A DNA stretch of 64,000 nt from a virus, in the IMG/VR virus record IMGVR_UViG_3300032316_000329, positions 32,001-96,000 of that record. The stretch is one strand, 5' to 3'. The translations under genes and the position numbers were made by a program. Below, one piece after another: positions 1-64,000 of the stretch. How positions within the stretch are numbered: the first letter of the stretch is position 1; the number at the start of each line of letters is the position of its first letter. Under the pieces are notes generated by a model. That model was not told where the DNA came from, did not search any database, and saw only the letters and a list, made by a program, of their open reading frames with translations.

Positions 1-42
1 GTCTGGATCTTCAGAAATTGCTCTAATATCAGGAGTGCTAAC

Positions 43-390
43 ATGGCCTATATGAAGTTCCGTTATAAGACTACACGTAATCCCAGTAACTCTGGTGTTT
101 ATCCGTGTCCGTCAGAGGCAGAATATATTGGCCATGTTTTACGTTTTTCATGGTTGTCCGAGAATGAATTTGGTTTAACTACAGGTGATATAGATGCTCC
201 AGTCCGCATACTTGATAAACGAAACATTATTAAAGCATGGATCGACCGGTCAAATCGTGGCGATAATGTTAAAATCGTTGATAAAAAATATGTTGTAACT
301 GCTGGTCAATTCAATCGTTATTCGTGTACCTGTACCGCATATAAATGGCGTAAGAAATGTTCTCATACTGATGAGGTGAAACATGCCTGA
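43..390 (+). CDS. SWIM zinc-finger protein
   Basis: C-terminal CxC-x8-CxH (CTCTAYKWRKKCSH); AGGAG RBS upstream. Confidence 0.7.
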   Translation: MAYMKFRYKTTRNPSNSGVYPCPSEAEYIGHVLRFSWLSENEFGLTTGDIDAPVRILDKRNIIKAWIDRSNRGDNVKIVDKKYVVTAGQFNRYSCTCTAYKWRKKCSHTDEVKHA

Positions 391-568
391 GTTTCTGTCT
401 AAAGATCCTGCGAAGGCATTAGTTGAGGTTAAAGAAAAGTTGTATGAACGGATTGATATACTCCGTTCTTGTATTAGTCCTGATGGTCCTATTGATCGTC
501 TAGACCACCACTTTAATAATGAGGTAGAGTTTCTTACCGATATATTGGACTTAATCGAGAGGTCATAA
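383..568 (+). CDS. hypothetical protein
   Basis: GAGGT RBS; overlaps both neighbours as in an operon. Confidence 0.6.
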   Translation: MPEFLSKDPAKALVEVKEKLYERIDILRSCISPDGPIDRLDHHFNNEVEFLTDILDLIERS

Positions 569-894
569 TGGGTCCCAATCAGGCAGCAAGATTACTTATT
601 ATGTCGGCCTATTTGTATTATCGATGTGATACAAATGTTATTGATGATGGTGAATATGATAAACTATCTTTATATGTTGCTAAGAACTGGGATAAACTGG
701 ATAGCCAATTACAATGGCAGTTGGTGGACGCCGATGCTATTCGTGCTACTGGTAGTGGTATACTTATTACACAGATGGGCGTAGGTGCTGCCCTTGCCTG
801 GTATAAAAAGAAGAAGAACAAAAACCTTAAAGGGTATAAAATGGATTGGATAGGTCCTCATCCTGAATTTAACTGTTTATATGCGGTGATATAA
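568..894 (+). CDS. stand-alone NAD+-dependent DNA ligase subdomain Ia-like protein
   Basis: YLYYRCDTNVIDDGEYDKL resembles E. coli LigA YLYHVMDAPEIPDAEYDRL; no KxDG adenylation motif. Confidence 0.6.
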   Translation: MGPNQAARLLIMSAYLYYRCDTNVIDDGEYDKLSLYVAKNWDKLDSQLQWQLVDADAIRATGSGILITQMGVGAALAWYKKKKNKNLKGYKMDWIGPHPEFNCLYAVI

Positions 895-895
895 T

Positions 896-1438
896 ATGAA
901 TATGTTTTATCTTTCTACTCGTCCTCATGAATGTGCGGAATGGTCCGTCAATTCTCATTGTGTTAAGATGATCCTTGAGAGTGCCCAACTACTATCAACC
1001 GCACATCGGTTGCTCGACGGTGTAGAGTATACCGACAAGACAAAGACAGGTCGCAATATAAAGCGTTGGCGCCTGGAAGACTGGCGTGAGAATAAACTTT
1101 ATTCTGCTACGCATATTAATCATCCTTGTGCTGTGTGGTGCCGTGAGAACTCTGCTAACTATCGCTGGTTACATGACCTTACAATAGAGTATTGCCGCGA
1201 ATATACCTATCGTTATGGCAAAACGCATAAGATTGAAGAGACAGGTCTATTATCGGACCTATCGATGTCGCCACATAATATAAAAAGATCCACTTTAACA
1301 ACACCTCCAAGTGCCATGGATCCTAAATATATCATATCAAAAGATCCGATAATCAACTATCGGAACTATTACAAGGTCGGTAAGACGCACCTACATAAGT
1401 GGAAGAACCGTCAGCCGCCAGCATGGATTATGGAGTGA
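896..1438 (+). CDS. pyrimidine-dimer DNA glycosylase/endonuclease V-like protein
   Basis: MNxFYL...HCVKMILESAQLLSTAH, THINHPCAVW and YRNYY motifs typical of the phage DenV-like family. Confidence 0.7.
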   Translation: MNMFYLSTRPHECAEWSVNSHCVKMILESAQLLSTAHRLLDGVEYTDKTKTGRNIKRWRLEDWRENKLYSATHINHPCAVWCRENSANYRWLHDLTIEYCREYTYRYGKTHKIEETGLLSDLSMSPHNIKRSTLTTPPSAMDPKYIISKDPIINYRNYYKVGKTHLHKWKNRQPPAWIME

Positions 1439-1441
1439 TAA

Positions 1442-1636
1442 ATGCCAACATATTCGTTTCGTGATAAGAATACAGGTAATGAGTTTGATGCTTTCGTTTC
1501 TATTGCTGAAATAGAAAGATTTTTAGAGGACAATCCTCACCTTGAAAAATTAATTTCAGCACCATGCTTTCTAGGTGCTAATATGAATGGCGGTATTGGT
1601 AATAATAAACCATATGACCCAAAAGGTAAATCGTGA
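1442..1636 (+). CDS. FmdB-like small regulatory protein (Cys-less ribbon)
   Basis: MPTYSFRDKNTG N-terminus; xLxDNPHLE motif. Confidence 0.6.
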   Translation: MPTYSFRDKNTGNEFDAFVSIAEIERFLEDNPHLEKLISAPCFLGANMNGGIGNNKPYDPKGKS

Positions 1637-1899
1637 TGGCTAATTATACATTTAAAGATAAGAATACCAGTGAAGAGACAACCGTTTGGTTGTCTTTCTC
1701 CGAACATGACACATACCTTAATGACAAACCACATCTAGAACAAGTTATTAAATCTGCTACCGTTGTCGATCCCGTTAATATCGGTGTCACACAACCACCA
1801 ACTGATTTCCAAAAGCACGTATTGGGCCGTATTAAGTCGGCAGTACCACAGGCAGATGCCGTTGGTAGTAAGCGATGGCATATTCCTAAGGAGATTTAA
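1636..1899 (+). CDS. FmdB-like small protein, tandem paralog
   Basis: MANYTFKDKNT...YLNDKPHLEQ aligns with the previous ORF; ATG 1636 preferred over GTG 1633. Confidence 0.6.
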   Translation: MANYTFKDKNTSEETTVWLSFSEHDTYLNDKPHLEQVIKSATVVDPVNIGVTQPPTDFQKHVLGRIKSAVPQADAVGSKRWHIPKEI

Positions 1900-1932
1900 A
1901 CGCTGTCTACCGACACACCTAGAAAAAAGTTT

Positions 1933-1969
1933 AGAGGTCGCTCCCGTAAAAAGGAGTCGACCTCTTTTT
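1933..1969 (+). terminator. intrinsic terminator/attenuator upstream of phoH
   Basis: AGAGGTCGCTCC / GGAG-T-CGACCTCT stem followed by a T-run. Confidence 0.65.
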
Positions 1970-2010
1970 GTTATGACGATGCGAATAACAATAAAAATAA
2001 AGGTAAGTAT

Positions 2011-2727
2011 ATGTCAAGAAAGAGTAGAAGAAATAATAACCAATCGCATGAGAACCAAAATCACGCTGAAAAAAATCATTTTGAATTGCGTCATATTAAA
2101 CCACTTACAGTAAACCAAGAGAGAGTGTTTGACGCTTATTATGCTGGCCAAAATCTCATGCTACATGGTTATGCCGGTACCGGTAAAACTTTTCTATCAT
2201 CATATCTAGCAATAAAGGACGTTTTAACACAGGACATATATAAGAAGGTCGTTATCATCCGCTCCGTAGTTCCATCCAGAGACATGGGTTTTCTACCAGG
2301 AACCGAGAAACAAAAAGCGGAAGTATATGAACAACCTTACCAGGAAATTTGTGATGATTTATTTGGTCGTGGTGATGGATATAAAATATTGAAGTTAAAG
2401 GGCCTCGTTGAGTTTACTACCACTTCCTTCTTGCGTGGTACTACATTTAACGATAGTATTATCATTGTTGACGAGTGCAATAATATGTCATTCCAAGAGA
2501 TTGATACAGTTATGACCAGAATTGGCACTAACTCCCGTATCATCTTTTGTGGTGATTATCGCCAGTCTGATTTGGTTAAACCACATGATAAGACAGGTAT
2601 TAGAGAGTTGATGGCCGTTACTCGCCGTATGCCATCATTTGACCATGTTGAATTTAATATTGAGGACATCGTTAGAAGCGGTGTTGTGAAAGAATACATT
2701 ATTCAAAAAACCGAAATGGGACTATAA
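2011..2727 (+). CDS. phoH: PhoH-family ATPase
   Basis: GYAGTGKT Walker A, MGFLPG, FLRGTTF, IIVDECNN, CGDYRQSDL, DIVRSG. Confidence 0.95.
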   Translation: MSRKSRRNNNQSHENQNHAEKNHFELRHIKPLTVNQERVFDAYYAGQNLMLHGYAGTGKTFLSSYLAIKDVLTQDIYKKVVIIRSVVPSRDMGFLPGTEKQKAEVYEQPYQEICDDLFGRGDGYKILKLKGLVEFTTTSFLRGTTFNDSIIIVDECNNMSFQEIDTVMTRIGTNSRIIFCGDYRQSDLVKPHDKTGIRELMAVTRRMPSFDHVEFNIEDIVRSGVVKEYIIQKTEMGL

Positions 2728-2741
2728 CAGTTTACATGTTT

Positions 2742-2749
2742 CATAAATA
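2742..2749 (+). promoter_or_regulatory. T4-type late promoter (CATAAATA)
   Basis: NATAAATA in the intergenic gap 25 nt before a structural-like ORF. Confidence 0.55.
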
Positions 2750-2773
2750 GAATATAAACCCATCGGAGGTCCA

Positions 2774-4411
2774 ATGTCAGTAGATTACATAGTCAACGAA
2801 CACCAAATTTTACCGGAGGGTAATGTTAGGGGTTCAGCAGTATTCGATGTTACAATGGTGGCCACCTCCGATGGGCAACTCGTTACAAATACTAATCCTC
2901 TACCCGTTACCCTCGGCAACTCAGCTATTCAAATTACCTCTAATAATGTCAATGTTACTGTTCCAAATACTATTACGGTAAACTCATCAACTAATGATCC
3001 AATTCACGTTCATATTACTGAAGTCGGGGCAAGCGGTAATCTACAGTTTTCTTACATGCCTATTGGTGGTAACGTCAGTATCTTCCAAAGCACAGGTGCT
3101 GCTATCAATACAGCAAATCCTCTACCGGTCACCGCTGCTATTACAGGCACAGTAACCTCCACTCCAGTAGCAGGCGCATCTGATGCTTTTGGTAGGTTGA
3201 GAACCTCAGATGGATTTACTCTTGGTGACTATAAACACACATATGGTATTGATCCAAACTTCATTGATGAATTTGGTCCTGGTGCTAATGTCATTCACAT
3301 ATCTAATCAAGCAGCAGCCAGATTATCAACAAACAATAGCCCAAGCAGTTATGCTATTCACCAGACGAAACAATATCACAACTATATGCCTGGTAAAAGT
3401 CAGCTAATCAAATCAACAATCAATTTCTATAATGCTACTGCTAACGTAACAAAGAGAACCGGTTACTTTGATGCTAACAATGGTATCTACTTTGAGCAAG
3501 CAGGCAATAGCACATTAAGTCTGGTTATTAGATCGGATACAAGTGGCACAATCACAGAACGCAGAGTACCACAAGCACAATGGAATATGGATACTTGTAA
3601 TACATCCATCACTGGTACTGTAACAGGTAACGTTGGTAGTTTTAATCTTGATATCAGCAATACACAAATCTTCTGGACCGATTTTCAATGGCTCGGTGTT
3701 GGTCGTGTAAGAACAGGTTTCGTACATAATGGTAATCTAATTGTAGCACATGAGTTCTATAACAGCAATTTCTTACCAACCGTTTATATGAGTAATCCTA
3801 ATCTACCAGTTCGTTGTGAGATTAGAAACACTGGTGCCACCACTGGTGCTTACTTTGACCAAATTTGTGCCACTGTTATTTCAGAAGGTGGATATGTTGA
3901 GAGTGGTATTGACTGGGCTATTACAACAGGTAGTGCGGCACAATCAGTAACAACAGCAAGCGGTAACTATCCTCTTATAGCAATTCGTCTAAAGAATAAC
4001 TTTAGAACATATCCAAACAGAGTTACCGTTCGTATGGGCAATATAAATGTGTATGCTGAAAACTATCCAGCATATTGGAAACTTATTAAGTTAGCCAATA
4101 CTGCCGGTATAACGCTTGCTAACACAACATGGATTAGTGCTGATACCGACTCAGCAGTTGAGTATAATCTAACAGGAACTGCTATGGTGGGTGGTGATGA
4201 GATGGATAATGGTATTGTTGGCACAAGCAGTCCTGGTGGTTCCGCTAAAGGTACAGGAACATCACCTGTCAATAATCCAAGTAGTGCCAAGAAAAACTTT
4301 ATTGCTCAAAACATCGCATCATCCAACTCTGAAATATATGTAGTTGCTATTCAAGCGATTGGCGGAACATCCGATGTATGGGCAGGCATTCAATGGAGAG
4401 AGATTTACTAA
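2774..4411 (+). CDS. putative virion structural protein (beta-rich, lectin-like)
   Basis: Thr/Asn/Ser-rich, two NPLPV motifs, SDAFGRLR motif, late promoter and GGAGG RBS. Confidence 0.55.
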   Translation: MSVDYIVNEHQILPEGNVRGSAVFDVTMVATSDGQLVTNTNPLPVTLGNSAIQITSNNVNVTVPNTITVNSSTNDPIHVHITEVGASGNLQFSYMPIGGNVSIFQSTGAAINTANPLPVTAAITGTVTSTPVAGASDAFGRLRTSDGFTLGDYKHTYGIDPNFIDEFGPGANVIHISNQAAARLSTNNSPSSYAIHQTKQYHNYMPGKSQLIKSTINFYNATANVTKRTGYFDANNGIYFEQAGNSTLSLVIRSDTSGTITERRVPQAQWNMDTCNTSITGTVTGNVGSFNLDISNTQIFWTDFQWLGVGRVRTGFVHNGNLIVAHEFYNSNFLPTVYMSNPNLPVRCEIRNTGATTGAYFDQICATVISEGGYVESGIDWAITTGSAAQSVTTASGNYPLIAIRLKNNFRTYPNRVTVRMGNINVYAENYPAYWKLIKLANTAGITLANTTWISADTDSAVEYNLTGTAMVGGDEMDNGIVGTSSPGGSAKGTGTSPVNNPSSAKKNFIAQNIASSNSEIYVVAIQAIGGTSDVWAGIQWREIY

Positions 4412-4413
4412 GG

Positions 4414-4442
4414 TTGACAACTATATATTTGGAGTATATAAT
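4414..4442 (+). promoter_or_regulatory. sigma70 early promoter
   Basis: perfect TTGACA-N17-TATAAT. Confidence 0.85.
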
Positions 4443-4481
4443 GGACGAAACAGTTGAGGAAGACTTTGATGTTGGATGTTA

Positions 4482-5162
4482 ATGAAAACTTTTAATCATG
4501 TAAACACCCAAAAATCTTTATGTGAACTGAATAGAGAAGAATATAATGGAAAACGATACTATGTCTCTCCAAACGGCATCAAATTACCATCCGTCACAAC
4601 TTTTTTATCGCATTTCAAAGGCGACTCCATCCTCAAATGGAGGAAAAAAGTGGGGGAAGAAGAAGCGAATAAAATATCAGCAAGAGCAAGTAGAAGAGGT
4701 ACAAAATTTCATTCGCTTATGGAATCTTATATCTCTAATCAGGAAAGGGATAGTTTTCTGAATGAAAACGTGATGCCTGATATGGTTCAGGCCTTTAATC
4801 AGTTTATTCCTATTCTTGACAGGGTTGATAATGTTCACTATTTGGAAACTATGCTCTATTCTGAAACACTCGGTCTTGCTGGCCAAGTGGACTGTATTGC
4901 CGAGTTTGATGGTATTCCTTCTATCATTGACTTTAAAACTTCTCTAAAACCTAAGAAAGAGGAATGGATTCTCAATTACTTTGAGCAATGTACCTGTTAT
5001 TCTTTGATGTATGAAGAAATGACTGGTGTGCAGGCCAAACAGATTGTGGTTCTTATATCAGTAGACCATGAAGAACCGCAGGTGTTTGTTAAGAGTCGTA
5101 GAGAATACATTCCTGAACTGGCCAATAAGGTCAAACAGTTTAAATCGGAGCATAATTTATGA
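4482..5162 (+). CDS. PD-(D/E)XK exonuclease (cyanophage-type)
   Basis: LPSVTT, RGTKFH, AGQVDCIAE, IIDFKTS motifs; start at 4476 or 4482. Confidence 0.85.
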   Translation: MKTFNHVNTQKSLCELNREEYNGKRYYVSPNGIKLPSVTTFLSHFKGDSILKWRKKVGEEEANKISARASRRGTKFHSLMESYISNQERDSFLNENVMPDMVQAFNQFIPILDRVDNVHYLETMLYSETLGLAGQVDCIAEFDGIPSIIDFKTSLKPKKEEWILNYFEQCTCYSLMYEEMTGVQAKQIVVLISVDHEEPQVFVKSRREYIPELANKVKQFKSEHNL

Positions 5163-5275
5163 AATACTTCCTACTAATAATGGTGTTTCTTTGTCTTGGC
5201 TTGTCTGGTTGCCATGAAGCCCTCGTCATCGGTGATTGCGCTATACGGGGTTCAACTAAAAATCCATGCAAATAA
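5159..5275 (+). CDS. 38-aa putative lipoprotein (not in ORF track)
   Basis: MKYFLLIMVFLCLGLSGCHEALVIGDCAIRGSTKNPCK; Lys + hydrophobic core + lipobox LSGC; ATGA coupling to the exonuclease stop. Confidence 0.6.
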   Translation: MKYFLLIMVFLCLGLSGCHEALVIGDCAIRGSTKNPCK

Positions 5276-5344
5276 TGGTTCAACAGACCATCGTGGTGTT
5301 GCTGCACCACAAATGGAAGAGTTTGAGAACCAAGTAGAATAAAC

Positions 5345-5375
5345 TTGCCAAAAATTTCAATATATGTTATAAATA
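5345..5375 (+). promoter_or_regulatory. overlapping sigma70 and T4-late promoter for the tmRNA
   Basis: TTGCCA-N17-TATAAA with TGn extension; the -10 box is also TATAAATA (5368-5375). Confidence 0.65.
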
Positions 5376-5380
5376 TATCT

Positions 5381-5622
5381 GCTTAGGTCGTTGAGAGACG
5401 TAGAATAAGCGGAAGAGACCTCGGGGCGGTACCGAGCGGGTCCACCATAAGCACATTAAGGTATGTTTAATTGGGCCCGAAATAGGATTGATCTACGTGG
5501 TAAAGGCGTAAGGAGACCGAAAGCAAACGTTAGGTGCCAACGATAACATTGCACCATTTGATATTGCTCTAGCAGCATAATCATTGGGCTGGTGACTTGC
5601 CTAGAAACAGAAAAGTCACACC
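5381..5622 (+). ncRNA. ssrA: two-piece (circularly permuted) tmRNA, alphaproteobacterial type; tag ANDNIAPFDIALAA
   Basis: T-arm CTCGG-GGCGGTA-CCGAG; 3' acceptor strand CGGGTCC-A-CCA (CCA 5445-5447) precedes the 5' strand GGGCCCG (5473-5479) giving G3.U70; GAAATAGGATTGA D-loop analog; tag ORF 5536-5580 ending ALAA-stop; inter-piece pairings ACGTAGA/TCTACGT and GCTTAGGTC/GACCGAAAGC. Confidence 0.92.
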
Positions 5623-5669
5623 TTTTCCATCACTGTGTTTTACCGCACATGCAAAATTGACTCTTCCAT

Positions 5670-5677
5670 ACTAAATA
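5670..5677 (+). promoter_or_regulatory. late promoter variant ACTAAATA
   Basis: recurring intergenic motif upstream of a small ORF. Confidence 0.45.
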
Positions 5678-5702
5678 ATTTTGTAAGAAACAGGAGAGAG
5701 TT

Positions 5703-5804
5703 ATGATTACCTTACTAAAAACCACCTTGACAGTTCTAGTAGTTTCTGCTATAATCTTTCCTGTAATGACACTTGCCGCACACGCACAAGTCATTTTCTG
5801 CTAA
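5703..5804 (+). CDS. 33-aa hydrophobic/signal-peptide-like microprotein (not in ORF track)
   Basis: AGGAGAG RBS; MITLLKTTLTVLVVSAIIFPVMTLAAHAQVIFC. Confidence 0.45.
   Translation: MITLLKTTLTVLVVSAIIFPVMTLAAHAQVIFC
5727..5755 (+). promoter_or_regulatory. sigma70 early promoter for gp33-gp59
   Basis: perfect TTGACA-N17-TATAAT with TGn extended -10. Confidence 0.85.
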
Positions 5805-5820
5805 TACATAGGACTATATT

Positions 5821-6045
5821 ATGACAACTGATGAAATCAATAACTTTTCCATGGCCATAGAGGAACTTGTCTATATGAAGGACGTTCCTTATATTGATGC
5901 AATTGTTATGTATTGTGAAGAAACAGGATTTGAAGTTGAAATGGCCGCCAAACTGGTCTCTGGTGTTCTAAAATCCAAAATTAGAATTGAAGCGGAAGAC
6001 CTTCACTATATCGCAAAGTCAAACACCTCAAAACTACCAATCTAA
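5821..6045 (+). CDS. gp33: late-promoter transcription co-activator
   Basis: FSxxIEELV...YIDAIVxYCEE...LKSKIxxEA; synteny with gp59-gp32. Confidence 0.85.
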   Translation: MTTDEINNFSMAIEELVYMKDVPYIDAIVMYCEETGFEVEMAAKLVSGVLKSKIRIEAEDLHYIAKSNTSKLPI

Positions 6046-6048
6046 ACT

Positions 6049-6660
6049 ATGAAACATTTCACCGGATATGGTGCTTATCTATTGTTCTTGGCATTAAGAA
6101 CCCATTTCACTAATGCCAAGTATGATTTCTTTCAAATGCATGGTAAACTCCGTGCAACAAAGGAGTCTTATATAAAACGCAATGATAAGTCCTTCTTTGA
6201 CAAACTGGCCAGAGATTATTCCTGTGAGAATTTGAGAGACTTTTATGTTGCCAACTTTCTTGAAGATAAACACTATGTAACGGAGTTATTAGATGATACC
6301 GCCGAACGAAACTACCGAGAATATCAGAGAAGAAGGCAGTCCCTCACATATATCTTTACCAGCGAATTGGAGGAGTTATTTGATAGTGGTATTACAAGGC
6401 CTTTTAAATTTAACGATGGCGAGTATCCTGATATTGTCAATCTGTATCTTAGGCATGTCCTCTCTCCCGAAACTCTGGTAATCATAAACGATTTTATACC
6501 CTTTGAGGATAAGTTTAATAAATACCTTAGTGATGATATATTATGGTCTAAGGTATCGTTGAAACTTAGAAAATATAAACCATTCGTTCATTATGATAGG
6601 AATAAGGTGAAATCTATCCTCAAGGAGAAATTACATGATACTAGAGGGAGAAGCATCTGA
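6049..6660 (+). CDS. gp59: helicase loader
   Basis: YLLFLALRTHFT...YDFF...KRNDKSFFDKL; position between gp33 and gp32. Confidence 0.85.
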   Translation: MKHFTGYGAYLLFLALRTHFTNAKYDFFQMHGKLRATKESYIKRNDKSFFDKLARDYSCENLRDFYVANFLEDKHYVTELLDDTAERNYREYQRRRQSLTYIFTSELEELFDSGITRPFKFNDGEYPDIVNLYLRHVLSPETLVIINDFIPFEDKFNKYLSDDILWSKVSLKLRKYKPFVHYDRNKVKSILKEKLHDTRGRSI

Positions 6661-6817
6661 TATTTTACATGATTGGGTTAAAAAGCGATATAATATTTTT
6701 TATAAGTATGACGGTCAAAAGGTATTCATGATTGAAATATATGAACCAGCGACAAAACGAACTTACCTACCAAATGAAGAAACAAAATATTTTCTAGAGA
6801 TTATTTTTTCATACTAA
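6635..6817 (+). CDS. hypothetical protein
   Basis: AAGGAG RBS; fills the gap before the gp32 promoter. Confidence 0.5.
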   Translation: MILEGEASDILHDWVKKRYNIFYKYDGQKVFMIEIYEPATKRTYLPNEETKYFLEIIFSY

Positions 6818-6824
6818 ATAACAC

Positions 6825-6853
6825 TTGACAGGGGCCCTGGCCCCTGTTATAAT
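6825..6853 (+). promoter_or_regulatory. sigma70 promoter of gp32 with palindromic spacer
   Basis: TTGACA-N17-TATAAT; ACAGGGGCC-CT-GGCCCCTGT inverted repeat; ACTAAATA late motif at 6813-6820. Confidence 0.85.
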
Positions 6854-6858
6854 ATATC

Positions 6859-6926
6859 ATATTGTTATGGAAACGTGGACAATATAAAACATACAACATA
6901 TACAACGTTTATACAAGGAGCATACT
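6859..6926 (+). promoter_or_regulatory. putative gp32 autoregulatory leader (pseudoknot plus A/C-rich operator)
   Basis: stem ATATTGTT/GACAATAT; loop AAACGT complementary to ACGTTT at 6905-6910; three ATACAA repeats before the AGGAG RBS. Confidence 0.55.
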
Positions 6927-7874
6927 ATGAATTTTGCTAATCTCAAAAAGCAGTCCAAAGACTTTGGTAACCTACTAAAAGAAGTGGACAAACTCGCTAA
7001 TCCCACCTACGAAAAGGACGAAACTGCCGACCTTTATTGGAAGCCAACACCAGATAAGACTGGTAATGCCTTGGCGGTTATTCGTTTCCTACCTGGTGCT
7101 GCCGTTGATGGTGATGATGCCCTTCCTTGGTGTCAGTATTGGGATCATGGATTCCAGAACAAGACAACAGGTAAGTGGTATATTGAGAAGTCACTAACGA
7201 CCCTCAACCAGAAAGATCCAGTTTCGGAACTAAACTCACAACTCTGGAACTCCTCGCAGGATGATAATGGTCCTGAGCGCAAGCAGGCCCGTGACCAGAA
7301 GCGTCGTCTACATTATGTGGCCAATGTTCTTGTTATCAACGACCCGCAGAACAAGGGTGCCGAGGGTAAGGTGTTTCTCTATAAGTTTGGTAAGAAAATC
7401 TTTGACAAGATTACCAAGATGATGAACCCAGACCTAGAGTCCGAACAGGCAGTAAATCCATTTGACCTTTGGAAAGGTGCCAATTTTAAGTTAAAGGTTA
7501 CCCGTCAGAATGTCAATATGGGTGGTCGTAATGTATCATTCCCTAACTATGATGAATCGGTGTTCCTAACACCAGGTCCATTAAGTGAAGATGATGCCGA
7601 ACTAGAGCAAATCTGGAAGGCAGAACATTCTCTAAAAGAGATTGTTGATCCTAAGCAATTCAAGACCTATGAGGAATTGAAGAGGCGCCTTGAAGATGTT
7701 ATGGGTTATGGTGCAACTTCTGCACCAGCACCAAAGGCCGCTCCAGTTGAAGAGGAAGCACCTTGGGTAGAAACACCTAAGCCAGTTGCTACCAAGCAGA
7801 AGGCACCTGCGCCTGTTGTTGAGGAAGAAGAGGACGAGGATCTCGCTATGTTTCGTAAGTTGGCTGAGGACTGA
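6927..7874 (+). CDS. gp32: single-stranded DNA-binding protein
   Basis: AVIRFLP, HGFQ...GKWYIE, GKVFLYKFGKKIFDKI, PFDLWKGANFKLK, acidic C-tail. Confidence 0.95.
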   Translation: MNFANLKKQSKDFGNLLKEVDKLANPTYEKDETADLYWKPTPDKTGNALAVIRFLPGAAVDGDDALPWCQYWDHGFQNKTTGKWYIEKSLTTLNQKDPVSELNSQLWNSSQDDNGPERKQARDQKRRLHYVANVLVINDPQNKGAEGKVFLYKFGKKIFDKITKMMNPDLESEQAVNPFDLWKGANFKLKVTRQNVNMGGRNVSFPNYDESVFLTPGPLSEDDAELEQIWKAEHSLKEIVDPKQFKTYEELKRRLEDVMGYGATSAPAPKAAPVEEEAPWVETPKPVATKQKAPAPVVEEEEDEDLAMFRKLAED

Positions 7875-7900
7875 GACCTTACAGGATAACTATTGAAGGA

Positions 7901-7927
7901 GAGGAGCAGAAATGCTCCTCTTTTTTT
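7901..7927. terminator. intrinsic terminator between convergent units
   Basis: GAGGAGCA-GAAA-TGCTCCTC followed by T7. Confidence 0.85.
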
Positions 7928-10900
7928 ATAACCCGTTTGTTCCCTGTCCATAATGTCCGTGTAATTCATCTGTTTCGGATTGTGCTGTCGCTCGTTTCAT
8001 GGCACGATACATAGATGGATTCTGGAAGGTTTGTGTATTCTGTTGTAATAAACTGTTAATAAAATTAGGCGAAACTTCTCTATCTTGTGAAACAGTTCTT
8101 TGCTGTGATGCCTCTGCTGGTTTTCCGATATTAGCAAAAGCAGAACCAATCTCTTGTCTCAATTCATTTAATGCACCAGTAAAGTTAGGTGCTTGTTGAG
8201 GTGCACCAATTTCACCACCAATCTTATTAGTTGGAATAACAGTTGCCCTATTATTTTCACCATTAGGTGCCACAATTTCGGTTTGAGGATTAAATGTAAA
8301 TAAAGGTTTCTCTGTCTTGGTATCAACAGCAATAGTGTTATCATGTCCCATATCATTGATAGGATATGCAGCAATTTCACCAGGGGCCTTTACATCTCCA
8401 CCTAATGCTCTTGCCGGTATAGGTTCAACTTTACCAATGCCTTGTGATTTTAGAAAGTTTTGTTGTGAAGATTCATCTGGTTTTCCTTGCTCTCGCGCCT
8501 GTGTTACTGGTGAGATTTCTATTGGCCTCTGTGGAGGTGTTGGTGGTTCTGCTGCCTTAGGAGTCTTTGGAAACTCCGGTTGAGGTTTAGGTGCCTCATG
8601 TGTTGGAGTGCTAGGTTTTGTTTCTGCCGATGCGGTACCATAACCTAATGCGCTTTTTGCCTTCTCAATATAAGATGGTTCAGGTGCTGTGGTAGGTGTT
8701 GGGGTTGGTGTAGGTGTTGGTATAGGCGGTGCAGATGGTGTAGCGGCAGCAACTTGTGTTTGTTGTCTTTCTACCATCATTTTATCATATTCGGGACCAT
8801 GTTTATTGATAATGTTCTGGACATATTGATCGCCAGTCATACCTTTATTAGCAGCCATGGCCTTTGCTGACATTTTACCTGCCGCATTGCCGGTAAAATG
8901 AACCTTTAATACAGTACCAAGATCACCATGTTTCTTATAAAGATCGGTAAGATAGTTTGTCATTACCGCATCTTGTACCTGTCTAGGTGCGTCTCTTGCT
9001 GTTTTATATTCGGTACCAATACCATATTTGTTAGTAACACCTCTCCATGTTTTATCAAGGAACTGATAAGCACCCGATGCACTACTAGTTTTTGATTTGG
9101 CATTATACTTACCTTCAAAAGTATAACTTTCCTGGCGGCGAATGATTGCCATTGTTCTTTCAAGGTCAAAGTTGCCTGTTTTCTGGCGTTCAATTGCCGA
9201 ACGAATTTCTGGAGTCATTTCACCAGCATGTGCAGTACCTACTCCAAACTCTCTTTGTAGTTTTTCACCAACGGATGCGGTTTGTTGCTTGGTTTCTGCT
9301 TCTGCTCTTTTTCCGGTCGAAGGTGTAAGAATATTACTTGTATCCATATCACCAAAAGACTTTAATAACATATCAGGATTTTTAGAAGTTATTTTTCCCG
9401 TTGTAGGATCATAAGTAGTTCCGGTATCTTTCATTATCTTTTTGGTACGGGCATCAGCAAAGAAACCATTTAAAATGGTATCATCAGGTACAGCACTGGC
9501 AAAAATACCAGCTTGACTTTTAAAGTCATCGGTTTGTCTAATAGAACCGATTAACGCCGAACGATTAAGGTCAAACGATTGTGGACCTTCAGATTTCTTT
9601 TCAGGTTTTTCTACGGCAGCTGTTTCACCAGTAGATTCTTTTTTAGTTGGTGCAACGGTTTCCGGTTTATCACTTGCATTTTTTTCACGGTTTGTCACTA
9701 TTTCATCATATGATAAAGGACTTTTTTCTCCTTGATTAAATTCTGTTTGTAATTTTTGAGAAACCGGATTATCAAATTTTGGTTTTTCATTATTAACAAT
9801 AGATTCTTTCTGCTTCTCTACAGCGGCATCTGCGGTCAAAATACCGTCTTTACCTTCAAAAGAAGGTTTACTTGTAATAGATATATGTCCGTCCGGAAAT
9901 ACATTAATATATGCACTTCCATTTTTTTGTCTAAACTGTTCTAGTCTATTCTGAAATTCAGGAAATTCGTCAGGTGGTATAGCAAGACAACCGTGACTGT
10001 ATAATTTTTGAGGATCATTAGTTCTACCCATATGAATAACCATACCATCCCTTTGTCTATTAACTTTAGGGTCATATCCCTGTAAAGATGGTAAATCATA
10101 TCCAACGCCGCCAGGAACATTATGTGGGTGTAATGATGTTACTTCAGAACTGCCAAAAGGCATAGAAGGATAATTAGGATCAGAAGGTGATCCTGATCCA
10201 TAATGAAAAGATGCTGATTCATCACCCTCGAAGGTTATTCTTCCTTGTCTAACCTGTGTTCTTTTTTGTTGTTCTTCTTGTGTAAATCCACTAACTGTTG
10301 CTGTAGAATCTTCAGAAGATTTACTTTTAACAAAATCACTATAGGAAGTAGCAGTCTCGGCTCGTTCAAATGCTTTTGTATCCGTTTGAGCGGGTTTTTC
10401 AAATTGTCTGGTAAATCCCATACTTGCCGCTTTTTCATCACCAAATTTGGTCGACATATATTGTTTCATTTCACCTTCGGTCATAGCAAAATCAATTTGC
10501 TTTTTCCAGTTGGTTTGCCAATCTTCACCAACAAAAGATTTCATGGCAGAAAAACGACTAGCATGATGTTGGAAAAGTCCGCCCGATGTTCCTCCATCTC
10601 CTAAAACACCTGAATTAAAATTTGATTCGTGTCTTATGTTGTTAATAATACCTATGGCATGAGCATGATCCATTCCCGGTTTACTCATAAGATAACTATA
10701 CATTTCTTTAACCATGACCGGATTACTTACTTTTTCACCCATCTTCTCAAGCCAACCACCTTTACGGCGACCGGTTTCTCTATCAATACCTAACTGATCC
10801 GCAACTGCTTGTGATAGTCTCTCTTGCTGTTGTTGAGTTGACCTAGAAACTGCTGCCCGAAAACCACCAACATCTGGTAATGCTTTTTGATAATATTTCG

Positions 10901-11030
10901 GAAACATCAAAGCAAAATCTGTAGGCGTTAATAAAGAAAGCATTGCCTCACCAGCAGGACTGTTAGCAACCTTTAGGCGATTATTTATTGATAGTTTTTT
11001 TAATGCATTAAAAGATGTTTTATCAGCCAT
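7926..11030 (-). CDS. tape-measure/baseplate-hub-position protein with three peptidoglycan-active domains
   Basis: Phage_lysozyme2-like (GIINNIRHESNFN...GLFQH), YkuD/Tlde1-like (IHMG...SHGC), lytic transglycosylase-like (RRQES...ASGAYQFLDKTW); Pro/Thr linker; follows gp26-gp51. Confidence 0.7.
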   Translation of the reverse strand: MADKTSFNALKKLSINNRLKVANSPAGEAMLSLLTPTDFALMFPKYYQKALPDVGGFRAAVSRSTQQQQERLSQAVADQLGIDRETGRRKGGWLEKMGEKVSNPVMVKEMYSYLMSKPGMDHAHAIGIINNIRHESNFNSGVLGDGGTSGGLFQHHASRFSAMKSFVGEDWQTNWKKQIDFAMTEGEMKQYMSTKFGDEKAASMGFTRQFEKPAQTDTKAFERAETATSYSDFVKSKSSEDSTATVSGFTQEEQQKRTQVRQGRITFEGDESASFHYGSGSPSDPNYPSMPFGSSEVTSLHPHNVPGGVGYDLPSLQGYDPKVNRQRDGMVIHMGRTNDPQKLYSHGCLAIPPDEFPEFQNRLEQFRQKNGSAYINVFPDGHISITSKPSFEGKDGILTADAAVEKQKESIVNNEKPKFDNPVSQKLQTEFNQGEKSPLSYDEIVTNREKNASDKPETVAPTKKESTGETAAVEKPEKKSEGPQSFDLNRSALIGSIRQTDDFKSQAGIFASAVPDDTILNGFFADARTKKIMKDTGTTYDPTTGKITSKNPDMLLKSFGDMDTSNILTPSTGKRAEAETKQQTASVGEKLQREFGVGTAHAGEMTPEIRSAIERQKTGNFDLERTMAIIRRQESYTFEGKYNAKSKTSSASGAYQFLDKTWRGVTNKYGIGTEYKTARDAPRQVQDAVMTNYLTDLYKKHGDLGTVLKVHFTGNAAGKMSAKAMAANKGMTGDQYVQNIINKHGPEYDKMMVERQQTQVAAATPSAPPIPTPTPTPTPTTAPEPSYIEKAKSALGYGTASAETKPSTPTHEAPKPQPEFPKTPKAAEPPTPPQRPIEISPVTQAREQGKPDESSQQNFLKSQGIGKVEPIPARALGGDVKAPGEIAAYPINDMGHDNTIAVDTKTEKPLFTFNPQTEIVAPNGENNRATVIPTNKIGGEIGAPQQAPNFTGALNELRQEIGSAFANIGKPAEASQQRTVSQDREVSPNFINSLLQQNTQTFQNPSMYRAMKRATAQSETDELHGHYGQGTNGL

Positions 11031-11248
11031 TATAGCCTTCTTCTGTTTGCGGTACCCATTTGTGCTTTCATTTCTGCTTCACGGTCTTTCATTTGCTGTT
11101 CTTGCTCTCTTAAGTAATCTTGTAATAGGTCTATGTAAATATATCTTTCCCATGGCATCATATTTTCCATTTCACTTAAACTCCACTTATGATGTTGCAT
11201 TAAACCAAAGTTAGTCTTAAAGTGATTAGCAAGATTATCGTGGCCCAT
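11030..11248 (-). CDS. gp51: baseplate hub assembly protein (cyanophage gp51-like)
   Basis: NFGLMQHHKWSLSEMENMMPWERYIY motif. Confidence 0.8.
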   Translation of the reverse strand: MGHDNLANHFKTNFGLMQHHKWSLSEMENMMPWERYIYIDLLQDYLREQEQQMKDREAEMKAQMGTANRRRL

Positions 11249-11250
11249 TA

Positions 11251-11973
11251 TTAGAAAAAAAAATCATAAAAGTCTGTATACCTCACTCTATGGTGAAATC
11301 CACACTTATTACAGTCTTTCTCTAATACTACGGCAAATGTTGGCATATTATCAACAAACTCTTCCAACTTCCTGAAATTGGCCTCGGTTAGTCCTTCAAC
11401 AAACTCTTTCAATTCATCTTTATTGTAATCTTTAGATGAGTAAACTCCATTCTTATCATAGATGTAATCAATAGAGTTAATAATGGTGTTAATTTTGGCA
11501 TCAATCTCGTTACCAAACTCTATGCGTTTCATAGTGGCATAGTTTGGATATTTCATCTTTACGCCGTTTACACCACCTAATTTAATATCATCAACAATCT
11601 TTTCATCTTTAATAAGGTCAACCTTACCGATATCCATTTCGGCTGGAAAGATATTACCACATTTTTCACCATTTACTTCATTATTACATGTTAAATTTAC
11701 CTCTACGGTTTCTCCAACAGATTTGGCCCTTAAAAAGATAAAAATGTAATCCATATCAAAGAAAGATATTTTATTAATATCCACTTCTCCATCAATAATA
11801 CAATTGTTAATTACTTGCTTTACTGTTGCAATAATATCATCCGCATTTTTGGATTCCAATGCAATCATCAAAAGTTTTTCTTCTTTGACGGTAAAGGGTC
11901 TGACTTTTAATATTCTTTCGTCGGAAGGAACTTTTAATTCGTAAGTAGGCAAATCAATTTTCGGTAAACTCAT
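11251..11973 (-). CDS. gp26: baseplate hub subunit/assembly chaperone
   Basis: LPKIDLPTYEL...RPFTVKEEKLL...LRAKSVGE; Cys pairs; ends DFFF. Confidence 0.85.
   Translation of the reverse strand: MSLPKIDLPTYELKVPSDERILKVRPFTVKEEKLLMIALESKNADDIIATVKQVINNCIIDGEVDINKISFFDMDYIFIFLRAKSVGETVEVNLTCNNEVNGEKCGNIFPAEMDIGKVDLIKDEKIVDDIKLGGVNGVKMKYPNYATMKRIEFGNEIDAKINTIINSIDYIYDKNGVYSSKDYNKDELKEFVEGLTEANFRKLEEFVDNMPTFAVVLEKDCNKCGFHHRVRYTDFYDFFF
11254..11263 (-). other. candidate -1 programmed frameshift site joining gp26 to gp51
   Basis: coding strand GAT TTT TTT TTC TAA TA ATG; -1 frame reads TTT TTT TTT CTA ATA ATG into gp51. Confidence 0.6.
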
Positions 11974-11991
11974 TATCTAAACTCCATATTA

Positions 11992-12579
11992 TTATTTAAA
12001 ATCTTCTCTGTCCCAATACTTATATGTGAATGTTACTTGTAATCTTAAAATGTCGTTATCGGCCCAAGTGACTTGTTGTGGCACGACAAGAATAGGATAG
12101 GCCTTTCTTAAAGTCCAACCGTAAATAACATCACCTGAAGTTACTGCACCTTGTGTCTGTGAATTTTTAGAACTATAATTAGCCAACTGATAAATTTTTA
12201 CAGTGCTATAATAGTTAGCAGCATATTCAAAATTAAAACTTGTTGGTGGATTAATAATATCCATCCAATCATCAAAGAATTTTCTTTCTACACTCCGTTG
12301 ACGACAGATAAAAGAAAAGTTTGCCTGTTGATACATTGAGTTATTAGGAAATACCTGCGAAGGACCGTAGTATCTAACCTCTGTTACATCAAATCCTCTA
12401 CCAGGAAACTCTACAGAATCACAAACATAAATTAAATCATTTGCTGGTAAGTTTCTACTAACCGGACTAAACTGAACGGCAAAACGACAACTCTGAGCCA
12501 CATTCCCTAGTTCATTTAACCTGGAAATAAAATGGTTTAAATTTAAATTACTGGGTGAATTAATCTGTTTAATAGCCAT
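11992..12579 (-). CDS. tail tube-fold protein (gp54/gp19-like tube initiator)
   Basis: CDSVEFPG, ERKFFDDWMDII, AYP...RLQVTFTYKYW. Confidence 0.75.
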   Translation of the reverse strand: MAIKQINSPSNLNLNHFISRLNELGNVAQSCRFAVQFSPVSRNLPANDLIYVCDSVEFPGRGFDVTEVRYYGPSQVFPNNSMYQQANFSFICRQRSVERKFFDDWMDIINPPTSFNFEYAANYYSTVKIYQLANYSSKNSQTQGAVTSGDVIYGWTLRKAYPILVVPQQVTWADNDILRLQVTFTYKYWDREDFK

Positions 12580-12582
12580 TTA

Positions 12583-13353
12583 TTAGTATCCGTTTCGAAC
12601 AATATTTTCTTTGCCAATAATTCTCATTTCTTTAAGAATAAATGTTAGCATGGCAGAAACAGGATGTCCGTTAGAGAAGGTACTGAATTGTCCTTGTGGT
12701 GCATAATTTACATCAATAGATTCTATAACACCTCTAGCAATCTTAGGTATTGCGTCATTTATTCTTGCTTGACCGTTAGTAATGTTGTAAAAATCTATTT
12801 TAAATTCCGAAGGTGATTTCAGAAAGTTTCCGGTTGTTAAATAATTTATCTGATTTCCGATACCTATGTAACTTTGATTTGGATCATTTGAACCGATAAT
12901 TTCTGGCTCGGCATGATACCTTAATAGTTTAATAATCTGCTGCATATCTAATGATTCTTCATATGAAGAAGGAGCAAACAAAAATGTAAATTGAAATGTT
13001 CTCAATTGAACGTTTCTGAAAAGTATTTCAACTTTTGGATTAATAGAACGACCAGCCATTTGCATACCGGTGTTAATAGCAGATGTAATACCTCCGATGC
13101 CAAGAGTGCCTGCAATTGCTTTAGTCATTAAAACTTCAGCATAATCATACTTTTGTTCCCATACAAGAGGACTATTTTGGCCGCCGCCAGGAATGAATAA
13201 TGTTATAACACTACTAACAGATGTGTCGCCGGATTCATAACATTTGATATTCATCCAATGGCCTTGACCTTGTGATTCATCTTGTAAATCACTTGGAAAA
13301 ACTAATCTCGTCAAACCTTCTTGAAATGTGGATAAATTACCCGGTAATGCCAT
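12583..13353 (-). CDS. gp48: baseplate tail-tube cap
   Basis: INPKVEILFRNVQLRTFQFTFLFAP, PSEFKIDF, IDVNYAP...LTFILKE. Confidence 0.8.
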   Translation of the reverse strand: MALPGNLSTFQEGLTRLVFPSDLQDESQGQGHWMNIKCYESGDTSVSSVITLFIPGGGQNSPLVWEQKYDYAEVLMTKAIAGTLGIGGITSAINTGMQMAGRSINPKVEILFRNVQLRTFQFTFLFAPSSYEESLDMQQIIKLLRYHAEPEIIGSNDPNQSYIGIGNQINYLTTGNFLKSPSEFKIDFYNITNGQARINDAIPKIARGVIESIDVNYAPQGQFSTFSNGHPVSAMLTFILKEMRIIGKENIVRNGY

Positions 13354-13378
13354 TTATTCCTCCGGCGATGCTACATAC

Positions 13379-13386
13379 TATTTAGT
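13379..13386 (-). promoter_or_regulatory. late promoter (ACTAAATA) for the minus-strand tail operon
   Basis: TATTTAGT on plus strand, 26 nt before the gp48 start with GGAGG RBS. Confidence 0.6.
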
Positions 13387-13398
13387 GAGGTTTTATAA

Positions 13399-13851
13399 AT
13401 GGCGAATTATAAACAAGGTTTCTTTAAACCAAAAAATCCTAAAAAATATATTGGTGATCCTACAAACATTGTTTACCGTTCAGGATGGGAAAAGAGAGTT
13501 ATGGACTCCTTGGACGATAACATTAATGTTGTCCGTTGGGCATCGGAAGAGATTGCTATTCCTTATGTTTCGCCCATTGACAATAGAGTCCACCGATACT
13601 TTGTAGACTTCTATGTGGAGGCGGTTGGGAGAGACGGAGAGACGAAGGTAATGCTTTTAGAGGTCAAACCAGCAGCACAGACACAACCGCCTAAATCCGC
13701 TAAAAGGAAGACCAAAAGATTTATAACGGAAGTTATGACATACGGAGTTAATCAGGCGAAATGGGATGCTGCCAGTAAATTCTGTAACCATAAAGGATGG
13801 GAATTTAAACTGATAACGGAACAAGAACTGTTCGGAAAGAAATCTAAATAA
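13399..13851 (+). CDS. gp4: head completion nuclease
   Basis: YxGxFKPKNPKKYIGD, YRSGWE, WASEE, HRYFVDF, EVKP, NQAKW. Confidence 0.92.
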   Translation: MANYKQGFFKPKNPKKYIGDPTNIVYRSGWEKRVMDSLDDNINVVRWASEEIAIPYVSPIDNRVHRYFVDFYVEAVGRDGETKVMLLEVKPAAQTQPPKSAKRKTKRFITEVMTYGVNQAKWDAASKFCNHKGWEFKLITEQELFGKKSK

Positions 13852-13855
13852 CTAT

Positions 13856-14365
13856 ATGGCAGAAAAATATACCTCGGACGAATTGGCACAATGGTTGATA
13901 GAAAAGGCTCAAAATGCGTCGTCAGCAGGTGCCAGAAAGTTAATAGCAGCAAACGATCAAAGAGGTCGTGATACTGCTATGGTAGGTCGGTTATACTTTT
14001 TTAAGTATGATCCAAAGTGGAAAACAAAACTGGTAAAGTATGATAAATTTCCTATGGTGTTTCCTATTGAAAGATATGGAAATGGTTTTCTGGGATTAAA
14101 TCTACATTACCTAGGTGCCAGTGAACGGCAGGTCCTTGTTAATAGATTATTGGAGTATAGTAACAACAAATATATGGATGAAAGAACAATGTTGCGATTG
14201 AGTTATGATCTGATTGAATCAACCAAGAAGCTTTATTCTTTGTCTAGACCGTGTATTCATAGATATTTGTTTAACAATTGTAGATCACAGTTTATTGAGA
14301 TATACCCAAATGAGTATGATAAGGCAATTCAACTACCCGTAGAAGATTGGGTATTTAAAAGGTAA
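13856..14365 (+). CDS. gp2: DNA end protector
   Basis: GRLYFFKYDPKWK...YDKFP...GLNLHYL. Confidence 0.88.
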   Translation: MAEKYTSDELAQWLIEKAQNASSAGARKLIAANDQRGRDTAMVGRLYFFKYDPKWKTKLVKYDKFPMVFPIERYGNGFLGLNLHYLGASERQVLVNRLLEYSNNKYMDERTMLRLSYDLIESTKKLYSLSRPCIHRYLFNNCRSQFIEIYPNEYDKAIQLPVEDWVFKR

Positions 14366-14369
14366 AAAA

Positions 14370-15203
14370 ATGGCTATCATAAATTCAGTATTTTTTGATC
14401 AGTTTCCTAAACTAAAATATGATATCAATCACGGTCAGTATCCTACTTATGATACCGTGACAGATATATTTTTCCGTATTGGTATGATCAAGACCGCATT
14501 AAATAATATTAGTTCTTATTATGTTTATGAAGTTCAAGATGGAGAAACTCCTGATATTCTTGCTGCTAAAATTTATGAGGACTCTAGTGCCGGTTGGATG
14601 ATTATCTATGCTAACGAGATTTTTGATCCACAATGGGATTGGCCATTAGATTATAAAAGTTTTAATAAGTATATCACAAAAAAATATGGATCAATTGAGG
14701 CTTCTAAAACCGGTATTCATCATTATGATAAGGTGATTACAAGAACCGTAGGTGATTATACAACTACAACCAGGTTTGAAATTGACAAAGAGAAAAAAAC
14801 TTTAAACTCAATGGATGTTCCTTATAATTATTTTATACCGTATGCTGAATCATTAGGTAGTGAAGTTGATTCTACTACTATTACCATTGATACAACTTTA
14901 TATACTGTTGATATTGATTTTGATTATAGTTATAGATCAGGATCTATTCCCATTACACAAGATGTCAGGACTTATAATATTGACGGAACTACAGTAACAG
15001 AGGTTATTAAAGGTGAACCTATATCTTTTTATGATTATGAAAATGATTTAAATGAAAAGAAAAGACTAATCAAAGTGATTAAGAAAGATTACTATATTGC
15101 TGTTATGAGAGACTTTTTCACATTCACATATGATGCTGCATCAAGCCAACTCGATCCAGGATCATTTTTAACAGCAACAAATTATCTTCGTAGGTTAAAT
15201 TAA
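14370..15203 (+). CDS. gp53: baseplate wedge subunit
   Basis: FFDQFP, LysM-like YEVQDGETPDILAAKIY, DPQWDWPL, YDYENDLNEKKRLIK. Confidence 0.85.
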   Translation: MAIINSVFFDQFPKLKYDINHGQYPTYDTVTDIFFRIGMIKTALNNISSYYVYEVQDGETPDILAAKIYEDSSAGWMIIYANEIFDPQWDWPLDYKSFNKYITKKYGSIEASKTGIHHYDKVITRTVGDYTTTTRFEIDKEKKTLNSMDVPYNYFIPYAESLGSEVDSTTITIDTTLYTVDIDFDYSYRSGSIPITQDVRTYNIDGTTVTEVIKGEPISFYDYENDLNEKKRLIKVIKKDYYIAVMRDFFTFTYDAASSQLDPGSFLTATNYLRRLN

Positions 15204-16435
15204 TGGCTAATAGTCCTATAGATTCCTCTAAACTAAGTAATAAAGATGACAAACTAGTAATTGCTGATGTCAGTATTGGTAATTTTCAGTTTAGAGATAT
15301 GACGGTTAAAGAAATTAATCTTGGCGAAAGTTTATTAACTCCTGCATTACAGACTCTAGTTCGTCTGCAATCTTATGTTTACAGTAATCCAACCAAAATC
15401 TTTGAACAATTTAAAAATCAAAGAATCAATATTAACATGAGAACAAAAGATGGTGCAAAAAATGTCACGATAGGTCAGACGGTTTATAGATTAGATAATA
15501 GAGAAATGATGCCTTTGAATATCGGTCAAACCGAAGAGTTTTCCGTTCATGCTTGTGATCAAACATTGCTGGAAGATGCCAAGCATTTAATGAGCCGTTC
15601 TTTTAAATGTAAAACTCCTAAACAGGTTGTCAGTGAAGCATTGCAATGTTGTATGTCATCTAATAATGATAATTCAGAAGATACGGGGCCGGCCAGAGAT
15701 TATATTGCCGAGAATATTCATCCATTTCAGGTAATAACGCAACAAGCAAATGCTGCTGTTAATGGAAATGATCCTTCATTTACTCATTTTATGAATTATA
15801 ATTTTGGTGGTGGACCGGGTCAGCATAAGTTCAGATCGTTAAAAAGTCTGTCTAGTGCTAGTCCAAAAGCAACCTTTAGACATTATGAAACTGGTGTTAT
15901 GTCCACCGGTAAAGATTATAATAGTGCCAATGAAAATGCGGCAATTGCTTTTAGTTTTCCTTGCGACTTTGATCTATTGACTGATCTACTGAATGGATTA
16001 GATGAAAATGGTAAAGACCTAAACACAGGTGGATTTTTTAATCCTTCTAGCGGCGACTTTTCTAAATTCGGCCAGGATGCTGGTGGTTGTGGCCTTGGTG
16101 GTACCAACTATAAAGTCTCTATGTCTAATAAAGGCACCGCACAACAGCATAATGCTTGTGAGTCTAATGTCGAGCAATACTTACTTAAAAGACAAGGTAG
16201 AATGTCTCTACTAGATAAGGATAAGGTTGCTTTAAGACTGTTAACAAAGTGGCGTCCTGATATCCATGCAGGAGATGTTATTAGATTTGAATGGTGGAAT
16301 AAAAAGACAAATGACCTACTATATGGTTCAGGTGATTATCTTGTTTCATCATTAATTCATAATATTCAATTAGGTGGTTTTTCCACAACAACATTTGATT
16401 GCGTATCAACCACAGTTGGAAGAGGTGTAGTATAA
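15203..16435 (+). CDS. putative baseplate hub protein (gp27-like)
   Basis: position after gp53; C-terminal AGDVI...SGDYLVSSLIH as in hub proteins. Confidence 0.5.
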   Translation: MANSPIDSSKLSNKDDKLVIADVSIGNFQFRDMTVKEINLGESLLTPALQTLVRLQSYVYSNPTKIFEQFKNQRININMRTKDGAKNVTIGQTVYRLDNREMMPLNIGQTEEFSVHACDQTLLEDAKHLMSRSFKCKTPKQVVSEALQCCMSSNNDNSEDTGPARDYIAENIHPFQVITQQANAAVNGNDPSFTHFMNYNFGGGPGQHKFRSLKSLSSASPKATFRHYETGVMSTGKDYNSANENAAIAFSFPCDFDLLTDLLNGLDENGKDLNTGGFFNPSSGDFSKFGQDAGGCGLGGTNYKVSMSNKGTAQQHNACESNVEQYLLKRQGRMSLLDKDKVALRLLTKWRPDIHAGDVIRFEWWNKKTNDLLYGSGDYLVSSLIHNIQLGGFSTTTFDCVSTTVGRGVV

Positions 16436-16436
16436 A

Positions 16437-18683
16437 ATGGCAGGCGGTTATAATAATTTAGGACCTGGTTCAGGTGGCATTAAAGTTGGTGTAGTTGGTG
16501 GTGGCCACGATGGTGACCCAGCAGAAGATCAATCCAGTAATCAAAAGATTTTAAACCCTCTATTACATGGTTCTGGTGTTAATAAAGACCATTTAATGAT
16601 GTCTGGTCTTAGTTTAAGTCCAAGTCAATTCGGTCAGCAATCGTTCCCAGGTGCTCTGGATCCAGGCACGGTAATTTATTATCTTGCCCAAGAAGGTATG
16701 AATGGTGGTATCATTCTTGGTATGGCCAACATGCTCAAAGACGGCGGGCAAGGTGGTGGTATTGGCGGATCAGCATTAGGCGGCCAAAACCTACAACAAC
16801 TTCGTCAAACCAAACTTAATATTAATACACCACCAAAAGTCCAAGAAACAACGGAACGCGGTGCCAAGGTAAAGAAGGCACAAGAAACAGGCGAACAGCA
16901 TAGTATTAGTTTATTAGATGGACTACCTATTCACGGTGCATTGTTTCAGATGGCAGGATTTAGACTGCCTGAAATGCCAAACATTCCGACTGCTAAACAA
17001 AAAGGCAGTCAGATGATGAATAAAGATATCTTGGAGAAGATGGGCGGCCAATTACAGTCTATGGGTGGAATGTTTCAAGGCCTTATGGGTAAAGGCGGTG
17101 GTAGTGCCAAGTCAAGTAACTTTGGTAACTTTGCTGGTAATAACGGTATAGGTGCTAATAATAAAACCTCAGGTTATATCGATGCCGGTGGTAATACAGT
17201 ATTCTTCAATGCTGATGGTAAATCTCTTAATGTAAAAATGAGTAAAGCAAATACCAGTAATGGTCCTGGCACAGTTGGTTGGGGTAATACTGGCAATAAT
17301 AGAATGGAAGCAATTTATAAGAAAGTTCCTCCTCATATTAAAAAGGCATTAAGAAGTTTAACCATACTCACACAGGGCGCGGTCGGCACCGGCCCGCTAG
17401 AGTTTATTCCAGGTAACATCGTTCATCCAAATACTTATATGAGAAATGCTGAAACTCTATTATCTCAGGTGGAGAACCTTGATGATCTTATGTCTACTTT
17501 ACAGAGATTGGAATATGATACATCTTTATTCGGTCAAGATAAATTAACACCAGTAGAAGTTACAATTGATACAGCATGGGGTGCTGCCAAAAGACAATAC
17601 TACTCAAATGGATTAGTAACGGTCACCTATTCTAAGACAGCACAGAATAACATTAATGCTTTTTCTAATTTAATGTCAAATACCGCATCTGCACCCGGAT
17701 TTACAAGTCTGCCTGCTGGTACAGTTGTAACTAATAGAACAATAACACTTCTAAAAATGGAAGAAACTGGTAATAATGTTAATACAGCAAACCTAAAAAT
17801 AGCAGTTTTTGATAGTCAAAATGCTAATGCCTTTTCTCGTTCAACTATTTCTTTTTATCAGTTGCCAACTATTTCAAGTTATTTCCAGGAAGTAATTATT
17901 CATAAGACAAATGGAAATCCTGATACATTCGTTCCTACAATGGATGAAACGATTACCGCTAATGGTAAGGTTGATAAGTTCGGAACCAAAATCAATTACA
18001 TTGTTGGTTCGGAAAAAATAACTGTTGGTACAACTGTCTTAGACAAAACAAAATACACCGCGATAGACGGTAAGACTTTCACTCTCAAAGAATTGCCAAA
18101 GAGAAATACTAAGATAAACTTTAAGGCAACTAAGAATGATTCGGTAACATATACTCTTAAGAATCCTTATGAACTATTCTCACTTGAAGTTTATTCTGGT
18201 AAAGGTGACATACCGAATTATACCAGATACTCGTTAGGACCAACACCTAAGGGTGCTGGTGACGATATTGTGTTAAATCTAGGTGTTGATTACATTGCCC
18301 CAGATCAAAACACTATTACAATCATTTCCGCTAATACATTCTATAAAAATACCGTATTTACAATCGTTGGCCAAAAGAAGAATGTTATATCAACCAGTGC
18401 CGGCACCGGTACAGGTGGTGGTTCTGGTGGTGGTTCTGGTGGTGGTTCTGGTGGTGGTTCTGGTGGCGGTGGTGGAATGGGTCAGAACATTATGGGCCAA
18501 ATGTTCGGCAAGAGTTCTGGTGTTATGAAAGAACTAATGCAAAGATTACCACAACAAGGTGAGAAAGAAAGTCAAAAGATGACACAAAAATTAAATCAAG
18601 GTATGGACGCACAGAAACTTATGGAAGTTGCAAAGAAAACGATTAATGGCGGCGATCCATTATCAAAAAACCTATTCTCTTAA
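16437..18683 (+). CDS. baseplate-associated structural protein
   Basis: between the hub and gp5-like genes; Gly/Met/Gln-rich termini around a beta-rich insert. Confidence 0.5.
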   Translation: MAGGYNNLGPGSGGIKVGVVGGGHDGDPAEDQSSNQKILNPLLHGSGVNKDHLMMSGLSLSPSQFGQQSFPGALDPGTVIYYLAQEGMNGGIILGMANMLKDGGQGGGIGGSALGGQNLQQLRQTKLNINTPPKVQETTERGAKVKKAQETGEQHSISLLDGLPIHGALFQMAGFRLPEMPNIPTAKQKGSQMMNKDILEKMGGQLQSMGGMFQGLMGKGGGSAKSSNFGNFAGNNGIGANNKTSGYIDAGGNTVFFNADGKSLNVKMSKANTSNGPGTVGWGNTGNNRMEAIYKKVPPHIKKALRSLTILTQGAVGTGPLEFIPGNIVHPNTYMRNAETLLSQVENLDDLMSTLQRLEYDTSLFGQDKLTPVEVTIDTAWGAAKRQYYSNGLVTVTYSKTAQNNINAFSNLMSNTASAPGFTSLPAGTVVTNRTITLLKMEETGNNVNTANLKIAVFDSQNANAFSRSTISFYQLPTISSYFQEVIIHKTNGNPDTFVPTMDETITANGKVDKFGTKINYIVGSEKITVGTTVLDKTKYTAIDGKTFTLKELPKRNTKINFKATKNDSVTYTLKNPYELFSLEVYSGKGDIPNYTRYSLGPTPKGAGDDIVLNLGVDYIAPDQNTITIISANTFYKNTVFTIVGQKKNVISTSAGTGTGGGSGGGSGGGSGGGSGGGGGMGQNIMGQMFGKSSGVMKELMQRLPQQGEKESQKMTQKLNQGMDAQKLMEVAKKTINGGDPLSKNLFS
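18414..18461 (+). repeat. 12-bp tandem repeat x4 (GGTGGTGGTTCT) encoding a GGGS linker
   Basis: read directly. Confidence 0.9.
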
Positions 18684-18694
18684 GGATGTAAGTT

Positions 18695-19705
18695 ATGGCA
18701 ATAAAGAATAAAAATCCAGGTAAACAAACACCAGATAAACATACGGTTGGAAAAGATTGGAGAGGTGAAGAAGGATCCGGAAAGTATCCTAACCAAATGG
18801 TTTATAAGTCACGATCTGGTCATTCAATGACCTTTGATGACTCACAGGGACATGAAACAGTAACAATTCAGCATCGTACCGGTTCGGCAATTCAGATGCG
18901 ACCGGATGGATCGGTTCATTTAACAGCACACAACTCCATGTATACCGTAGTGTTTGGTGAAAATCGTATGGTTGTTTCTGGTGCCCATGATATTACTGTT
19001 AAAGGTGATGCATCATTAAGAGTATATGGTGATCTAAACGAAACAGTGCATGGTAATTATAATCTAACAGTTATGGGTGATTATAATATGACTGCTAAGA
19101 ACCATAATAGACATATTCGTGGAAACATTGACACACAGGCCAAGAATGAAACCAAGAAACTAGAAGGATCATCAGCAAAACTTTGTCAGGGAGGTGTAGC
19201 TTGTGTTGCTAAAGGTCCTGTTTCTATGATATCTCAAAAAGGTGCAGCGAGTTTTGGTGGTGCTGAAGGTCTGAATCTGGCCGTTACAAAAAAAGGTAAA
19301 TTGACTCTTAGAAATGAAAGTGGTGAAATTACTGCATCTGCTAAACAAGGCGGTATACAAGTCCGTGGAGATGAATCTGTCATAGTTAGTTCATTAAATG
19401 GTAGTATTAATGCTAATGCTAAACAAAATATAGGTCTTAAAGCACAACAATCAGCTAAGTTAGAAGGACAAACTGCCGGACTTGTAGGTCAATCTGCTGC
19501 ACATGTTACAGCTGCTACAGTTCATGTTAAAGGCCAGGCTGCTACAAATGTTGATGGATCAAAAGTTAACCTTGCTGGCGGCTTGGCAATGCCTATGCCT
19601 GCTTTGGAAATAGCACAGGCTATCTTTGAGAGAATTGCTGGTGCCAAGGCAGATATGCCTCAGGAAGAACCTGATTTGACTAATGAAATTACGAAATATG
19701 CCTAG
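18695..19705 (+). CDS. gp5: gp5-like central spike (beta-helix), no lysozyme domain
   Basis: YPNQMVYKSRSGHSMTFDDS...IQHRTGS followed by VxGD/VxGN octad repeats. Confidence 0.75.
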   Translation: MAIKNKNPGKQTPDKHTVGKDWRGEEGSGKYPNQMVYKSRSGHSMTFDDSQGHETVTIQHRTGSAIQMRPDGSVHLTAHNSMYTVVFGENRMVVSGAHDITVKGDASLRVYGDLNETVHGNYNLTVMGDYNMTAKNHNRHIRGNIDTQAKNETKKLEGSSAKLCQGGVACVAKGPVSMISQKGAASFGGAEGLNLAVTKKGKLTLRNESGEITASAKQGGIQVRGDESVIVSSLNGSINANAKQNIGLKAQQSAKLEGQTAGLVGQSAAHVTAATVHVKGQAATNVDGSKVNLAGGLAMPMPALEIAQAIFERIAGAKADMPQEEPDLTNEITKYA

Positions 19706-19713
19706 ACTAAATA
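19706..19713 (+). promoter_or_regulatory. late promoter variant ACTAAATA
   Basis: intergenic, before gp25. Confidence 0.55.
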
Positions 19714-19738
19714 AAGGAAGTAATTTACAGGATCTAAA

Positions 19739-20143
19739 ATGGCAGACCCATACGTTAATCGTCAACCAGATTATAAAGACCTTGATCTAGATTTCTTCAA
19801 GCATCCAACAACTAAAGATGTTGTTAAGAAAGTTGGCGCCGATGCCATCAAAAGGTCGGTTCGTAATCTTGTTATGACTAACTTTTATGAAAGACCTTTT
19901 AATCCTATGTTGGGTTCTAATGTCCGAGGTTTATTATTTGAATTAACAACACCACTAACATCAGTCTATATTAAAGATTCTATTATTGATTTATTGGTGA
20001 ACCACGAACCAAGAATTAGATTACAAGATGTCAAAGTAAGAGATGATTCGGAAAATAATGGGTATAATATAACTTTAGAATATATTATTCTGAATAGAGA
20101 ATTGCCAGTTGTTACAACACTATTTTTAGAGAGGATTAGATAA
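19739..20143 (+). CDS. gp25: baseplate wedge subunit
   Basis: YKDLDLDF...AIKRSVRNLVMTNFYERPFNP...EPRI. Confidence 0.92.
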   Translation: MADPYVNRQPDYKDLDLDFFKHPTTKDVVKKVGADAIKRSVRNLVMTNFYERPFNPMLGSNVRGLLFELTTPLTSVYIKDSIIDLLVNHEPRIRLQDVKVRDDSENNGYNITLEYIILNRELPVVTTLFLERIR

Positions 20144-20146
20144 TAG

Positions 20147-22222
20147 ATGGCCTCCTCAAATACGGCTCTACAAGTTACAGGAATTGACTTTACCACAATT
20201 AAAAACAACCTAAAAACCTTTCTAAAATCACAGTCTGAATTTACTGATTATGATTTTGATGGTTCAGGTATGTCTGTATTGCTAGACCTATTAGCATATA
20301 ACACATACTACAATGGTTTCTATCTCAATATGGCAGCTAATGAGTCATTCCTTGATACTGCACAGGTCAGAAAGAATATTCTTTCCCTTGCAAAGACAAT
20401 TAATTATGTTCCGATGAGCGCCCAGGGATCTCTCTCAAAAGTTAATATTGTTGTAACACCAGGTGTATTAGACTCAAATACAACCGCAATCACCGTTAAT
20501 AAATATAGCACTCTGCTCGGTCGTGATAAAGATGGAATTAATTATCCTTTTGTTACAATAAATGCCAACACCGCATATCTTGCCAATGGTACATTCGTTC
20601 TACCTAATGTTTTTATTAAACAAGGTGAGGTCATTACACGCCAGTATATTATGACACCAGAAAATACCTCAAGGCGTTTTGAGATTCCGTCAGCAAATGT
20701 TGATGTGACTACTCTTGTTGTCACTGTTCAGGAATCCGCATCTAATACAAAAACGACTGAATATTTTCTTGCAGAAGATTTAACAGAGGTAAAAGCCAAC
20801 TCTAAAGTCTACTTCTTAGAAGAAAATGATAGACTCAATTATACAATTCAGTTTGGTGACAATGTTCTAGGTCAAAAACCTTCTAATGATAGTATTGTTA
20901 TTGCAACCTACCTTGATACGGTTGGTTCTATTGCTAATAATATTTCTCAATTTAATTTTACAGATAGTATTAGAGGAATTTCATCAGGTACTATTATTGT
21001 CAATACAGTTCAGACATCTTATGGTGGTACTGATAAAGAAACCTTGGAACAGATTAGATTCCGTGCGCCATATGCTTATACTGCACAGAATCGCGCCGTA
21101 ACCAAAAACGATTATGAATCACTGGTGGTTAGAGATTATAACAATATTGAGGCCGTTTCTGTTTGGGGTGGTGAAGAAAATGATCCTGTAGTTTATGGCA
21201 AAGTCTTTATGTCAATTAAGACAAAGGGATATTATGCTTTAACACAAATTGAACAGGATCAGATTAAAAATGATCTTATCAAGTCAAGAAATGTTATTAC
21301 TGTTATTCCTGAAATCGTAGAACCGGATTATGTTTATGTTCTACTCAGAGGCCGAATAACCTATAATGTCAATATCTCTACAAAAACAGAAGATCAACTG
21401 TTACAGATCATTAGACAAGCTATTATTAGTTACTCTGAAAATGAATTAAACACCTTTAAGTCAACATTCAGAATGTCACGATTACAGTATTATATTGATA
21501 GTGCCGATCCTTCCATTACAGGATCCGACATTACTGCATTCCTACAAAAGCAAGTTGATATCTTTCCTAACGAAACTCTAAATTATGATATTAAATTTAA
21601 TGCGCCGCTAACAAAAGGTGGATTAAGGGACAAACTATATTCATTCCCTGAAATGACTGTTCTCGATAGTAATGAAATTCAGCGCAAAGTTCTTATAGAA
21701 GAAACTCCACAGTCATTTAGTGGTATTGCTGCAATTGAAATAACCAATGCCGGTTCTGATTATACAGCAACACCAATAGTAACAATTACAGGCGATGGCC
21801 AAGGCGCCACAGCAGTTGCCAAAGTTGTTAATGGTAGAGTTATCGGTGCTGAAATAACCAATAGAGGTTATGAATATACTCAAGCTACAGTTGCTATTAC
21901 TGGCGGCGGTGGTTCTGGTGCTTCTGCCACAGCAACCGTTGATACAAGTTTTGGTAATTTAAGAACTTATTATTATAAAGATTCAGGCGAGAAAGTCATC
22001 GTTAATGGTAACATCGGAATGATTGACTATATAAATGGTAAGATTTACCTTGAGTCATTCTCAGCAATTAATGTTATTCCTAATACAACTTATGCTAACA
22101 ATGTCGTAACAATTAATGCTGTTCCAGAGGATGAAATTATTACACCATTAAGAAACCGTATTCTTACTATCGATCCTAACGACGCCAAGAGCATCATCAT
22201 AGAACTAGTTAAAGAAACATAA
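20147..22222 (+). CDS. gp6: baseplate wedge subunit
   Basis: DFxxIKNNLKxFL, DYDFDGSGMSVLLDLLAYNT, AQNRAVTKNDY, WGGEEN...YGKVF. Confidence 0.95.
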   Translation: MASSNTALQVTGIDFTTIKNNLKTFLKSQSEFTDYDFDGSGMSVLLDLLAYNTYYNGFYLNMAANESFLDTAQVRKNILSLAKTINYVPMSAQGSLSKVNIVVTPGVLDSNTTAITVNKYSTLLGRDKDGINYPFVTINANTAYLANGTFVLPNVFIKQGEVITRQYIMTPENTSRRFEIPSANVDVTTLVVTVQESASNTKTTEYFLAEDLTEVKANSKVYFLEENDRLNYTIQFGDNVLGQKPSNDSIVIATYLDTVGSIANNISQFNFTDSIRGISSGTIIVNTVQTSYGGTDKETLEQIRFRAPYAYTAQNRAVTKNDYESLVVRDYNNIEAVSVWGGEENDPVVYGKVFMSIKTKGYYALTQIEQDQIKNDLIKSRNVITVIPEIVEPDYVYVLLRGRITYNVNISTKTEDQLLQIIRQAIISYSENELNTFKSTFRMSRLQYYIDSADPSITGSDITAFLQKQVDIFPNETLNYDIKFNAPLTKGGLRDKLYSFPEMTVLDSNEIQRKVLIEETPQSFSGIAAIEITNAGSDYTATPIVTITGDGQGATAVAKVVNGRVIGAEITNRGYEYTQATVAITGGGGSGASATATVDTSFGNLRTYYYKDSGEKVIVNGNIGMIDYINGKIYLESFSAINVIPNTTYANNVVTINAVPEDEIITPLRNRILTIDPNDAKSIIIELVKET

Positions 22223-25200
22223 TGATTTCAAATAATAGAACCTCATTACTTGTATCTTCGCAACTTCCAGAGTTTGTAAGAAACGATCATCCTCAATTTG
22301 TTACATTTCTGGAAAAATATTATGAGTTTATGGAGCAAGAAACAGGCGCTACAAATCAGGCGAAGATTTTTAATGATAATCTTAACATTGATTTAGCCAA
22401 TGCTCAGTTTGAGAAAAAGTTATACGACAACTATCTAAAACTAATTCCTAAAGACATTATTGCCGATAAAAAGATTATTCTTAAGGCAGTAAAAGACTTT
22501 TATCGTTCTAGAGGGTCCGAAAAGTCTTTACGTTTTCTTCTTAATATTATTACACCTAAGATTTTCATTCCAACCTCTCAGAATACTAATATTATCAGAG
22601 TTAAAGGTGTTTATTATAATAATGTTGCTAATAGTTTGGCATTATCAACTTATGTTGGTAAGACTATTAGGGGTATTGATTCAGAAGCATCTGCTAACGT
22701 TCAATCTGTAAAATCTTACTTTGATAATGGTGTAAAGGTCAATGAGTTAATTGTTGTATCAGTTAATGGACGATTTGATCCTGGTGAGAATGTTGTTGCT
22801 TTCTATAGAGAAAATGGGTCTTATCAAAGAATTGAGTCAACATTATTTACCGGTGAAGTTGAGTCCATTGTTGTTAATGAAAGATTTCGTGGATCAGGTT
22901 ATAGAGTTAATACCTTTGTAAATATACAGAGTCCTTCTGGATCAAATGCTAATGCCTACATCAGTAAAGTCACGGTAGGTAATGTCAATAACATTGTTGT
23001 AACATTCTCTGGTGCTGGTTTTAAGACTGGTGATTTTCTATCATTTACAAGTGGTAGTGGATTGGGTGCTAATGCGTATGTTTTTATGGTTAGTGCTGAT
23101 AATAAGTATCATCCAAATTCTTATATGATGATTTCTTCGCGTATTAATGAAGAAGCAAATACCAGAATATCCAATACTAAGTATTCCAATCTTTCATCAA
23201 CAATTACCGATCCGGCCAATACAGCATTAATTAATGTTGCTAAGACATTTGCTTACTCTAATGTCGGCCCGGTGGAAATCGTTTATGTTGCTAATGGTGG
23301 TTCCCAATATGTTGAGTTACCAACCGTAGATATTTCATCTAATACGATTGCTAGAGCATTAGGTATTGCTGCCAGAATGGAAATCATTGATGGTGGTCTT
23401 AACTATGCGGTTGGCGATATCGTTCGCTTTATCAATGTTCTAGGTGGTTATGGATTTACTGCTAATGCCAATGTAACCTCGACTGCTGCTAATGGTATGA
23501 TCACAGAGGTTAAGTTTGTTCCTGTTGCTGGTGAGCATACGGGTGGTGCTGGTTGGGCCACAGGTTATTATCCAACATTGTCAGTTGATTCTTCAACAGG
23601 TAATGGTGCCAACATTATTCTAAGAACAACTCTCGCCGATGGTGAAGTTCTACAAATTTCCAATACTCTAATTGGTGCTATTGAGCAATTTACTATTGTT
23701 AATCCTGGTGAAAATTATCTAACAGTACCAACAATTGATCTAACAAATCAGGGTGATGGAACAGCCGAAGCAATTGCTACAGTTAGAAGTGGTGTTATTC
23801 AATGGCCAAGTCGTTTCGTTGCTAATGCCGGATTCTTTACTGCTGAAAGAGACGCCGAGGTTTATTATCCTAAGAATGATGTTCTTCGTGCCTCTGATGG
23901 TAAATGGTATGTTGAGAAAACTCTTAGAATTAAAAATACACAAATTAGTAATTCCTCAAACTCTCTTTATGAGGCTTTAGAAAAGTTTAAGAACACACTT
24001 GTTCGTGGTAGAACATCAAATGCCACTGCGGTCATTGAAAAAGTAAATCGTTTCTATGAAAGCACCACACTAGTTGATGAATTGGTTATTTCGTCTAAGA
24101 AAGGTGACTTTAGAAATGGCGAACAGATTTTCACATTCTTTACTGAAGAAGGTCAATCAAAATACATTTCTGCCGAATTATTTAATGGTGCCCTTAATAC
24201 GGTAAGAATTACTAATTCAGGTTCTCGTTATAACATTGGCGACATTGTTACTGTTACTAGTAATACCGGTGCCAATGCCAATGTTGTTATTAGTAAAGTT
24301 TCTGCTGGTAACATCAAATCAGTTGTTGTTATCTATAGTGGTGCTGGTTTCCAAGTAAATGATTACATTACATTTGCTTCATCTACAGGATCAAATGCTA
24401 ATGCTAAAGTTATTGCTGTTCTATCAAATGGAACAGTTCATCCTAATACTTATAATGTAGTCGGTACCACAATTGACTTTGAGGCCAATACAGTAATTGG
24501 TAACTCTAGATATGCCAACCTTTCTTCAAGCATTGGTGATCCTGCTAATGTGGCGATTAAGAACCTTATGTCGTTCTTTGCTTACTCTAATACAGGACCA
24601 GCACTCAGCATTTATGTTGTAGAACCTGGTCGTGATTATCTACCGCCAATTTCACCAAACATCAAAGCAAACACCAGAATTAATAACCTAGGAACTATTG
24701 GTAGAATAGAAGTTATTGATGGTGGTGAACTTTATCAAGCAAATGATAAGATTGTCTTTAAGAATGTTCCTGGTGGATATGGATATGGCGGCCGGGCCAA
24801 TGTAACTAATGTTGATATAACAGGTGCTATTACACAAGTAAGATTTGAGTATTACGGTTCTTCCGAGAAACCAGGTGGTGAAGGTTGGGAGATGGATTAT
24901 CTCCCAGTAGCAGATATTAATACCACTTATGGATTTGGTGCTAATGTAGTTATTAAGTGTATTCTAGGTGACGGTGAAGAATTACTTGTTTCTAATTCAT
25001 CTATTGGTGCTATTGAGGAACTATCAATTCTTAATAGAGGTGATGGTTATGTTACAGCACCTACACTAGACCTATCAAACATTGGTGATGGAACAGCACA
25101 GGCATCCGCCACAATTATTGAAGGTGCTTATTCTTATCCTGGTAGATACCTTAATGATGATGGACAGGTCAGTTCATCTAATTATCTACAAAATAAAGAC

Positions 25201-26346
25201 TACTATCAAAACTTCTCTTATGTTGTTAAATCAAAAGAATCAATTGATAATTACATCAAGCAGGTTAATGATACGGTTCATCCTTCTGGTACTAAAATAT
25301 TTGGTGAATACCTTTATGAAGATAGTGGAGAGATTGAGAGTTCCGATACAACTGTTTATGATGCTTCTATTATTACTTATTCACAGGCCGTTGGTGTTCT
25401 TGATAACATCTATGTAACAACTGCTGGTGCCTTATATAAGATTGGTGATCCTGCTGTTATCGTGAGTAATACTGGTGCTAATGGCATTGCCATAGTCTCA
25501 CAGGTTATTTCTGGAAATGTTAATAACATTACTGTAACATTCTCCGGTGCTGGATTCCAGGTTAATGATTATATTACATTTGCTAATACAGATGCTATTG
25601 CCAGAGTATCACAGGTTAATAGAACGGGATCTTACCATCCTAATTCTTATCCAATGTATTTCACAACAATTAATGTTGAGGCAAATACGCCAATTAATAA
25701 TACAACTTATGCTAATGCCAATTCAGCAGTATCCGATCCAGCTAATACGGCATTCCGGAATGTTATACCAACAACAACTTATTCTAATACTGGCCCGGCA
25801 ACCGTTATCGCCGTTCTATCGGCAGGCAATACAACAAATCTAATTCCTTCACTAGACATCAATTCTAATACATATGTTAGATCACTTGGTATCTTTGGTA
25901 GATTAGAAATTGATGCCGCCGGTCGCGGTTATGCTAATGGTGATGTTATTACACTAACAAATAAAGTTGGTAGTTATGGTTATGGCACCAATGCTTATAT
26001 TTCTAGTGTTAATGCCAATGGTGCTATTATTGCCGTTTATTTTGGAAATACTGCTGGAGAACATAGAGGTGGTGCTGGTTGGGATCAGAACAATCTACCA
26101 ACAGCAACTATTACCTCAGCAAATGGTACAGGTGCTATAATTACTCCTCGTGCTACACTTGGCGACGGTGAAATCTTGGCAATCTCCAATTCTAGTATCG
26201 GCGGTATTCAGAAAATTACTATCCTTAATAGAGGTGATGGTTACATTACAGCACCATCAATTGATTTAACTGGCAGCGGTAATGGCCTCGCCAATGCTTA
26301 TGCTACAATTATTACGAATATTGAAGAAATAGAAGATGTTGTATAA
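22222..26346 (+). CDS. gp7: baseplate wedge initiator with internal triplication
   Basis: SQLPEFV, FYRSRGSEKS, YPKNDVLRASDGKW, YYQNFSYVVKS, HPSGTKIFGE. Confidence 0.85.
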   Translation: MISNNRTSLLVSSQLPEFVRNDHPQFVTFLEKYYEFMEQETGATNQAKIFNDNLNIDLANAQFEKKLYDNYLKLIPKDIIADKKIILKAVKDFYRSRGSEKSLRFLLNIITPKIFIPTSQNTNIIRVKGVYYNNVANSLALSTYVGKTIRGIDSEASANVQSVKSYFDNGVKVNELIVVSVNGRFDPGENVVAFYRENGSYQRIESTLFTGEVESIVVNERFRGSGYRVNTFVNIQSPSGSNANAYISKVTVGNVNNIVVTFSGAGFKTGDFLSFTSGSGLGANAYVFMVSADNKYHPNSYMMISSRINEEANTRISNTKYSNLSSTITDPANTALINVAKTFAYSNVGPVEIVYVANGGSQYVELPTVDISSNTIARALGIAARMEIIDGGLNYAVGDIVRFINVLGGYGFTANANVTSTAANGMITEVKFVPVAGEHTGGAGWATGYYPTLSVDSSTGNGANIILRTTLADGEVLQISNTLIGAIEQFTIVNPGENYLTVPTIDLTNQGDGTAEAIATVRSGVIQWPSRFVANAGFFTAERDAEVYYPKNDVLRASDGKWYVEKTLRIKNTQISNSSNSLYEALEKFKNTLVRGRTSNATAVIEKVNRFYESTTLVDELVISSKKGDFRNGEQIFTFFTEEGQSKYISAELFNGALNTVRITNSGSRYNIGDIVTVTSNTGANANVVISKVSAGNIKSVVVIYSGAGFQVNDYITFASSTGSNANAKVIAVLSNGTVHPNTYNVVGTTIDFEANTVIGNSRYANLSSSIGDPANVAIKNLMSFFAYSNTGPALSIYVVEPGRDYLPPISPNIKANTRINNLGTIGRIEVIDGGELYQANDKIVFKNVPGGYGYGGRANVTNVDITGAITQVRFEYYGSSEKPGGEGWEMDYLPVADINTTYGFGANVVIKCILGDGEELLVSNSSIGAIEELSILNRGDGYVTAPTLDLSNIGDGTAQASATIIEGAYSYPGRYLNDDGQVSSSNYLQNKDYYQNFSYVVKSKESIDNYIKQVNDTVHPSGTKIFGEYLYEDSGEIESSDTTVYDASIITYSQAVGVLDNIYVTTAGALYKIGDPAVIVSNTGANGIAIVSQVISGNVNNITVTFSGAGFQVNDYITFANTDAIARVSQVNRTGSYHPNSYPMYFTTINVEANTPINNTTYANANSAVSDPANTAFRNVIPTTTYSNTGPATVIAVLSAGNTTNLIPSLDINSNTYVRSLGIFGRLEIDAAGRGYANGDVITLTNKVGSYGYGTNAYISSVNANGAIIAVYFGNTAGEHRGGAGWDQNNLPTATITSANGTGAIITPRATLGDGEILAISNSSIGGIQKITILNRGDGYITAPSIDLTGSGNGLANAYATIITNIEEIEDVV

Positions 26347-26352
26347 AATTGT

Positions 26353-26360
26353 TATAAATA
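26353..26360 (+). promoter_or_regulatory. T4 late promoter TATAAATA
   Basis: exact T4 consensus, intergenic before gp8. Confidence 0.75.
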
Positions 26361-26385
26361 CCATAAATTATTATAAAGGGTAAAA

Positions 26386-27714
26386 ATGTATTCTACTAGC
26401 ACCATTGATCTGAAAATCCTTTCAGCAGAACAATTTAGAGAGTCCGTTTCTGAACCGGCACCAAATACTAAGATTTACTTTGCTTTTGGTAAGAATGATG
26501 CTTGGCGAAATGAACCAACACCAGATGTTGCTAATGGTTCTGTTTCCACAATTTATTCTTTTTGGAAAGGAATGATTGGTGCTAAGAAATTAACCGATCT
26601 CGACATAAGACATGTTATTGAGAGACATAACTGGTCCGCTAATACAGTCTATACCCAATATGATCAGGTAGATCAAAATCTGTATAATCTTGGTATTAAG
26701 TATTATATTATTAATTCTGAGTATAATGTCTATAAGTGTATCAGTAATAACAATGGTGCTAATTCGGTTTTTGAGCCTCTAACAGTCTCAACTAATAATA
26801 CTATTCAGACCGCAGACGGATACATTTGGAAATATATGTATACCGTAAGCGAGTTTGAGAAGCAGAGATTTACAACATCATCTTTTATTCCTGTTAAAAC
26901 TCTAACCGAGGATAATGGATCAAGACAATGGGATGTCCAACGGGCTGCCGTAGACGGTGCTATTCATAAGATTGTTGTTACCAATGGCGGCGCCGGATAT
27001 AAGAATGTATCTAATCTAGTTGTAACCGTTACAGGTGATGGTGTAGGTGCTGCTGCTATTGCTACGATCAATACACAGTCAAATACCGTAAATTCAATTG
27101 TTATGACGAGTATTGGTTCTGGTTATAGAGAAGCAACAGTAACAATTACAGGCGGCGCCGGATCAAATGCTACCGCAAGATCAATTATTTCACCAAAGGG
27201 CGGACATGGTTCTAATCCACTATATGAACTAGGCGGCCATTATCTTTTACTAAATCCTAGATTTCAGAACATTGAGAGTGGTTTTTTCCCTGTTGGTAAT
27301 GAGTTTAGACAGGTTGCTTTAATTTCTGATCCATATGTTTATAATAGTAATACAAATGTTTCCGCTAACCTGATTATTACACAGACGACAGACCTAACAC
27401 TTGTAGGCACCAGTGGCGAGTTTGTTAAAGATGAATGGATTTATCAAGGTAGAAGTCTGGCAGAAGCAACTTTTAAAGGAAAAGTTGTTGAGTGGAATAA
27501 AAATACTGGCATAATTAAACTAAACAATACATTTGGTAGTCCAGCAATTGAAGGTATTGTTGGTGCTAATAGTATTGCTACTCGTTTCGTTTCTTCCATT
27601 AATTATCCGGATTTAGAACCTTATTCAGGTAGATTACTATATATCAATAACATCACTCCAATCATAAGAAGTCGGGCACAAACTGAGGACTTCAAAATCA
27701 TTATTAAGTTTTAA
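26386..27714 (+). CDS. gp8: baseplate wedge subunit
   Basis: YNVYKCISNN, DGYIWKYMY, PKGGHGSNP, SGRLLYINNITPIIRS...EDFKIII. Confidence 0.9.
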   Translation: MYSTSTIDLKILSAEQFRESVSEPAPNTKIYFAFGKNDAWRNEPTPDVANGSVSTIYSFWKGMIGAKKLTDLDIRHVIERHNWSANTVYTQYDQVDQNLYNLGIKYYIINSEYNVYKCISNNNGANSVFEPLTVSTNNTIQTADGYIWKYMYTVSEFEKQRFTTSSFIPVKTLTEDNGSRQWDVQRAAVDGAIHKIVVTNGGAGYKNVSNLVVTVTGDGVGAAAIATINTQSNTVNSIVMTSIGSGYREATVTITGGAGSNATARSIISPKGGHGSNPLYELGGHYLLLNPRFQNIESGFFPVGNEFRQVALISDPYVYNSNTNVSANLIITQTTDLTLVGTSGEFVKDEWIYQGRSLAEATFKGKVVEWNKNTGIIKLNNTFGSPAIEGIVGANSIATRFVSSINYPDLEPYSGRLLYINNITPIIRSRAQTEDFKIIIKF

Positions 27715-27725
27715 AGGAAAAATTA

Positions 27726-30700
27726 ATGGCAAGTGCTAATGTCGTAAACACACTAATCGTACCAGCAGCATCTAAAGTTGCTCCATATTATGATGATTTC
27801 GACGAATCCAAAAACTTTTATCGTGTTTTATTTCGTCCAGGTTATGCGGTACAGGCCCGTGAATTAACTCAGTTACAGACTATTTTACAAAACCAGATTG
27901 AAAGATTTGGTCGTCATGTGTTTGTTAATGGATCATCTGTTATTGGTGGAAAACTTGATATTTCTGACATCACTACATTAAATGTTGATATTCAATATGC
28001 CAATTCTGATGTTGATATTGCATCCTTTAAAGATAAAACAATTACCTATTCTTCAGGAAATACAGATATTCAAGCTAGAGTCATTCAGACCTCACCATCC
28101 GTTAATGGTTCACCAGCTTGCCTTCATGTTAAGTATATTACAGGTTCAGAGTTTAGTAACGGCGCCACTATTATAACAACAACCGGCGGCCATTATGCTA
28201 ATCTATCATCCAATGCCAATATGTCGTCAAATGGTTCCATTGCGTTCATTTACGATTCCATTTATTTTATGCAAGGATTTTTTATTAAAGTTCCTAAACA
28301 ATCTGTTGTTGTTTCTAAACACAATCGTTTAGCTAATTCTAAAGTAGGTCTTGAAGTTGTTGATGACATTCTAACAGAATATAATGATGCATCACTACTT
28401 GATCCTGCACAGGAATCATCCAACTATCAGGCACCAGGTGCCACTCGTTACCAGGTTAGTCTAAATCTTGCTAATAGAAGTTTAGACAGTGTTGATGATG
28501 AAAAGTGGATTGAGGTTGCACGCCTTAATAACGGTATCATCACTAAACTACAATCAACTCCAATGTATTCAGAGATTGAGGAAGTTCTTGCTCGTAGAAC
28601 TTATGATGAATCTGGCAACTATATTGTTCGTCCATTTAAAACTCGTATTGACTCAGGAATTACCGATCCTGCAAACAATTTTACACTTGTTGTTTCACCT
28701 GGTAAAGCATATGTTTATGGTTTTGAATGTGAAAACCAGGCAGCAACTTTACTTAATCTACCAAGAGCAAGAAGCACCAGAAGTAGGTCGGATTATAATA
28801 TCCGTGTAAATTACGGTAATTATGTTATTGTGGATCATCTACAAGGGACCTTTGATACTGCCGGCCAAGGTATTGTTGATCTACATTGTGTTGATACTGC
28901 TAATGTTGTTACATCATCAAACGCAGGATATTATTCAACTAAAATTGGTACCGCTAGACTCAGAGACCTTAATTTCTATGGTGGATCATCCAACACGACC
29001 ACTAGACAATATGAACTTTATTTCTATGATAATAAGTTTAATGTTATTACAGATAATGCCGCATCAACAGCAAATAGTACCTCTGAGATTGTTCTAGGTA
29101 CCGCTAATTCATCACTAGCTAATGACGCATACACAGGAGCTTATATTAAGGTTACTGCCGGTCCTGCGTCTGGTGATCTAAGACTTATTACCGATTATGA
29201 CGGAGCAAACAAGAGAGCAAATGTTGCTCTACCATTCTCTGCTACAACAACATCGGCATCCCGTTATGAATTAAGATTTGATATTACAGATGTTGATGGT
29301 TTCGTTCAATGGACTACATTTACCGGTGGAGCATCTTCTAATGCTGCTGCCACTATTGATATGCTTAATAAGGATGATGGTACATTAAACGGTAACACAT
29401 TCATTTCAGAAGCCACATTTGGTGATAGTTTCTATCAGTTACCATCATCATATATTGCGGGTGTTTCAAATACATCATACATTTATCGTAGAGTTTATAA
29501 TTCTGTTACATTCTCTTCTGGTAATGCTACTATCACATCCGCCAGTAACGAACAGTTTGAAGGTGAAACAACCACCTCAAATACATCATCAACAATTATG
29601 GATAATTTCCTTGTTATTGTTACCAACCCAACAGGATCAGCAAGAACAGTCGGCGACCAGGTTAAAATTACTGCTACTGTTAATACAACCACACCAGAAA
29701 CATCCGTTCTTCGTACCGGCAATACATCTGAATCATTTACTGCCACAGTTTATTCAAAGATGTATATTAATAATCCATCACCTAGAACAAAGACACTTGT
29801 TTCTTCTAATACTTTTGTATTTTCTTCTTCGTCACCTTCAGCACAAATTAATGGTCCTACAGGGTCAAATACAAAAGTATATCTTGCATCTGCTCAGGTT
29901 GTTATTAAGAATCCTTCTAAAAGTAATGAAAGTTTATATATTTCCGATGTGCAGGCGGTTAAGAAGGTTTATTATTCTCCATCTGAACCTTCTGTCGGTC
30001 AAACCCTGACCGGCCTTGAAGATGTTACAAATAAATTTACTGTTGATAGAGGACACCGTGCTGAATGGTACGATCACGCCTCTGTTAAAGTTAAAGCAGG
30101 ATTCAATCTTCCTCAAGGTCATTATATTGTCTGCTGCCGTTATTATTCACATTCTGCCGATTCAGGATTCTTTGCGGTAAATTCTTATCAAAACTTGAAT
30201 ACAATTATCTTAGAAGATAACATTCCAATTGATACAGGATATGCAAACATTCCTGTTGTTAATGGCACTAGAATGTCGGATATAATTGATTTTAGACCGT
30301 CAAGACCAAGTGCCTCAGGTACATCTAATTGGAACTTCTCTTTTGCTAGAGTTCCAATTGCAACCACAAACTTTAACTGCGATTTCTCTTATTATCGTGA
30401 AAGAAGAGATATTGTTGTTATGACTGTTAATGATGAACTTAAACTTATTCAAGGTGATTCAACGGGTAATTTTTTCCCAGAAACGCCAGCTAGAAGTTTA
30501 TTGCTTCATAAGATTAGAGTATTACCATATACAATTTCCAGGAACGATGTTTTTGTTGAATCTCTGGATCATCGTCGTTATACGATGGCAGATATCGGTG
30601 CTATTGATCGCCGTCTAAAGTCCATGGAGTATAATGTTGCTCTAAACTTCCTAGAAAAGAACGCACAAGGATTGGTTATTAAAGATGTTAATGGCCTTGA

Positions 30701-32114
30701 TAGATCAAAGTATGGTATTCTTGCCGAGGACTTTTCTAGCCATCTACTAGGGGATACCAACAATCCTGATTATTCGTGTGCTGTTGATGTTAATGGAACA
30801 TATTCACCAACTGGTGGTATTATGATGCCGCGAGTTATCAGCAATCTTGTTAAGCTAGATGCTAATAACGAATCAGCAGTTGGATTGAGCGTATCAGATG
30901 ATAAAGTAATGCTTGCTTATAAAACAACACCTGCTATCGTCCAAGATAAGGCAACAAAATCTGTCCCTGTTGCTGATTATCTATTTGGTGATTTCAGAGG
31001 CCAGATCATTACAACTCCAGAACAAGATATCTGGAAAGATATTACAACCCTACCACCAGAGGTTGCTTCTATTCCAAAACCTGTAATGCAGTTTGATATC
31101 ACTATGACTGAAATTACAAATATCACTAATAATCAGACTAACACAACAAATATTAAAAAAGAGATCACTAATGTTCATCCATCAAATACAATAACTATTA
31201 TTGAAAGATCAGATCCGCCACCTCCACCACCAACAACAACAACTTATGATAAGTTACTATTAACATTTACCAATGGATTTGCTAAACTAGGTCAGTTGAA
31301 GTGGAGGTATTTTGGTAAGGATCTACATCAAACATTTGGAGATCCTACAAGAGATTACTTTATTACAACTGTTTTAACACCACATCAAATTTGGGAGACA
31401 GGTGAATTTTATGGTGATTATGGTGCTTCCGATGTAGATGGTTCCGGTCGTGTTAATACTACTGCATTAAATACTTTACAACTTTATGCTTTGACTAGAA
31501 AAGGAATTGATGCAGTCGGATTTCCTATCGGTTCAGGTGCTCTATCCGTTTCGGACCAGAGAATTGAATTTATTTTTGATGTTTATAGTGCCATTCTTAA
31601 CAGACCTCCGGATTTCCCTGGCCTCTGTTTCTGGTGCATAAAAAGCGCACATTTTAAATGGTCGGAACAGCAAACAAGAGAAGCAATGAATACAGCGGCT
31701 ATTCAGAATAATGAGTTAGGTTCCGGTATGGATCCTAATTTAACAGCTGTATTAACGCCTATTTATATTATAGGTGATGATTTAAATGCGGCTCTTGTAG
31801 GTAGTCAATCTGTAAGAGGAACTGGCGATGTTCTAAATTATGAGACAATGAAAACACCAGATGGTAGAACAGCGGTTGCAGCGAGAACACCGGAAAGTAT
31901 GATTAGGTCTTTCTATGAAACATATCTGGGAAGAGACGCGGAAGAAGGCGGATTGGGATTCTGGATGGGACAGTATAATGATTGGGTTAAGCAATATGGT
32001 GATACTGCTGATGGAAGAGCAAAGGCTGCCCAATTACTTGAAGCAGGATTCAAAAATTCACCAGAAAGACAAACTATTGGCGGAGATAATTTTAAAAGTG
32101 AATACTACTACTAA
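27726..32114 (+). CDS. VrlC/DUF4815-like virion protein, N-terminal part, with C-terminal DUF4214-like repeats
   Basis: PYYDDFDESKNFYRVLFRPGYAVQARELTQLQ, LARRTYDESGNY, RYTMADIG. Confidence 0.85.
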   Translation: MASANVVNTLIVPAASKVAPYYDDFDESKNFYRVLFRPGYAVQARELTQLQTILQNQIERFGRHVFVNGSSVIGGKLDISDITTLNVDIQYANSDVDIASFKDKTITYSSGNTDIQARVIQTSPSVNGSPACLHVKYITGSEFSNGATIITTTGGHYANLSSNANMSSNGSIAFIYDSIYFMQGFFIKVPKQSVVVSKHNRLANSKVGLEVVDDILTEYNDASLLDPAQESSNYQAPGATRYQVSLNLANRSLDSVDDEKWIEVARLNNGIITKLQSTPMYSEIEEVLARRTYDESGNYIVRPFKTRIDSGITDPANNFTLVVSPGKAYVYGFECENQAATLLNLPRARSTRSRSDYNIRVNYGNYVIVDHLQGTFDTAGQGIVDLHCVDTANVVTSSNAGYYSTKIGTARLRDLNFYGGSSNTTTRQYELYFYDNKFNVITDNAASTANSTSEIVLGTANSSLANDAYTGAYIKVTAGPASGDLRLITDYDGANKRANVALPFSATTTSASRYELRFDITDVDGFVQWTTFTGGASSNAAATIDMLNKDDGTLNGNTFISEATFGDSFYQLPSSYIAGVSNTSYIYRRVYNSVTFSSGNATITSASNEQFEGETTTSNTSSTIMDNFLVIVTNPTGSARTVGDQVKITATVNTTTPETSVLRTGNTSESFTATVYSKMYINNPSPRTKTLVSSNTFVFSSSSPSAQINGPTGSNTKVYLASAQVVIKNPSKSNESLYISDVQAVKKVYYSPSEPSVGQTLTGLEDVTNKFTVDRGHRAEWYDHASVKVKAGFNLPQGHYIVCCRYYSHSADSGFFAVNSYQNLNTIILEDNIPIDTGYANIPVVNGTRMSDIIDFRPSRPSASGTSNWNFSFARVPIATTNFNCDFSYYRERRDIVVMTVNDELKLIQGDSTGNFFPETPARSLLLHKIRVLPYTISRNDVFVESLDHRRYTMADIGAIDRRLKSMEYNVALNFLEKNAQGLVIKDVNGLDRSKYGILAEDFSSHLLGDTNNPDYSCAVDVNGTYSPTGGIMMPRVISNLVKLDANNESAVGLSVSDDKVMLAYKTTPAIVQDKATKSVPVADYLFGDFRGQIITTPEQDIWKDITTLPPEVASIPKPVMQFDITMTEITNITNNQTNTTNIKKEITNVHPSNTITIIERSDPPPPPPTTTTYDKLLLTFTNGFAKLGQLKWRYFGKDLHQTFGDPTRDYFITTVLTPHQIWETGEFYGDYGASDVDGSGRVNTTALNTLQLYALTRKGIDAVGFPIGSGALSVSDQRIEFIFDVYSAILNRPPDFPGLCFWCIKSAHFKWSEQQTREAMNTAAIQNNELGSGMDPNLTAVLTPIYIIGDDLNAALVGSQSVRGTGDVLNYETMKTPDGRTAVAARTPESMIRSFYETYLGRDAEEGGLGFWMGQYNDWVKQYGDTADGRAKAAQLLEAGFKNSPERQTIGGDNFKSEYYY

Positions 32115-32135
32115 TAAATTAGAGGAACAATTTTA

Positions 32136-35129
32136 ATGATAGGAATAAAACGACCAAGCACGGATTTAGATTCAATTACAGCGACTAGCATTGCTGTGGA
32201 TCCAAATAAAACAGTTGTTACACACCCCACACAGGAAGTAACAGAGCAAGAAGCAGTCAGCACATTTTCAACTTCTTCCGAGACTTCTGCTGTTGTAAAT
32301 CATTATATTCACCAGACCACATCTGTTCCTCAAACTACCTCGGTTAGTTATGTTGGTGATGTTAATACATATGCATTTGTTAGAAAGCAAAAAATTGATT
32401 TTGTTTCCTATAATATGCGTCCGAATAGAAGAGTATATCCATTTTTTGATAGTAAGGATGTTACAAGACTAATTCAAGCACCAAATATTATTGAATTGGA
32501 TAACAGTTCCGCATTTTATGGTATTGCTCCTTTTGCTATTAAAAACCATAATGAGATTACTGCTAATTCAACTGTTCCTGCAATCGTTTCACAAATTGAT
32601 ACCTCTAGAGATATAGTTTATTTTGATGCTTCTGGTGATACATTTGCTTATGTTTATCACAATGAAAAAACAGCAACAGGTAATACAAGACTATATGTTT
32701 CCGAAATTATTAGAAATAACACAAATGTTGCGATTACAGCAGGAACTCGCGTTTATAAATGGGCGACCGGTGGTCCTGGTTCTAATCCTAGTGGTCCTGG
32801 AATAGGATTATATTACTTTTATCAACTGGCAGCAAATGTCGTAACATACCAGCATCAAAGTGGTATTATGGCTTTTGATACCACTGTTCCTAATTATACA
32901 TCAACTTCAAATGTGTATTATACAGCAACGGCCAATACATATACAACCGCTAATACTATGTTTAATATGAAGGTTGTAACACTTGCTTATGATGCATCCG
33001 ATGAAGATGAATACTACACTGGTAATACCATTACACTCATTAATGCATATGTCCCAGGAGAAATCTGTGAAATTGTTTCATATAATGGTGATTCAAAAAT
33101 TGCTGTTGTAGAACCAGGATTCCTTGGTGGTATAGGTGTTGATGAAGAATTAATTTATACCATTGGTGATTCTCGTTCGGCAGAAGAAGAAGTTGCCAAA
33201 GATAGATATGCAAATAATGCATTATACACCACATCAAAAGGTTTCTTTTCAGGATCCCTTTATATACCATCACCGTGGAAACCAGGCGGATTCAATTTTA
33301 GAGTTGGTGAGAAACTATTTAAGATTACAGATTCACCAAATAACAATTCTTCTGATGCAACCACAATTTCTGAATATATCTATAACACCTTTGGTATTAG
33401 TATTTCAAAGGGTCAGTTAAACATTAATTATTTTAGCAATGAAACTGTAACAACAGGTGGTGATTTACCTTCATATGGTTCGCTTTCAAGACTATCGCCT
33501 ATTCAGAATCCAACCACCTCTGGTGATATTATTGAGGTTGATGATACAACAGAATTTTTAGGTCAGTCACCTATTCGTTCTGTTAAGACAAATCCTATGG
33601 CTCAGTCTTTCTATGTTTCAGAGATTGATTATCCAAGAGGATTTTATATTCCTTATATTGACCTATTCTTTGCTAATAAAGGTACACTTGGTATTGAATT
33701 ACAGATTAGACCTATTGTTAATGGATATCCAGATGCCAAGAATATTCTTCCAAACGCCGTAGCATTTATGCAGGCCGAAGATGTTAATGAAACTCCTTTG
33801 CCAAATGTAAATGATCCGGAATCATATACAAGATTTACTTTTAAGTCTCCTGTATATGTTATGCCTGGTCAAGAGTATTGCTTCGTCCTTTCTACAAACG
33901 ATTTTGAATATGATGTTTATGTATCAGAATTAGGCGAAAGAACAATTGGAACAAATAGACTTGTTTCCGAACAACCATATCTTGGTTCTCTATTCAAGTC
34001 ACAAAATTCATCCACTTATGATGCTATTCAATCTGAAGATTTGATGTTTGTTATTCATAAGTGCCAGTTTGTTAATTCTGGATTTATAGAGTTTCACGAA
34101 GAAAAATCTAATTCTCCTGCTAAAGAATTGTTTAACTATTACTATAATGGTAATACTACTATGGATACCTTTGAGGTACAGTCTAATATTATCAAACTAC
34201 CAGGAACAGATGTTGGATTTAGTTATAAAGCAACATCAATTGCTGATAATACACTAGATGCTGAGTTTTCAACAATCAAACCAGACTCTAGAGTTATTCT
34301 TATGAATAGAAAGAAGATTATATCATCTACTTTCCCAACCGAATCATTTAAAACGAGAATTGATCTATCAACGACGAATAGAGATATCTCACCGATTATC
34401 TTTAAGAGCCAAATTCAACTATACACCGGTGCTGTTCTAATTAATGATCTAGAACTTAGAGCTCCACTTGTTTCTGTTGCTAATAGTGGATCCGGATATA
34501 CTTATAGCAATACATCAATTGCTATTACATCCAATGGTAGTGGTTCTGGTGCAAATGCCACAATCATTGTTCCATTTGAAGATTACTCAACTGGTAGAAT
34601 AGACAGTCTGTTATTTGATTATAGCGGACAGAGTTACTATGATGATATTAAAGTGACTGTTACTGGTACCGGATCAGGAGCAAATGTTTCCATTAAATCC
34701 GAAACAGATCCATCAGGTGGCCCTGGTCTTGCCAAGTATATCTCTAAAACTGTTACACTAGCACCAGAATTTGATGCAGGTGATCTTAGAGTATTCGTAA
34801 CTGCTGCTAAACCACAGGGTTCGGAAATTCTTGTTTATTATAAGGTTAATAACCCTTATGATGAAGATGATATTGCTAACAAAAATTGGGTAAGAATGGA
34901 AAGAGTAACAGGTAAAATTGAATATTCTTCTGTGTTAGAACCAATTGAATATGAGTATCGTCCTTCGTTATCATCAAACAATATTGTTTATTCAACATCT
35001 ACAGCAACTTTTGATTCATTCAATCAGTTTAAGATTAAGATCGTCTTAGCATCTGTTTCAACATCACTGGCTGAAATTCCATATGTTTATGATATGAGAG
35101 CAGTTGCCTTACCTGCGGATAGTTACTAA
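32136..35129 (+). CDS. VrlC/DUF4815-like virion protein, C-terminal part
   Basis: NPMAQSFYV, IDLFF, TRFTFKSPVY, QPYLGSLFKSQNSST, AKYISKTVTL, MRAVAL. Confidence 0.8.
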   Translation: MIGIKRPSTDLDSITATSIAVDPNKTVVTHPTQEVTEQEAVSTFSTSSETSAVVNHYIHQTTSVPQTTSVSYVGDVNTYAFVRKQKIDFVSYNMRPNRRVYPFFDSKDVTRLIQAPNIIELDNSSAFYGIAPFAIKNHNEITANSTVPAIVSQIDTSRDIVYFDASGDTFAYVYHNEKTATGNTRLYVSEIIRNNTNVAITAGTRVYKWATGGPGSNPSGPGIGLYYFYQLAANVVTYQHQSGIMAFDTTVPNYTSTSNVYYTATANTYTTANTMFNMKVVTLAYDASDEDEYYTGNTITLINAYVPGEICEIVSYNGDSKIAVVEPGFLGGIGVDEELIYTIGDSRSAEEEVAKDRYANNALYTTSKGFFSGSLYIPSPWKPGGFNFRVGEKLFKITDSPNNNSSDATTISEYIYNTFGISISKGQLNINYFSNETVTTGGDLPSYGSLSRLSPIQNPTTSGDIIEVDDTTEFLGQSPIRSVKTNPMAQSFYVSEIDYPRGFYIPYIDLFFANKGTLGIELQIRPIVNGYPDAKNILPNAVAFMQAEDVNETPLPNVNDPESYTRFTFKSPVYVMPGQEYCFVLSTNDFEYDVYVSELGERTIGTNRLVSEQPYLGSLFKSQNSSTYDAIQSEDLMFVIHKCQFVNSGFIEFHEEKSNSPAKELFNYYYNGNTTMDTFEVQSNIIKLPGTDVGFSYKATSIADNTLDAEFSTIKPDSRVILMNRKKIISSTFPTESFKTRIDLSTTNRDISPIIFKSQIQLYTGAVLINDLELRAPLVSVANSGSGYTYSNTSIAITSNGSGSGANATIIVPFEDYSTGRIDSLLFDYSGQSYYDDIKVTVTGTGSGANVSIKSETDPSGGPGLAKYISKTVTLAPEFDAGDLRVFVTAAKPQGSEILVYYKVNNPYDEDDIANKNWVRMERVTGKIEYSSVLEPIEYEYRPSLSSNNIVYSTSTATFDSFNQFKIKIVLASVSTSLAEIPYVYDMRAVALPADSY

Positions 35130-35371
35130 TGTTTATTAAAGTTAAAGATCATCCAGGATTGGTTAAGGATTCATATAGCGGCGCCATTTTAAATGTGGAT
35201 AAAAGGGCCGCCGAAGAATATCATAGACAAAAAAATATGCTAAATACCAATAATAAAAATAAAGAAGAAATTGCCGAGATTAAAGAAAAACTCGGTGAGA
35301 TTGATTCTCTCAAAAATGATATGAATGAGATTAAATCTCTTCTCAACAAACTTGTAGATAAAGGACAATAG
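35129..35371 (+). CDS. small coiled-coil protein typically downstream of VrlC
   Basis: KVKDHPGLVKD...AILN; C-terminal heptads. Confidence 0.7.
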   Translation: MFIKVKDHPGLVKDSYSGAILNVDKRAAEEYHRQKNMLNTNNKNKEEIAEIKEKLGEIDSLKNDMNEIKSLLNKLVDKGQ

Positions 35372-35376
35372 ATAAA

Positions 35377-36174
35377 ATGCCAATCACAACCGTTTCTCTA
35401 ACAAATACGTTTGACGAGTGGAGAATCAAAACTAACCAGACTATCGTTGCTTTAGATGACGACTCTACTGGTATTTTGAGAGGTAATACCACTCTTACCG
35501 GATCAATTATTCTTACCAACCCCAATAAGTATGGTAGTAATGTAACTCTTAACGTTTCTAGCGGTATGATTAAGGGCGACGGTGGATTACTGACAAATCT
35601 CACTTTCCAAGGTGTTAATACTATTCAGAATGTTGTTACAGTAATTTACAACACCTCAAATACAGTTTATAATTTAACAAATACCGCCTATAATACAGCA
35701 AACGCCGCATTTGATGTTGCCAATGCTGCTGCCACATCTACAAATGCGGCCTCTGGATTTTCGGTTGCTAATGCGGCATTTAATAAAGCCAATGCTGCTC
35801 TTGCTAACACTACAACCACTTATGTCGGTGATCTAACTGTTGTAGGTAAGGTAATTCATACCGGCCGTTATAGTCAGACAGTAACAGCAGTATCAGCGTC
35901 AGCAATTGACTGTTCGCAGGGTAATTACTTTACTAAAACTGCTTCTAGCGGACTAACCTGGACATTTACAAATGTTCCAGCAAGTGGTGCTTATGTTGCC
36001 GTTTTAGAACTAACAAATGGTGGCACCGGAACACAGACATGGCCAGCAGCAGTTAAGTGGCCAAGTGGTGTAGCACCTGTTCTAACAACTTCTGGTGTTG
36101 ATTTGCTAGTGTTCATCACCGATGATGGTGGGACAAACTGGCGTGGGTTACAGTCAATGAGGGATAGTAAGTAA
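35377..36174 (+). CDS. tail fibre shaft protein
   Basis: TNTFDEWRIKTN N-terminus, ANAAF repeats, C-terminal WP..VKWP.G..P...D....TDDGGTNW domain. Confidence 0.75.
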   Translation: MPITTVSLTNTFDEWRIKTNQTIVALDDDSTGILRGNTTLTGSIILTNPNKYGSNVTLNVSSGMIKGDGGLLTNLTFQGVNTIQNVVTVIYNTSNTVYNLTNTAYNTANAAFDVANAAATSTNAASGFSVANAAFNKANAALANTTTTYVGDLTVVGKVIHTGRYSQTVTAVSASAIDCSQGNYFTKTASSGLTWTFTNVPASGAYVAVLELTNGGTGTQTWPAAVKWPSGVAPVLTTSGVDLLVFITDDGGTNWRGLQSMRDSK

Positions 36175-38276
36175 TGATTAATAATTGGTTATTAACAGGT
36201 GCTGATGTTGTTCCTGATCAATTTACTCTTACAGATATAACGAATGCATCGCTTAATACAACTTATATCACTACATTAACACCTGTAGGATATGATGGTT
36301 TTGCAGCATGGAGTATTGATTCAGGTCTTGCCAATACTACGGGTAATACAACATTAGGAACATCTGGACTGATAGGATCTGGACAATCACTTTTTATTCG
36401 TAAAACATCTAGTTCTAATTATAATACAACCGTTGATACTGTTTTATCTATTAATGGTATTTCTGATACCTGGTCAATAACCACAAGAGCAGCGGATACG
36501 GTACCGAATCCATTTACTTTTACAAATGTAACATCTGCCGAAAGATCAAATACTTATTCTTCTTCTGTTATTTTAACAGATTATGATTTTGCTTCTTGGA
36601 ATGTTACCGCAGTTGGTGGAGAAGCACAAGGCAGTAATACTGGAACAACTTGGTCTACATCTGGTACAATCTTCTCTGGAGAAACTTTTTATATAAGAGC
36701 AAATTCAGGATCTGCTTTCGGTAATACAGTTATTGCTACTGCTAATGTTGGTGGAATTTCAAACACTTTTACTGTTACCTGTAGAGACGCAGATATATCT
36801 CCTGTTTCTAATAGTGATATCTTTATTGGTGCTGCTATTTTTACAGAATATACCAGTAATACATTAACTATCACAGGATTAGAAGCAAATTTTCCCGTTA
36901 ATGTTAGTGTTAGCGGATCAACAACAGCGTCGAGTCCGTCTTTTTCTGTTGGAACAAGTTCGATTAGCGGAACTTATTTATCTTCTAATACCACAGTAAC
37001 AACAAGCGGAAGCGGAACATTTGTTATTTCCGTGAAGGGAACAACAGGTTCTTCTTTAAATACAAATTATTATACTTATTTAAATGTAGGATCAACCAAT
37101 AATGCTGTAACTTTTAATATACTAACAAGACAAGCAGATGAAACTCCTAGTCAGTTTAACTTTACTGACATTAATGATGCTGTTTTATCCACACAATATA
37201 CAACTTCTACGGTTGTGGTGTCTGGACTAGAACCTAATTATCCAATAACAATTTCAGCATCCGGTGGAACAATTGATGCCGGGACATCATCATTAAGTGG
37301 CACCTTTGCATCGTCTAAGACGGTTAATACTTCTGCTTCCGGAACATTAGTAATGGCAGCAAGAGTGACATCTAGTTCATTTTATCTAACAACAGTAAAT
37401 TGTACCGTTACAATAGGCGGTGTTTCTGATATATATTCTGTTACAACTGGCGCTGTTGGAGAAGATGTTTATACTGCTCCGGGCACTTATTCTTGGACTG
37501 CGCCAGCTAACGTCACTTCCGTATGTGTGGTATGTGTGGGAGGCGGAGGCGGCGGTGGCCGCAACCACCCCAGCGGCGGCATGTATCGTGGCGGCGGAGG
37601 CGGCGGGTTAGGTTATGTTAACAATGTTTCTGTAACTCCAGGATTGAGTTATACTGTAGTAGTTGGAAGTGGTGGTACTGGTTTGAGTTCCGGGGTTAAT
37701 GGATCATCTGGTGGAGAGTCCAGATTTGCTACAACATGTTATGGATACGGCGGCGGAGGCGGCACCGGTTGTGTAGGAACGGGATGCACCGCATCTGCTT
37801 CTTCGGGTGGTAGTTATAGTGGCAGCGGCGGAGGTACCGGAGGTAACTCTCCGCAGCCTGCGGGTTCAACGACGACCTGGCCCAGGACCGGTGGAGGCGG
37901 CGCCGGCGGTTATAGTGGTAACGGCGGTGGCGGCGGAGATTCTGGTTCGGAACGACCTGGAACAGCAGGCAGCGGCGGCGCAGGTGGTGGTGCCGGGGGC
38001 GGTGGAAATGTTACCGGCGGCGGCGGCGGCGTAGGATTATACGGACAAGGAGCAAATGGTGCCGGAGGGATTGACAACGCAGGCGGAGGCGGAGGATCAG
38101 GAGGCAGCAGCGGAGGTACCGGAGGTAACCTTGGATCTACGCCTGGTGGATCATATGGAGGCGGCGGCGGCGCAACAACTAATGGCGACGGTTTACAAGT
38201 TGGATCAAGTGGCGCCGGCGGCGCCGTTCGTATTATTTGGGGTCCAGGTCGTTCATTCCCCAATAATGCAACTTAA
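36174..38276 (+). CDS. glycine-rich adhesin-like protein with N-terminal Ig-like repeats
   Basis: repeated DxxPxxFxFTD/N beta domains, then VCVGGGGGG...GGAVRIIWG polyglycine domain. Confidence 0.7.
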   Translation: MINNWLLTGADVVPDQFTLTDITNASLNTTYITTLTPVGYDGFAAWSIDSGLANTTGNTTLGTSGLIGSGQSLFIRKTSSSNYNTTVDTVLSINGISDTWSITTRAADTVPNPFTFTNVTSAERSNTYSSSVILTDYDFASWNVTAVGGEAQGSNTGTTWSTSGTIFSGETFYIRANSGSAFGNTVIATANVGGISNTFTVTCRDADISPVSNSDIFIGAAIFTEYTSNTLTITGLEANFPVNVSVSGSTTASSPSFSVGTSSISGTYLSSNTTVTTSGSGTFVISVKGTTGSSLNTNYYTYLNVGSTNNAVTFNILTRQADETPSQFNFTDINDAVLSTQYTTSTVVVSGLEPNYPITISASGGTIDAGTSSLSGTFASSKTVNTSASGTLVMAARVTSSSFYLTTVNCTVTIGGVSDIYSVTTGAVGEDVYTAPGTYSWTAPANVTSVCVVCVGGGGGGGRNHPSGGMYRGGGGGGLGYVNNVSVTPGLSYTVVVGSGGTGLSSGVNGSSGGESRFATTCYGYGGGGGTGCVGTGCTASASSGGSYSGSGGGTGGNSPQPAGSTTTWPRTGGGGAGGYSGNGGGGGDSGSERPGTAGSGGAGGGAGGGGNVTGGGGGVGLYGQGANGAGGIDNAGGGGGSGGSSGGTGGNLGSTPGGSYGGGGGATTNGDGLQVGSSGAGGAVRIIWGPGRSFPNNAT

Positions 38277-38285
38277 GGTAATAAA

Positions 38286-38474
38286 ATGAAGTATGATCTA
38301 GAATTTATTAATCCACTTGGTAATCCTGGTACTCATTATGCTTTTGAGGCAGAAACCATTGAAGAAGCTGAGACACTATCTCCGCATTGGTTATCTGCTT
38401 CAAGTCAATGGAGACCAGAACAATTTAAAATAGTTTCTGTTAAAAAATCAATTTATGAAGAAAATAAGGAATAA
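38286..38474 (+). CDS. hypothetical protein
   Basis: AAGGT RBS; tiles the operon. Confidence 0.55.
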   Translation: MKYDLEFINPLGNPGTHYAFEAETIEEAETLSPHWLSASSQWRPEQFKIVSVKKSIYEENKE

Positions 38475-38476
38475 AA

Positions 38477-38926
38477 ATGGCTTATGTCAATACTAAAACA
38501 AAAAAGGCACTAACACCTTTTGAAGTTAGAGCAGAAAATCCGAACATTAGTTTTCCTAATGGACCGTGGGACGATAAACTTTTATCTTCATTAGGATATG
38601 CAGAATTGCGTTTTCCTGATGAACACCCTCATCCAGGTCTTTATCAGAAGTTGGTTGAAGGTGAACCAAAACTAATTGGCAATGAATGGTTTAGAACACT
38701 TGCCGTTATTGATCTAACAGACGATGAAAAAAAATTATTATTAATTAATAAATGGTTAGAAGTTCGCCAGAATAGAAATGATCTACTTTCTGCTTGTGAT
38801 TGGACTCAACTCGCAGATGCGCCAATTACTAATAAAGAAGCATGGGTAGAGTATCGCCAGTTACTAAGAGACGTTACCAAAGTTGATGATCCACATAATG
38901 TAGTTTGGCCACAACCACCAGTATAA
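38477..38926 (+). CDS. tail fibre assembly chaperone
   Basis: RxxRNxLLxxCDWTQLAD...WxEYRQxLRDV...WPxPP. Confidence 0.85.
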   Translation: MAYVNTKTKKALTPFEVRAENPNISFPNGPWDDKLLSSLGYAELRFPDEHPHPGLYQKLVEGEPKLIGNEWFRTLAVIDLTDDEKKLLLINKWLEVRQNRNDLLSACDWTQLADAPITNKEAWVEYRQLLRDVTKVDDPHNVVWPQPPV

Positions 38927-38938
38927 GAAAGATAACAA

Positions 38939-39874
38939 ATGGCAAGTTTAGATTTTCCCAGCAGCCCGACAAACGGTCAGCAATATACACTTAATGGTAT
39001 AACATATTATTACGATTCTACTGTCGGTGCGTGGCTAACATCTGTAGTGGCTACAACATTTGATATACCAACACTATTTTCTGTATCTAATGCCTCTTAT
39101 GGTACCGCCAATGCCGCTTTTGAATTTGCTAATGGTGTATCAACCAATACCACGGCAGCATTTGCCTTTGCTAACGGTGTTGCTGTAAACGCGGCCGCTG
39201 CCTTTGCCGCCGGTAATGCCGAGTTCGCTTTTAGTAATACGATCTATGCGGCCGTTAATAGTGCCTTTGGTGTCATTAATGCTGCCTACACAAGTTCTAA
39301 TGCTGACTATGTGCTTACTAATGCTGCTTTTACAGTTACTAATGCGGCATTCGGTGTAGCAAATAATGCCTATACCGCAACTAATGGTGCTGCGGCATTT
39401 GCCTTTGCTAACGGTGTTGCGACTAATACAACTGCGGCATTTGCTAAGGCCAATGCAGCATTAGCAAATACTACCACAACACTAAACGGAACATTAACAA
39501 CTACCGGTGGTATTACAGTTGAATCTGATCTATCTATTAAAAAGGTTTCAGAAACTACTGTAGCATTAGGTAATAGTGGAACCGCTATAACAATCAACAT
39601 TGGAACAGGAACAGTATTCACCTGCACCTTAACAGGAAGTTGTACCTTTACTCTTTCAAATGTTACATCATCAAAAGCAGCATCTTTTAGTCTAATATTA
39701 ACTAACGACGCAACAGCAGGAAGATCAGTTGCTTGGTCTGGTGGAACTTTTCGTTATCCCGGAGGTTCTGTTTCCAGAACAACAGGCGCAAATGCGATTG
39801 ATATCTGGACTGGATTTACTCCAGACGGTGGAACAACTTGGTATCTAAATATACCTATGAAAAACATTTCTTAA
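38939..39874 (+). CDS. tail fibre shaft protein
   Basis: N-terminal FPSSPTNGQ motif, NAAF repeats, same C-terminal DGGTTW domain as 35377. Confidence 0.75.
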   Translation: MASLDFPSSPTNGQQYTLNGITYYYDSTVGAWLTSVVATTFDIPTLFSVSNASYGTANAAFEFANGVSTNTTAAFAFANGVAVNAAAAFAAGNAEFAFSNTIYAAVNSAFGVINAAYTSSNADYVLTNAAFTVTNAAFGVANNAYTATNGAAAFAFANGVATNTTAAFAKANAALANTTTTLNGTLTTTGGITVESDLSIKKVSETTVALGNSGTAITINIGTGTVFTCTLTGSCTFTLSNVTSSKAASFSLILTNDATAGRSVAWSGGTFRYPGGSVSRTTGANAIDIWTGFTPDGGTTWYLNIPMKNIS

Positions 39875-39891
39875 TTTAAGGAGAAAATTTA

Positions 39892-40092
39892 ATGGCACTT
39901 ACAACAGATCAATTAGACCAATTGGAATACAGAAAAGCTGAACAAGTAATATCATTAAAATCCGAAATGGTTCGAGTAGCAAAAGATATTCTGATAGAAA
40001 ATAGTCGTAATAGTCCTGTTTCTGAAAGAGAGATAACCTCAAATAATGTTATTCAATTTGCAAGCGATCTGATTAACTTTATAATAGAATAA
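39892..40092 (+). CDS. hypothetical protein
   Basis: AAGGAG RBS. Confidence 0.6.
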   Translation: MALTTDQLDQLEYRKAEQVISLKSEMVRVAKDILIENSRNSPVSEREITSNNVIQFASDLINFIIE

Positions 40093-40107
40093 AAGGATTT
40101 TTTTATA

Positions 40108-40689
40108 ATGGAATATATGTTGACACCATATAGTGATAAAATTGAATCTTTTGTTTACTGGGAAAATGCTTTTAACAAAGAGGAGTTAAACTATCTTCAA
40201 AATATTGCTGTGAAATCTCAACAAAATTCTTATGTCTCTGGAGGTGAAAACGGTATAATTAATGAAGATATTAGAAGATCAAAAGTTACTTGGTTACATA
40301 ACAATAAAGACTCTGAATGGTTATATCAAAGAATTGCTAATATTGTGTCTGAGTTGAACTCAAGGTTTTTTAGATTCAATCTGACTGGATTTGGTGAACC
40401 TTTTCAATTAACAAACTATGATAGTAGTTATCAAGGTACATATAATTGGCATCAAGATTTTGGTAGTAAAATAAGTAGGAAATTGTCTTGTGTTATGCAG
40501 TTAACAGATCCAAGTGAATATGAAGGAGGTAATCTAGAAATAATGACCTCTTCTACTTCTACAAAAATTAATAAATGTAGAGGTCTGATAACAATTTTTC
40601 CCTCTTGGACTTTACATAGAGTTTCTCCAGTTACGCAAGGTAGTAGACAATCTTTAGTTTCTTGGATATCGGGCCCGGAGTTTAAATAA
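40108..40689 (+). CDS. 2OG-Fe(II) oxygenase (prolyl 4-hydroxylase/PKHD-like)
   Basis: YNWHQD, RKLS, YEGG, FPSWTLHRVSPVTQGSRQSLVSW. Confidence 0.9.
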   Translation: MEYMLTPYSDKIESFVYWENAFNKEELNYLQNIAVKSQQNSYVSGGENGIINEDIRRSKVTWLHNNKDSEWLYQRIANIVSELNSRFFRFNLTGFGEPFQLTNYDSSYQGTYNWHQDFGSKISRKLSCVMQLTDPSEYEGGNLEIMTSSTSTKINKCRGLITIFPSWTLHRVSPVTQGSRQSLVSWISGPEFK

Positions 40690-41282
40690 TGAGAACTGAA
40701 TTTAAAGAATTTTTTGGTATTTTTGATGATGTTTATCCTGAAAACTTTTGCGAACATTTGATAAATGAGTTTGAAAGAGTTCGGCAAGTTGGAGCAGGAA
40801 GCAACAGAATTAATTCAGAGGGCACTCTTCGCCATTATAAAGATGATTATCAGATATTTGATTTCAAATCGAGAGATTTGATAGATTTTGAACAGCAGAG
40901 ACCTGTGGATGTCTTTTTCAACGGACTTCAAAGTTGTTTTGAACGATATACCGAAAATTTTTCTACACTAAAGGACGTCAACATATATTGTGACACACTA
41001 AAAGCGCAAAAAACCGATCCCGGACAAGGGTATCATATTTGGCACGCCGAAAAGTCCTATAAAGAAATACAGAGAGTATTAGTTTATTGTTTATATTTGA
41101 ATAATCTTGAATCAGATGCCGGAGGCGAGACCGAGTTTTTATATCAAAGAATAAGATTCAAACCTATAAAAAACAGAATGTTAATTTGGCCAGCAGATTT
41201 TACTCATGTTCATAGAGGAAATGTTGTTCTAGGAAATGATTCAAAATATGTTATAACAGGATGGTTCCATTATGATAAATGA
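40689..41282 (+). CDS. 2OG-Fe(II) oxygenase
   Basis: GYHIWHAE, YLN...GGETEF, WPADFTHVHRG, KYVITGW. Confidence 0.9.
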   Translation: MRTEFKEFFGIFDDVYPENFCEHLINEFERVRQVGAGSNRINSEGTLRHYKDDYQIFDFKSRDLIDFEQQRPVDVFFNGLQSCFERYTENFSTLKDVNIYCDTLKAQKTDPGQGYHIWHAEKSYKEIQRVLVYCLYLNNLESDAGGETEFLYQRIRFKPIKNRMLIWPADFTHVHRGNVVLGNDSKYVITGWFHYDK

Positions 41283-41874
41283 ATATTTTAATTTTTTTAA
41301 ACAAAAAGGATATGTATTCATTCCGAATTTAATTGATGATCATTCTATAAAGATGGTATCTAAATATTTTGAGAACTGTTTAAAACAAAATCTATGGAAA
41401 TTAAAAAGCAACGATAATGATAAGGATTTGATAAGTTCATACAGTAGATATGCTGATCCTTTAGTAGAGATTATTTTGGAAAATTGTGTAGAAGATGTAA
41501 AGACTGTAACAGGTAAATCAGTAGTTCCAACATACTCATATTCAAGAATATATCTTAAAGGGGATGAATTAAAGAGACACACTGATAGACCTTCTTGCGA
41601 ATATTCAGTAACAGTTAATGTTGCTTCGGTAGGAGAAAAGTTGTCCCCTGTTTGGGTTAAGGCATTTAATGGTGAATCTAGAAAATATAATTTACAACCA
41701 GGTGATGCAATAATATATAAAGGTTGTGAGATAGAGCATTGGAGAGATCCTCTTACGGACACCGATATAAATGTTCAATTCATGTTACATTATGTTGATT
41801 TAAATGGACCTTATGCTGAATACAAGTGGGATAAAAGAGAATCCTTAGCTTTACCTAGTTCAGAAAGGAAATAA
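41272..41874 (+). CDS. 2OG-Fe(II) oxygenase-like protein
   Basis: PTYSYSRIY, LKRHTDRPSCEYS, GDAIIYKGCEIEHWR, QFMLHYV. Confidence 0.85.
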   Translation: MINEYFNFFKQKGYVFIPNLIDDHSIKMVSKYFENCLKQNLWKLKSNDNDKDLISSYSRYADPLVEIILENCVEDVKTVTGKSVVPTYSYSRIYLKGDELKRHTDRPSCEYSVTVNVASVGEKLSPVWVKAFNGESRKYNLQPGDAIIYKGCEIEHWRDPLTDTDINVQFMLHYVDLNGPYAEYKWDKRESLALPSSERK

Positions 41875-41875
41875 T

Positions 41876-42817
41876 ATGTCTTTGATTTTTTCAAGGATTG
41901 GTAGACTTGGTGCAGGGTTAACGCCAGGTGGAACACAAACATTCAATTCAACAGGGACATTTACAATTCCTTCTGGAGTTACTAAAGTAAATGTTACTGG
42001 TTTAGGTGGAACAGGTAATCCTGGAAATCCAGGTAATCCAGGAACTCCCGGAGGAGGTGCTGGTGGGGGTGGAGGCGGCGGCGCAGGAGGCGCAGGTTCA
42101 CCATGGACGCCAGGCGGTACAGGTGGAGCCGGATACGGATCACCACAGCTGGCAGCGCCGCCCAGTTGGCCGGTAAATAATAGACAATGGAATGGACGCA
42201 GTGGAAGCTATTACTCTGCGCCCGCGGGTACTACCGGTACATCGGCCGATTGTGGACCTTCAGCTTGTAAGTACGGATCACCATTGGGATTATCCGGAAA
42301 TCCCGGCAGTGCTGGAATAGCGGGAAATCCATCTACAGCTTTTGGTTATAATTTTGCTGGAGGAAACTCAGGACCAGGGGGAACAGGCGGTTCGGGCGGA
42401 ACTACTGGACCTGGCGGGTATGGAGGAGGTGTAGGTCCATTAAATGTTGCTACTGCTGGTAATCCAGGTGGAGGTCCAGGGGCAGGAAATGGTGGCGCAG
42501 CTGGTGGGCCCCCTTCAACGCCAGGACAAAGTTTTGTTGGAAAAAACGGCAATCCGGGCACTTTATTTCAAAACTCAGGTGGAGGAGGAGGAGGCGGCGG
42601 CTTCAAGGCGGTAGGCTCACCGTTCACTCCCGACAATGGATCAGGTGGTGGAGGAGGAGGCGGCGGCCAATCTGGTAATCCAGGTAATTCAGGTGGGCCA
42701 GCTGGTCCTGTATCTCCATCTCAATTCAACTGTATTCCTGTCACCCCAGGTAGTCCTTATCCAATAGTAGTCGGATCTTCAGGTGGTCAAGTTACGATTT
42801 CGTGGAATCCACAATAA
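41876..42817 (+). CDS. Gly/Pro-rich, collagen-like adhesin-type protein
   Basis: TFNSTGTFTIPSGVT start, GNPGNPGNPGTPG triplets, polyglycine runs. Confidence 0.7.
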   Translation: MSLIFSRIGRLGAGLTPGGTQTFNSTGTFTIPSGVTKVNVTGLGGTGNPGNPGNPGTPGGGAGGGGGGGAGGAGSPWTPGGTGGAGYGSPQLAAPPSWPVNNRQWNGRSGSYYSAPAGTTGTSADCGPSACKYGSPLGLSGNPGSAGIAGNPSTAFGYNFAGGNSGPGGTGGSGGTTGPGGYGGGVGPLNVATAGNPGGGPGAGNGGAAGGPPSTPGQSFVGKNGNPGTLFQNSGGGGGGGGFKAVGSPFTPDNGSGGGGGGGGQSGNPGNSGGPAGPVSPSQFNCIPVTPGSPYPIVVGSSGGQVTISWNPQ

Positions 42818-42831
42818 TTTGAGGTTATAAA

Positions 42832-43293
42832 ATGAAACTAGAAAATATGTCTAATTTAGAACTTAATGAAGAACTAGATAAACATGAGAAGTATATGTCT
42901 CTTTGTTCTTCAAAAGAAAGAATAAACAGAGCAAGGTCGTTTTGTGTTGGTACTGCTTTTGGAAACACGACCGAGATCATTATGAGAGCAGATGATAAAT
43001 ATATATGGGCAACTTTCAATCAACAAGAGATAGTTGAAATTATACATCAACTTGCTTCTAATATTGGATGTAACATATCTTTACAGCCAAGAGACGATTT
43101 TGCTTCTAGCGAGAGATGGAAAAATAGTAAAGAGAATACACCCTTAAATACTATATTTAATTCCTACTCTACTGTTTTTCATGGTTTACCAGGTTCTCCA
43201 GGATATAGTTTATACAACGAAGCGGGAACAAATAATCCTAGAGAAGTGCCGGGTGGATTAGGCGGCGGCCAAAGATTACCGGAAGAAGAATAA
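42832..43293 (+). CDS. hypothetical protein
   Basis: GAGG RBS; tiles the operon. Confidence 0.6.
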   Translation: MKLENMSNLELNEELDKHEKYMSLCSSKERINRARSFCVGTAFGNTTEIIMRADDKYIWATFNQQEIVEIIHQLASNIGCNISLQPRDDFASSERWKNSKENTPLNTIFNSYSTVFHGLPGSPGYSLYNEAGTNNPREVPGGLGGGQRLPEEE

Positions 43294-43307
43294 AATAGGA
43301 GAATAAA

Positions 43308-43715
43308 ATGTCCATTCTATGGCAACTAAAAAAGATTTCTACAGGGGAACCATTAAATGAACCTCAGGTTCTTCCCGAAAACTGGGGACCTATCTTCGGT
43401 ATGGAGGGTTTTAAAGATAAATTAAGTGATTTATCTTGGGTTGGTATTGAAGATCAAGGCTGGTTTATTGTTGGTGAAGGTGAAGGTTCTTCTCCTCAGA
43501 CAACTCCAAAGAAAGTTTTGGAATGGGAAAGAGCAAAACAACTATTAAGAGATTCAGATTGGTCTATGATGTCTGATGTTCAAATGACCAATGCTGAAAA
43601 ACAAGCATGGGAATTATATAGAAAGAATTTAAGAGAAATTACATTACAAAGTGGATTTCCTGATAATATCAAATGGCCTACTATTCCTGAGACACCTAAA
43701 TTTAATATGATGTAA
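43308..43715 (+). CDS. tail fibre assembly chaperone
   Basis: LLRDSDWS...WELYRKNLREI..Q.GFP.NIKWP. Confidence 0.8.
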   Translation: MSILWQLKKISTGEPLNEPQVLPENWGPIFGMEGFKDKLSDLSWVGIEDQGWFIVGEGEGSSPQTTPKKVLEWERAKQLLRDSDWSMMSDVQMTNAEKQAWELYRKNLREITLQSGFPDNIKWPTIPETPKFNMM

Positions 43716-43734
43716 AAATTAAAGGTTTTTTATT

Positions 43735-44367
43735 ATGTATAATGATGTTATAAGATTTGACTATTTTCCATCTTCAATTTTTCGTGTTGAAAAGTATGAA
43801 TATTTGAACAATGTAAAAAATGTTTCTTATGAATATTTGAAAAAATCTAATCAAACAACAAAATTTAATGAAATATATCCTGTAACGATGACAGAAAATT
43901 TTAATAATGATGTAAGGCTATTAGATTTTACAGGATATATTTCTCAACTTGGGTGGGACATATTATCTTCACAAGGATATAGTGTAGAAGATAAACAAAC
44001 ATATATTACTGAAATGTGGTTACAAGATCATCAAAAATATTCTTCTATGGACTATCATGTGCATGGAGGAGATACTAAATTGATAGGATTTTATTTTTTA
44101 GAATGTTACGACAATGGATCAAAACTATCATTTCATGATCCAAGACCGAGTAAAATACAATCTGGTATACCAGAAAATAATATTGAAGAACTAACATATG
44201 CTAGTAATTCAGCTATGTTTACTCCCAAACCAGGAACATTAATAATTGCTAATTCTTGGTTGCCTCATTCTTTTACCAGAAATCCTTTAGATAAACCTAT
44301 AAGACTTATTCATTTTTGTCTAAGTATAGGTTCATTCCGAAATAATAATTCAGCAATAATAGTATGA
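43735..44367 (+). CDS. putative 2OG-Fe(II) oxygenase (TIGR02466-like)
   Basis: HVH, FHDPRP, PKPGTLIIANSWLPH. Confidence 0.8.
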   Translation: MYNDVIRFDYFPSSIFRVEKYEYLNNVKNVSYEYLKKSNQTTKFNEIYPVTMTENFNNDVRLLDFTGYISQLGWDILSSQGYSVEDKQTYITEMWLQDHQKYSSMDYHVHGGDTKLIGFYFLECYDNGSKLSFHDPRPSKIQSGIPENNIEELTYASNSAMFTPKPGTLIIANSWLPHSFTRNPLDKPIRLIHFCLSIGSFRNNNSAIIV

Positions 44368-44591
44368 AAAAATATTATATAAGATTCAACAAGACAAGAG
44401 GACAACCATACAGAGGTTCTATAGATCATGTTTGGAGGGTTTTTGAAGAAGATCAAGAATATATTTGTAAGAATGTTGAAATAAATGTTCCTTCACACGG
44501 CGAAAAAACAGGAGAAGATTGGAGTATTTGTTGTAATGGTGTTCTGACTATAGATAATGTTACTTCTACTGCTATTATAAATAAAGGGTAG
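44364..44591 (+). CDS. hypothetical protein
   Basis: ATGA-coupled; IRFNKTRG...HVWRVFE. Confidence 0.6.
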   Translation: MKKYYIRFNKTRGQPYRGSIDHVWRVFEEDQEYICKNVEINVPSHGEKTGEDWSICCNGVLTIDNVTSTAIINKG

Positions 44592-44607
44592 TATAGAATA
44601 CTAAATA
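44576..44607 (+). promoter_or_regulatory. tandem late promoters TATAAATA and ACTAAATA
   Basis: 44576-44583 and 44600-44607, upstream of the second fibre operon. Confidence 0.6.
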
Positions 44608-44630
44608 ATAGTAGAACATAAAGGACAAAC

Positions 44631-44975
44631 ATGGCCGAGTATGTAGAACTCTATATTGATAAAGGTACCAACTTTAGCACCACTATCAATATCAATAATG
44701 ATGATACAAATTTGCCACAGAACCTTGCTGGATTTATTGTTACCAGTCAGTTAAGAAAGTCATTACTATCCGTTAATGCTTCTGCTAACTTAACTTGTTC
44801 TGTTTCAGATGCTCCTAATGGCGAGATTACACTAGCACTATCTTCTGCTAATTCTAGTAATCTATCAGCAGGTAGATATTTCTTTGATGTCAAAACTGTT
44901 GATACTCGGGCCGCGAACGCGGTTTCTAGGTTGATTGAAGGAATTATTATTGTTTCTCCATCAATAACTGGATAA
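44631..44975 (+). CDS. BppU-like fibre-base structural protein
   Basis: LYIDKGTNF...GEITLALS...GRYFFDV...RLIEGIIIVSP. Confidence 0.65.
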   Translation: MAEYVELYIDKGTNFSTTININNDDTNLPQNLAGFIVTSQLRKSLLSVNASANLTCSVSDAPNGEITLALSSANSSNLSAGRYFFDVKTVDTRAANAVSRLIEGIIIVSPSITG

Positions 44976-44978
44976 CAA

Positions 44979-45224
44979 ATGTCAAAAATCACAGTAACCA
45001 CAACACCTAAAAATCGGATTTCTATAAATACTCAACAGAAAGGTGTAGTCAGGGTTGGCAGCACAGGACTAACCGGAGCAGGTTTAGGTTCAACAAATAG
45101 ATTGGCCAATATGCTTGATGTTGATGCCTCTGACGCTGATACTAACGAAACATTAGTTTATGATGAAGGAACTGGAAAGTTTGTTGTGAAAGAATTACCT
45201 GTCCTCAATGGAGGGACATTTTAA
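44979..45224 (+). CDS. small fibre connector protein
   Basis: LxxMLDVD...TLVYD...GKF; ends LNGGTF. Confidence 0.6.
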   Translation: MSKITVTTTPKNRISINTQQKGVVRVGSTGLTGAGLGSTNRLANMLDVDASDADTNETLVYDEGTGKFVVKELPVLNGGTF

Positions 45225-45250
45225 GAATTAAATAACCAGGGAAAATTTAA

Positions 45251-46687
45251 ATGGCTAACACAACAATCCAGATTAAACGCTCTGGCGTTACATCACAACC
45301 GGCGTCACTAGCGGCCGCCGAACCAGCGTATTCCTATCTTTCTGATAAACTCTTTATAGGTAATGCCACAGGTTCAGGTGTTATCGCCATTGGCGGTAAG
45401 TATTTTATCGACCAGTTAAATGTTGCCTTTGCTGTTGCCAATGCCGCTTATGGTGTTGCTAATAGTTCAACGGTTGCTAATGCCGCATACGATGTTGCCA
45501 ATGCGGCATTCGGTAAAGCCAATGCGGCCAATGTTCTTGCTTATAATACCGGTATCGGTGCTAATGCCTATGCTACTTTGGTTGGTACATCAGGTAATGC
45601 CTATGCTACTTTGGTTGGTACATCAGGTAATGCCTATGCTGATGTAGTAGGTGCGGCATCTAATGCTTGGGCCAATACAGTTGGTACATCAGGTAATGCT
45701 TACGCATCCGTAGTTGGTACAAATGCCAATAACTATTCTAATGCTACATTCGTTAAATTAGTGGCAGGTTCACAAACAATCACCGGTGATTTTAGTATTA
45801 CTGGTAATCTGTTTATTGGTGGCAATACCACTTCTGTTTCAGCCAATAACTTGGTTGTTAACGATCCATTAATTTACTTGGCAAACGGTAATCCTTCGGA
45901 CATTGTTGATATCGGATTCGTTGGTAGTTATGTTAATGGCACATCAGCACACGTCCATACCGGTCTTTTCAGAGATCATTCTAGTAAGCAATATTACTTG
46001 TTTCAAGGATTTGATGCTGATCCAGAGTTGAATAATGATCTTACACCATATGCCAATAATATGGTTAATGCTACCTTGATTGCCGACTTTGTTACAAGCA
46101 ATCTAACTCTTGGTGGTGCTAATGCTATTGTTTGGATTAAGTCTGCTTACGATAATGCGAATGGTGGTTTTGGTGTTACAAATGCGGCATTCGGACACTC
46201 AAATACCACATATGCAGCAGTTAATTCCGCTTTTGGTGTTATTAATGCTTCCTTTGGTGTTGCTAATGCTTCTTACGGACAAGTTAATACACTTGCCACA
46301 TCAGCAAATGCTTATGCTACTGCCGTCGGAGCAGCCGGTAATGCTTACACAGTTTCAGTTGGAACATCTGGTAATGCTTATGCTTCTGCTGTTGGTACTT
46401 CTGCCAATGTATATGCCGCGGCAGTTGGTACATCTGCCAATGCTTATGCTGACATTGTTGGTGGTGCTGCTAATACAAATGCTGCTAATGCTTCTTACCT
46501 ATCAACAGGAACAGTAATCGTCGCAAGAGGCGGTACTGGATTAAACTCAATTACTGCAAATGGTGTTATCTATGGTAACGGAACAGGTGCTGTTGGAGTA
46601 ACCTCGGCCGGATCCGAAGGCAATGTTCTACAGGTAAATGCTTCTGGTATACCAGCATTTGGTATGCTCGATGGAGGTACTTTCTAA
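45251..46687 (+). CDS. tail fibre shaft protein
   Basis: MANTTIQIKRS N-terminus, hendecad NAY repeats, VARGGTG motif, ends LDGGTF. Confidence 0.75.
   Translation: MANTTIQIKRSGVTSQPASLAAAEPAYSYLSDKLFIGNATGSGVIAIGGKYFIDQLNVAFAVANAAYGVANSSTVANAAYDVANAAFGKANAANVLAYNTGIGANAYATLVGTSGNAYATLVGTSGNAYADVVGAASNAWANTVGTSGNAYASVVGTNANNYSNATFVKLVAGSQTITGDFSITGNLFIGGNTTSVSANNLVVNDPLIYLANGNPSDIVDIGFVGSYVNGTSAHVHTGLFRDHSSKQYYLFQGFDADPELNNDLTPYANNMVNATLIADFVTSNLTLGGANAIVWIKSAYDNANGGFGVTNAAFGHSNTTYAAVNSAFGVINASFGVANASYGQVNTLATSANAYATAVGAAGNAYTVSVGTSGNAYASAVGTSANVYAAAVGTSANAYADIVGGAANTNAANASYLSTGTVIVARGGTGLNSITANGVIYGNGTGAVGVTSAGSEGNVLQVNASGIPAFGMLDGGTF
45562..45640 (+). repeat. 33-bp tandem repeat (about 2.4 copies) encoding hendecad NAYATLVGTSG
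   Basis: TAATGCCTATGCTACTTTGGTTGGTACATCAGG repeated. Confidence 0.9.
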
Positions 46688-46712
46688 TTATTAACAAAGT
46701 GGAGATTTGATT

Positions 46713-47222
46713 ATGGATCAACAAAAATATATTAATACATATGTTGATAAGTCAGTGGGAATGTTACACGAATATGTCAGTATTATTCTCCAGTTACGAA
46801 CACAACTACACATAGCAAATGACCTGATTAAAGAAAAAGATCAGGTCATTTCCGACCTACAAGAAAAAGCACAACAATTTAATAATGATGCTCAGGAATT
46901 GGATACGGCCAAGAATAATGCTCGTTCATGGGAAGATCAATATAATGCTATGAAGAATAAACTATCTCATATGGATACATTGATCAATCAGATCAATGAA
47001 ATGAAACAGGCATTAATATCAAAGAATACAGAAGCAGATGAACTAAGAAAAAATTTTGATAATGTTAATAACGAATTGATTAATAAAAATAATGAAATCA
47101 ATAATCTTCGTAAACTAGTTCCCAAAGAAACCACTCCTAAAAAGGCCATAAATACAAAGAGTAAAATTAAACCTTTTGTTATTGAAAATGAAAAACCGGT
47201 AGAAGAGACTGACGACTTTTAA
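46713..47222 (+). CDS. coiled-coil protein (possible fibre chaperone)
   Basis: continuous heptads; GGAG RBS; ATG 46713 preferred over TTG 46707. Confidence 0.6.
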   Translation: MDQQKYINTYVDKSVGMLHEYVSIILQLRTQLHIANDLIKEKDQVISDLQEKAQQFNNDAQELDTAKNNARSWEDQYNAMKNKLSHMDTLINQINEMKQALISKNTEADELRKNFDNVNNELINKNNEINNLRKLVPKETTPKKAINTKSKIKPFVIENEKPVEETDDF

Positions 47223-47884
47223 TGGCCAACACAGTAATCCAATTAAAGAAATCTGCGGTACCAACAGCACAACCGAATGCGGGGTCGTTAGCTAATGGTG
47301 AACTTGCTATTAACTATGCTGACGGTAAACTCTTCTATAAAGATTCCTCAGGCCTTATACAACAAATTTCTAGTGGTGGTAATACATTTTCTACCATCAA
47401 TGCTGCTGGTACATTGCTTGTTTCAGACTTACCTGGTGATATTCTAACAATTGACCAAGGTGATAATATCATCATTGTTCCTGAACCACTTAATGATAAA
47501 CTAACTATTTCGGCCAATCTATCGCCTGCCAACAATTACGCCGGGGCTATGGCCAACTCGGTCAATGCCTACACATCAACAACATATTCTACACTAACAC
47601 AATTTGGTTCTGTATTTGGTGTTGCTAATGCAGCGTTTGATAAGGCTAATACAGGATCAACAAATGTAAATACGTTTTCGTCTATTGCTGTTGCTGGTCA
47701 AGGTACCATATTAGCCTCATTGGAAGATACTCTAAACTTATCAGATGGTAATGGTATAAATATACAGACAGATCCGGTTACAAAAACAGTTTCATTTGGT
47801 ATAGTGCCAGGTACATATTCGGGAGATTACGGATTAATAACAGAACCGGTTAATATGATACACGACTACGGGGGTCTAGGATAA
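47222..47884 (+). CDS. tail fibre segment protein
   Basis: MANTVIQLKKS...LANGELAINYADGKLFYKD; ends DYG...DYGGLG. Confidence 0.7.
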   Translation: MANTVIQLKKSAVPTAQPNAGSLANGELAINYADGKLFYKDSSGLIQQISSGGNTFSTINAAGTLLVSDLPGDILTIDQGDNIIIVPEPLNDKLTISANLSPANNYAGAMANSVNAYTSTTYSTLTQFGSVFGVANAAFDKANTGSTNVNTFSSIAVAGQGTILASLEDTLNLSDGNGINIQTDPVTKTVSFGIVPGTYSGDYGLITEPVNMIHDYGGLG

Positions 47885-50499
47885 TGTCCGTTCAGGTACA
47901 AATAAGAAGAGGTAATACAGCTCAAACTTCGGCATTTACCGGTGCTGTTGCTGAAATTACCGTCGATACAGATAAACAAACATTAGTTGTTCATAACGGA
48001 TCAAAGTCTGGTGGATTTCCTCTTGCTCCTAATACCGCTTTTGATGTCGCCAATGCTGCTTTCAACTCCGCAAACAATGTAGCACCTCAGGTTGCCCCCT
48101 CTTTTAATACTGCTAATGCTGCCTTTGATAAGGCCAATTCGGCCAATGTCCTTGCCTATAATACAGGTATTGGTGCAAATGCTTATACTGTATCCGTAGG
48201 TTCATCCGGTAATAATTATGCTGGTGCTATGGCCAACAGCATTAACGCATACACTACTGCCACTTATGCTACTCAAACAGATTTAAGTACCGGTCTCTCT
48301 GCTGGTAATACTTATACAGTTTCCGTTGGAACGAGTGCTAATAATTATGCAGGCGCAATGGCGAATGCCGCCAATGCATATGCAACGGCAACTTACGAAA
48401 CTCAAATTGTAGTATCAACCGGTCTTGCTTCTGGTAATGCTTATGCTAATTTTGTTGGAACGTCAGCAAACTCTTATGCCAATACTTCTACGGAAGCGGC
48501 AAATAACTATGCCGGATTTATGGCAAACGCATCCAATGCCTATGCTGCTTCATTAACACCAGATTTATCTCCGGCATTTAACAAGGCAAACGATGCCTAT
48601 ACACAGGCAAATGCTGCCTATTCCCATGCCAATGATGTGGCAACAGGTGCCAATGCCTATTCCGTTTCTGTTGGCGCCGCTGGTAATGCTTATGTTAATC
48701 TATCTACTGGTGCTGCAAATTCTTATACCGTAACAGTCGGTACATCTGCCAATAATTATGCCGGTGTTATGGCAAACTCAGCAAACGGAATTGCTGATGC
48801 TACTTACATCAAAAAAACTGCAACTACACAGATAATAACCGGTGATATACAGATTACTGGTAATTTGATACTATCTGGTAATGCTACCCAGATTTCTGCT
48901 AACAATCTGTCTATCCAGGATCCTCTTATATTCCTTGCCACAAACAATATCAGCGACATTGTTGATATTGGATTTATAGGTCATTATAACAATGGTTCCG
49001 CAAACGTTCATACAGGTGTCTATAGAGACCACGCATCTAAAGAATATTATATATTCAATGGTCTATTCGGTGAACCAGAACTAGTCAATGATATTGTTCC
49101 ATATGCTAACAATATGGTTAACGCCGTTCTTAATGCTGATTTAAGAACCAGTAATCTAAATCTTGGTGGTGCTAATGCTATTGTTTGGATTAGATCAGCA
49201 TATGATAACTCTAATGCTGCGTATAACAATGCTAATTCAATTGCCACTTCTGCCAATAATTATGCAGGAGCAATGGCTAATGCGGCTAATGCTTATGCAT
49301 CGTCTTTAACGCCAGATTTAACTCCAGCATTTAATAAGGCAAACGATGCCTATACTATTGCTAACGGAGCATTTGATAAGGCCAATTCTGCCAATGTTCT
49401 TGCTTATAATACAGGAATTGGTAGTAATGCTTATACTAATGTAGTAGGAACATCCGCAAATAACTATGCTGGTGCTATGGCTAATTCTGCCAATGCATAT
49501 GCTCTTTCATTAACACCAGATTTATCTCCTGCTTTTAATGTTGCTAATGGAGCCTTTAACAAGGCAAACTCTGCTAATGTATTGGCCAAGGCAGCATATG
49601 ATTATGCTAATACAATTACAGGCGGTGCTGTTGTTTCAGCAACAGCACCTTCATCACCTTCTGCGGGTTCATTTTGGTGGAATACTACTTATGGTAGACT
49701 ATTTGTTTATTACAATGATGGTAATACATCTCAATGGGTTGATGCTACTGCTACTGCTACTGCTGCAAGAGTAGTAACTACTGATACCGTACCAAACGGT
49801 GCGGTGGACGGACAACTTTGGTGGAACTCAGAATACGGTAGATTGTTTGTCTATTATAATGACGGTGATACTAGTCAATGGGTTGACACCAATCCTGCTA
49901 CGGATATTGGTGGTATAACGGACATTGCAAATGCTGCTTTTGATAAGGCTAATACAGGTGCCACCTTTGCTTATGTAAATACTTCTGCGGCCGCAGCAAA
50001 TGCTTATACCAATGTTTCAACAGGTGCTGCTAATGCTTATACCAATGTTTCAACAGGTGCTGCTAATGCTTATACCAATGTTTCTACGGCCGCGGCAAAT
50101 AATTGGGCAAACACAAAATTAGCAAACACAAATGTCGTCCTTGCTGGCAATTTAACATCTACACAAGGTGTTGCTGATAGGATAGGTGATGTAAGAAACT
50201 TACCAATTGTAAATCAAACATCATCATATACACTAACACTTGCTGATAATGGTGAGGTTATTTCTTTAACAACTGGTAACGTTTTTGTTACTGCTGGCAT
50301 ATTTTTTCCAGGTAATACTGTTTCTGTGTTTAACAATTCATCGGCAAATATAACCATCACACAGAATACCAGTGTTACATTGTATTCCGCTGGTACTTCT
50401 AATACTGGTAATAGAATCTTGCAGCAAAGAGGTATTGCTACAATCGTTTGCGTTGCTGCAAATACATTTGTTGTTACAGGTGCGGGTATGGTTCCATGA
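47884..50499 (+). CDS. long tail fibre shaft protein (Mtd-N-like N-terminus)
   Basis: QVQIRRGNTAQ...FTGAVAEITVDTDK..LVVHNG; Asn/Ala repeats; two WWNxxYGRLFVYYNDG domains. Confidence 0.8.
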   Translation: MSVQVQIRRGNTAQTSAFTGAVAEITVDTDKQTLVVHNGSKSGGFPLAPNTAFDVANAAFNSANNVAPQVAPSFNTANAAFDKANSANVLAYNTGIGANAYTVSVGSSGNNYAGAMANSINAYTTATYATQTDLSTGLSAGNTYTVSVGTSANNYAGAMANAANAYATATYETQIVVSTGLASGNAYANFVGTSANSYANTSTEAANNYAGFMANASNAYAASLTPDLSPAFNKANDAYTQANAAYSHANDVATGANAYSVSVGAAGNAYVNLSTGAANSYTVTVGTSANNYAGVMANSANGIADATYIKKTATTQIITGDIQITGNLILSGNATQISANNLSIQDPLIFLATNNISDIVDIGFIGHYNNGSANVHTGVYRDHASKEYYIFNGLFGEPELVNDIVPYANNMVNAVLNADLRTSNLNLGGANAIVWIRSAYDNSNAAYNNANSIATSANNYAGAMANAANAYASSLTPDLTPAFNKANDAYTIANGAFDKANSANVLAYNTGIGSNAYTNVVGTSANNYAGAMANSANAYALSLTPDLSPAFNVANGAFNKANSANVLAKAAYDYANTITGGAVVSATAPSSPSAGSFWWNTTYGRLFVYYNDGNTSQWVDATATATAARVVTTDTVPNGAVDGQLWWNSEYGRLFVYYNDGDTSQWVDTNPATDIGGITDIANAAFDKANTGATFAYVNTSAAAANAYTNVSTGAANAYTNVSTGAANAYTNVSTAAANNWANTKLANTNVVLAGNLTSTQGVADRIGDVRNLPIVNQTSSYTLTLADNGEVISLTTGNVFVTAGIFFPGNTVSVFNNSSANITITQNTSVTLYSAGTSNTGNRILQQRGIATIVCVAANTFVVTGAGMVP
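49999..50084 (+). repeat. 33-bp tandem repeat (about 2.6 copies) encoding NAYTNVSTGAA
   Basis: AATGCTTATACCAATGTTTCAACAGGTGCTGCT repeated. Confidence 0.9.
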
Positions 50500-51476
50500 C
50501 GATGATGAGTATATTGGCAGGAAATGCTTTCACTCCATCTGCATCATCGAGTGCTTTTGCATCAGCAACAGGTGGCACTCTGACTACTGCCACTATTAAT
50601 GGATTTTCTTACAATATTCATACATTTACTACAGTTGGCTCCAATAGCATAACTTTTACGAATGGCGGACCGATAGAAGTTTTTATGGTAGGTGGAGGCG
50701 GCGGTGGTGGATCTTTAGGCGGTGGTGGTGCTGGCGGCGCCGTGATGAATGTATCAAACACAATAGCATCAGGAACTTATTCTCTTACTGTTGGAGATGG
50801 TGGTGTTGGTGCTCAAGCTTGGTCCGTGTGTTGCCAAAATGGTTTAAATACAACAGGATTTGGTATAACTTGTTTTGCTGGTGGATCAGGATGTGTATAT
50901 TCGGCAGGTTGTCTAAACACTTATAACACAGCATCACAGGGAAACTTTGGTGGTAGATGTTTTGCGGTAAAATCCTATTCTAGTTCACCTACATCACCAT
51001 CAATACCCGCCGGTTGGTCAGGAATAGTTTATGCGGGTAATCTTGGCGGAACAATGACCGGTTCTTGTTGTCCTTGTAATGGTGCCGGCGGCGCCGGTGC
51101 TGGAGGTGCTGGTTCTAATCACAATGGTCCTCCAAATGGAGGCCCTGGTGTAACTGTTAATTTTACAGGTACATCTTATGTGTGGGCCGGCGGCGGAGGA
51201 GGTTCAGGTTATTGTTCTCAAGAAGCAGGTAATGGTGGATCTGGCGGAGGAGGTGGAGGAGGAACAACAACCGCAGGCGCCGTAGGAACCGGTGGTACCG
51301 GTGGATTAAATAATGGAAATCCTGGAGTCGGAACAACCGATCCTTCCGTTGGCGGCGCAGGTGGAAATAACACAGGTGCTGGTGGCGGCGCAGGTTCAAC
51401 CGGTTCAGGTACTGCCGGTGCCAACGGCGGCAAAGGTGGTTCAGGTATTATTATTGTTAGATATAGGACTTCATAA
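50496..51476 (+). CDS. glycine-rich adhesin-like protein with Cys-rich loops
   Basis: ATGG...YNIHTFT, MVGGGGGGG, GGSGIIIVRY; ATGA-coupled start at 50496 preferred over 50448. Confidence 0.7.
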   Translation: MTMMSILAGNAFTPSASSSAFASATGGTLTTATINGFSYNIHTFTTVGSNSITFTNGGPIEVFMVGGGGGGGSLGGGGAGGAVMNVSNTIASGTYSLTVGDGGVGAQAWSVCCQNGLNTTGFGITCFAGGSGCVYSAGCLNTYNTASQGNFGGRCFAVKSYSSSPTSPSIPAGWSGIVYAGNLGGTMTGSCCPCNGAGGAGAGGAGSNHNGPPNGGPGVTVNFTGTSYVWAGGGGGSGYCSQEAGNGGSGGGGGGGTTTAGAVGTGGTGGLNNGNPGVGTTDPSVGGAGGNNTGAGGGAGSTGSGTAGANGGKGGSGIIIVRYRTS

Positions 51477-52033
51477 TGAAAGATTTGAAAGTCACATTAG
51501 ATTTAAATACAGAACAATGGTGGATTGAAAATATACAGGACTTCAATCCAATCACAGAAGTTTTGTTCAATGTTAAACAAATAAACAAAGAAACTGTTTT
51601 CAACAATCTGAAGTTCGGTTTTACTTTAAAACTCAATGATATCATCATACAATCAATTAGCGAACCATCTGAAGGAATAACATATATCTCTTCTGATCAA
51701 GATTACTTAAAATCAATACCTATTAATGTTATCTACAACAGAGAATACGTCATTGACTTGTGGGTAGAAAACGATGGTAAGAGATATGAAAAATCTCATT
51801 ATATTACAACTCCTAAACCGGAACAACCATTCAATTCTTGGACATGGAATGAACAGTATGAATACTGGGAAGCACCGATAGCAAAACCAGAAAATCAACC
51901 AACTTATGTTTGGAGTGAAGATTCTAAAATGTGGGTACCACCTTTGAATTTAGATATGAAAACACCTGAAAATGCTATATGGAATCCTTCAACCAATCAA
52001 TGGGAGATATTGCCTGATTATGATCTCACATGA
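51476..52033 (+). CDS. hypothetical protein (adhesin-associated chaperone-like C-terminus)
   Basis: PxPEQPFNSWTWNE...WEAPIAKP...YVWSE...W repeats. Confidence 0.55.
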   Translation: MKDLKVTLDLNTEQWWIENIQDFNPITEVLFNVKQINKETVFNNLKFGFTLKLNDIIIQSISEPSEGITYISSDQDYLKSIPINVIYNREYVIDLWVENDGKRYEKSHYITTPKPEQPFNSWTWNEQYEYWEAPIAKPENQPTYVWSEDSKMWVPPLNLDMKTPENAIWNPSTNQWEILPDYDLT

Positions 52034-52208
52034 TGCAAACACTACTTTTTTCTTAACCAAAGAAGAAGCACAAGAGAGATATAACATTTGTAAGCAATGT
52101 GATAGTTTTATACCTTTAACATCACAGTGTAAAGAATGTGGTTGTCTCATGAAAATAAAAGCAAAGATTAGAAATTCCGACTGTCCATTATCAAAATGGA
52201 AAAACTAA
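52020..52208 (+). CDS. small Cys-rich metal-binding protein
   Basis: RYNICKQC...QCKECGC...CPLSKW; start 52020 preferred. Confidence 0.6.
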   Translation: MISHDANTTFFLTKEEAQERYNICKQCDSFIPLTSQCKECGCLMKIKAKIRNSDCPLSKWKN

Positions 52209-52211
52209 ATA
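52204..52211 (+). promoter_or_regulatory. late promoter variant ACTAAATA
   Basis: 22 nt upstream of the fibre gene at 52233. Confidence 0.55.
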
Positions 52212-52232
52212 CTACAAACAAGTAGAGATTAA

Positions 52233-53237
52233 ATGGCAAAAATTAATTTTCCAAGTTCGCCAACTAATGGCCAAACATTCAATCAAAACGGAGTGTATTA
52301 TACATACGACTCTACTTTTGGTGCTTGGGTAACTGCTCTCGTTCCTAAACCTTTGGATAATAGCAGAAACACACAAATTATCTTTAATGATGCCACTTAT
52401 GCCAATGGTTCTAACGGTATGACTTTTAGTAAGTCTGCCAATACGGCATACCTTGCCAATGTAGCAGTTACACAGAATGTTTATGCCAACTATTTTATAG
52501 GTAATGGTGCCGCACTAACAGGTATTGTTACAGACTTTTCGCCAGCTTATAATACCGCTAATGGTGCCTATAATGTTGCCAATGGTGCCTATACGACCGC
52601 TAACGGTGGATATAATGTTGCCAATGCGGCCTTTGGCAGGGCCAACACCGCATTACAGAACACCTCAGGTACCGTATTTACTGGAAATTTCTTTGTTGCC
52701 AATAGCGTTGGTGTTGGTAGATCAACCACTGGTTATGCTCTTGATGTTGTTGGTACAGTTAATGCTTCGGCACTACTTATTAACGGAGCAGCCTTATCAG
52801 GTGGTGCCACTGTTTCCGATCAAACAACTTCCGCATCAACATTCTATCCTGTAATTACAACCACAACTAGTGGTACAATGTCTGTTGCGAATGTTTCAAC
52901 TACCAAACTCTACTTCGTTCCATCTACCGGTACATTATCAGCAACGGTGTTCAACTCATTATCCGATATCACATTAAAGACTGATATTGAAGAGATTAAC
53001 GGAATAGAACTAATAAATAAGATAAACCCAATAGGTTTCAGATGGAAAGAGAATGGCACAAAGTCTTATGGTGTTATTGCTCAGGAACTGGAACAAGTAT
53101 TGCCGGAGTTGGTTCAGACCAATGAAGGCCTTAAATCGGTTTCTTATACTCCTATGATTGCTATGTTGATTGATACTGTTAAGAAACAAGAAAAACGAAT
53201 AGAAAAACTTGAACAATTATTAAGTAATCAAAAGTAA
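52233..53237 (+). CDS. tail fibre protein with C-terminal peptidase S74 intramolecular chaperone
   Basis: FPSSPTNGQ N-terminus; SDITLKTDI...GVIAQELEQVLPELV...VSY followed by coiled coil. Confidence 0.85.
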   Translation: MAKINFPSSPTNGQTFNQNGVYYTYDSTFGAWVTALVPKPLDNSRNTQIIFNDATYANGSNGMTFSKSANTAYLANVAVTQNVYANYFIGNGAALTGIVTDFSPAYNTANGAYNVANGAYTTANGGYNVANAAFGRANTALQNTSGTVFTGNFFVANSVGVGRSTTGYALDVVGTVNASALLINGAALSGGATVSDQTTSASTFYPVITTTTSGTMSVANVSTTKLYFVPSTGTLSATVFNSLSDITLKTDIEEINGIELINKINPIGFRWKENGTKSYGVIAQELEQVLPELVQTNEGLKSVSYTPMIAMLIDTVKKQEKRIEKLEQLLSNQK

Positions 53238-53248
53238 CGGAATAAGAT

Positions 53249-54406
53249 ATGCCAAATTTTAATAGTCCAGAAGGCGAACTAACTGATCTGTTTATGACGG
53301 ATGTAAGTATCCTGGATAGTTTTGTTGGTAATGAGTTGTGGGGATGGGGACGTAATGGTTATGGACAACTTGGTGACAACACAAGAACCAAAAGATCCTC
53401 ACCAGTCCAGACCGTATCTGGTGGAACCAACTGGAAGTTCGTTGCTTGTGGTTTTAATTACACCACTACCATTAAAACAGATGGAACGTTGTGGTCGTGG
53501 GGAGGAAATAGTTATGGTCAACTAGGTGATAACTCCAGAACCCATAGATCCTCTCCAGTCCAAACTGTATCTGGTGGTACCAATTGGAAACTAGTTGCTT
53601 GTGGTAGTTATCACACCACTGCCATTAAAACAGATGGTACCCTTTGGACCTGGGGTCAGAGTATTTATGGTCAACTAGGTGATAACTCAACAAACAATAG
53701 ATCCTCACCAGTCCAGACCGTATCTGCTGGTACAAATTGGAAACAAGTTGCTGGTGGTTTCAATCACACCACTGCCATTAAAACAGATGGTACATTATGG
53801 ACATGGGGAGGTAATGGTTATGGTCAACTAGGTGATAACTCAACAACCAGTAGATCCTCACCAGTTCAGACCGTATCTGCTGGTACCAATTGGAAACAGG
53901 TTGCTTGTGGTCAACACACTGCCGCCATCAAAACAGATGGTACATTATGGTTGTGGGGACGTAATGAATACGGTGCACTAGGTGATAATACAACAACCAA
54001 TAGATCCTCACCAGTCCAAACCGTATCTGGTGGAACCAACTGGAAACAAGTTGCTGGTGGTATTTACCACACCGCTGCCATTAAGACTGATGGAACCCTT
54101 TGGACCTGGGGATATAATACTGACGGTCAACTAGGTGACAATACAACAACCGATAGATCCTCACCAGTCCAAACCGTATCTGGTGGTACCAACTGGAAAC
54201 AGGTTGCTGGTGGTCGGTTTAACACTGCTGCCATTAAAACTGATGGTACATTGTGGGGATGGGGACGTAATACTGACGGTCAACTAGGTGATAACTCCAT
54301 AACCCATAGATCCTCACCGGTCCAGACTGTATCTAGTGGAACCAACTGGAAACTGGTTGCTGGTGGTAGTTATCACACTGCTGCCGTAACCTATACAGAA
54401 TCATAA
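53249..54406 (+). CDS. RCC1-repeat beta-propeller (7 repeats)
   Basis: 7 x ~50-aa GTLWxWGxNxxGQLGDN...SSPVQT...WKxVAxG..HTAAIKTD. Confidence 0.92.
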   Translation: MPNFNSPEGELTDLFMTDVSILDSFVGNELWGWGRNGYGQLGDNTRTKRSSPVQTVSGGTNWKFVACGFNYTTTIKTDGTLWSWGGNSYGQLGDNSRTHRSSPVQTVSGGTNWKLVACGSYHTTAIKTDGTLWTWGQSIYGQLGDNSTNNRSSPVQTVSAGTNWKQVAGGFNHTTAIKTDGTLWTWGGNGYGQLGDNSTTSRSSPVQTVSAGTNWKQVACGQHTAAIKTDGTLWLWGRNEYGALGDNTTTNRSSPVQTVSGGTNWKQVAGGIYHTAAIKTDGTLWTWGYNTDGQLGDNTTTDRSSPVQTVSGGTNWKQVAGGRFNTAAIKTDGTLWGWGRNTDGQLGDNSITHRSSPVQTVSSGTNWKLVAGGSYHTAAVTYTES

Positions 54407-54423
54407 TAAGAGGAAACAAAAAG

Positions 54424-55089
54424 ATGTTTGTAATCGTTCAAGACAATTTTGTAATAGATGGACCAAGGGATTGGAACAAGAAGAAGTTTGAAGAAGTTCT
54501 TTTAGAAGATTGTGAAGTAGATTTCACACTTGAAACCAGAAACGAATCCAACCTTCCAATCGTTGTTTCCGACACTGTTAAGATTCTTCCGGTAACCAAA
54601 CTTCCTGATCCAGTATTTAATTCCAAGACACAGATTCTTCAAGGGCCATTCTGGAACCTATCAGACACATTGGCCGAAGAATATTACACCGCGCAAGATA
54701 TGCCAGTGGATGCTGTTAAGAACTTTCTTACCTCTATTGTTGCTAATGCTCGGTATATTAAAGAAACTGCTGGTATTAAAATGACTATTCAAGGAACTCA
54801 GGTTTCTGTTGATACTGCTCGTGGTTCAAGAGATATATTCTTTCAGGCATTTTTATCTATTGGTGAAACTGAAACAATGAACTGGAAGTTTCCTGAGACC
54901 TGGTTAGAACTCACAAAGAGTGATCTGGGTTTGATTGTTTCTGCGGGTCGTAACCATATTCAGACATCTTTTGATTGGGAGAATGGTTGGGTCAATAGAG
55001 TTAGTGCTGCTGTTACATTGAATGATCTTAATACACTTTATAATGAACTGGAAGCGGAATTAAAACCACAGACAAATCCAACAGTATAA
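54424..55089 (+). CDS. DUF4376-like tail-associated chaperone
   Basis: ARYIKETAGI...DTARGSR...NWKF...IQTSFDWE. Confidence 0.6.
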   Translation: MFVIVQDNFVIDGPRDWNKKKFEEVLLEDCEVDFTLETRNESNLPIVVSDTVKILPVTKLPDPVFNSKTQILQGPFWNLSDTLAEEYYTAQDMPVDAVKNFLTSIVANARYIKETAGIKMTIQGTQVSVDTARGSRDIFFQAFLSIGETETMNWKFPETWLELTKSDLGLIVSAGRNHIQTSFDWENGWVNRVSAAVTLNDLNTLYNELEAELKPQTNPTV

Positions 55090-55098
55090 GGTCGTATA

Positions 55099-56316
55099 AT
55101 GGCATATGGTTCAAATACAAATTATACTATTAGTGGTGTTGATGTAGGTAGACAACTTGTAACTAAAAGTTACTTGATTGATGTTTATCCATCTTTGGTT
55201 GGTACGTTTAAACAGGCAGGGTTATGGACCTGGGGGCGTAATGGTGCCGGTCAACTAGGTGACAATACAACAACCGGTAGATCATCTCCAGTTCAAACTG
55301 TATCTGGTGGTACAAATTGGAAACTGGTTGCTGGTGGTGGTTATCACACTGCTGCCATTAAGACTGATGGAACCCTATGGACCTGGGGAGGTAATTCTTA
55401 CGGTGCACTAGGCGACAATTCAACAAACTTTAGATCCTCACCAGTCCAGACTGTATCTGCTGGTACAAATTGGAAACAGGTTGCTTGTGGTTTTTTTCAC
55501 ACTGCTGCTATTAAGACTGATGGAACGTTATGGTTATGGGGAGATAATAGAAACGGTCAACTAGGTGACAATACAACAGCCCATAGATCCTCTCCAGTCC
55601 AAACTGTATCTAGTGGAACTAACTGGAAACTGGTTGCTAGTGGTCGTTATCACACCGCTGCCATTAAAACCGACGGAACCCTTTGGACCTGGGGAGCTAA
55701 TTATTCCGGTCAACTAGGTGACAATTCAACAAACCGTAAATCCTCACCAGTCCAGACCGTATCTGGAGGAACCAACTGGAAACTGGTTGCTTGTGGTGGT
55801 TTTCACAATGCTGCCATTAAAACTGATGGAACCCTTTGGACCTGGGGAGCTAATTATGCCGGTAATCTAGGTGATAACTCAATAACCAGTAAATCCTCAC
55901 CAGTCCAAACCGTATCTACTGGTACAAATTGGAAACTGGTTGCTGGTGGTAGTAGTCACACCTCTGCCATTAAGACTGATGGAACCCTATGGACCTGGGG
56001 ACATAATGGTTACGGTACACTAGGTGATAACTCCAGAACCCATAGATCCTCACCAGTCCAGACCGTATCTGGAGGAACCAACTGGAAACTGGTTGCTTGT
56101 GGTGGTTTTCACAATGCTGCCATTAAGACTGATGGAACCCTTTGGACCTGGGGATTTAATGCTTACGGTGCACTAGGTGATAACTCCGAAACCCGTAGAT
56201 CCTCACCAGTCCAAACCGTATCTGGTGGAACCAACTGGAAACAAGTTGCTGTTGGTGGTTATTACACTGCCTGTATCCGTGACGATTCAGCAGACATTTT
56301 CGGAAACACTATATGA
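55099..56316 (+). CDS. RCC1-repeat beta-propeller (7 repeats)
   Basis: same repeat consensus as 53249. Confidence 0.92.
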   Translation: MAYGSNTNYTISGVDVGRQLVTKSYLIDVYPSLVGTFKQAGLWTWGRNGAGQLGDNTTTGRSSPVQTVSGGTNWKLVAGGGYHTAAIKTDGTLWTWGGNSYGALGDNSTNFRSSPVQTVSAGTNWKQVACGFFHTAAIKTDGTLWLWGDNRNGQLGDNTTAHRSSPVQTVSSGTNWKLVASGRYHTAAIKTDGTLWTWGANYSGQLGDNSTNRKSSPVQTVSGGTNWKLVACGGFHNAAIKTDGTLWTWGANYAGNLGDNSITSKSSPVQTVSTGTNWKLVAGGSSHTSAIKTDGTLWTWGHNGYGTLGDNSRTHRSSPVQTVSGGTNWKLVACGGFHNAAIKTDGTLWTWGFNAYGALGDNSETRRSSPVQTVSGGTNWKQVAVGGYYTACIRDDSADIFGNTI

Positions 56317-56819
56317 TCCATCCTCTTGTGAAGATTATAACCATTGATGGTTTTTTTAGTCAAGAAGAGGCCACCAGATTAGGTGAAATAACCAGAAACC
56401 TTCAATACACTCAAAACCAATTAGGTCAAGAGATAGAACATTTCAATATGGTTCCAGAAAACGCCAATGAAATGTTCTCTTTCATTCTAAATACAAAGAT
56501 AGAGGTGGATGAAGATCGTTCAGGTATATTCAGAAAGCCAGAGTTATTCATACACTTTGAGGAATTTGATACTCTTGATGAATGGGTTTTTGTTTGTGTT
56601 CTGGAACATACTATGTTTAATATATATCAGCACGAAAGCGGTGCCAAGAGTGCTTTGGATGGGTATCAGTTTAATTACAGGAACCTTATGGAATGGGGTT
56701 CTAATACAAAAGTTTCCTATGAACTATTGCCTGGAGAAGGCGTTCTGTTTAGACCGTGGTTGTTTCATTCGTTTAGTGGTGGTTTAATTCAGATATTCAG
56801 ATTAAAAGAGAGAGAATAG
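56313..56819 (+). CDS. putative 2OG-Fe(II) oxygenase-fold protein (DUF6445-like)
   Basis: IxIDGFF start, IHFE, VLFRPWLFHS. Confidence 0.55.
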   Translation: MIHPLVKIITIDGFFSQEEATRLGEITRNLQYTQNQLGQEIEHFNMVPENANEMFSFILNTKIEVDEDRSGIFRKPELFIHFEEFDTLDEWVFVCVLEHTMFNIYQHESGAKSALDGYQFNYRNLMEWGSNTKVSYELLPGEGVLFRPWLFHSFSGGLIQIFRLKERE

Positions 56820-57971
56820 ATGCCAACTTTTTATCAGGTTAACGGTGTATCGTTTGATGATCTGTTTGTAAGAAATGATTCATTCACAGAAGGTGGGTTG
56901 TGGACCTGGGGAAATAATGGTCTGGGTGAATTAGGTGATAACTCCAGAACCCATAGATCATCTCCAGTCCAAACCGTATCTGCTGGTACAAATTGGAAAC
57001 AGGTTGCTGGTGGTGGTAATCACACCGCTGCCATTAAAACTGATGGAACATTATGGTTATGGGGTAGTAATTTTTTTGGCCGATTAGGTGACAATACACA
57101 AACCGATAGATCCTCACCAGTTCAAACTGTATCTGCTGGTACAAATTGGAAACAGGTTGCTTGTGGTGGTACTCATACCGCTGCCATTAAGACTGACGGA
57201 ACCCTATGGACATGGGGACGTAATTATAATGGCCGATTAGGTGACAATACAACAACCGATACAACCTCACCAGTCCAAACCGTATCTGCTGGTACAAATT
57301 GGAAACAGGTTGCTTGTGGTGGTAATCACACCGCTGCCATTAAGACTGATGGAACCCTTTGGACCTGGGGACGTAATACTAACGGTCAACTAGGTGATAA
57401 CTCTTTAACCCATAGATCCTCACCAGTTCAAACTGTATCTGGAGGAACCAATTGGAAACAAGTTGCTGGTGGCGATAGTCATACTGCTGCCGTTAAAACT
57501 GATGGAACATTATGGATGTGGGGAGGCAATAGTTATGGTCAACTAGGTGATAACTCTTTAACCCATAGATCCTCACCAGTTCAAACTGTATCTGCTGGTA
57601 CAAATTGGAAGTTTGTTGCCAGTGGATATTATGCACATACTGCTGCCATTAAGACTGATGGAACCCTATGGACATGGGGACGTAATAATTTCGGTCAACT
57701 AGGTGATAACTCTTTAACCCATAGATCCTCACCAGTTCAAACTGTATCTGGTGGTGCCAATTGGAAACAAGTTTCTTGTGGTCGTTTTTACACAACTACC
57801 ATTAAAACTGATGGAACCCTGTGGACATGGGGACGTAATAGTTATGGTCAACTAGGTGATAATACAACAACCGGTAGATCATCACCAGTCCAAACCGTAT
57901 CTGCTGGTACAAATTGGAAACTAGTTGCTTGTGGCACTTATTTTACCGTCTCCATCCGAGATCAGTGGTAA
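56820..57971 (+). CDS. RCC1-repeat beta-propeller (7 repeats)
   Basis: same repeat consensus as 53249. Confidence 0.92.
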   Translation: MPTFYQVNGVSFDDLFVRNDSFTEGGLWTWGNNGLGELGDNSRTHRSSPVQTVSAGTNWKQVAGGGNHTAAIKTDGTLWLWGSNFFGRLGDNTQTDRSSPVQTVSAGTNWKQVACGGTHTAAIKTDGTLWTWGRNYNGRLGDNTTTDTTSPVQTVSAGTNWKQVACGGNHTAAIKTDGTLWTWGRNTNGQLGDNSLTHRSSPVQTVSGGTNWKQVAGGDSHTAAVKTDGTLWMWGGNSYGQLGDNSLTHRSSPVQTVSAGTNWKFVASGYYAHTAAIKTDGTLWTWGRNNFGQLGDNSLTHRSSPVQTVSGGANWKQVSCGRFYTTTIKTDGTLWTWGRNSYGQLGDNTTTGRSSPVQTVSAGTNWKLVACGTYFTVSIRDQW

Positions 57972-57979
57972 TTTACAAG

Positions 57980-57987
57980 ACTAAATA
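57980..57987 (+). promoter_or_regulatory. late promoter variant ACTAAATA for the modification operon
   Basis: intergenic, immediately upstream of the methyltransferase. Confidence 0.55.
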
Positions 57988-58020
57988 CCAAAGTTAGACA
58001 ATTATTTTATGAGGGTTGTT

Positions 58021-58566
58021 ATGATAAAGTTGAACCTTGGTTCTGGTTACAAACATATTGATGGTTATCTAAATATTGATTCGGATCCAAAGTGTAATCC
58101 AGATCACTTACTAAACCTTGAAACCGACAGACTTCCCTTTGATGATAACACGGTAGACGAAGTTCTCTGCCACCATATTCTAGAACACATTGGTGATGGT
58201 TTCATTCATTTAATGAAAGAAATCTACCGAGTTTGTAAAAACGGTGCTATACTAGACATAGCAGTTCCACATCCCAGGCACGATGTTTTCCTCATAGACC
58301 CCACTCATAAACGGCCAATCTACTCTGATACTATTGATATGTTCTCTAAAAAAAGGAACCAAAAAACTATTGAAAATAAAGGTATGGAAACAACTCTTGG
58401 TATAATGAATGACATTGACATAGAAGTATTTGCCACTGACTATGTTCTTGATGAATACTATCAAAAACTCTTTCAAACATTACCAAACGAACAATGTGAT
58501 ATAATTGCTCGGTCTTATAATAATGTTATTATTGAAATCCTAATCAAGGCAATGGTGAATAAGTGA
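58021..58566 (+). CDS. class I SAM-dependent methyltransferase
   Basis: KLNLGSG...NID, LPFDDNTVD, HILEH, EIYRVCK.G, DPTH; start 58009 or 58021. Confidence 0.85.
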   Translation: MIKLNLGSGYKHIDGYLNIDSDPKCNPDHLLNLETDRLPFDDNTVDEVLCHHILEHIGDGFIHLMKEIYRVCKNGAILDIAVPHPRHDVFLIDPTHKRPIYSDTIDMFSKKRNQKTIENKGMETTLGIMNDIDIEVFATDYVLDEYYQKLFQTLPNEQCDIIARSYNNVIIEILIKAMVNK

Positions 58567-59885
58567 CAGTAGAATATCCAAACTGTGATCCTCTCGGAAC
58601 TGCCAAGTTTTTTATCAATTTAAAACAACCTGAAAAGGCCAAAGTTTCCCTTGATCAAGTAAAACCATATTGTCAGACAGTTCAACAGTTAGATGCTATT
58701 GGCAAACTCTATGCTGATTGTAGAGAATGGAATGATTCTCTTGAAATTGCCAAGAAGATTCATTCCCTACTTCCAAACAATCAATCCAAATATGATATTA
58801 GAACAAATATTGTTCGTTCTTTACTCAATTTAAACAATCCAGAAGAAGCACTAATTTATATCAATATGAATGAAAAGGTGAATCCAAACGATCATCCTAA
58901 TCGTATGGATAAAGCAATGGCTTTATTTCTACTAAACAAAAAAATAGAAGCCGAAGCAATACTGCGACAAATATTAGAAGAACCACATAATGATGATATT
59001 GACACAAGAGTAAAATTTAATCTAGGAACCTATGACATTAGAAATGGTAATTTTAAAGATGGTATCAAAAATTTTCTTCTTCACGGTAGAAAGTTAAATA
59101 TATGGGAGTCATATACTCTTCCGAAAAATAATTATTGGAAAGGCGATATACAACCTGGTAAAACTATTCTGATGTGTCACGATGGTGGTATTGGTGATGA
59201 AATAATCAATATAAGGTTTCAGAAACACATTAAAAAACTTGGTATGAATCCTATTTGGTTTACAGCAAGAAAAGACCTGGCTAAAGTCTTTGAAAGAAAT
59301 GGATTTACTGTAACAACAAATCCTAATGATTATAAATCTGATTGGTTGTGGTATTATTCAATGACTTCGCCAGTATTGCTTGATGTTGATGAGAATGACT
59401 TGTGGGATGGTCCTTATATAGAACCAATCAGAAAAGCAGAGAAACTTTCTGGTAAATTAAAGATCGGCCTAAAATGTGTTGGTAATCCAAAATATGATCA
59501 GGATCTAAACAGAACAGTTCCCTATAAAGAAGTTCTTGATATTTTACCAAAAGATGCGACGGTCTATTCATTTCATATTGACGAAGATATTGATGATCCT
59601 AGATTGATATCTCTTAAAGATAAGATCAAAACTTGGGACGATACGCTTGACTTTATAGATCAAATGGACTATATGATATCTAGTTGTACCTCAACAGCAC
59701 ACGCGGCATCTGCTATGGGTAAAAAGACTTTTGTTATGGTTCCTATCCTTAATTATTACCTTTGGGCAAAACCAGAAAACCACTCAAAGTGGTATTCGGA
59801 AAATACCAGAATAATCAGACAAACAACATATAAAAATTGGTATGATCCGATCAAAGAGTTGAAAGAACTCCTCAATGGTCAATAG
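58563..59885 (+). CDS. TPR-containing GT-B glycosyltransferase (GT9/heptosyltransferase-like)
   Basis: helical TPR-like N-terminus; WKG...GKTIL..DGGIGDEI..IRF; WDDT...MDYMISSCTSTAHAASAMGK; SKWY. Confidence 0.75.
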   Translation: MTVEYPNCDPLGTAKFFINLKQPEKAKVSLDQVKPYCQTVQQLDAIGKLYADCREWNDSLEIAKKIHSLLPNNQSKYDIRTNIVRSLLNLNNPEEALIYINMNEKVNPNDHPNRMDKAMALFLLNKKIEAEAILRQILEEPHNDDIDTRVKFNLGTYDIRNGNFKDGIKNFLLHGRKLNIWESYTLPKNNYWKGDIQPGKTILMCHDGGIGDEIINIRFQKHIKKLGMNPIWFTARKDLAKVFERNGFTVTTNPNDYKSDWLWYYSMTSPVLLDVDENDLWDGPYIEPIRKAEKLSGKLKIGLKCVGNPKYDQDLNRTVPYKEVLDILPKDATVYSFHIDEDIDDPRLISLKDKIKTWDDTLDFIDQMDYMISSCTSTAHAASAMGKKTFVMVPILNYYLWAKPENHSKWYSENTRIIRQTTYKNWYDPIKELKELLNGQ

Positions 59886-60240
59886 AATTGTCAATTCGGT
59901 CAATATTAATTTAACTTCCATATCAACGAATGAACCGATTTCGGATGTTCCTTGTGGTTCGTGTAATATGTGTTGTAAGTTGTTATCACCTTTTCTCACA
60001 ACCGAAGAGATTGCTTCTGGTAAATATCCATTAAGTATAATTAACCCTTCTAATACAAACGAAGGGCCAACGGTGGTTTTGTTTAGAAATATAGAGGGTG
60101 GTTGTGGTATGTTAATAGATAATAAGTGTTCTATCTATGATGATAGACCTATTGCTTGTCGGCAATTTGATTGTCGCAGAGGTCATCATCCAAAAACAAA
60201 TATTGTGGCTAAAGAAAAGTTTGGAATTGATATACAATGA
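59875..60240 (+). CDS. YkgJ/CxxCxxCC cysteine-cluster protein
   Basis: CGSCNMCC...CGML...CSIYDDRPIACRQFDC. Confidence 0.85.
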   Translation: MVNRIVNSVNINLTSISTNEPISDVPCGSCNMCCKLLSPFLTTEEIASGKYPLSIINPSNTNEGPTVVLFRNIEGGCGMLIDNKCSIYDDRPIACRQFDCRRGHHPKTNIVAKEKFGIDIQ

Positions 60241-61067
60241 AACACGGAAAAACAGCTGTCTATACAATCCTCAAAAACGAAAAAAAATATATTGAAAAAT
60301 GGTTATACTATGCCAATCCTTTTGACTATAAGGTTCTTCTTGACACGGGATCAACCGATGGTTCTTGGGAACTATTACAAGAATATGCCTCAAAAGATCC
60401 TAAACTAATCATTGAACAAAAAACCTTCGATCCATGGCGGTTTGATACAGCAAGAAACTATAATCTCAACATGGTACCAGAAGAAGTCGTCTGGTGCCTC
60501 TCTCCTGACTTGGACGAGTATTATTCCATCAATACACACGATGAAATGGAAGTTATTATATCTGCTGTTCCTGATATTACTTGTATTGCTTCCGATAGAT
60601 TAGATATTTATTCCCGTGTTGTTCGTGTCGGGCCTCCAAATCTACAAGCAACTAACAAGATTCACAGAAGGCACGATTATATCTGGAAAGAAAGAATCTA
60701 CGAACACATCTCCTGGAAACATGGTGGGTATGAGAAAGAATTATATTCTGATGATATCTTTCTGGTTCATGATCAAGACTTTAAAAAGAAAGAGAGATCA
60801 GAACTCTATATCAGACTAATGGAAGAGGAATGGGCCGAGAATCCTAAAAACTCATGGAATAATTGGTTTCTTCTTTATCATTACTTTAAGTCACAACAAC
60901 TGGAAAAGTATATTCCTGTTGCTTGTAATTACTTGCTATTTCACACAAAAAAACAAGATAAGAACTATGAGGATGTTACTAATACTCTAAAAGGAATTTT
61001 AGCGAGAGAGAAGATATCCGATCAACATAAACATTTAATTGTTGAAGCATTGAAGGTTGCTAGATGA
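60237..61067 (+). CDS. glycosyltransferase family 2
   Basis: YTILKNE, LDTGSTDGS, WRFDTARN, DLDE (DxD), IYEH. Confidence 0.85.
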   Translation: MKHGKTAVYTILKNEKKYIEKWLYYANPFDYKVLLDTGSTDGSWELLQEYASKDPKLIIEQKTFDPWRFDTARNYNLNMVPEEVVWCLSPDLDEYYSINTHDEMEVIISAVPDITCIASDRLDIYSRVVRVGPPNLQATNKIHRRHDYIWKERIYEHISWKHGGYEKELYSDDIFLVHDQDFKKKERSELYIRLMEEEWAENPKNSWNNWFLLYHYFKSQQLEKYIPVACNYLLFHTKKQDKNYEDVTNTLKGILAREKISDQHKHLIVEALKVAR

Positions 61068-61852
61068 AAACATTTCACTTTCTATCAGGATTACCTAGAA
61101 CAGGGTCAACGGTTCTTGAATCATTACTCAATCAAAATCCGCAAGTATATGTTACACCAACATCACCTCTACTACATCTATTAAATAAAAATCAAGAAGA
61201 GTTTCATCAATGTCCCGAGGTTATTGCTAATCCCGTCTCAGATATGCTTACTAATGTTTCTCGTGGTATGATAGAAGGTTGCTGGGAACACAGACCAGAA
61301 CCTATCATCATTGACAAGCATCGCGGTTGGGGTAAGAATATGCCGGCGACTACGATTGTTTTTGATAAAGAAATTAAAATGGTTGCTACTATCCGAGACA
61401 TACCTTCTATAATGGCCAGTTGGTTAACTCTTATTAGAAATCAACCAAACAACTTTATCAAAAGAACTGTTATTGAAAAAGGTTTTGAAGCAACAGAAGA
61501 AAATATGATGGCAGAAATGTGGTTTGGTCATGTTCTAGATTGTGTTGAGTCGGTTGCTATGGCAAGAAAGACAGCATCTAATAGAATGTTAGAAATACGG
61601 TATGATGACTTTATTAAAGATTCAAAACAACAGATTTCTAAAATTGAATCTTTTCTTGAACTACCTTCTTTTGAATATGATTTTGAAAACATACAAAATA
61701 ACAACATAAACAATGATCACGAAGCATTTGGATTCATTGATATGCATAAGGTCAGACCAAAGGTGGAAAAGATTGCTAAACATCCAAAAGATGTATTAGG
61801 TGATAGTCTTTACAATAGGTTTGTTGATCTTGAAAGGCAGTATTTGAGATGA
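61064..61852 (+). CDS. sulfotransferase
   Basis: GLPRTGSTVLESLLNQNP 5'-PSB loop; DKHRGW; RD...IMAS; RYDD. Confidence 0.88.
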   Translation: MKTFHFLSGLPRTGSTVLESLLNQNPQVYVTPTSPLLHLLNKNQEEFHQCPEVIANPVSDMLTNVSRGMIEGCWEHRPEPIIIDKHRGWGKNMPATTIVFDKEIKMVATIRDIPSIMASWLTLIRNQPNNFIKRTVIEKGFEATEENMMAEMWFGHVLDCVESVAMARKTASNRMLEIRYDDFIKDSKQQISKIESFLELPSFEYDFENIQNNNINNDHEAFGFIDMHKVRPKVEKIAKHPKDVLGDSLYNRFVDLERQYLR

Positions 61853-62274
61853 AAAAGATTTTAATTATGGGACTACCCGGTTCAGGCAAGACGACATTTG
61901 CCGAAGAGTTGAGAAAACAACTATTAGCAAAGAGTAGAACTGCGGCCTGGTTTAATGCCGATGTTATTCGTAAAATGCATAACGATTGGGACTTTTCACC
62001 AGAAGGTCGTATAAGACAGGCTAATAGAATGAGAATATTGGCCGATGGTATGATGACTGATTATGTTATCTGCGATTTTGTGGCACCAACAGAAGAAATC
62101 AGAACACAATTTAAGGCAGACTTTACAATTTGGATGGACACCGAAACAAAATCAGATTATGAAGATACTGATAAATTGTTTGAGCGTCCAACCAAATGGG
62201 ATTATATTGTTAAGATGAAAGATGTTCCTAATACAGTTAGTCCATGCGTTGAACAAATTCTGAAACTTGGGTAA
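61849..62274 (+). CDS. cysC: adenylylsulfate (APS) kinase-like protein
   Basis: GLPGSGKTT, NADVIR...DWDFSPEGR, FVAP...R, FERP. Confidence 0.75.
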   Translation: MKKILIMGLPGSGKTTFAEELRKQLLAKSRTAAWFNADVIRKMHNDWDFSPEGRIRQANRMRILADGMMTDYVICDFVAPTEEIRTQFKADFTIWMDTETKSDYEDTDKLFERPTKWDYIVKMKDVPNTVSPCVEQILKLG

Positions 62275-63049
62275 ACTTATGGTCAAATACTTTTCTCGCA
62301 CAACTGTATGTCTGATACTTGCCTTTAATAATCTCAGGCATATCAATGAACTTAACCGGAACATTATACTTATCAGCAACAATCACTGCCACATCTAAGA
62401 ATGAAATAGGATGGGAACAACCTAAATCAAAGATACCTTCTTTGGCATTTGTTGTAATAATCTTAATGATATCACCAACCCAAACAAAGTCACGATAGGT
62501 ATTTTCCGACCCTTTGAAAATCTTAATCACTCCATCATTCTTAGCCTGCTCCGAGAAACGATAGACTGGTGAGGTACAAAAGTCCGATTTCTTTTCATCG
62601 GCACCATATACATTGAAATAACGATAACCTGTAATCGGTGCGGTAAAAGATGACCTATTTTCCATAACCCACAAATCAACGGTATACTTAGAAACAGCAT
62701 AGTAGTTTAGTGGATTATAATCATATGTTTTATTAACCGCCATAGACTGGCCATATACAGAACCAGAAGATGCATAGTGAACAGGAATCTTATGCTTAAT
62801 GGCCTTCTCAAAAATCTCAACCGATGACTGGACATTCCATCGCATTACCTTCAATACATCTAGTTCGGTTGTATTAGAGATAGCACCTTGGTGATAAATC
62901 ATTGTAATCTTATCCCACGGTACCTGTTTTGCCAATTCAATTGGGTCACCATCTACGGCATCAAAACCATATACCTTATTACCTTGTTGTTCTAAATGCT
63001 TTACAAGGTTTCTACCAATAAATCCTTTATGTCCTGTAACTAAAATCAT
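62237..63049 (-). CDS. hldD: ADP-L-glycero-D-manno-heptose 6-epimerase
   Basis: LVTGHKGFIGRNL, HQGAISNTTE, YASSGSVYG, PLNYYAVSK, RYFNVYG, RDFVWVGD, GKYQTYS. Confidence 0.85.
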   Translation of the reverse strand: MILVTGHKGFIGRNLVKHLEQQGNKVYGFDAVDGDPIELAKQVPWDKITMIYHQGAISNTTELDVLKVMRWNVQSSVEIFEKAIKHKIPVHYASSGSVYGQSMAVNKTYDYNPLNYYAVSKYTVDLWVMENRSSFTAPITGYRYFNVYGADEKKSDFCTSPVYRFSEQAKNDGVIKIFKGSENTYRDFVWVGDIIKIITTNAKEGIFDLGCSHPISFLDVAVIVADKYNVPVKFIDMPEIIKGKYQTYSCARKVFDHKFTQVSEFVQRMD

Positions 63050-63396
63050 TGTCCGTCTCCTGGTATAACTCTATAACTATCACTATCATAATGTGTGGTT
63101 GATACTTCTATAAGAACCGAATTGTCCTCTAGAGCCTCAATCTGATGTGGTCGACCTGGTTCATTTACCCAAGTATCACCTTCTTTAAGTATAATATTAT
63201 GTTTAGAGGCATCTTTTGTTTCTATCCAGTGGATTTTAAACATACCGCTTTGAACATAGAATGTTTCATGTTTCTTCATATGGAAATGCATTGACCCTTT
63301 TGAACCGGCCTTGTCGTGTATAAGGAGTTTGCCACAATACATTTCATTATTGGCAAAAATGACCTCTCTACCCCATTTCTTTTCAACAGTGTCCAT
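63046..63396 (-). CDS. cupin (mannose-6-phosphate isomerase/sugar isomerase-like)
   Basis: VEKKWGRE, YCGKLL, SMHFHMKKHETF, PGRPHQI, EVST...DSYR. Confidence 0.75.
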   Translation of the reverse strand: MDTVEKKWGREVIFANNEMYCGKLLIHDKAGSKGSMHFHMKKHETFYVQSGMFKIHWIETKDASKHNIILKEGDTWVNEPGRPHQIEALEDNSVLIEVSTTHYDSDSYRVIPGDGQ

Positions 63397-64000
63397 TCAA
63401 ATGCTCCAATATATTCGTGGTAGAAAATCCTTCAACATACGGTATAATAGTTGTAACAACTGGCCGTCCATTAACATCATATGTTTTAGAAACATAGTCA
63501 CCACCTTTTGTAATGATATCTGGATTAACTTTCTTGATCAACTCGTATGGTGAATCCTCTTCAAATATAATTACCTCGTCCACACAAGAAAGGGACTCCA
63601 ATATTAATTTTCGGTCCTCTTGTTTGTTAAACGGTCTATCGTTACCTTTGCGCCTTCTCACAGAATCATCCGAGTTCAAACCAACAATAAGATAATCACC
63701 AAGTTCTTTTGACTTTTGTAGATATTCAATATGTCCTTTGTGAATAACATCAAAGCAACCGTTGGTGAATACAATTTTCTTTTCTACGGTTCTTATATCA
63801 TCCTCAGTTAGTGTATAGGTTCCAAAGTGACTAACCGATAATGCTGCTAGTTTATTCGCCTTGACACAGGCCTTATGTATATCTTCTCCTTTGGCCAGAT
63901 AATATGTCATAGCGGCAATAAACACATCACCAGCACCCGTAACATCGGCAACCTCTTTATCAATACCTTCTAATTTGATTATCCGACCTTCCTCTACAAT
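63383..64000 (-). CDS. hldE: bifunctional heptose kinase/adenylyltransferase, 5'-truncated by window end
   Basis: frame open to 64000; PfkB DVTGAGD motif fused to FTNGCFDVIHKGH...GLNSD...KGGDY...STT. Confidence 0.9.
   Translation of the reverse strand: MVEEGRIIKLEGIDKEVADVTGAGDVFIAAMTYYLAKGEDIHKACVKANKLAALSVSHFGTYTLTEDDIRTVEKKIVFTNGCFDVIHKGHIEYLQKSKELGDYLIVGLNSDDSVRRRKGNDRPFNKQEDRKLILESLSCVDEVIIFEEDSPYELIKKVNPDIITKGGDYVSKTYDVNGRPVVTTIIPYVEGFSTTNILEHLNGHC

Follow-up and report, generated by a model that had tools for sequence, protein, structure and literature searches.

A two-piece tmRNA of the Caulobacter type was reportedly described by Keiler, Shapiro and Williams in 2000. Among phages, the closest described systems are the two-piece, alpha-type ssrA genes of the OM43 phage Melnitz and of pelagimyophages, located directly upstream of the gene for the late-transcription coactivator (Buchholz et al. 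2022, PMC9004378). According to the same work, a tmRNA gene is present in 402 of 18,146 phage genomes, a share stated there as 2.3%, with 133 unique structures; 50 of the 53 two-piece phage tmRNAs come from aquatic phages, and 17 of 47 related contigs carry a two-piece ssrA. The host of Melnitz is a non-alphaproteobacterial methylotroph, though its tmRNA is of the alpha type; its ssrA promoter was called early by the authors, and a glutamine riboswitch behind ssrA is common but not defining (PMC9004378). The phage two-piece class was already published in 2022 in related aquatic phages (PMC9004378), and what is new here is a late-promoter box common to the whole family, an RNA much reduced in respect to the bacterial ones, and a pmoC phage as the carrier.

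The window analyzed here is a stretch of 64,000 nucleotides, bases 32001-96000 of a 165,114-bp IMG/VR virus record (CheckV completeness 99%), and the carrier is a large T4-like freshwater (lake) myovirus. Its genome also encodes pmoC, and it thereby belongs to the 'pmoC phages' that Chen et al. (2020, PMC7674155) described for methanotrophs of freshwater; in the description of these phages, main text and supplements, the term tmRNA has no occurrence. The tmRNA gene is surrounded by the genes for PhoH, a PDDEXK exonuclease, gp33, gp59, gp32, the baseplate hub, and the tail tube. Outside the window, the genome carries a full-length gene for an FtsH-type protease (618-aa ORF, G000:C1:122492-123046). 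ARAGORN with default settings finds only five tRNAs in the whole genome. Its calls are four normal tRNAs (Gly, Arg, Glu, and Pro) and, at G000:C1:131472-131543, a tRNA-like gene whose 'anticodon' is undetermined and given as two bases (cc).

A phage-encoded, permuted tmRNA of the alpha type had been proposed for this locus by a sequence-only reading, and at the level of covariance models and directly read anatomy the assignment of positions 5381-5626 (+ strand) as a circularly permuted, two-piece ssrA gene is confirmed. The Rfam alpha_tmRNA model (RF01849), named in that reading as a check, matches with 103.3 bits (E 4e-27, span 5341-5622, cut-off 50), and the tmRNA_permuted model (RF04321) with 90.6 bits (span 5386-5580, cut-off 47). 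The beta, cyano, and standard tmRNA models (RF01850, RF01851, RF00023) show no match at the locus, so the alpha type holds at the covariance-model level. The other check named there, ARAGORN, failed at default settings (0 genes in the window); at -ps80 it reports the same tag among 30 false calls, which is not useful evidence. The single-sequence fold of the RNA is not unusually stable (z = -1.04). The features of the locus are collected in Table 1.

Table 1. Features of the tmRNA locus and its downstream neighbours, in window coordinates.
Feature	Position	Strand	Remark
-35-like hexamer TTGCCA, sigma-70 type	5345-5350	+	17-nt spacer to TATAAA
Extended -10, TG-n-TATAAATA	5365-5375	+	T4-type late-promoter box at 5368-5375
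Acceptor piece, ~67 nt	5381-5447	+	5' end placed by the promoter position and the covarying pair 5382-5383 with 5522-5523
P2, 3' strands	5382-5383, 5386-5389, 5398-5401, 5409-5416	+	in acceptor piece
Invariant loop GUUGAGAG	5390-5397	+	in acceptor piece
T-arm CUCGG / GGCGGUA / CCGAG	5420-5436	+	read from sequence
T-loop GGCGGUA	5425-5431	+	alpha-type loop
Acceptor 3' strand CGGGUCC	5437-5443	+	read from sequence
Discriminator A (A73); encoded CCA	5444; 5445-5447	+	read from sequence
Intervening segment, 25 nt	5448-5472	+	presumed removed during maturation
Coding piece, ~150 nt	5473-5626	+	from acceptor 5' strand through U-tract
Acceptor 5' strand GGGCCCG	5473-5479	+	read from sequence
D-loop analogue	5480-5491	+	in coding piece
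P2, 5' strands	5492-5524	+	in coding piece
Tag frame ANDNIAPFDIALAA, 14 codons	5536-5580	+	resume codon GCC 5536-5538, last codon GCA, stop TAA 5578-5580
Hairpin across last tag codons	5565-5577	+	in coding piece
3'-terminal hairpin, 7 bp, loop with CCUAGAAACAGAA (5600-5612)	5592-5619	+	all 7 pairs covary
U-tract (UUUU)	5623-5626	+	follows 3' hairpin
Separate perfect sigma-70 promoter for next gene: TTGACA, 17 nt, TATAAT, with TG	5727-5755	+	
gp33-like late-transcription coactivator, downstream syntenic neighbour	5821-6045	+	phrog_254, E 2e-19; 35% identity to Melnitz gp33
gp59-like helicase loader	6049-6660	+	synteny anchor for fetching relatives

The circular permutation is seen in the order of the parts, with the CCA (5445-5447) upstream, followed by the spacer (5448-5472) and then by G1 at 5473. 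The positions that had been read from the letters alone for the CCA, the 25-nt segment, GGGCCCG at 5473, the GGCGGUA T-loop, and the tag ANDNIAPFDIALAA were all correct. The acceptor stem is formed by seven pairs, including G5475:U5441, the G3:U70 pair from which alanine identity had been deduced. The intervening segment contains no ORF and forms a small hairpin in the single-sequence fold prediction. Nucleotides 5382-5383 pair with 5522-5523 and show C:G to U:A covariation, which puts the start of the acceptor piece at ~5381, 6 nt past the promoter box. At the other end of the gene, the near-invariant loop of the 3' hairpin fits the alpha_tmRNA consensus CCUGGCAACAGAA, and the UUUU that follows the hairpin, together with the next gene's own sigma-70 promoter (5727-5755), indicates that the tmRNA is a separate transcription unit.

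The PK1 pseudoknot matters in E. coli. Here only 11 nt separate the last P2 pair (5524) from the resume codon, and therefore a classical PK1 is not evident. A candidate 4-bp hairpin that would present the resume codon is unconvincing, being paired in only 65% of the cells of the alignment described below. Pairing of the GUUGAGAG loop with the CUCU at the tag end was rejected by eye, as the partner varies and the loop is invariant. A possible 3' pseudoknot between GGG 5586-5588 and CCU 5600-5602 involves only invariant bases and thus carries no covariation signal.

In respect to the bacterial alpha tmRNAs (RF01849), the phage RNA shares the permuted order, the G3:U70 pair, a CCA that is encoded or nearly so, the T-loop GGCGGUA, an ANDN...AA-type tag, and a CCUGGCAACAGAA-like loop in the 3' hairpin. 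It is, however, ~110 nt shorter (~246 nt for the phage gene and ~360 nt for the bacterial ones) and scores 103 bits to the model, whereas the bacterial alpha tmRNAs reach about 200-317 bits. The 5' hairpin and the outer P2 pairs are missing, and so is most of the stretch linking P2 to the tag and most of that linking the tag to the 3' hairpin. Also unlike in the bacterial case, the promoter is of the phage late type and no smpB is linked to the gene. The lack of smpB in the window, noted from the sequence alone, extends to the whole 165,114-bp genome, in which SmpB (PF01668) has no match at E values up to 1; SmpB must then come from the host. When 400 sampled alphaproteobacterial genomes, among them one unpublished genome (G045) that no claim depends on, were searched with the RNA by BLAST, no close match or donor emerged (best E 1e-7), and the partial matches (68-95% identity) cover short stretches, mostly of the tRNA-like domain. 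A scan of bacterial contigs with a 16-base pattern gave 120 loci, none of which matches the tmRNA profile; these are chance matches and offer no host lead.

The likeness to Melnitz EXVC044M (MZ577097) is closer. Its ssrA lies in the same slot, in the order PhoH, PDDEXK nuclease, small ORFs, ssrA, gp33, gp59, and gp32, and scores 106.7 bits to RF01849 in comparison with 103.3 bits for the window RNA, both being of the two-piece alpha type. The promoter layout is shared as well (TTGACA, 17 nt, and TATAAATA in Melnitz), the tag ANDNYVPVDYALAA is similar to that of the window, the 3' hairpin loop is AAACAGAA in both, and smpB is neither reported nor found in either phage. The two genes differ in the spacer, which is 25 nt in the window, whereas that of Melnitz has roughly 140 nt and contains an ORF-like frame; in the glutamine riboswitch, which is present behind the Melnitz ssrA and gives no RF01739 match in the window at the gathering threshold; in the motif GGUCGUUGAGAG, which is specific for the freshwater group and found in the 5' P2 region of the window RNA, unlike in Melnitz; and in the host, probably an alphaproteobacterial methanotroph for the window phage and OM43 for Melnitz. 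Divergence of the freshwater group from Melnitz, with GGUCGUUGAGAG in P2, explains why a blastn search of 50,697 phage records with the locus as query gave no match. From gene order and sequence likeness, the window gene is best described as the orthologue of the Melnitz ssrA, passed down in a lineage of aquatic T4-like phages to which the pelagimyophages also belong, and the shared slot points to a heritable phage gene rather than a fresh capture from a host. The class of two-piece alpha-type tmRNAs of aquatic T4-like phages is extended in this way to the pmoC phages of methane-oxidising bacteria. Other phage tmRNAs, many of which are one-piece and one of which (DS6A) is tag-less, are likewise phage-borne and dependent on host SmpB; the window gene is permuted and encodes a tag.

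The same RNA occurs on more than 100 IMG/VR contigs. The 16-base pattern taken from it was found on 115 viral contigs, nearly all of them true homologues by nhmmer, and at the IMG/VR loci fetched with gp59 as an anchor the RNA lies upstream on the same strand in 9 of 11 cases, the remaining two being too short upstream. Fifty-five distinct full-length copies were aligned with MAFFT, without structural guidance. RNAalifold recovers from this alignment the acceptor stem, the T-arm, the P2 helices, the tag-end hairpin, and the 3' hairpin, with compensatory changes in 32 of the 46 predicted pairs. In an explicit model of 43 pairs, 91.1% of the cells are paired, in comparison with 72.1% in column shuffles and 33-48% when the partners are slid by 1-3 columns, and none of 500 shuffles reached the observed covariation score. 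The acceptor stem, T-arm, and P2b are paired in 100% of the cells; each of their variable pairs has changed in a compensatory way in 1-27 of the 55 sequences (23-27 double changes per pair in P2b). In the case of P2a the value is 77%, because the alignment register is uncertain there, and in the 3' hairpin (5592-5619), with compensatory changes at all seven pairs, it is 87%. The G:U pair at 3:70 is kept in 55/55 copies, in agreement with the proposed alanine identity. The tag frame, (A)ANDN...AL(A/V)A with 13-15 codons and a stop, is likewise intact in every copy, and the ending of the window tag, ALAA, bears out the LAA end that had been read in it. Thirty distinct tag peptides are found among the 55 copies, with fixed ends and variation only in the middle. 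These patterns argue that the RNA is functional and under both structural and coding constraint, and the set of 55 sequences gives, as a lead, a natural minimal tmRNA with defined covarying helices.

The permuted order is present in all relatives, with spacers from ~22 to 242 nt, so that the 25 nt observed here are near the minimum. The relatives concerned are L112:3204-3540, L037:1175-1494, L002:2453-2753, L070:11523-11926, L108:4126-4590, and L091:2549-3015. Inside 4 of the 55 spacers there are perfect T-arm-like hairpins, one or two per spacer, each with a stem of 5 bp and a loop of the UUCRAUU type; they may be extra handles for RNase P/Z or tRNA remnants; the longest spacers of the family contain ORFs of ~68 codons. 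In a comparison of window 5381-5626 with L003:2511-2756, the acceptor pieces show one difference and the spacer and P2 strand match, with differing tags and 3' hairpins; the 3' hairpin of the window tmRNA is common to L006 (L006:2018-2291) and L114. Such a mosaic suggests recombination inside the gene.

These data bear on the view that the locus is a passive host fragment, either a recently captured host ssrA or the remnant of an integration site with no role of its own. Genes for tmRNA are common integration sites, and fragments of them occur in prophages (PMC9004378). The gene described here is, however, complete and located within a lytic T4-like genome, its position is conserved out to Melnitz, the RNA has diverged from the bacterial alpha tmRNAs, and it appears to be under structural and coding selection. 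The passive view is already contradicted by these sequence patterns, and we give it almost no credence.

We favour, with a probability of about 0.8, a working two-piece tmRNA that would perform ordinary trans-translation on host factors, the phage adding an extra and probably late-timed tmRNA. Sequence and comparison show one transcription unit, from the promoter at 5345-5375 to the hairpin and U-tract at 5592-5626, which encodes in order the 3' half of the tRNA-like domain with its terminal CCA, the 25-nt spacer, the 5' half, and the 14-codon tag; the two halves are joined by the 7-bp acceptor stem with G3:U70 and by the long covarying P2 helix. By analogy with established tmRNA biology, host RNase P would cut before G5473 and the tRNA 3'-end enzymes would trim to CCA5447, leaving an acceptor piece of ~67 nt and a coding piece of ~150 nt base-paired together. 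Host AlaRS would then charge the RNA with alanine through G3:U70, and host SmpB (assumed to be compatible) and EF-Tu would deliver it to ribosomes stalled on broken mRNAs. Translation would resume at GCC5536 and append ANDNIAPFDIALAA, and the ALAA end would mark the product for ClpXP-, Lon-, or FtsH-type proteases of the host. Late infection would be the time of peak structural-protein synthesis and of mRNA breakdown, at which such an RNA could free ribosomes and recycle truncated products. Nothing in the finding overturns the current understanding.

The reduced architecture and the lack of a phage smpB would also suit an RNA that acts as a decoy, competing for SmpB, AlaRS, or ribosomes and so blocking host trans-translation; a precedent is the tag-less tmRNA-like RNA of mycobacteriophage DS6A, as cited in a passage of PMC11915505. 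A decoy would have no need of a tag, and the frame, the resume codon, and the stop are kept in 55/55 copies, with changes in the middle of the peptide and fixed functional ends, which makes this explanation very improbable in our judgement.

The timing that is part of the preferred reading, a working tmRNA used late, is suggested by the promoter region. The promoter was described earlier as fitting both the sigma-70 and the phage late consensus, and this is what is found (TTGCCA, 17 nt, TG-n-TATAAATA). The late box NATAAATA (once CTAAATA) ends 9-11 nt before the first helix in 54/54 relatives with enough upstream sequence, and a T4-type box so conserved suggests mainly late synthesis of the RNA during infection. 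A -35 hexamer, scored as present at 5 or more of 6 matches to TTGACA, is found at 16-17 nt in only 20/54 of them; in the others, the preceding gene ends in these upstream bases. The -10 element of the window is TATAAA, with the final T missing. In the whole genome, 32% of the ATAAATA and 43% of the CTAAATA words lie 10-60 nt upstream of an ORF start, in comparison with 0-12% of the control words, which is consistent with [AC]TAAATA behaving as a late-promoter word in this phage. TATAAATA shows no over-representation in the window, with 6 occurrences for 9 expected, and the late reading draws on the conservation of the box and on the wider [AC]TAAATA pattern, not on the frequency of TATAAATA. 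What is conserved would then be late expression, and a subset of phages, the present one included, would have early expression in addition; here the -35 hexamer may also allow early transcription. The expression throughout infection suggested by the sequence-only reading is to be qualified accordingly, only the late box being universal among the relatives. The promoter element conserved in the lineage is thus the late-type box, in contrast to the early promoter assumed for Melnitz.

A more specific version of the favoured reading can be put forward tentatively, as rather unlikely in all its parts together. In this large group of aquatic T4-like phages the gene would be transcribed late through gp55/gp33 from NATAAATA, the product would be a minimal tmRNA of ~217 nt that functions without the usual pseudoknots, and its role would be that of a phage-tuned device for quality control and amino-acid recycling during the burst of late protein synthesis, possibly together with the phage FtsH in those phages that encode one. 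If true, this RNA would be a natural minimal tmRNA, and the time at which trans-translation acts in such phages would be defined.

The phage protease enters also into another explanation, according to which the phage RNA replaces a host tmRNA depleted or cut during infection, by a defence nuclease or by RNA decay that the phage induces, or its phage-specific tag switches the protease used, e.g., to the phage FtsH. The phage tag ANDNIAPFDIALAA differs from the tag ANDNYAPVAVAA of the methanotroph genome matched by its PmoC (see below), the middle of the tag varies widely among the phages (30 peptides), and this genome has a full FtsH gene, as do 3 of the 5 other phages with a tmRNA that were searched (four IMG/VR relatives and Melnitz). 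Against it, FtsH was not found in the remaining two, G839 and Melnitz, ordinary bacterial tags have the same ANDN and ALAA ends that are fixed here, and the cutting of a host tmRNA by defence nucleases, raised also by the sequence-only reading, is speculative. We consider replacement or retargeting improbable, less so than a decoy. E. coli FtsH degrades SsrA-tagged proteins, so a link between FtsH and the tmRNA is possible and not obligatory; obligatory coupling is rejected by its absence from G839 and Melnitz.

The tmRNA had also been taken to identify the host group. The type of the tmRNA alone is, in our reading of the sequences, a weak and not a safe host marker, because the gene is inherited among phages, the host of Melnitz is not an alphaproteobacterium, and the 400 sampled alphaproteobacterial genomes hold no close counterpart; a gene that travels with the phage lineage makes host calls from tmRNA type unreliable. 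For an alphaproteobacterial host, a methanotroph, pmoC offers independent support. With the phage PmoC, scores of 481-514 bits are obtained to 3rfr, 4phz, 7s4m, and 3chx, which we take to be Methylocystis/Methylosinus enzymes, and 330-345 bits to 1yew, 7ev9, and 6cxh, presumably gammaproteobacterial enzymes. The phage PmoC is 89% identical to the three PmoC copies of one Rhizobiales methanotroph genome (G775), found among genomes sampled from the GTDB order to which a Rhizobium belongs. The tmRNA of that genome (301 bits, tag ANDNYAPVAVAA) is not notably nearer to the phage RNA than the tmRNA of Rhizobium. Among the tmRNA-bearing relatives, pmoC is present at 90-91% identity in two others and lacking in three. 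A permuted ssrA with the GGCGGUA T-loop and an ANDN tag was regarded before as characteristic of Alphaproteobacteria. This T-loop is present here, but it is not fixed in the family; in the two other relatives with pmoC, which is of the alpha type, the loops are UUCGACU and GGCAGUU, and hence GGCGGUA is no sign of the host group.

Perfect 12/12 sigma-70 promoters (TTGACA, 17 nt, TATAAT) are found at three sites on the + strand, 4414-4442, 5727-5755, and 6825-6853, preceding the exonuclease, gp33, and gp32 genes, respectively. The gp33 promoter is located inside a hydrophobic ORF of 33 codons (MITLLKTTLTVLVV...) at 5703-5804 (+), between the tmRNA and gp33. Peptides similar to it (M..LKIYLT....VA.ILPIMT...) occur downstream of the tmRNA in L023, L104, and L120; the ORF may encode a real small membrane protein, or the likeness of the peptides may be imposed by the promoter.

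Follow-up and report, generated by a model that had tools for sequence, protein, structure and literature searches.

Diversity-generating retroelements (DGRs) mutate the adenines of a template, so that AAY codons become NNY codons. The Mtd protein of Bordetella phage BPP-1 is a fibre-associated protein that has a constant scaffold and carries its scrambled codons in one C-terminal variable region, and the Mtd_N domain is the constant N-terminal domain of this fibre, not its variable part. The T-even phages have gp38 adhesins, in which conserved glycine-rich motifs frame hypervariable segments. The WD40 repeats of the HNWD genes het-d and het-e of Podospora anserina evolve in concert with a few codons per repeat diversifying (Paoletti, Saupe and Clave 2007, PMC1805685), and other fungal NLR repeats have 'high internal conservation' (Dyrka et al. 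2014, PMC4986451). The jumbo phage phAPEC6 has 11 RCC1-like genes of unknown function, which are discussed as possible DNA-organising proteins in a report that holds no analysis of repeats or hypervariability (PMC7247149). Throughout the literature searched, phage RCC1 genes are merely annotated or assigned a speculative role in DNA condensation. The papers on Synechococcus phage S-SRM01 (PMC8557907) and on pmoC phages (PMC7674155) leave RCC1, DGR and propellers unmentioned, and a paper on an Ostreococcus virus that matched 'RCC1' was set aside as irrelevant, the term being used there in culture-collection strain numbers.

The window analysed here, which is a stretch of 64,000 nucleotides, comes from the genome of a T4-like freshwater (lake) phage, which is 165 kb long and 99% complete and also carries the methane-oxidation gene pmoC. 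Three RCC1 genes of this window encode propellers with a uniform scaffold that belong to a late tail-fibre module, evolve in concert and probably under diversifying selection, and are likely to display a varied ligand-binding face for host recognition.

The phage RCC1 genes resemble DGR targets such as BPP-1 Mtd in their association with phage fibres, their constant scaffold and their few scrambled codons, which keep the third base and so look like NNY. They differ from these targets in lacking an RT, a template repeat and any specificity for adenine, in the presence of fixed NNA columns, and in spreading the variation over 21 repeats instead of one C-terminal variable region. With gp38 they share a conserved framework and hypervariable loops in a fibre-associated protein of T4-like phages, but gp38 has no homology to the proteins of the window and shows neither internal repeats nor concerted evolution. 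The likeness to the HNWD and fungal NLR repeats lies in the concerted evolution of beta-propeller repeats, both inside single genes and across several of them, and in a handful of diversifying codons per repeat, which in the phage are predicted to lie on the interaction face and are probably under selection; by this analogy the phage propellers and the HNWD repeats are taken to share an evolutionary mechanism. The phage fold is RCC1 and not WD40, however, its number of blades is fixed at seven and RIP mutagenesis does not apply to it. The phage propellers would work like the repeat receptors of high internal conservation but fall outside that class; they are viral, are encoded in a fibre module and are not immune receptors, and Pfam finds in them RCC1-type domains only, with no NACHT or NB-ARC domain and no N-terminal effector domain.

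Gene order and fibre context

The RCC1 genes and their neighbours are laid out on one strand:

52205..52211, + strand, CTAAATA late-promoter-like motif, 28 nt upstream of the fibre gene start
52233..53237, + strand, short fibre protein of 334 aa with a C-terminal intramolecular chaperone (Pfam Peptidase_S74, E 1.7e-14)
53249..54406, + strand, RCC1-A, seven-bladed propeller of 385 aa (Pfam RCC1, E 3.9e-77, 7 repeats; WD40_RLD, E 1.9e-93)
53339, 53492, 53645, 53798, 53948, 54101, 54254, + strand, blade starts of RCC1-A
54424..55089, + strand, DUF4376-like partner gene, 221 aa, between RCC1-A and RCC1-B
55099..56316, + strand, RCC1-B, seven-bladed propeller of 405 aa (Pfam RCC1, E 4.7e-74, 7 repeats)
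55225, 55378, 55531, 55684, 55837, 55990, 56143, + strand, blade starts of RCC1-B
56313..56819, + strand, gene for a 168-aa protein, its start overlapping the stop of RCC1-B
56820..57971, + strand, RCC1-C, seven-bladed propeller of 383 aa (Pfam RCC1, E 1.5e-80, 7 repeats; WD40_RLD, E 5.3e-97)
56901, 57054, 57207, 57360, 57513, 57669, 57822, + strand, blade starts of RCC1-C

The short fibre gene lies directly upstream of RCC1-A, with a gap of 11 nt. The CTAAATA motif at 52205-52211 may head the transcription unit that contains the RCC1 genes, and a second copy at 57981-57987 is likewise placed 28 nt upstream of the next unit; since the motif is not enriched in the window (14 found, 17 expected), these two suggestive copies serve as a positional hint only. 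TATAAATA likewise shows no enrichment in the window.

The partner gene product matches Pfam DUF4376 just under the cut-off (E 3.2e-5) and phrog_10508 (E 4e-11), which has the PHROG label 'tail fiber protein'. The 168-aa product matches no Pfam or PHROG family; its structure neighbours in the ESM Atlas (TM 0.69-0.75) carry DUF6445 and 2OG-FeII_Oxy_3/5, and it is probably a 2OG-Fe(II)-oxygenase-like (DUF6445-like) protein, an assignment that is a lead only. Neighbours of the RCC1 genes are the S74-chaperone fibre, a Gly-rich protein and an Mtd_N protein, and genes for a methyltransferase, a TPR/glycosyltransferase and a sulfotransferase follow downstream. The RCC1 genes are tightly packed between fibre genes, in what appears to be a single late unit.

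Related loci have a similar arrangement. Of 70 related loci, 54 have a homologue of the S74 fibre, 62 have one of the DUF4376-like gene and 29 have one of the oxygenase-like gene. Among the 12 loci listed with coordinates, the fibre gene immediately precedes the first RCC1 gene in most, and the DUF4376-like gene occupies the position that it has here. S-SRM01 (NC_070963) has three annotated RCC1 genes (gp335, gp337 and gp344), whose proteins are 60% identical to those of the window and which match the gene order and come after the 'long tail fiber protein distal subunit'. One relative (L010) joins collagen repeats, an RCC1 propeller and an S74 chaperone in a single protein of 1117 aa, and others fuse the propeller to Gly-rich gp38-like tails or to lectin-like N-terminal parts; the Gly-rich tail of L066 has a weak GP38 match below the cut-off (E 1.5e-4). 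This context suggests a virion location for the propellers.

Propeller fold and variable face

Each RCC1 gene has seven stretches that match PF00415 (RCC1; E 4e-77, 5e-74 and 2e-80), and PF25390 (WD40_RLD) matches the three genes with E 1e-82 to 5e-97. The AlphaFold2 model of RCC1-B (pLDDT 86.5, pTM 0.84) has 28 strands and is similar in Foldseek to UVR8, HERC2 RLD, RPGR and RCC1 (TM 0.79-0.91), and phmmer against the solved RLDs gives E 1e-58 to 1e-27. By model and profile, the three genes encode stand-alone seven-bladed RCC1-like propellers that are members of the RLD superfamily, with a predicted architecture of seven repeats of ~50 residues and four strands per blade. Only 25-40 residues are outside the propeller fold in these stand-alone proteins.

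Guanine-nucleotide exchange and the beta-wedge are found in RCC1 proper only, and membership of the RLD fold family does not need them; a Ran-GEF or photoreceptor role is not expected for the phage propellers. With the solved RLDs (UVR8, HERC1/HERC2, RPGR, RCC1) these share the seven-bladed fold, 25-29% identity and the motifs G-x-x-H-T, W-x-W-G and G-Q-L-G. The blades of the cellular RLDs, in contrast, are far more diverged from one another, and the internal uniformity and the hypervariable ring are particular to the phage family.

The strand order of the model puts the variable columns of the blades in the C-D loop and the A-B turn. When aligned with UVR8, columns 5, 7, 18, 39 and 40 correspond to W94, D96, D107, W233/285/337 and R234/286/338, and the variable columns of the phage coincide with UVR8 interface residues, among which R286, D96 and D107 form salt bridges across the dimer interface (PMC5091643). 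Because of the propeller topology and this alignment, the variable residues, roughly 56 per propeller, are predicted to lie on one face.

Codon columns and substitution pattern

A preliminary description of this DNA had reported three propellers with 21 repeats, and each ORF does consist of seven units of 49-52 codons that start with W-x-W-G. Its codon counts are exact: the first, third and fourth codons after this motif (columns 5, 7 and 8) end in a pyrimidine in 19, 19 and 20 of the 21 blades, column 8 is NNC in all seven blades of RCC1-B, and column 18, the codon before R/K/T-S/T-SP, is NNT in 20 of 21. The words 'near-identical in DNA', which it applied to the repeats, are too strong, as pairs of blades average 79.9% identity (range 70-90%). 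The scaffold codons alone have 88% DNA identity between blades, and synonymous scaffold codons are identical in 72% of blade pairs.

Eight columns are hypervariable: 5, 7, 8, 10, 16 and 18 in the C-D loop, and 39 and 40 in the A-B turn, which are as variable as the columns named earlier. Six of the eight are NNY in 90-95% of blades. Where the amino acid allows a choice, 54 of 58 codons in these six columns end in a pyrimidine and genome codon usage predicts 35.3 (sd ~3.6), so the bias exceeds codon usage. Columns 10 and 16, which the earlier account had missed, are NNA in 20 and 21 of the 21 blades, and none of their 25 choice-allowing codons ends in a pyrimidine (12.4 expected). Arginine is encoded by CGT in column 5, by AGA in columns 16 and 19 and by CGA in column 10. 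These fixed NNA columns and the choice of Arg codon per column indicate that the third base is column-specific and not pyrimidine-specific. To account for how few third-base purines there are, a preference for Tyr, Asn, Ser, Asp, His, Phe and Gly over Lys, Glu and Gln is required as well, and this effect is confounded with ancestry. The same hypervariable columns are found in 417 unique blades from 50 loci and in an alignment of 48 proteins, and the residues of the 417 blades at these columns are a narrow set led by Tyr, Asn, Ser, Gly and Arg, which looks like that of a binding site.

Concerted evolution affects all 21 blades, across the three genes as well as inside each. The nucleotide identity of the scaffold reaches 0.880 among the blades of the window but no more than 0.781 in comparisons with blades of any other genome, and silent identity shows no grouping by gene (0.736 in the same gene, against 0.717) or by blade number (0.711). 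T17, R19 and S27 are present in all blades of the window; all three genes of the relative L001 have V17 in most blades, K19 in about half and A27 in most. The PHI recombination test finds no spatial signal inside the blade (21 blades, p = 0.27), so the case for gene conversion is drawn only from these genome-specific scaffolds.

The Nei-Gojobori estimates are dN 0.86 and dS 0.29 for the eight variable columns, and dN 0.023 and dS 0.45 for the scaffold. The dN/dS of ~2.9 at the variable columns applies to columns chosen post hoc in paralogous blades, with no tree, and because the per-column pS is noisy (median 0.27, mean 0.41) it could be as low as ~1.2-2. Pairwise differences at codon positions 1, 2 and 3 are 0.60, 0.57 and 0.20 in variable codons, and 0.04, 0.02 and 0.24 in the scaffold. 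Positions 1 and 2 of the variable codons are near saturation and differ three times as often as position 3, or ~5 times as often once multiple hits are corrected for, and the third base diverges about as much as the silent sites of the scaffold (0.20 vs 0.24). Across 15 genomes, third-base divergence tracks silent divergence (r 0.93, slope 1.25), and the ratio of positions 1 and 2 to position 3 is 2.7-3.0 in homogenised genomes and goes down to 1.0 in old ones.

A megablast search of 50,697 phage records with this region gives no matches. Scans of viral and metagenome contigs find no relative closer than 72-73%, and short-term evolution is therefore gauged from near-identical pairs among the relatives. 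Close orthologue pairs (at least 99.3% identity) have 13 non-synonymous and 4 synonymous codon differences, and 9 of the 17 within-blade non-synonymous differences in nine gap-free pairs (98.7-99.9% identity) are in the hypervariable 20% of columns. The excess of amino-acid change points to selection as its cause.

Explanations for the variability

In the explanation that is preferred here, the copying of blades within and between genes, or their repeated replacement by a common blade type, would maintain the genome-specific scaffold, and about eight codons per blade would resist homogenisation and change their amino acids several times faster than their silent sites. The NNY pattern would be a within-codon trace, in which the third base keeps the ancestral letter of its column after homogenisation (T/C in six columns, A in two) and lags behind codon positions 1 and 2, already replaced under selection; this trace would fade in relatives with older blades. 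Judged from sequence, the propellers would bind ligands, and the likeliest role of the variable face would be that of a ligand-binding surface on or beside the tail fibre, i.e. in host recognition. Recombinational shuffling under diversifying selection, one of two origins proposed in the preliminary description, is supported by the concerted evolution, the excess amino-acid change, the placement on one face and the fibre context and fusions; the 'fibre tip' and the 'binding' that it added remain inferences.

The other proposed origin, DGR mutagenesis in the past or in trans, in which an RT copies a template with adenine errors that turn AAY into NNY and gene conversion spreads the products, would suit the six NNY columns, whose bias is above the expectation from codon usage. 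A protein with an Mtd_N domain, encoded 3 kb upstream, could also be read as a hint of a DGR, but it is rejected as such, Mtd_N being the constant N-terminal domain of the fibre and no RT or template repeat accompanying it. Searches of the full genome for both of these, which the preliminary description had proposed, find no RVT_1 in the phage genome or in any of 19 related records, four of which are at least 99% complete, although the positive controls gave hits, and blastn (word size 7) and tblastn match only the three genes, with no additional copy of the repeat, coding or non-coding, in 165 kb. The third base of the variable codons diverges at the background silent rate, and its fixity vanishes in relatives with older blades. 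Adenine occupies 22 nucleotide columns in at least 20 of 21 blades and is the minority base at scrambled positions (e.g. 2 of 21 at position 1 of column 5), and columns 10 and 16 retain their third-base A (20/21 and 21/21) beside scrambled first and second bases, which is not what adenine-directed mutagenesis would leave. Other observations speak against a DGR as well: contigs from different samples carry RCC1 genes with 100% identity, the differences between close relatives include synonymous changes where the base is not A, and the target fold is an RCC1 propeller, whereas known DGR targets have a C-type lectin or Ig fold. A DGR origin is not supported, and what the preliminary description named as refuting it is essentially what is seen; it is extremely improbable and close to refuted.

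Two further explanations accept the variability and dispute its cause or its use. Neutral drift of unconstrained loop codons in recently amplified or homogenised blades, with no positive selection, would fit loops that are outside the strands of the fold, and it gains from variable columns that were picked after the fact and from the noisy per-column pS. It is very unlikely, as it predicts equal divergence at the three codon positions, and positions 1 and 2 are in excess here and also in other recently homogenised genomes; moreover, all 21 C-D loops differ despite the homogenised DNA that surrounds them, the residues are narrow and binding-site-like, and close relatives have the 13 to 4 excess of non-synonymous differences. 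The propellers could instead be variable binders that are not adhesins for host receptors and that bind intracellular or defence proteins of the host, or assemble or decorate the fibres of the phage itself. The stand-alone propellers without an obvious fibre-attachment domain, the interleaved oxygenase-like gene, the methyltransferase, TPR/glycosyltransferase and sulfotransferase genes that follow, and the discussion of the phAPEC6 RCC1-like arrays as possible DNA-organising proteins (PMC7247149) are in favour of such binders, which are nevertheless unlikely given the tight packing between fibre genes in an apparent single late unit, the conserved order of fibre, RCC1, DUF4376-like and RCC1 genes, and the relatives that fuse the propeller to collagen repeats and an S74 chaperone, to Gly-rich gp38-like tails or to lectin-like N-terminal parts.

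An extension of the preferred explanation, which is considered rather unlikely, is that the 21 blades and those of co-infecting relatives form a library of cassettes, among which short-patch gene conversion would move loop codons between blades and genes. Parallels to this process would be immunoglobulin gene conversion or the fungal HNWD system. Where close relatives differ in clusters, an exact donor blade is found for only two small patches, so templated micro-conversion is not demonstrated. If the extension holds, the phage keeps producing new loop combinations on three fibre-displayed propellers; a viral host-recognition surface would then be diversified from templates with no reverse transcriptase, and the system would be a natural binder scaffold.

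If the propellers are host-binding heads, widespread T4-like lake phages, a group that includes cyanophage relatives and carriers of pmoC, diversify host recognition by a route that is undescribed for phages. In the proposed mechanism, concerted evolution would keep the repeat scaffold uniform and the residues that evolve fast would form a ring on one face, with no retroelement involved. Hypervariability that conserves the third base (NNY) cannot by itself be taken as a sign of a DGR, because repeats that were homogenised recently and are under strong selection show the same pattern. The 417 distinct blades, from 50 loci and on one rigid scaffold, make a ready-made natural library, which may be of interest for binder engineering.

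Propeller genes of the RCC1 block

The virus record, of which the window is bases 32001-96000, has 165,114 bp, is 99% complete (CheckV) and has a GC content of 38.8%, and PHROG matches, among them baseplate wedge and further tail proteins, identify it as a T4-like myovirus. Outside the window, the genome carries pmoC (G000:C1:146363-147076, where G000 is the full record; AmoC family, E 9e-110), as do the large freshwater ‘pmoC-phages’ (PMC7674155). The host, either a methanotroph or a cyanobacterium, is uncertain, because the phage carries pmoC, yet the closest cultured relative of its RCC1 module is a freshwater cyanophage, the Synechococcus phage S-SRM01 (Kyanoviridae), at 60% identity. The three RCC1 genes of the module are separated by two small genes:

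53249-54406, plus strand: RCC1-A, ORF of 385 aa
55099-56316, plus strand: RCC1-B, ORF of 405 aa
56820-57971, plus strand: RCC1-C, ORF of 383 aa

Each ORF is built by seven units, or blades, of 49-52 codons that start with W-x-W-G, and each protein has seven matches to Pfam RCC1 (E 4e-77 for A, 5e-74 for B and 2e-80 for C), while PF25390, the RCC1-like-domain model, matches the three with E-values of 1e-82 to 5e-97. The AlphaFold2 model of B, for which the input was an alignment of 48 relatives’ sequences, has 28 strands, a pLDDT of 86.5 and a pTM of 0.84. UVR8, the HERC2/HERC1 RLDs, RPGR and RCC1 are matched both by Foldseek (TM 0.79-0.91) and by phmmer (E 1e-58 to 1e-27). The repeat matches and the predicted fold therefore bear out the three RCC1 propellers of the preliminary description, and A, B and C are members of the RCC1-like domain superfamily.

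Hypervariable codons and their location

The 21 blades were aligned codon by codon, with one column numbering for all of them, and the codon counts reported previously are exact: NNY codons occupy column 5 in 19 of the 21 blades, column 7 in 19 and column 8 in 20, all seven blades of B have NNC in column 8, and column 18 is NNT in 20/21. Of 58 codons with a synonymous choice in the six NNY columns, 54 end in a pyrimidine, against 35.3 expected from the codon usage of the genome, so the bias goes beyond codon usage. The statement that the blades are near-identical in DNA was too strong, since their pairwise identity averages 79.9% (range 70-90%); synonymous scaffold codons are the same in 72% of blade pairs. 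Also missing from that description were columns 39 and 40, which are hypervariable too, and columns 10 and 16, which are equally variable, yet NNA in 20/21 and 21/21 blades, with none of 25 codons with a choice ending in a pyrimidine (12.4 expected). The arginine codon depends on the column: CGT is used in 5, CGA in 10, and AGA in both 16 and 19. Each column conserves its ancestral third base, whichever that is. Family-wide, the dominant residues at the variable columns are Tyr, Asn, Ser, Gly and Arg, which dominate many binding sites.

Elements of the blade in the AlphaFold2 model of B, by column
Columns -1 to 4: strand C
Columns 5-18: C-D loop, 14 residues
Columns 19-24: strand D
Columns 25-31: D-A loop
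Columns 32-37: strand A
Columns 38-40: A-B turn
Columns 42-46: strand B
Columns 47-50: B-C turn

In a four-stranded antiparallel propeller blade, the A-B and C-D connections lie on the same face. All eight hypervariable columns belong to the C-D loop or the A-B turn; on the opposite face, the B-C and D-A connections hardly vary. In the phmmer alignment, W94, D96 and D107 of UVR8 align with columns 5, 7 and 18, and the W233/R234, W285/R286 and W337/R338 pairs of its G-W-R-H-T motifs align with columns 39 and 40. The dimer interface of UVR8 has salt bridges from R286 to D96 and D107 (PMC5091643), thus five of the eight variable columns match a documented interaction surface of this fold. Topology and the UVR8 alignment together would place the eight variable columns on one face of the propeller.

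Origin of the variation

The preliminary description had proposed, for the loop codons, either mutagenesis of the type made by diversity-generating retroelements (DGRs) or recombinational shuffling under diversifying selection. In the eight hypervariable columns, pairwise differences are 0.60 at codon position 1, 0.57 at position 2 and 0.20 at position 3; the corresponding values for 29 scaffold columns are 0.04, 0.02 and 0.24. The third base of the variable codons thus diverges at the ordinary silent rate, and the first two bases are close to saturation. By Nei-Gojobori counting, the scaffold has dN 0.023 and dS 0.45, and the variable columns have dN 0.86 and dS 0.29, a ratio of 2.9 that is inflated by the post-hoc choice of columns and has a noisy per-column pS (median 0.27, mean 0.41); the contrast of positions 1 and 2 with position 3 inside the same codons is independent of that choice. 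Across 15 genomes that each contribute ten or more clean blades, third-base divergence at the variable codons follows scaffold silent divergence (r = 0.93, slope 1.25). Recently homogenised blades (the window and the related loci L013, L012 and L025) have positions 1-2 above position 3 by 2-3-fold, and old blades (L010, L014, L015 and L062) are saturated at all three positions and have lost the NNY appearance, so third-base conservation behaves as a transient pattern. A set of 417 unique blades from 50 loci is hypervariable at the same columns, with third bases that are only moderately biased (Y 71-87%; A in 59% at column 16) and have an entropy resembling that of scaffold third bases.

RVT_1 is absent from the complete genome and from 19 related records, of which four have a completeness of 99% or more, in searches where positive controls matched. 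Neither blastn (word size 7) nor tblastn found blade-like sequence beyond A, B and C in the whole genome, so there is no template repeat. Adenine is kept in at least 20 of the 21 blades at 22 nucleotide columns, it is a minority base at the scrambled positions, and columns 10 and 16 retain A at the third position beside two scrambled bases. Where one phage was recovered in contigs from more than one sample, the RCC1 genes are 100% identical (L003/L004/L005, L036-L041 and others), and some of the differences that separate close relatives are synonymous and lie at non-adenine sites. With empty searches for a reverse transcriptase and a template in the genome, and with third bases at the background rate, DGR-type mutagenesis is refuted by the criteria of the preliminary description. 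The same RT-free genome encodes an 871-aa protein (window 47884-50499, plus strand) with an N-terminal Mtd_N domain (E 2.7e-12); this match was discarded as a DGR hint, because in the DGR target fibre of BPP-1 Mtd_N is the N-terminal domain that stays constant.

The blades evolve in concert, as judged from their sequences. The family-wide scaffold consensus is W-x-W-G-x-N-x-x-G-x-L-G-D-N-T-x-x-x-[KR]-S-S-P-V-Q-T; every window blade has T17, R19 and S27, and the blades of L001, across its three genes, mostly have V17 and A27, with K19 in about half. Window blades share a scaffold nucleotide identity of 0.880 with one another and of no more than 0.781 with those of other genomes, and identity is also higher within than between genomes in L001, L012, L013, L029 and L062, though not in every genome. 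The order fibre, RCC1, X, RCC1, Y, RCC1, with X and Y the genes between the propellers, is common to the window and its relatives, therefore positional orthologues exist, and paralogous blades that are more alike within a genome than orthologues indicate concerted evolution. By silent-site identity, the blades fall into groups neither by gene (0.736 vs 0.717) nor by blade number (0.711). Among the 21 blades, the PHI recombination test was not significant (p = 0.27) and conversion tracts were not seen directly. All 21 C-D loops are distinct, and some five-codon loop haplotypes recur, such as SRTHR in the second blade of A, the sixth of B and the first of C, and SLTHR in blades 4-6 of C.

Short-term change was followed in nine gap-free RCC1 gene pairs from relatives, 98.7-99.9% identical, whose differences are tightly clustered, with 8 packed into 15 nt, clusters of 5 within 47 nt and within 59 nt, and 15 inside the first 92 nt. 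Among these, the five pairs that are at least 99.3% identical have 13 non-synonymous and 4 synonymous codon differences, and in the nine pairs the hypervariable columns, 20% of the blade, take 9 of the 17 within-blade non-synonymous differences. Only six differences in 15 kb separate the contigs L069 and L070, which come from sibling samples. Five of the six are confined to 59 bp of one RCC1 blade (L069 6782-6840), all of them non-synonymous (S>I, T>S, T>A, S>I). Other blades carry some of these alleles, and the rest have no donor among the sequences compared, in which exact donors turned up for just two small patches. Recombination has clearly imported sequence in patches, and its source may be other blades or other phages. 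Concerted evolution and the excess at positions 1 and 2 support recombination with diversifying selection, and the preliminary observation is real, if partly overstated and incompletely described.

In a separate comparison, L002 and L003 encode the same protein in their third RCC1 gene, and the loops of their first two are strongly different, which points to a probable exchange of whole propeller genes between lineages.

The fibre module and its relatives

52233 (start), plus strand: fibre protein of 334 aa with an S74 intramolecular chaperone domain, followed by the RCC1 block
54424-55089, plus strand: DUF4376-like gene (221 aa), with a PHROG match labelled ‘tail fiber protein’
56313-56819, plus strand: 168-aa gene, whose start overlaps the RCC1-B stop and which is followed by RCC1-C

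The RCC1 block genes are tightly packed after the S74 fibre gene (gaps of -4 to 17 nt), and a Gly-rich protein and the Mtd_N protein are encoded farther upstream. The S74 fibre has homologues in 54 of 70 related loci. In L010 (2766-6116, plus strand), an RCC1 propeller shares one 1117-aa protein with collagen triple-helix repeats (E 1e-54) and, at the C-terminus, an S74 chaperone (E 4e-15), by which architecture this propeller is predicted to be part of a trimeric fibre. Propellers of L014 and L066 have a Gly-rich tail, with a weak GP38 match in L066, and those of L021 and L064 have long N-terminal parts that appear lectin-like by eye. Such fusions would tie the propeller to fibres, and A, B and C are most likely variable binding heads associated with the tail fibre, a putative role. 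Giant proteins with 13-24 RCC1 blades (ORFs of 1023-1995 aa) are found in L025, L046, L052, L061, L012, L022 and L029; in several phages they are about 1160 aa long and consist of three fused propellers, the number that the window has as separate genes.

Phage RCC1 genes have been tentatively linked to DNA organisation (PMC7247149), and in the literature search they were merely annotated or tied to that function, with no receptor-binding role found. In mechanism, the nearest known counterpart is the fungal HNWD/het-e WD40 system which, with other NLR repeats of high internal conservation, is described as evolving in concert within and between genes, with a few positively selected codons on the interaction face of the propeller (PMC1805685, PMC4986451). 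The phage proteins are outside the fungal NLR family because they lack NACHT or NB-ARC domains and their repeat type differs.

The DUF4376-like gene, which directly follows the first RCC1 gene in the loci listed, has homologues in 62 of the 70 related loci at only 25-45% identity, below the conservation of the propellers, and its product could be an adaptor or an assembly partner. The 168-aa protein matches no Pfam or PHROG family; its structure neighbours in the ESM Atlas (TM 0.69-0.75) carry DUF6445 and 2OG-Fe(II) oxygenase families, and this putative oxygenase-like protein may modify the adjoining propellers or fibres. CTAAATA, which is not enriched over the window as a whole, occurs on the plus strand at 52205-52211 and 57981-57987, each exactly 28 nt before a start codon (52233 and 58009), and the two copies bracket the fibre-RCC1 block like late promoters, which weakly suggests one late transcription unit. 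In S-SRM01, whose RCC1 proteins are gp335, gp337 and gp344, the order is long-tail-fibre distal subunit, RCC1, hypothetical protein, RCC1, TPR protein and 2OG oxygenase, then, further on, RCC1, sulfotransferase and glycosyltransferase.

Follow-up and report, generated by a model that had tools for sequence, protein, structure and literature searches.

Which molecules are modified by the glycan-active enzymes of this T4-like lake phage? Its 165-kb genome carries the methane-oxidation gene pmoC and, within the window analysed here (64,000 nucleotides, positions 32,001 to 96,000 of the virus record), a run of transferase genes that lies between RCC1 propeller genes and genes for ADP-heptose synthesis. 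The initial annotation saw in this run a late-expressed pathway that would put a heptosylated, sulfated and methylated glycan on virion proteins. We favor a related reading, which in our judgement has an even chance of being right: the cytoplasmic glycosylation, sulfation and methylation of putative attachment proteins (RCC1 or fibre).

Organization of the locus

The nine ORFs of the transferase operon and heptose cassette are present where the initial annotation placed them and with the domains that it named (Table 1). Six of them are translationally coupled on the plus strand (58009-62274) in the order SAM methyltransferase, TPR plus GT9-like GT-B protein, CxxCxxCC protein, GT2, sulfotransferase and APS-kinase-like protein, with successive overlaps of 4, 11, 4, 4 and 4 nt. 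They converge, as had been described, on the minus-strand genes hldD-cupin-hldE, and the APS-kinase-like gene and hldD overlap by 38 nt. Inspection by eye revealed no evident membrane-spanning segment in the six enzymes. The accessory content of such modules is variable and can include carbamoyltransferase, GT4, a second sulfotransferase and methyltransferases of the FkbM and O-methyltransferase types.

Table 1 Features of the RCC1 block, the transferase operon and the heptose cassette (window positions)
Feature	Position	Strand	Evidence or remark
RCC1 seven-blade propeller genes (three)	53249-54406, 55099-56316, 56820-57971	+	Pfam RCC1, WD40_RLD
DUF4376 gene	54424-55089	+	within the RCC1 block (53249-57971)
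DUF6445-like jelly-roll protein, 168 aa	56313-56819	+	Atlas fold likeness
Late-promoter-like motif ACTAAATA	57980-57987	+	22 nt 5' of the methyltransferase ATG
Class I SAM methyltransferase, 185 aa	58009-58566	+	Methyltransf_11 2e-7; phrog_6636
TPR (residues 1-180) + GT9-like GT-B (residues 194-440)	58563-59885	+	AF2, Foldseek, profile comparison
CxxCxxCC metal-binding protein, 121 aa	59875-60240	+	PF03692
GT2 (GT-A) glycosyltransferase	60237-61067	+	Glyco_tranf_2_4, PF00535; phrog_13126
PAPS-type sulfotransferase	61064-61852	+	Sulfotransfer_1, Sulfotransfer_3, 1e-14
Short APS-kinase-like P-loop protein, 141 aa	61849-62274	+	PF01583, 43 bits
HldD-like ADP-heptose 6-epimerase, 270 aa	62237-63049	-	TIGR02197 9e-59, 199 bits
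Metal-type cupin	63046-63396	-	Cupin_2; weak WbuC-like similarity
HldE, bifunctional heptose-7-P kinase / heptose-1-P adenylyltransferase	63383-64000, onward to genome position 96612	-	PRK11316 2e-55

The motif that heads the operon is, as first claimed, of the type found at the canonical T4 late genes of this genome. In the window as a whole, CTAAATA shows no enrichment; yet of its 42 copies in the genome, 22 precede a start on the same strand by 60 nt or less (3.8% of positions qualify), the gap being most often 20-26 nt. It also heads gp21, gp22, gp25 and fibre genes, with gaps of 20-32 nt. The late timing proposed for the operon agrees with the motif found here but does not extend to the whole group, as two relatives (L013 and L015) have near-consensus sigma-70 promoters in the same place. 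A sigma-70-like promoter is also present 5' of hldE.

The domain matches bear out the identities of the methyltransferase, the GT2 and the sulfotransferase. With the N-terminal domain of P0265, a natural fusion protein, the GT2 shares 34% identity (1e-34). The sulfotransferase, whose sequence shows the 5'-phosphosulfate loop PRTGST and an RD..S motif, occurs in 46 of 76 RCC1-centred loci. Its neighbor had been called an APS kinase. The family match stands and APS kinases are its best PDB relatives (3.5e-5), but the match to PF01583 is confined to the N-terminal two thirds, the lid region is absent and the scores are far under the NCBIfam cut-offs. A search of the 165-kb genome did not find ATP sulfurylase. 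The CxxCxxCC protein matched none of the NCBIfam models, so a FliB-like role is only hypothetical. It belongs to a clade-specific core: its gene lies directly 3' of the TPR-GT9-like gene in most close relatives and is mostly missing in the S-SRM01-like clade.

The TPR-GT9-like enzyme

The TPR matches of the 440-aa protein are weak by sequence, and its C-terminal domain is detectable through fold and profile comparison only: Pfam GT9 gives the window's protein no score, PF01075 is present in distant members of the family, and hhalign against E. coli GT9s gave 84%. The AF2 model (pLDDT 89) has SPINDLY, OGT and XcOGT as its best whole-chain Foldseek matches, and the C-terminal domain taken separately best fits the GT9 structure 3tov, TibC, WaaF and WaaC (Z 14.4-15.5; a generic GT-B reaches 11.6). 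Fold and profile evidence agree that the protein is GT9-like, which upholds its first assignment. In the model, the catalytic domain is equally close to TibC, a protein heptosyltransferase, and to the LPS enzymes WaaC and WaaF. Capsule polymerases, too, can have TPR domains, and 8qoy is among the fold matches.

Three residues, D212 (at the G-D position in GT9), R317 and H380, do not vary among family members of 25-50% identity, a conservation that makes an active enzyme likely; the sugar-binding Asp of WaaC is replaced by Cys in the family. Identity among the fetched relatives is 55-64%, and the genome holds no canonical GT9. Two natural fusions are known: in BUCT-ZZ01 the GT9-like domain is retained, the TPR is nearly gone and a methyltransferase is fused to the protein, and P0265 joins GT2, TPR and GT9-like domains. 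These fusions, together with the overlaps of the six genes, link the enzymes in one pathway. The family also has cellular uses, as giant proteins of bacteria with 3-7 TPR-GT9 modules show.

Linkage to the RCC1 genes

By comparative genomics, the conserved unit is made up of RCC1 propeller genes, the TPR-GT9-like enzyme and the sulfotransferase, often with GT2. The unit recurs in the cultured cyanophages S-SRM01 and BUCT-ZZ01 (26-32% identity), and the marine virus AG-345-E08 has the RCC1/TPR-GT9-like adjacency as well (26-32% identity). The module is thus seen in phages of cyanobacteria too, and pmoC suggests that phages of methanotrophs are among its carriers. In 24 close relatives the TPR-GT9-like gene is nearly always 3' of the RCC1 genes and, across 50,697 phage records, the T4-like phages with RCC1 are exactly those with the enzyme. 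Of the RCC1-centred IMG/VR contigs, 52 extend downstream by 5 kb or more, and 42 of these contain the enzyme. Its place is always within the RCC1 block or downstream of it, with RCC1 genes on both sides in 25 loci; about one fifth of the RCC1 loci lack the enzyme. This co-occurrence across distant phages supports a functional tie between the enzymes and the RCC1 genes, and we propose that the products of the RCC1 block are acceptors or partners of the enzymes. The SSPVQTVS repeats, which had been taken as a sign of the acceptor, cannot serve as such evidence, since they are a structural RCC1 motif that is equally conserved in loci without the enzyme. In the Atlas comparison the 168-aa jelly-roll protein of the block is similar to DUF6445 and 2OG-oxygenase folds, but HxD is missing at the DUF6445-equivalent position.

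The heptose cassette

Cassettes of this kind have already been annotated in marine cyanophages. The HldD-like protein has the GxxGxxG and YxxxK motifs, and its 199 bits fall below the TIGR02197 cut-off of 274.6. Full-length HldE, read in the whole genome, has 392-409 aa, PfkB and CTP_transf_like domains and the motifs GAGD and HxGH; its start is likely the ATG at residue 18, and the divergent intergenic region upstream is 65 nt long. The cupin is a constant companion of the heptose genes, and 35 cyanophage records have a homologue (44-47% identity) within their heptose cassettes. A whole-genome search found neither gmhA nor gmhB, which might have lain beyond the window.

The cassette is a rare accessory, present in a minority of relatives and absent from S-SRM01 and from complete relatives that retain the TPR-GT9-like transferase. 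Heptose as the general donor, as first supposed, does not hold up: the donor is uncertain because most relatives lack the heptose genes and because the WaaC Asp is replaced by Cys. ADP-heptose is nevertheless a plausible donor in this phage. In the heptose-carrying relatives L004/L005 and L006, searches with the window's genes detected no glycosyltransferase besides the TPR-GT9-like one. No other consumer of heptose was found there or in the genome, which counts in favor of protein decoration.

Possible functions of the module

In the decoration pathway that we favor, the TPR domain would hold the protein substrate and the GT9-like domain would add the first sugar, here plausibly heptose from ADP-heptose; the latter would be made from host sedoheptulose-7-P by phage HldE and HldD with host GmhA and GmhB. 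The GT2 would extend the glycan, the sulfotransferase and the methyltransferase would tailor it, and PAPS would come from host APS, perhaps aided by the APS-kinase-like protein. Transcription from the T4-type late promoter would place the transferases alongside the structural genes. We infer the acceptor, the donor sugar and the order of these steps, as well as any roles that the CxxCxxCC protein and the cupin may have in them. By analogy with SPINDLY, OGT, XcOGT and FlmG, the TPR plus GT-B architecture would argue for protein decoration, and the late-type motif common to gp21, gp22 and gp25 also counts for it. Against it stand the RCC1 loci without the enzyme, the TPR-poor BUCT-ZZ01, the sigma-70-type promoters of two relatives, the TPRs of capsule polymerases and the independence of the blade SSP motif from the enzyme.

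The main alternative, which we judge less likely, is a remodelling of the envelope glycans of the host: working from the cytoplasmic side, the enzymes would modify intermediates of LPS core, O-antigen or exopolysaccharide in the infected cell. The heptosylated, sulfated and methylated surface glycan would mask the receptor of the RCC1 proteins, and superinfection would be excluded or the progeny kept from sticking to debris. Characterised GT9s are mostly LPS heptosyltransferases, ADP-heptose is an LPS precursor and WaaC and WaaF are among the best fold matches, yet we know of no characterised LPS heptosyltransferase with a TPR domain. Among the Pfam hits of the cassette genes and of those neighbouring ORFs that were scanned, the Wzx, Wzy, ligase and priming-transferase families did not appear, and no genes for export, flippase, polymerase, ligase or priming functions appeared in the scanned parts of the island. 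The pairing of a receptor-binding gene with receptor-modifying enzymes would yield an equal co-occurrence with RCC1 and thus account for the linkage. The position of the enzyme between RCC1 genes in 25 loci counts against remodelling. The accessory content is variable like O-antigen or Nod-factor tailoring sets, and genes of fibre-region islands in aquatic T4-like phages have been interpreted as host-glycan remodelling (PMC7029224; PMC12801897); nevertheless, 55-64% identity among relatives would be unusual if the enzyme tracked variable host glycans, and the module is common to phages of cyanobacteria and, judging from pmoC, of methanotrophs. As to timing, the sigma-70-like promoters (L013, L015 and before hldE) would permit early expression, whereas the late-type motif of this phage speaks against remodelling.

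An acceptor of another kind, such as a host protein (pilus, S-layer or flagellin), a small molecule or phage DNA, is very unlikely: the cellular uses implied by the giant bacterial TPR-GT9 proteins would fit it, but it leaves the RCC1 linkage unexplained. In the case of DNA, the known T4 DNA glucosyltransferases lack a TPR domain and do not depend on a sulfotransferase, and no nucleotide-modification gene is adjacent. The least probable reading would make the TPR-GT9-like protein an assembly factor or chaperone of the RCC1 propellers with no catalytic activity, comparable to PnsB1, and the other enzymes unrelated morons of a hypervariable island. In plants, PnsB1 is a GT9-like protein with a structural role in NDH. 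The GT9-like NDH subunit 7wff_a is matched with Z 14.2, and the Cys in place of the WaaC Asp and the failure of Pfam GT9 to score the protein point the same way; moreover, TPR proteins are frequently partners of chaperones, and dedicated chaperones are a common requirement of phage fibres. Such a role is hard to reconcile with the invariance of the Asp at the catalytic-base position, R317 and H380 over 25-50% identity, with the natural fusions to methyltransferase and GT2, with the steady company of the sulfotransferase (46/76 loci) and with the translational coupling of the six genes.

Comparison with known systems

If the phage decorates its own proteins, several systems may be compared with it. 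Freeman et al. (2023, cited in PMC12801897) are said to have described virion glycosylation in mycobacteriophages, and the chlorovirus PBCV-1 has capsid glycosylation enzymes. In both cases virus-encoded soluble glycosyltransferases and methyltransferases decorate the structural proteins of the virus, but the enzyme families and hosts are others and, to our knowledge, TPR-GT9 and heptose supply are lacking and sulfation plays no part. The heptose cassettes of marine cyanomyoviruses (S-CAM1, S-CAM3, P-TIM68, S-SSM7, S-SM2, S-T4, P-SSM5) have kinase/adenylyltransferase, cupin and HldD-like genes as here (33-47% identity). In S-CAM1 the cassette has the same location, fibre genes being on one side and gp13 on the other, and its epimerase is encoded on the opposite strand; gmhA and a carbamoyltransferase are present there in addition. 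In searches of the whole collection, neither the TPR-GT9-like enzyme nor the RCC1 genes were matched in these cyanomyoviruses.

OGT and SPINDLY (GT41) share the overall TPR plus GT-B architecture, but the domain-level fold comparison places the phage catalytic domain nearer to GT9 than to GT41, and the TM-scores of the phage enzyme to OGT and SPY are low (0.3-0.4). TibC and AAH, which act on TibA and AIDA-I, are GT9-related GT-B enzymes with a catalytic base Asp that use ADP-heptose and hyperglycosylate a repeat-built adhesin encoded next to them (PMC4358343). TibC matches the phage fold with Z 15.4 and no detected sequence similarity; the phage enzyme differs in having TPRs, and its CxxCxxCC protein is separate and encoded downstream. 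FlmG of Caulobacter crescentus is likewise a soluble cytoplasmic protein whose N-terminal TPR domain binds the substrate, flagellin, and whose C-terminal GT-B domain transfers the sugar, and its gene is located with those for the substrate and the sugar supply (PMC7591256). The likeness is one of architecture. FlmG transfers pseudaminic acid onto flagellins (PMC7591256), whereas the phage module also has enzymes for sulfation and methylation and presumably acts on RCC1 propellers.

Genome setting

The source record is 165,114 bp long, with a completeness rating of 99%. The nine ORFs of the initial annotation, i.e. the six genes of the cassette and the converging hldD-cupin-hldE, are real, as are their overlaps, and their domain assignments stand with refinements concerning HldE, the 'APS kinase' and the missing pathway genes. 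Fibre genes and three RCC1 propeller genes lie upstream of the cassette, and directly beyond the nine ORFs are found the T4-type neck proteins, gp15, a fibritin-like fibre, both terminase subunits, sheath, tube and portal. The large terminase is ~53% identical to its homologues in marine Synechococcus myoviruses. Since the genome also carries a full-length pmoC (362 bits), the phage groups with the freshwater pmoC-phages (PMC7674155).

Coordinates of the features discussed in the text
Feature	Location	Strand	Length
The window in the source record	32001-96000		64,000 nt
Three RCC1 propeller genes	window 53249-57971	+	
Jelly-roll protein	window 56313-56819		168 aa
Cassette	window 58009-62274	+	
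TPR enzyme	window 58563-59885	+	440 aa
Convergent overlap of the kinase-like gene and hldD	window 62237-62274		38 nt
Cupin	window 63046-63396	-	
Cupin in a cyanophage record	NC_020837 176821-177174		
Longer APS-kinase-like proteins of three relatives	L007:13316-14110; L013:5520-6362; L020:8672-9538		264-288 aa
Sigma-70 promoters ahead of the methyltransferase gene, two relatives	L013:340-434; L015:9380-9457		
RCC1-type double propeller of BUCT-ZZ01	L032:6131-8233		
pmoC (outside the window)	genome C1:146363-147076		
FtsH-like AAA+/M41 protease	genome C1:121286-123079 (L109:15287-17080)		597 aa

The TPR enzyme

Sequence searches provide only weak TPR matches for the TPR enzyme and no solved relatives; the profile of an alignment of close relatives searched against the PDB sequences gave nothing useful. 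An AlphaFold model was obtained from an alignment with 32 homologues (pLDDT 89, pTM 0.84; the single-sequence fold reached only pLDDT 35 and was not used). In this model, ten TPR helices span residues 12-177 and two Rossmann-like lobes come after them. The top Foldseek matches to the whole chain are SPINDLY, bacterial OGT homologues and human OGT, all of them protein O-glycosyltransferases fused to TPR. In an exhaustive domain-level comparison, the solved GT-B structures nearest to residues 194-440 are GT9 proteins: 3tov (Z 15.5), TibC (15.4), WaaF (15.0) and WaaC (14.4), followed by a GT9-like NDH subunit (14.2), while generic or unrelated GT-B folds are found from 11.6 down. The homology also extends to profiles: hhalign of a diverse family alignment (A4) against E. 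coli WaaC/F/Q/U aligned the GT9 C-lobe signature with a probability of 84% (E 7e-6), a result that requires the diverse alignment, as a shallow one of close relatives gave 6%. Distant family members (family-profile E 1e-103) carry PF01075 (Glyco_transf_9) with 109 and 83 bits. The window's TPR enzyme itself does not reach PF01075. The designation of this protein as TPR-GT9-like was thus right.

Residues D212, R317 and H380 are invariant among family members at 25-50% identity, which argues for an active enzyme. G211-D212, within 'GGIGDE', are invariant across the family and come just after the GT domain's first strand in the model (the hhalign alignment covers the C-lobe), and D212, in a first-loop G-D, would occupy the position of the catalytic Asp13 of WaaC (G12-D13). 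The GT9 C-lobe motif D-(S/T)-G...H-x-A-A-A is incomplete: its His (H380) and Ala residues align, but WaaC D261 aligns with C375, which is invariant in the clade (family consensus TSCTS). Asp261 of WaaC contacts the heptose, so the donor specificity may differ. The TPR enzyme also departs from the TibC/AAH type (BAHT), which has an N-terminal beta-barrel, a thumb formed by a beta-hairpin, and an in-chain Cys4 iron finger (PMC4358343). Its N-terminus is formed by the ten TPR helices, and a Cys4 insertion is not evident in its secondary-structure map or sequence.

The family is very common: clustering at 90% identity leaves 595 groups within the length range that was searched, and 644 representatives match at E<1e-30. 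Several giant proteins of 1,400-3,100 aa (P0139, P0145, P0157 and others), probably bacterial, contain three to seven TPR-GT9-like modules each.

Linkage to the RCC1 genes

Only four of 50,697 phage records have the TPR enzyme, and they are exactly the four T4-like records with RCC1 genes. Among 76 RCC1-centred viral contigs, the enzyme is present in 51 (42 of the 52 with at least 5 kb of downstream sequence), always inside or downstream of the RCC1 block; a family HMM did not detect it in the available stretch of the remaining contigs. The same 76 contigs frequently encode a sulfotransferase (46) and less so a GT2 (27), a methyltransferase (25) or heptose genes (5-7). The cultured freshwater cyanophage S-SRM01 has a homologue of the TPR enzyme at 28% identity, in the order long-tail-fibre distal subunit, RCC1, small gene, RCC1, TPR protein, 2OG oxygenase, four small genes and RCC1, continued by a sulfotransferase, one gene, a GT2, one gene and a sugar epimerase. 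In the Synechococcus phage BUCT-ZZ01, an RCC1 double propeller is directly followed by one 571-aa CDS that joins a GT9-like domain and a methyltransferase in a single frame. In the marine virus AG-345-E08 a TPR enzyme is surrounded by four RCC1 genes, and a sulfotransferase and the heptose trio (hldE-cupin-hldD) are present as well. In the metagenomic protein P0265 a GT2 (34% identical to that of the window) is fused to a TPR-GT9-like domain. The contig counts, the fusions and the cultured-phage loci therefore delineate a conserved unit made up of RCC1 propellers, the TPR-GT9-like enzyme and a sulfotransferase, often with a GT2. At the level of the clade, methylation and the CxxCxxCC protein form a core; a supply of heptose is accessory and rare.

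The 'SSPVQTVS' repeats of the RCC1 proteins had been proposed as acceptor sites. This idea had to be abandoned: the blade motif 'SSP' is equally conserved in the RCC1 genes of loci without the TPR enzyme, and is uninformative as an acceptor-site mark. The BUCT-ZZ01 double propeller, ~40-43% identical to the RCC1 proteins of the window, is labelled 'BNR repeat domain protein', which looks like a misannotation.

The cassette in related viruses

Across 24 IMG/VR relatives the genes follow one another in a nearly constant order, with RCC1 genes first, then the 168-aa jelly-roll protein, the methyltransferase, the TPR-GT9-like enzyme and CxxCxxCC; the GT2, sulfotransferase and kinase are variably present. 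Among these relatives the heptose trio is limited to L004/L005 and L006, on the opposite strand as in the window, and L011, on the same strand. HldE is missing from complete relatives of 160 and 216 kb and from S-SRM01. In place of the trio, the relatives' islands contain other tailoring genes, namely FkbM-type and O-methyltransferases, a canonical GT9, a NodU-like carbamoyltransferase and a HAD hydrolase; a second sulfotransferase, GT4, DUF6445 and DUF5672 are also found. In marine cyanomyoviruses the heptose trio, cupin included, has already been annotated (that of S-CAM1 is flanked by the fibre genes and gp13), but searches of the whole collection found neither the TPR enzyme nor RCC1 genes in those that have it.

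In the Atlas, the 168-aa protein, whose gene is flanked by RCC1 genes, has a DUF6445/2OG-oxygenase-like fold (TM 0.72-0.75). The HxD is missing from the position equivalent to that of its DUF6445 neighbours, and a single His is invariant. Its counterpart in the relative L007 is fused to a P-loop kinase, and viral GT2-DUF6445 fusions also exist.

Supply of heptose and sulfate

HldE is complete in the genome, as a 409-aa ORF with PF00294 (PfkB) and PF01467 (cytidylyltransferase-like), including the PfkB GAGD and the nucleotidyltransferase HxGH motifs. Its window part matches PRK11316 (2e-55) and rfaE_dom_II (8.5e-50), both under the equivalog cut-offs. Its start is probably the ATG 17 codons into the ORF, which is accompanied by a GGAG. 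TIGR02197 is by far the best match to the HldD-like protein (199 bits against 47 for the next family), under its cut-off of 274.6, and the protein is ~40 aa shorter than a typical HldD. The genes gmhA and gmhB, which might have been located beyond the window, were not found in the 165-kb genome: TIGR00441 and TIGR00213 had no match at E<=1, a tblastn search with the gmhA of S-CAM1 yielded a single insignificant match (E 0.03), and with a relative's HAD hydrolase as query there was no match. Likewise, ATP sulfurylase, CysD and a canonical GT9 were searched in the whole genome without success. The ADP-heptose pathway of the phage is thus incomplete and, given the lack of gmhA, gmhB, ATP sulfurylase and CysD, both the heptose and the PAPS branches depend on the host.

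The sulfotransferase matches PF00685 and PF13469 at 1e-14, above the cut-offs, and has a PRTGST 5'-PSB loop at residues 11-16, as in PAPS-dependent enzymes. The label 'APS kinase' is harder to maintain for its neighbor. Both the P-loop and the D..R...FS...R stretch are retained, and APS kinases are the closest of the solved structures (E 3.5e-5), but the protein has only 141 aa, of which residues 4-90 match positions 5-94 of the 152 in PF01583; the lid (APS-binding) region is missing and the NCBIfam scores are 24-38 bits for cut-offs of at least 127, so it is not a full-length CysC. The APS-kinase-like proteins of L007, L013 and L020 have an extra C-terminal domain, which in L007 gives a weak cytidylyltransferase-like match. 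This hints that the longer forms are a fused sulfate-activating enzyme, of which the window has a form without that domain. With regard to a possible FliB-type flagellin lysine methylase, the CxxCxxCC protein has the generic PF03692 domain as its sole match (36 bits), and no NCBIfam model matches at E<=0.001.

The cupin weakly resembles mannose-6-P and lyxose isomerases and contains a metal-type HxH..E..H motif. Its candidacy as a non-orthologous replacement of GmhA is weakened by S-CAM1 and Sf-CH8, each of which encodes an annotated phosphoheptose isomerase alongside the cupin. This small protein is a constant member of phage heptose cassettes (35 cyanophage records), labelled 'cysteine dioxygenase' in RefSeq and part of a nucleotidyltransferase in GenBank.

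Late motif and regulation

The overall frequency of CTAAATA in the window is not above expectation. Its positions are more informative: 38 of the 42 copies in the genome are on the gene-rich strand and 22 of the 42 lie at most 60 nt upstream of a same-strand start codon, while only 3.8% of positions would qualify; the modal gap is 20-26 nt. This TATAAATA-like element heads the genes of the prohead protease gp21, the scaffold gp22, the baseplate gp25, the portal and a fibre protein, so that it is found, as expected of a T4-type late promoter, at a fixed short distance 5' of late structural genes. The copy ahead of the cassette has a gap of 22 nt, within the modal gap, and by its class and spacing is a predicted promoter of the late type of this phage.

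The late character claimed for the cassette would hold for this phage and not for the module in general. At the same position, some relatives have (A/C/T)TAAATA, while in L013 and L015 near-consensus sigma-70 promoters (TTGACx-17-TATAAT) are found. Judging by these motifs, regulation of the cassette is predicted to differ among close relatives, and 'late' would be a trait of this phage. A scan for sigma-70 promoters and terminators around the cassette found 43 promoter-like sites against 33.6 expected from shuffles, which is not above the shuffles. A split between early heptose and late transferase genes thus comes down to strand and to a single promoter-like site in the 65-nt divergent spacer; in L011 the heptose cassette and the late genes share one strand. 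The kinase-like gene and hldD overlap convergently and no terminator-like site is found between them, so two transcripts would run into each other antisense.

Possible decoration of phage proteins or remodelling of host glycans

Two scenarios may explain this gene set. The one that we consider the best reading, and to which we give an even chance, is that the enzymes decorate the RCC1 and fibre proteins. It is favored by an architecture shared with the protein transferases OGT, SPY and FlmG, the TPR domain of FlmG being its substrate-binding part (PMC7591256), and by the closeness of the GT domain to TibC, an enzyme that adds heptose to a repeat adhesin whose gene is its neighbour (PMC4358343). 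The location of the TPR enzyme among the RCC1 genes, the enzyme fusions, the late-type motif and the absence of export or lipid-carrier genes among the scanned ORFs point in the same direction. Yet, the linkage to RCC1 would be the same if the enzymes remodelled a host glycan bound by the RCC1 proteins, and this is how such genes are usually read in the literature; in the present case we consider such a role less likely. Returning to protein decoration, the TPR enzyme is the sole candidate found for a GT9-type consumer of ADP-heptose in this genome and in two heptose-bearing relatives, so heptosylation by this enzyme is plausible in this phage. As a broader and tentative proposal, aquatic T4-like phages, including cultured cyanophages and pmoC-phages, might O-glycosylate their RCC1 receptor-binding propellers in the cytoplasm by means of a TPR-GT9-type enzyme dedicated to this task, with sulfation and methylation of the glycan as later steps.

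The heptose cassette as such was known before and has been annotated. For phages, no description of a TPR-GT9 module linked to RCC1 genes (with sulfation) was found in the searchable literature, and neither the pmoC-phage paper (PMC7674155) nor the S-SRM01 paper (PMC8557907) mentions the cassette. For twenty years, the glycosyltransferase, heptose and sulfotransferase genes that cyanophages and their relatives carry in fibre-region islands have been regarded, without any test, as 'LPS genes' that alter the host surface. The fact that a TPR-fused GT9-type enzyme accompanies RCC1 genes across distant phages, together with its fusions to tailoring enzymes, suggests that at least one recurrent gene set serves instead the self-decoration of phage attachment proteins. 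In that case, many cyanophage 'LPS genes' would obtain a real function and the structural-protein glycosylation encoded by viruses would have a new variant, including what to our knowledge would be the first sulfated glycoprotein on a bacteriophage virion. Virion glycosylation, known from mycobacteriophages, would then extend to Gram-negative and cyanobacterial systems with sulfation added, with a bearing on the host range, grazing and aggregation of abundant aquatic viruses. The module is present in two cultured phages, BUCT-ZZ01 and S-SRM01, and the host of the former, Synechococcus elongatus PCC 7942, is genetically tractable, so the question is directly testable.

Other genes headed by the late-type motif

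Two further genes of the phage are preceded by CTAAATA. One copy is located 52 nt 5' of the pmoC ORF, so this methane-monooxygenase subunit gene seems to share the late-type promoter of the structural genes. Another one lies ahead of the gene for an FtsH-like protease, in which the FtsH extracellular domain is present, with a gap of 24 nt.
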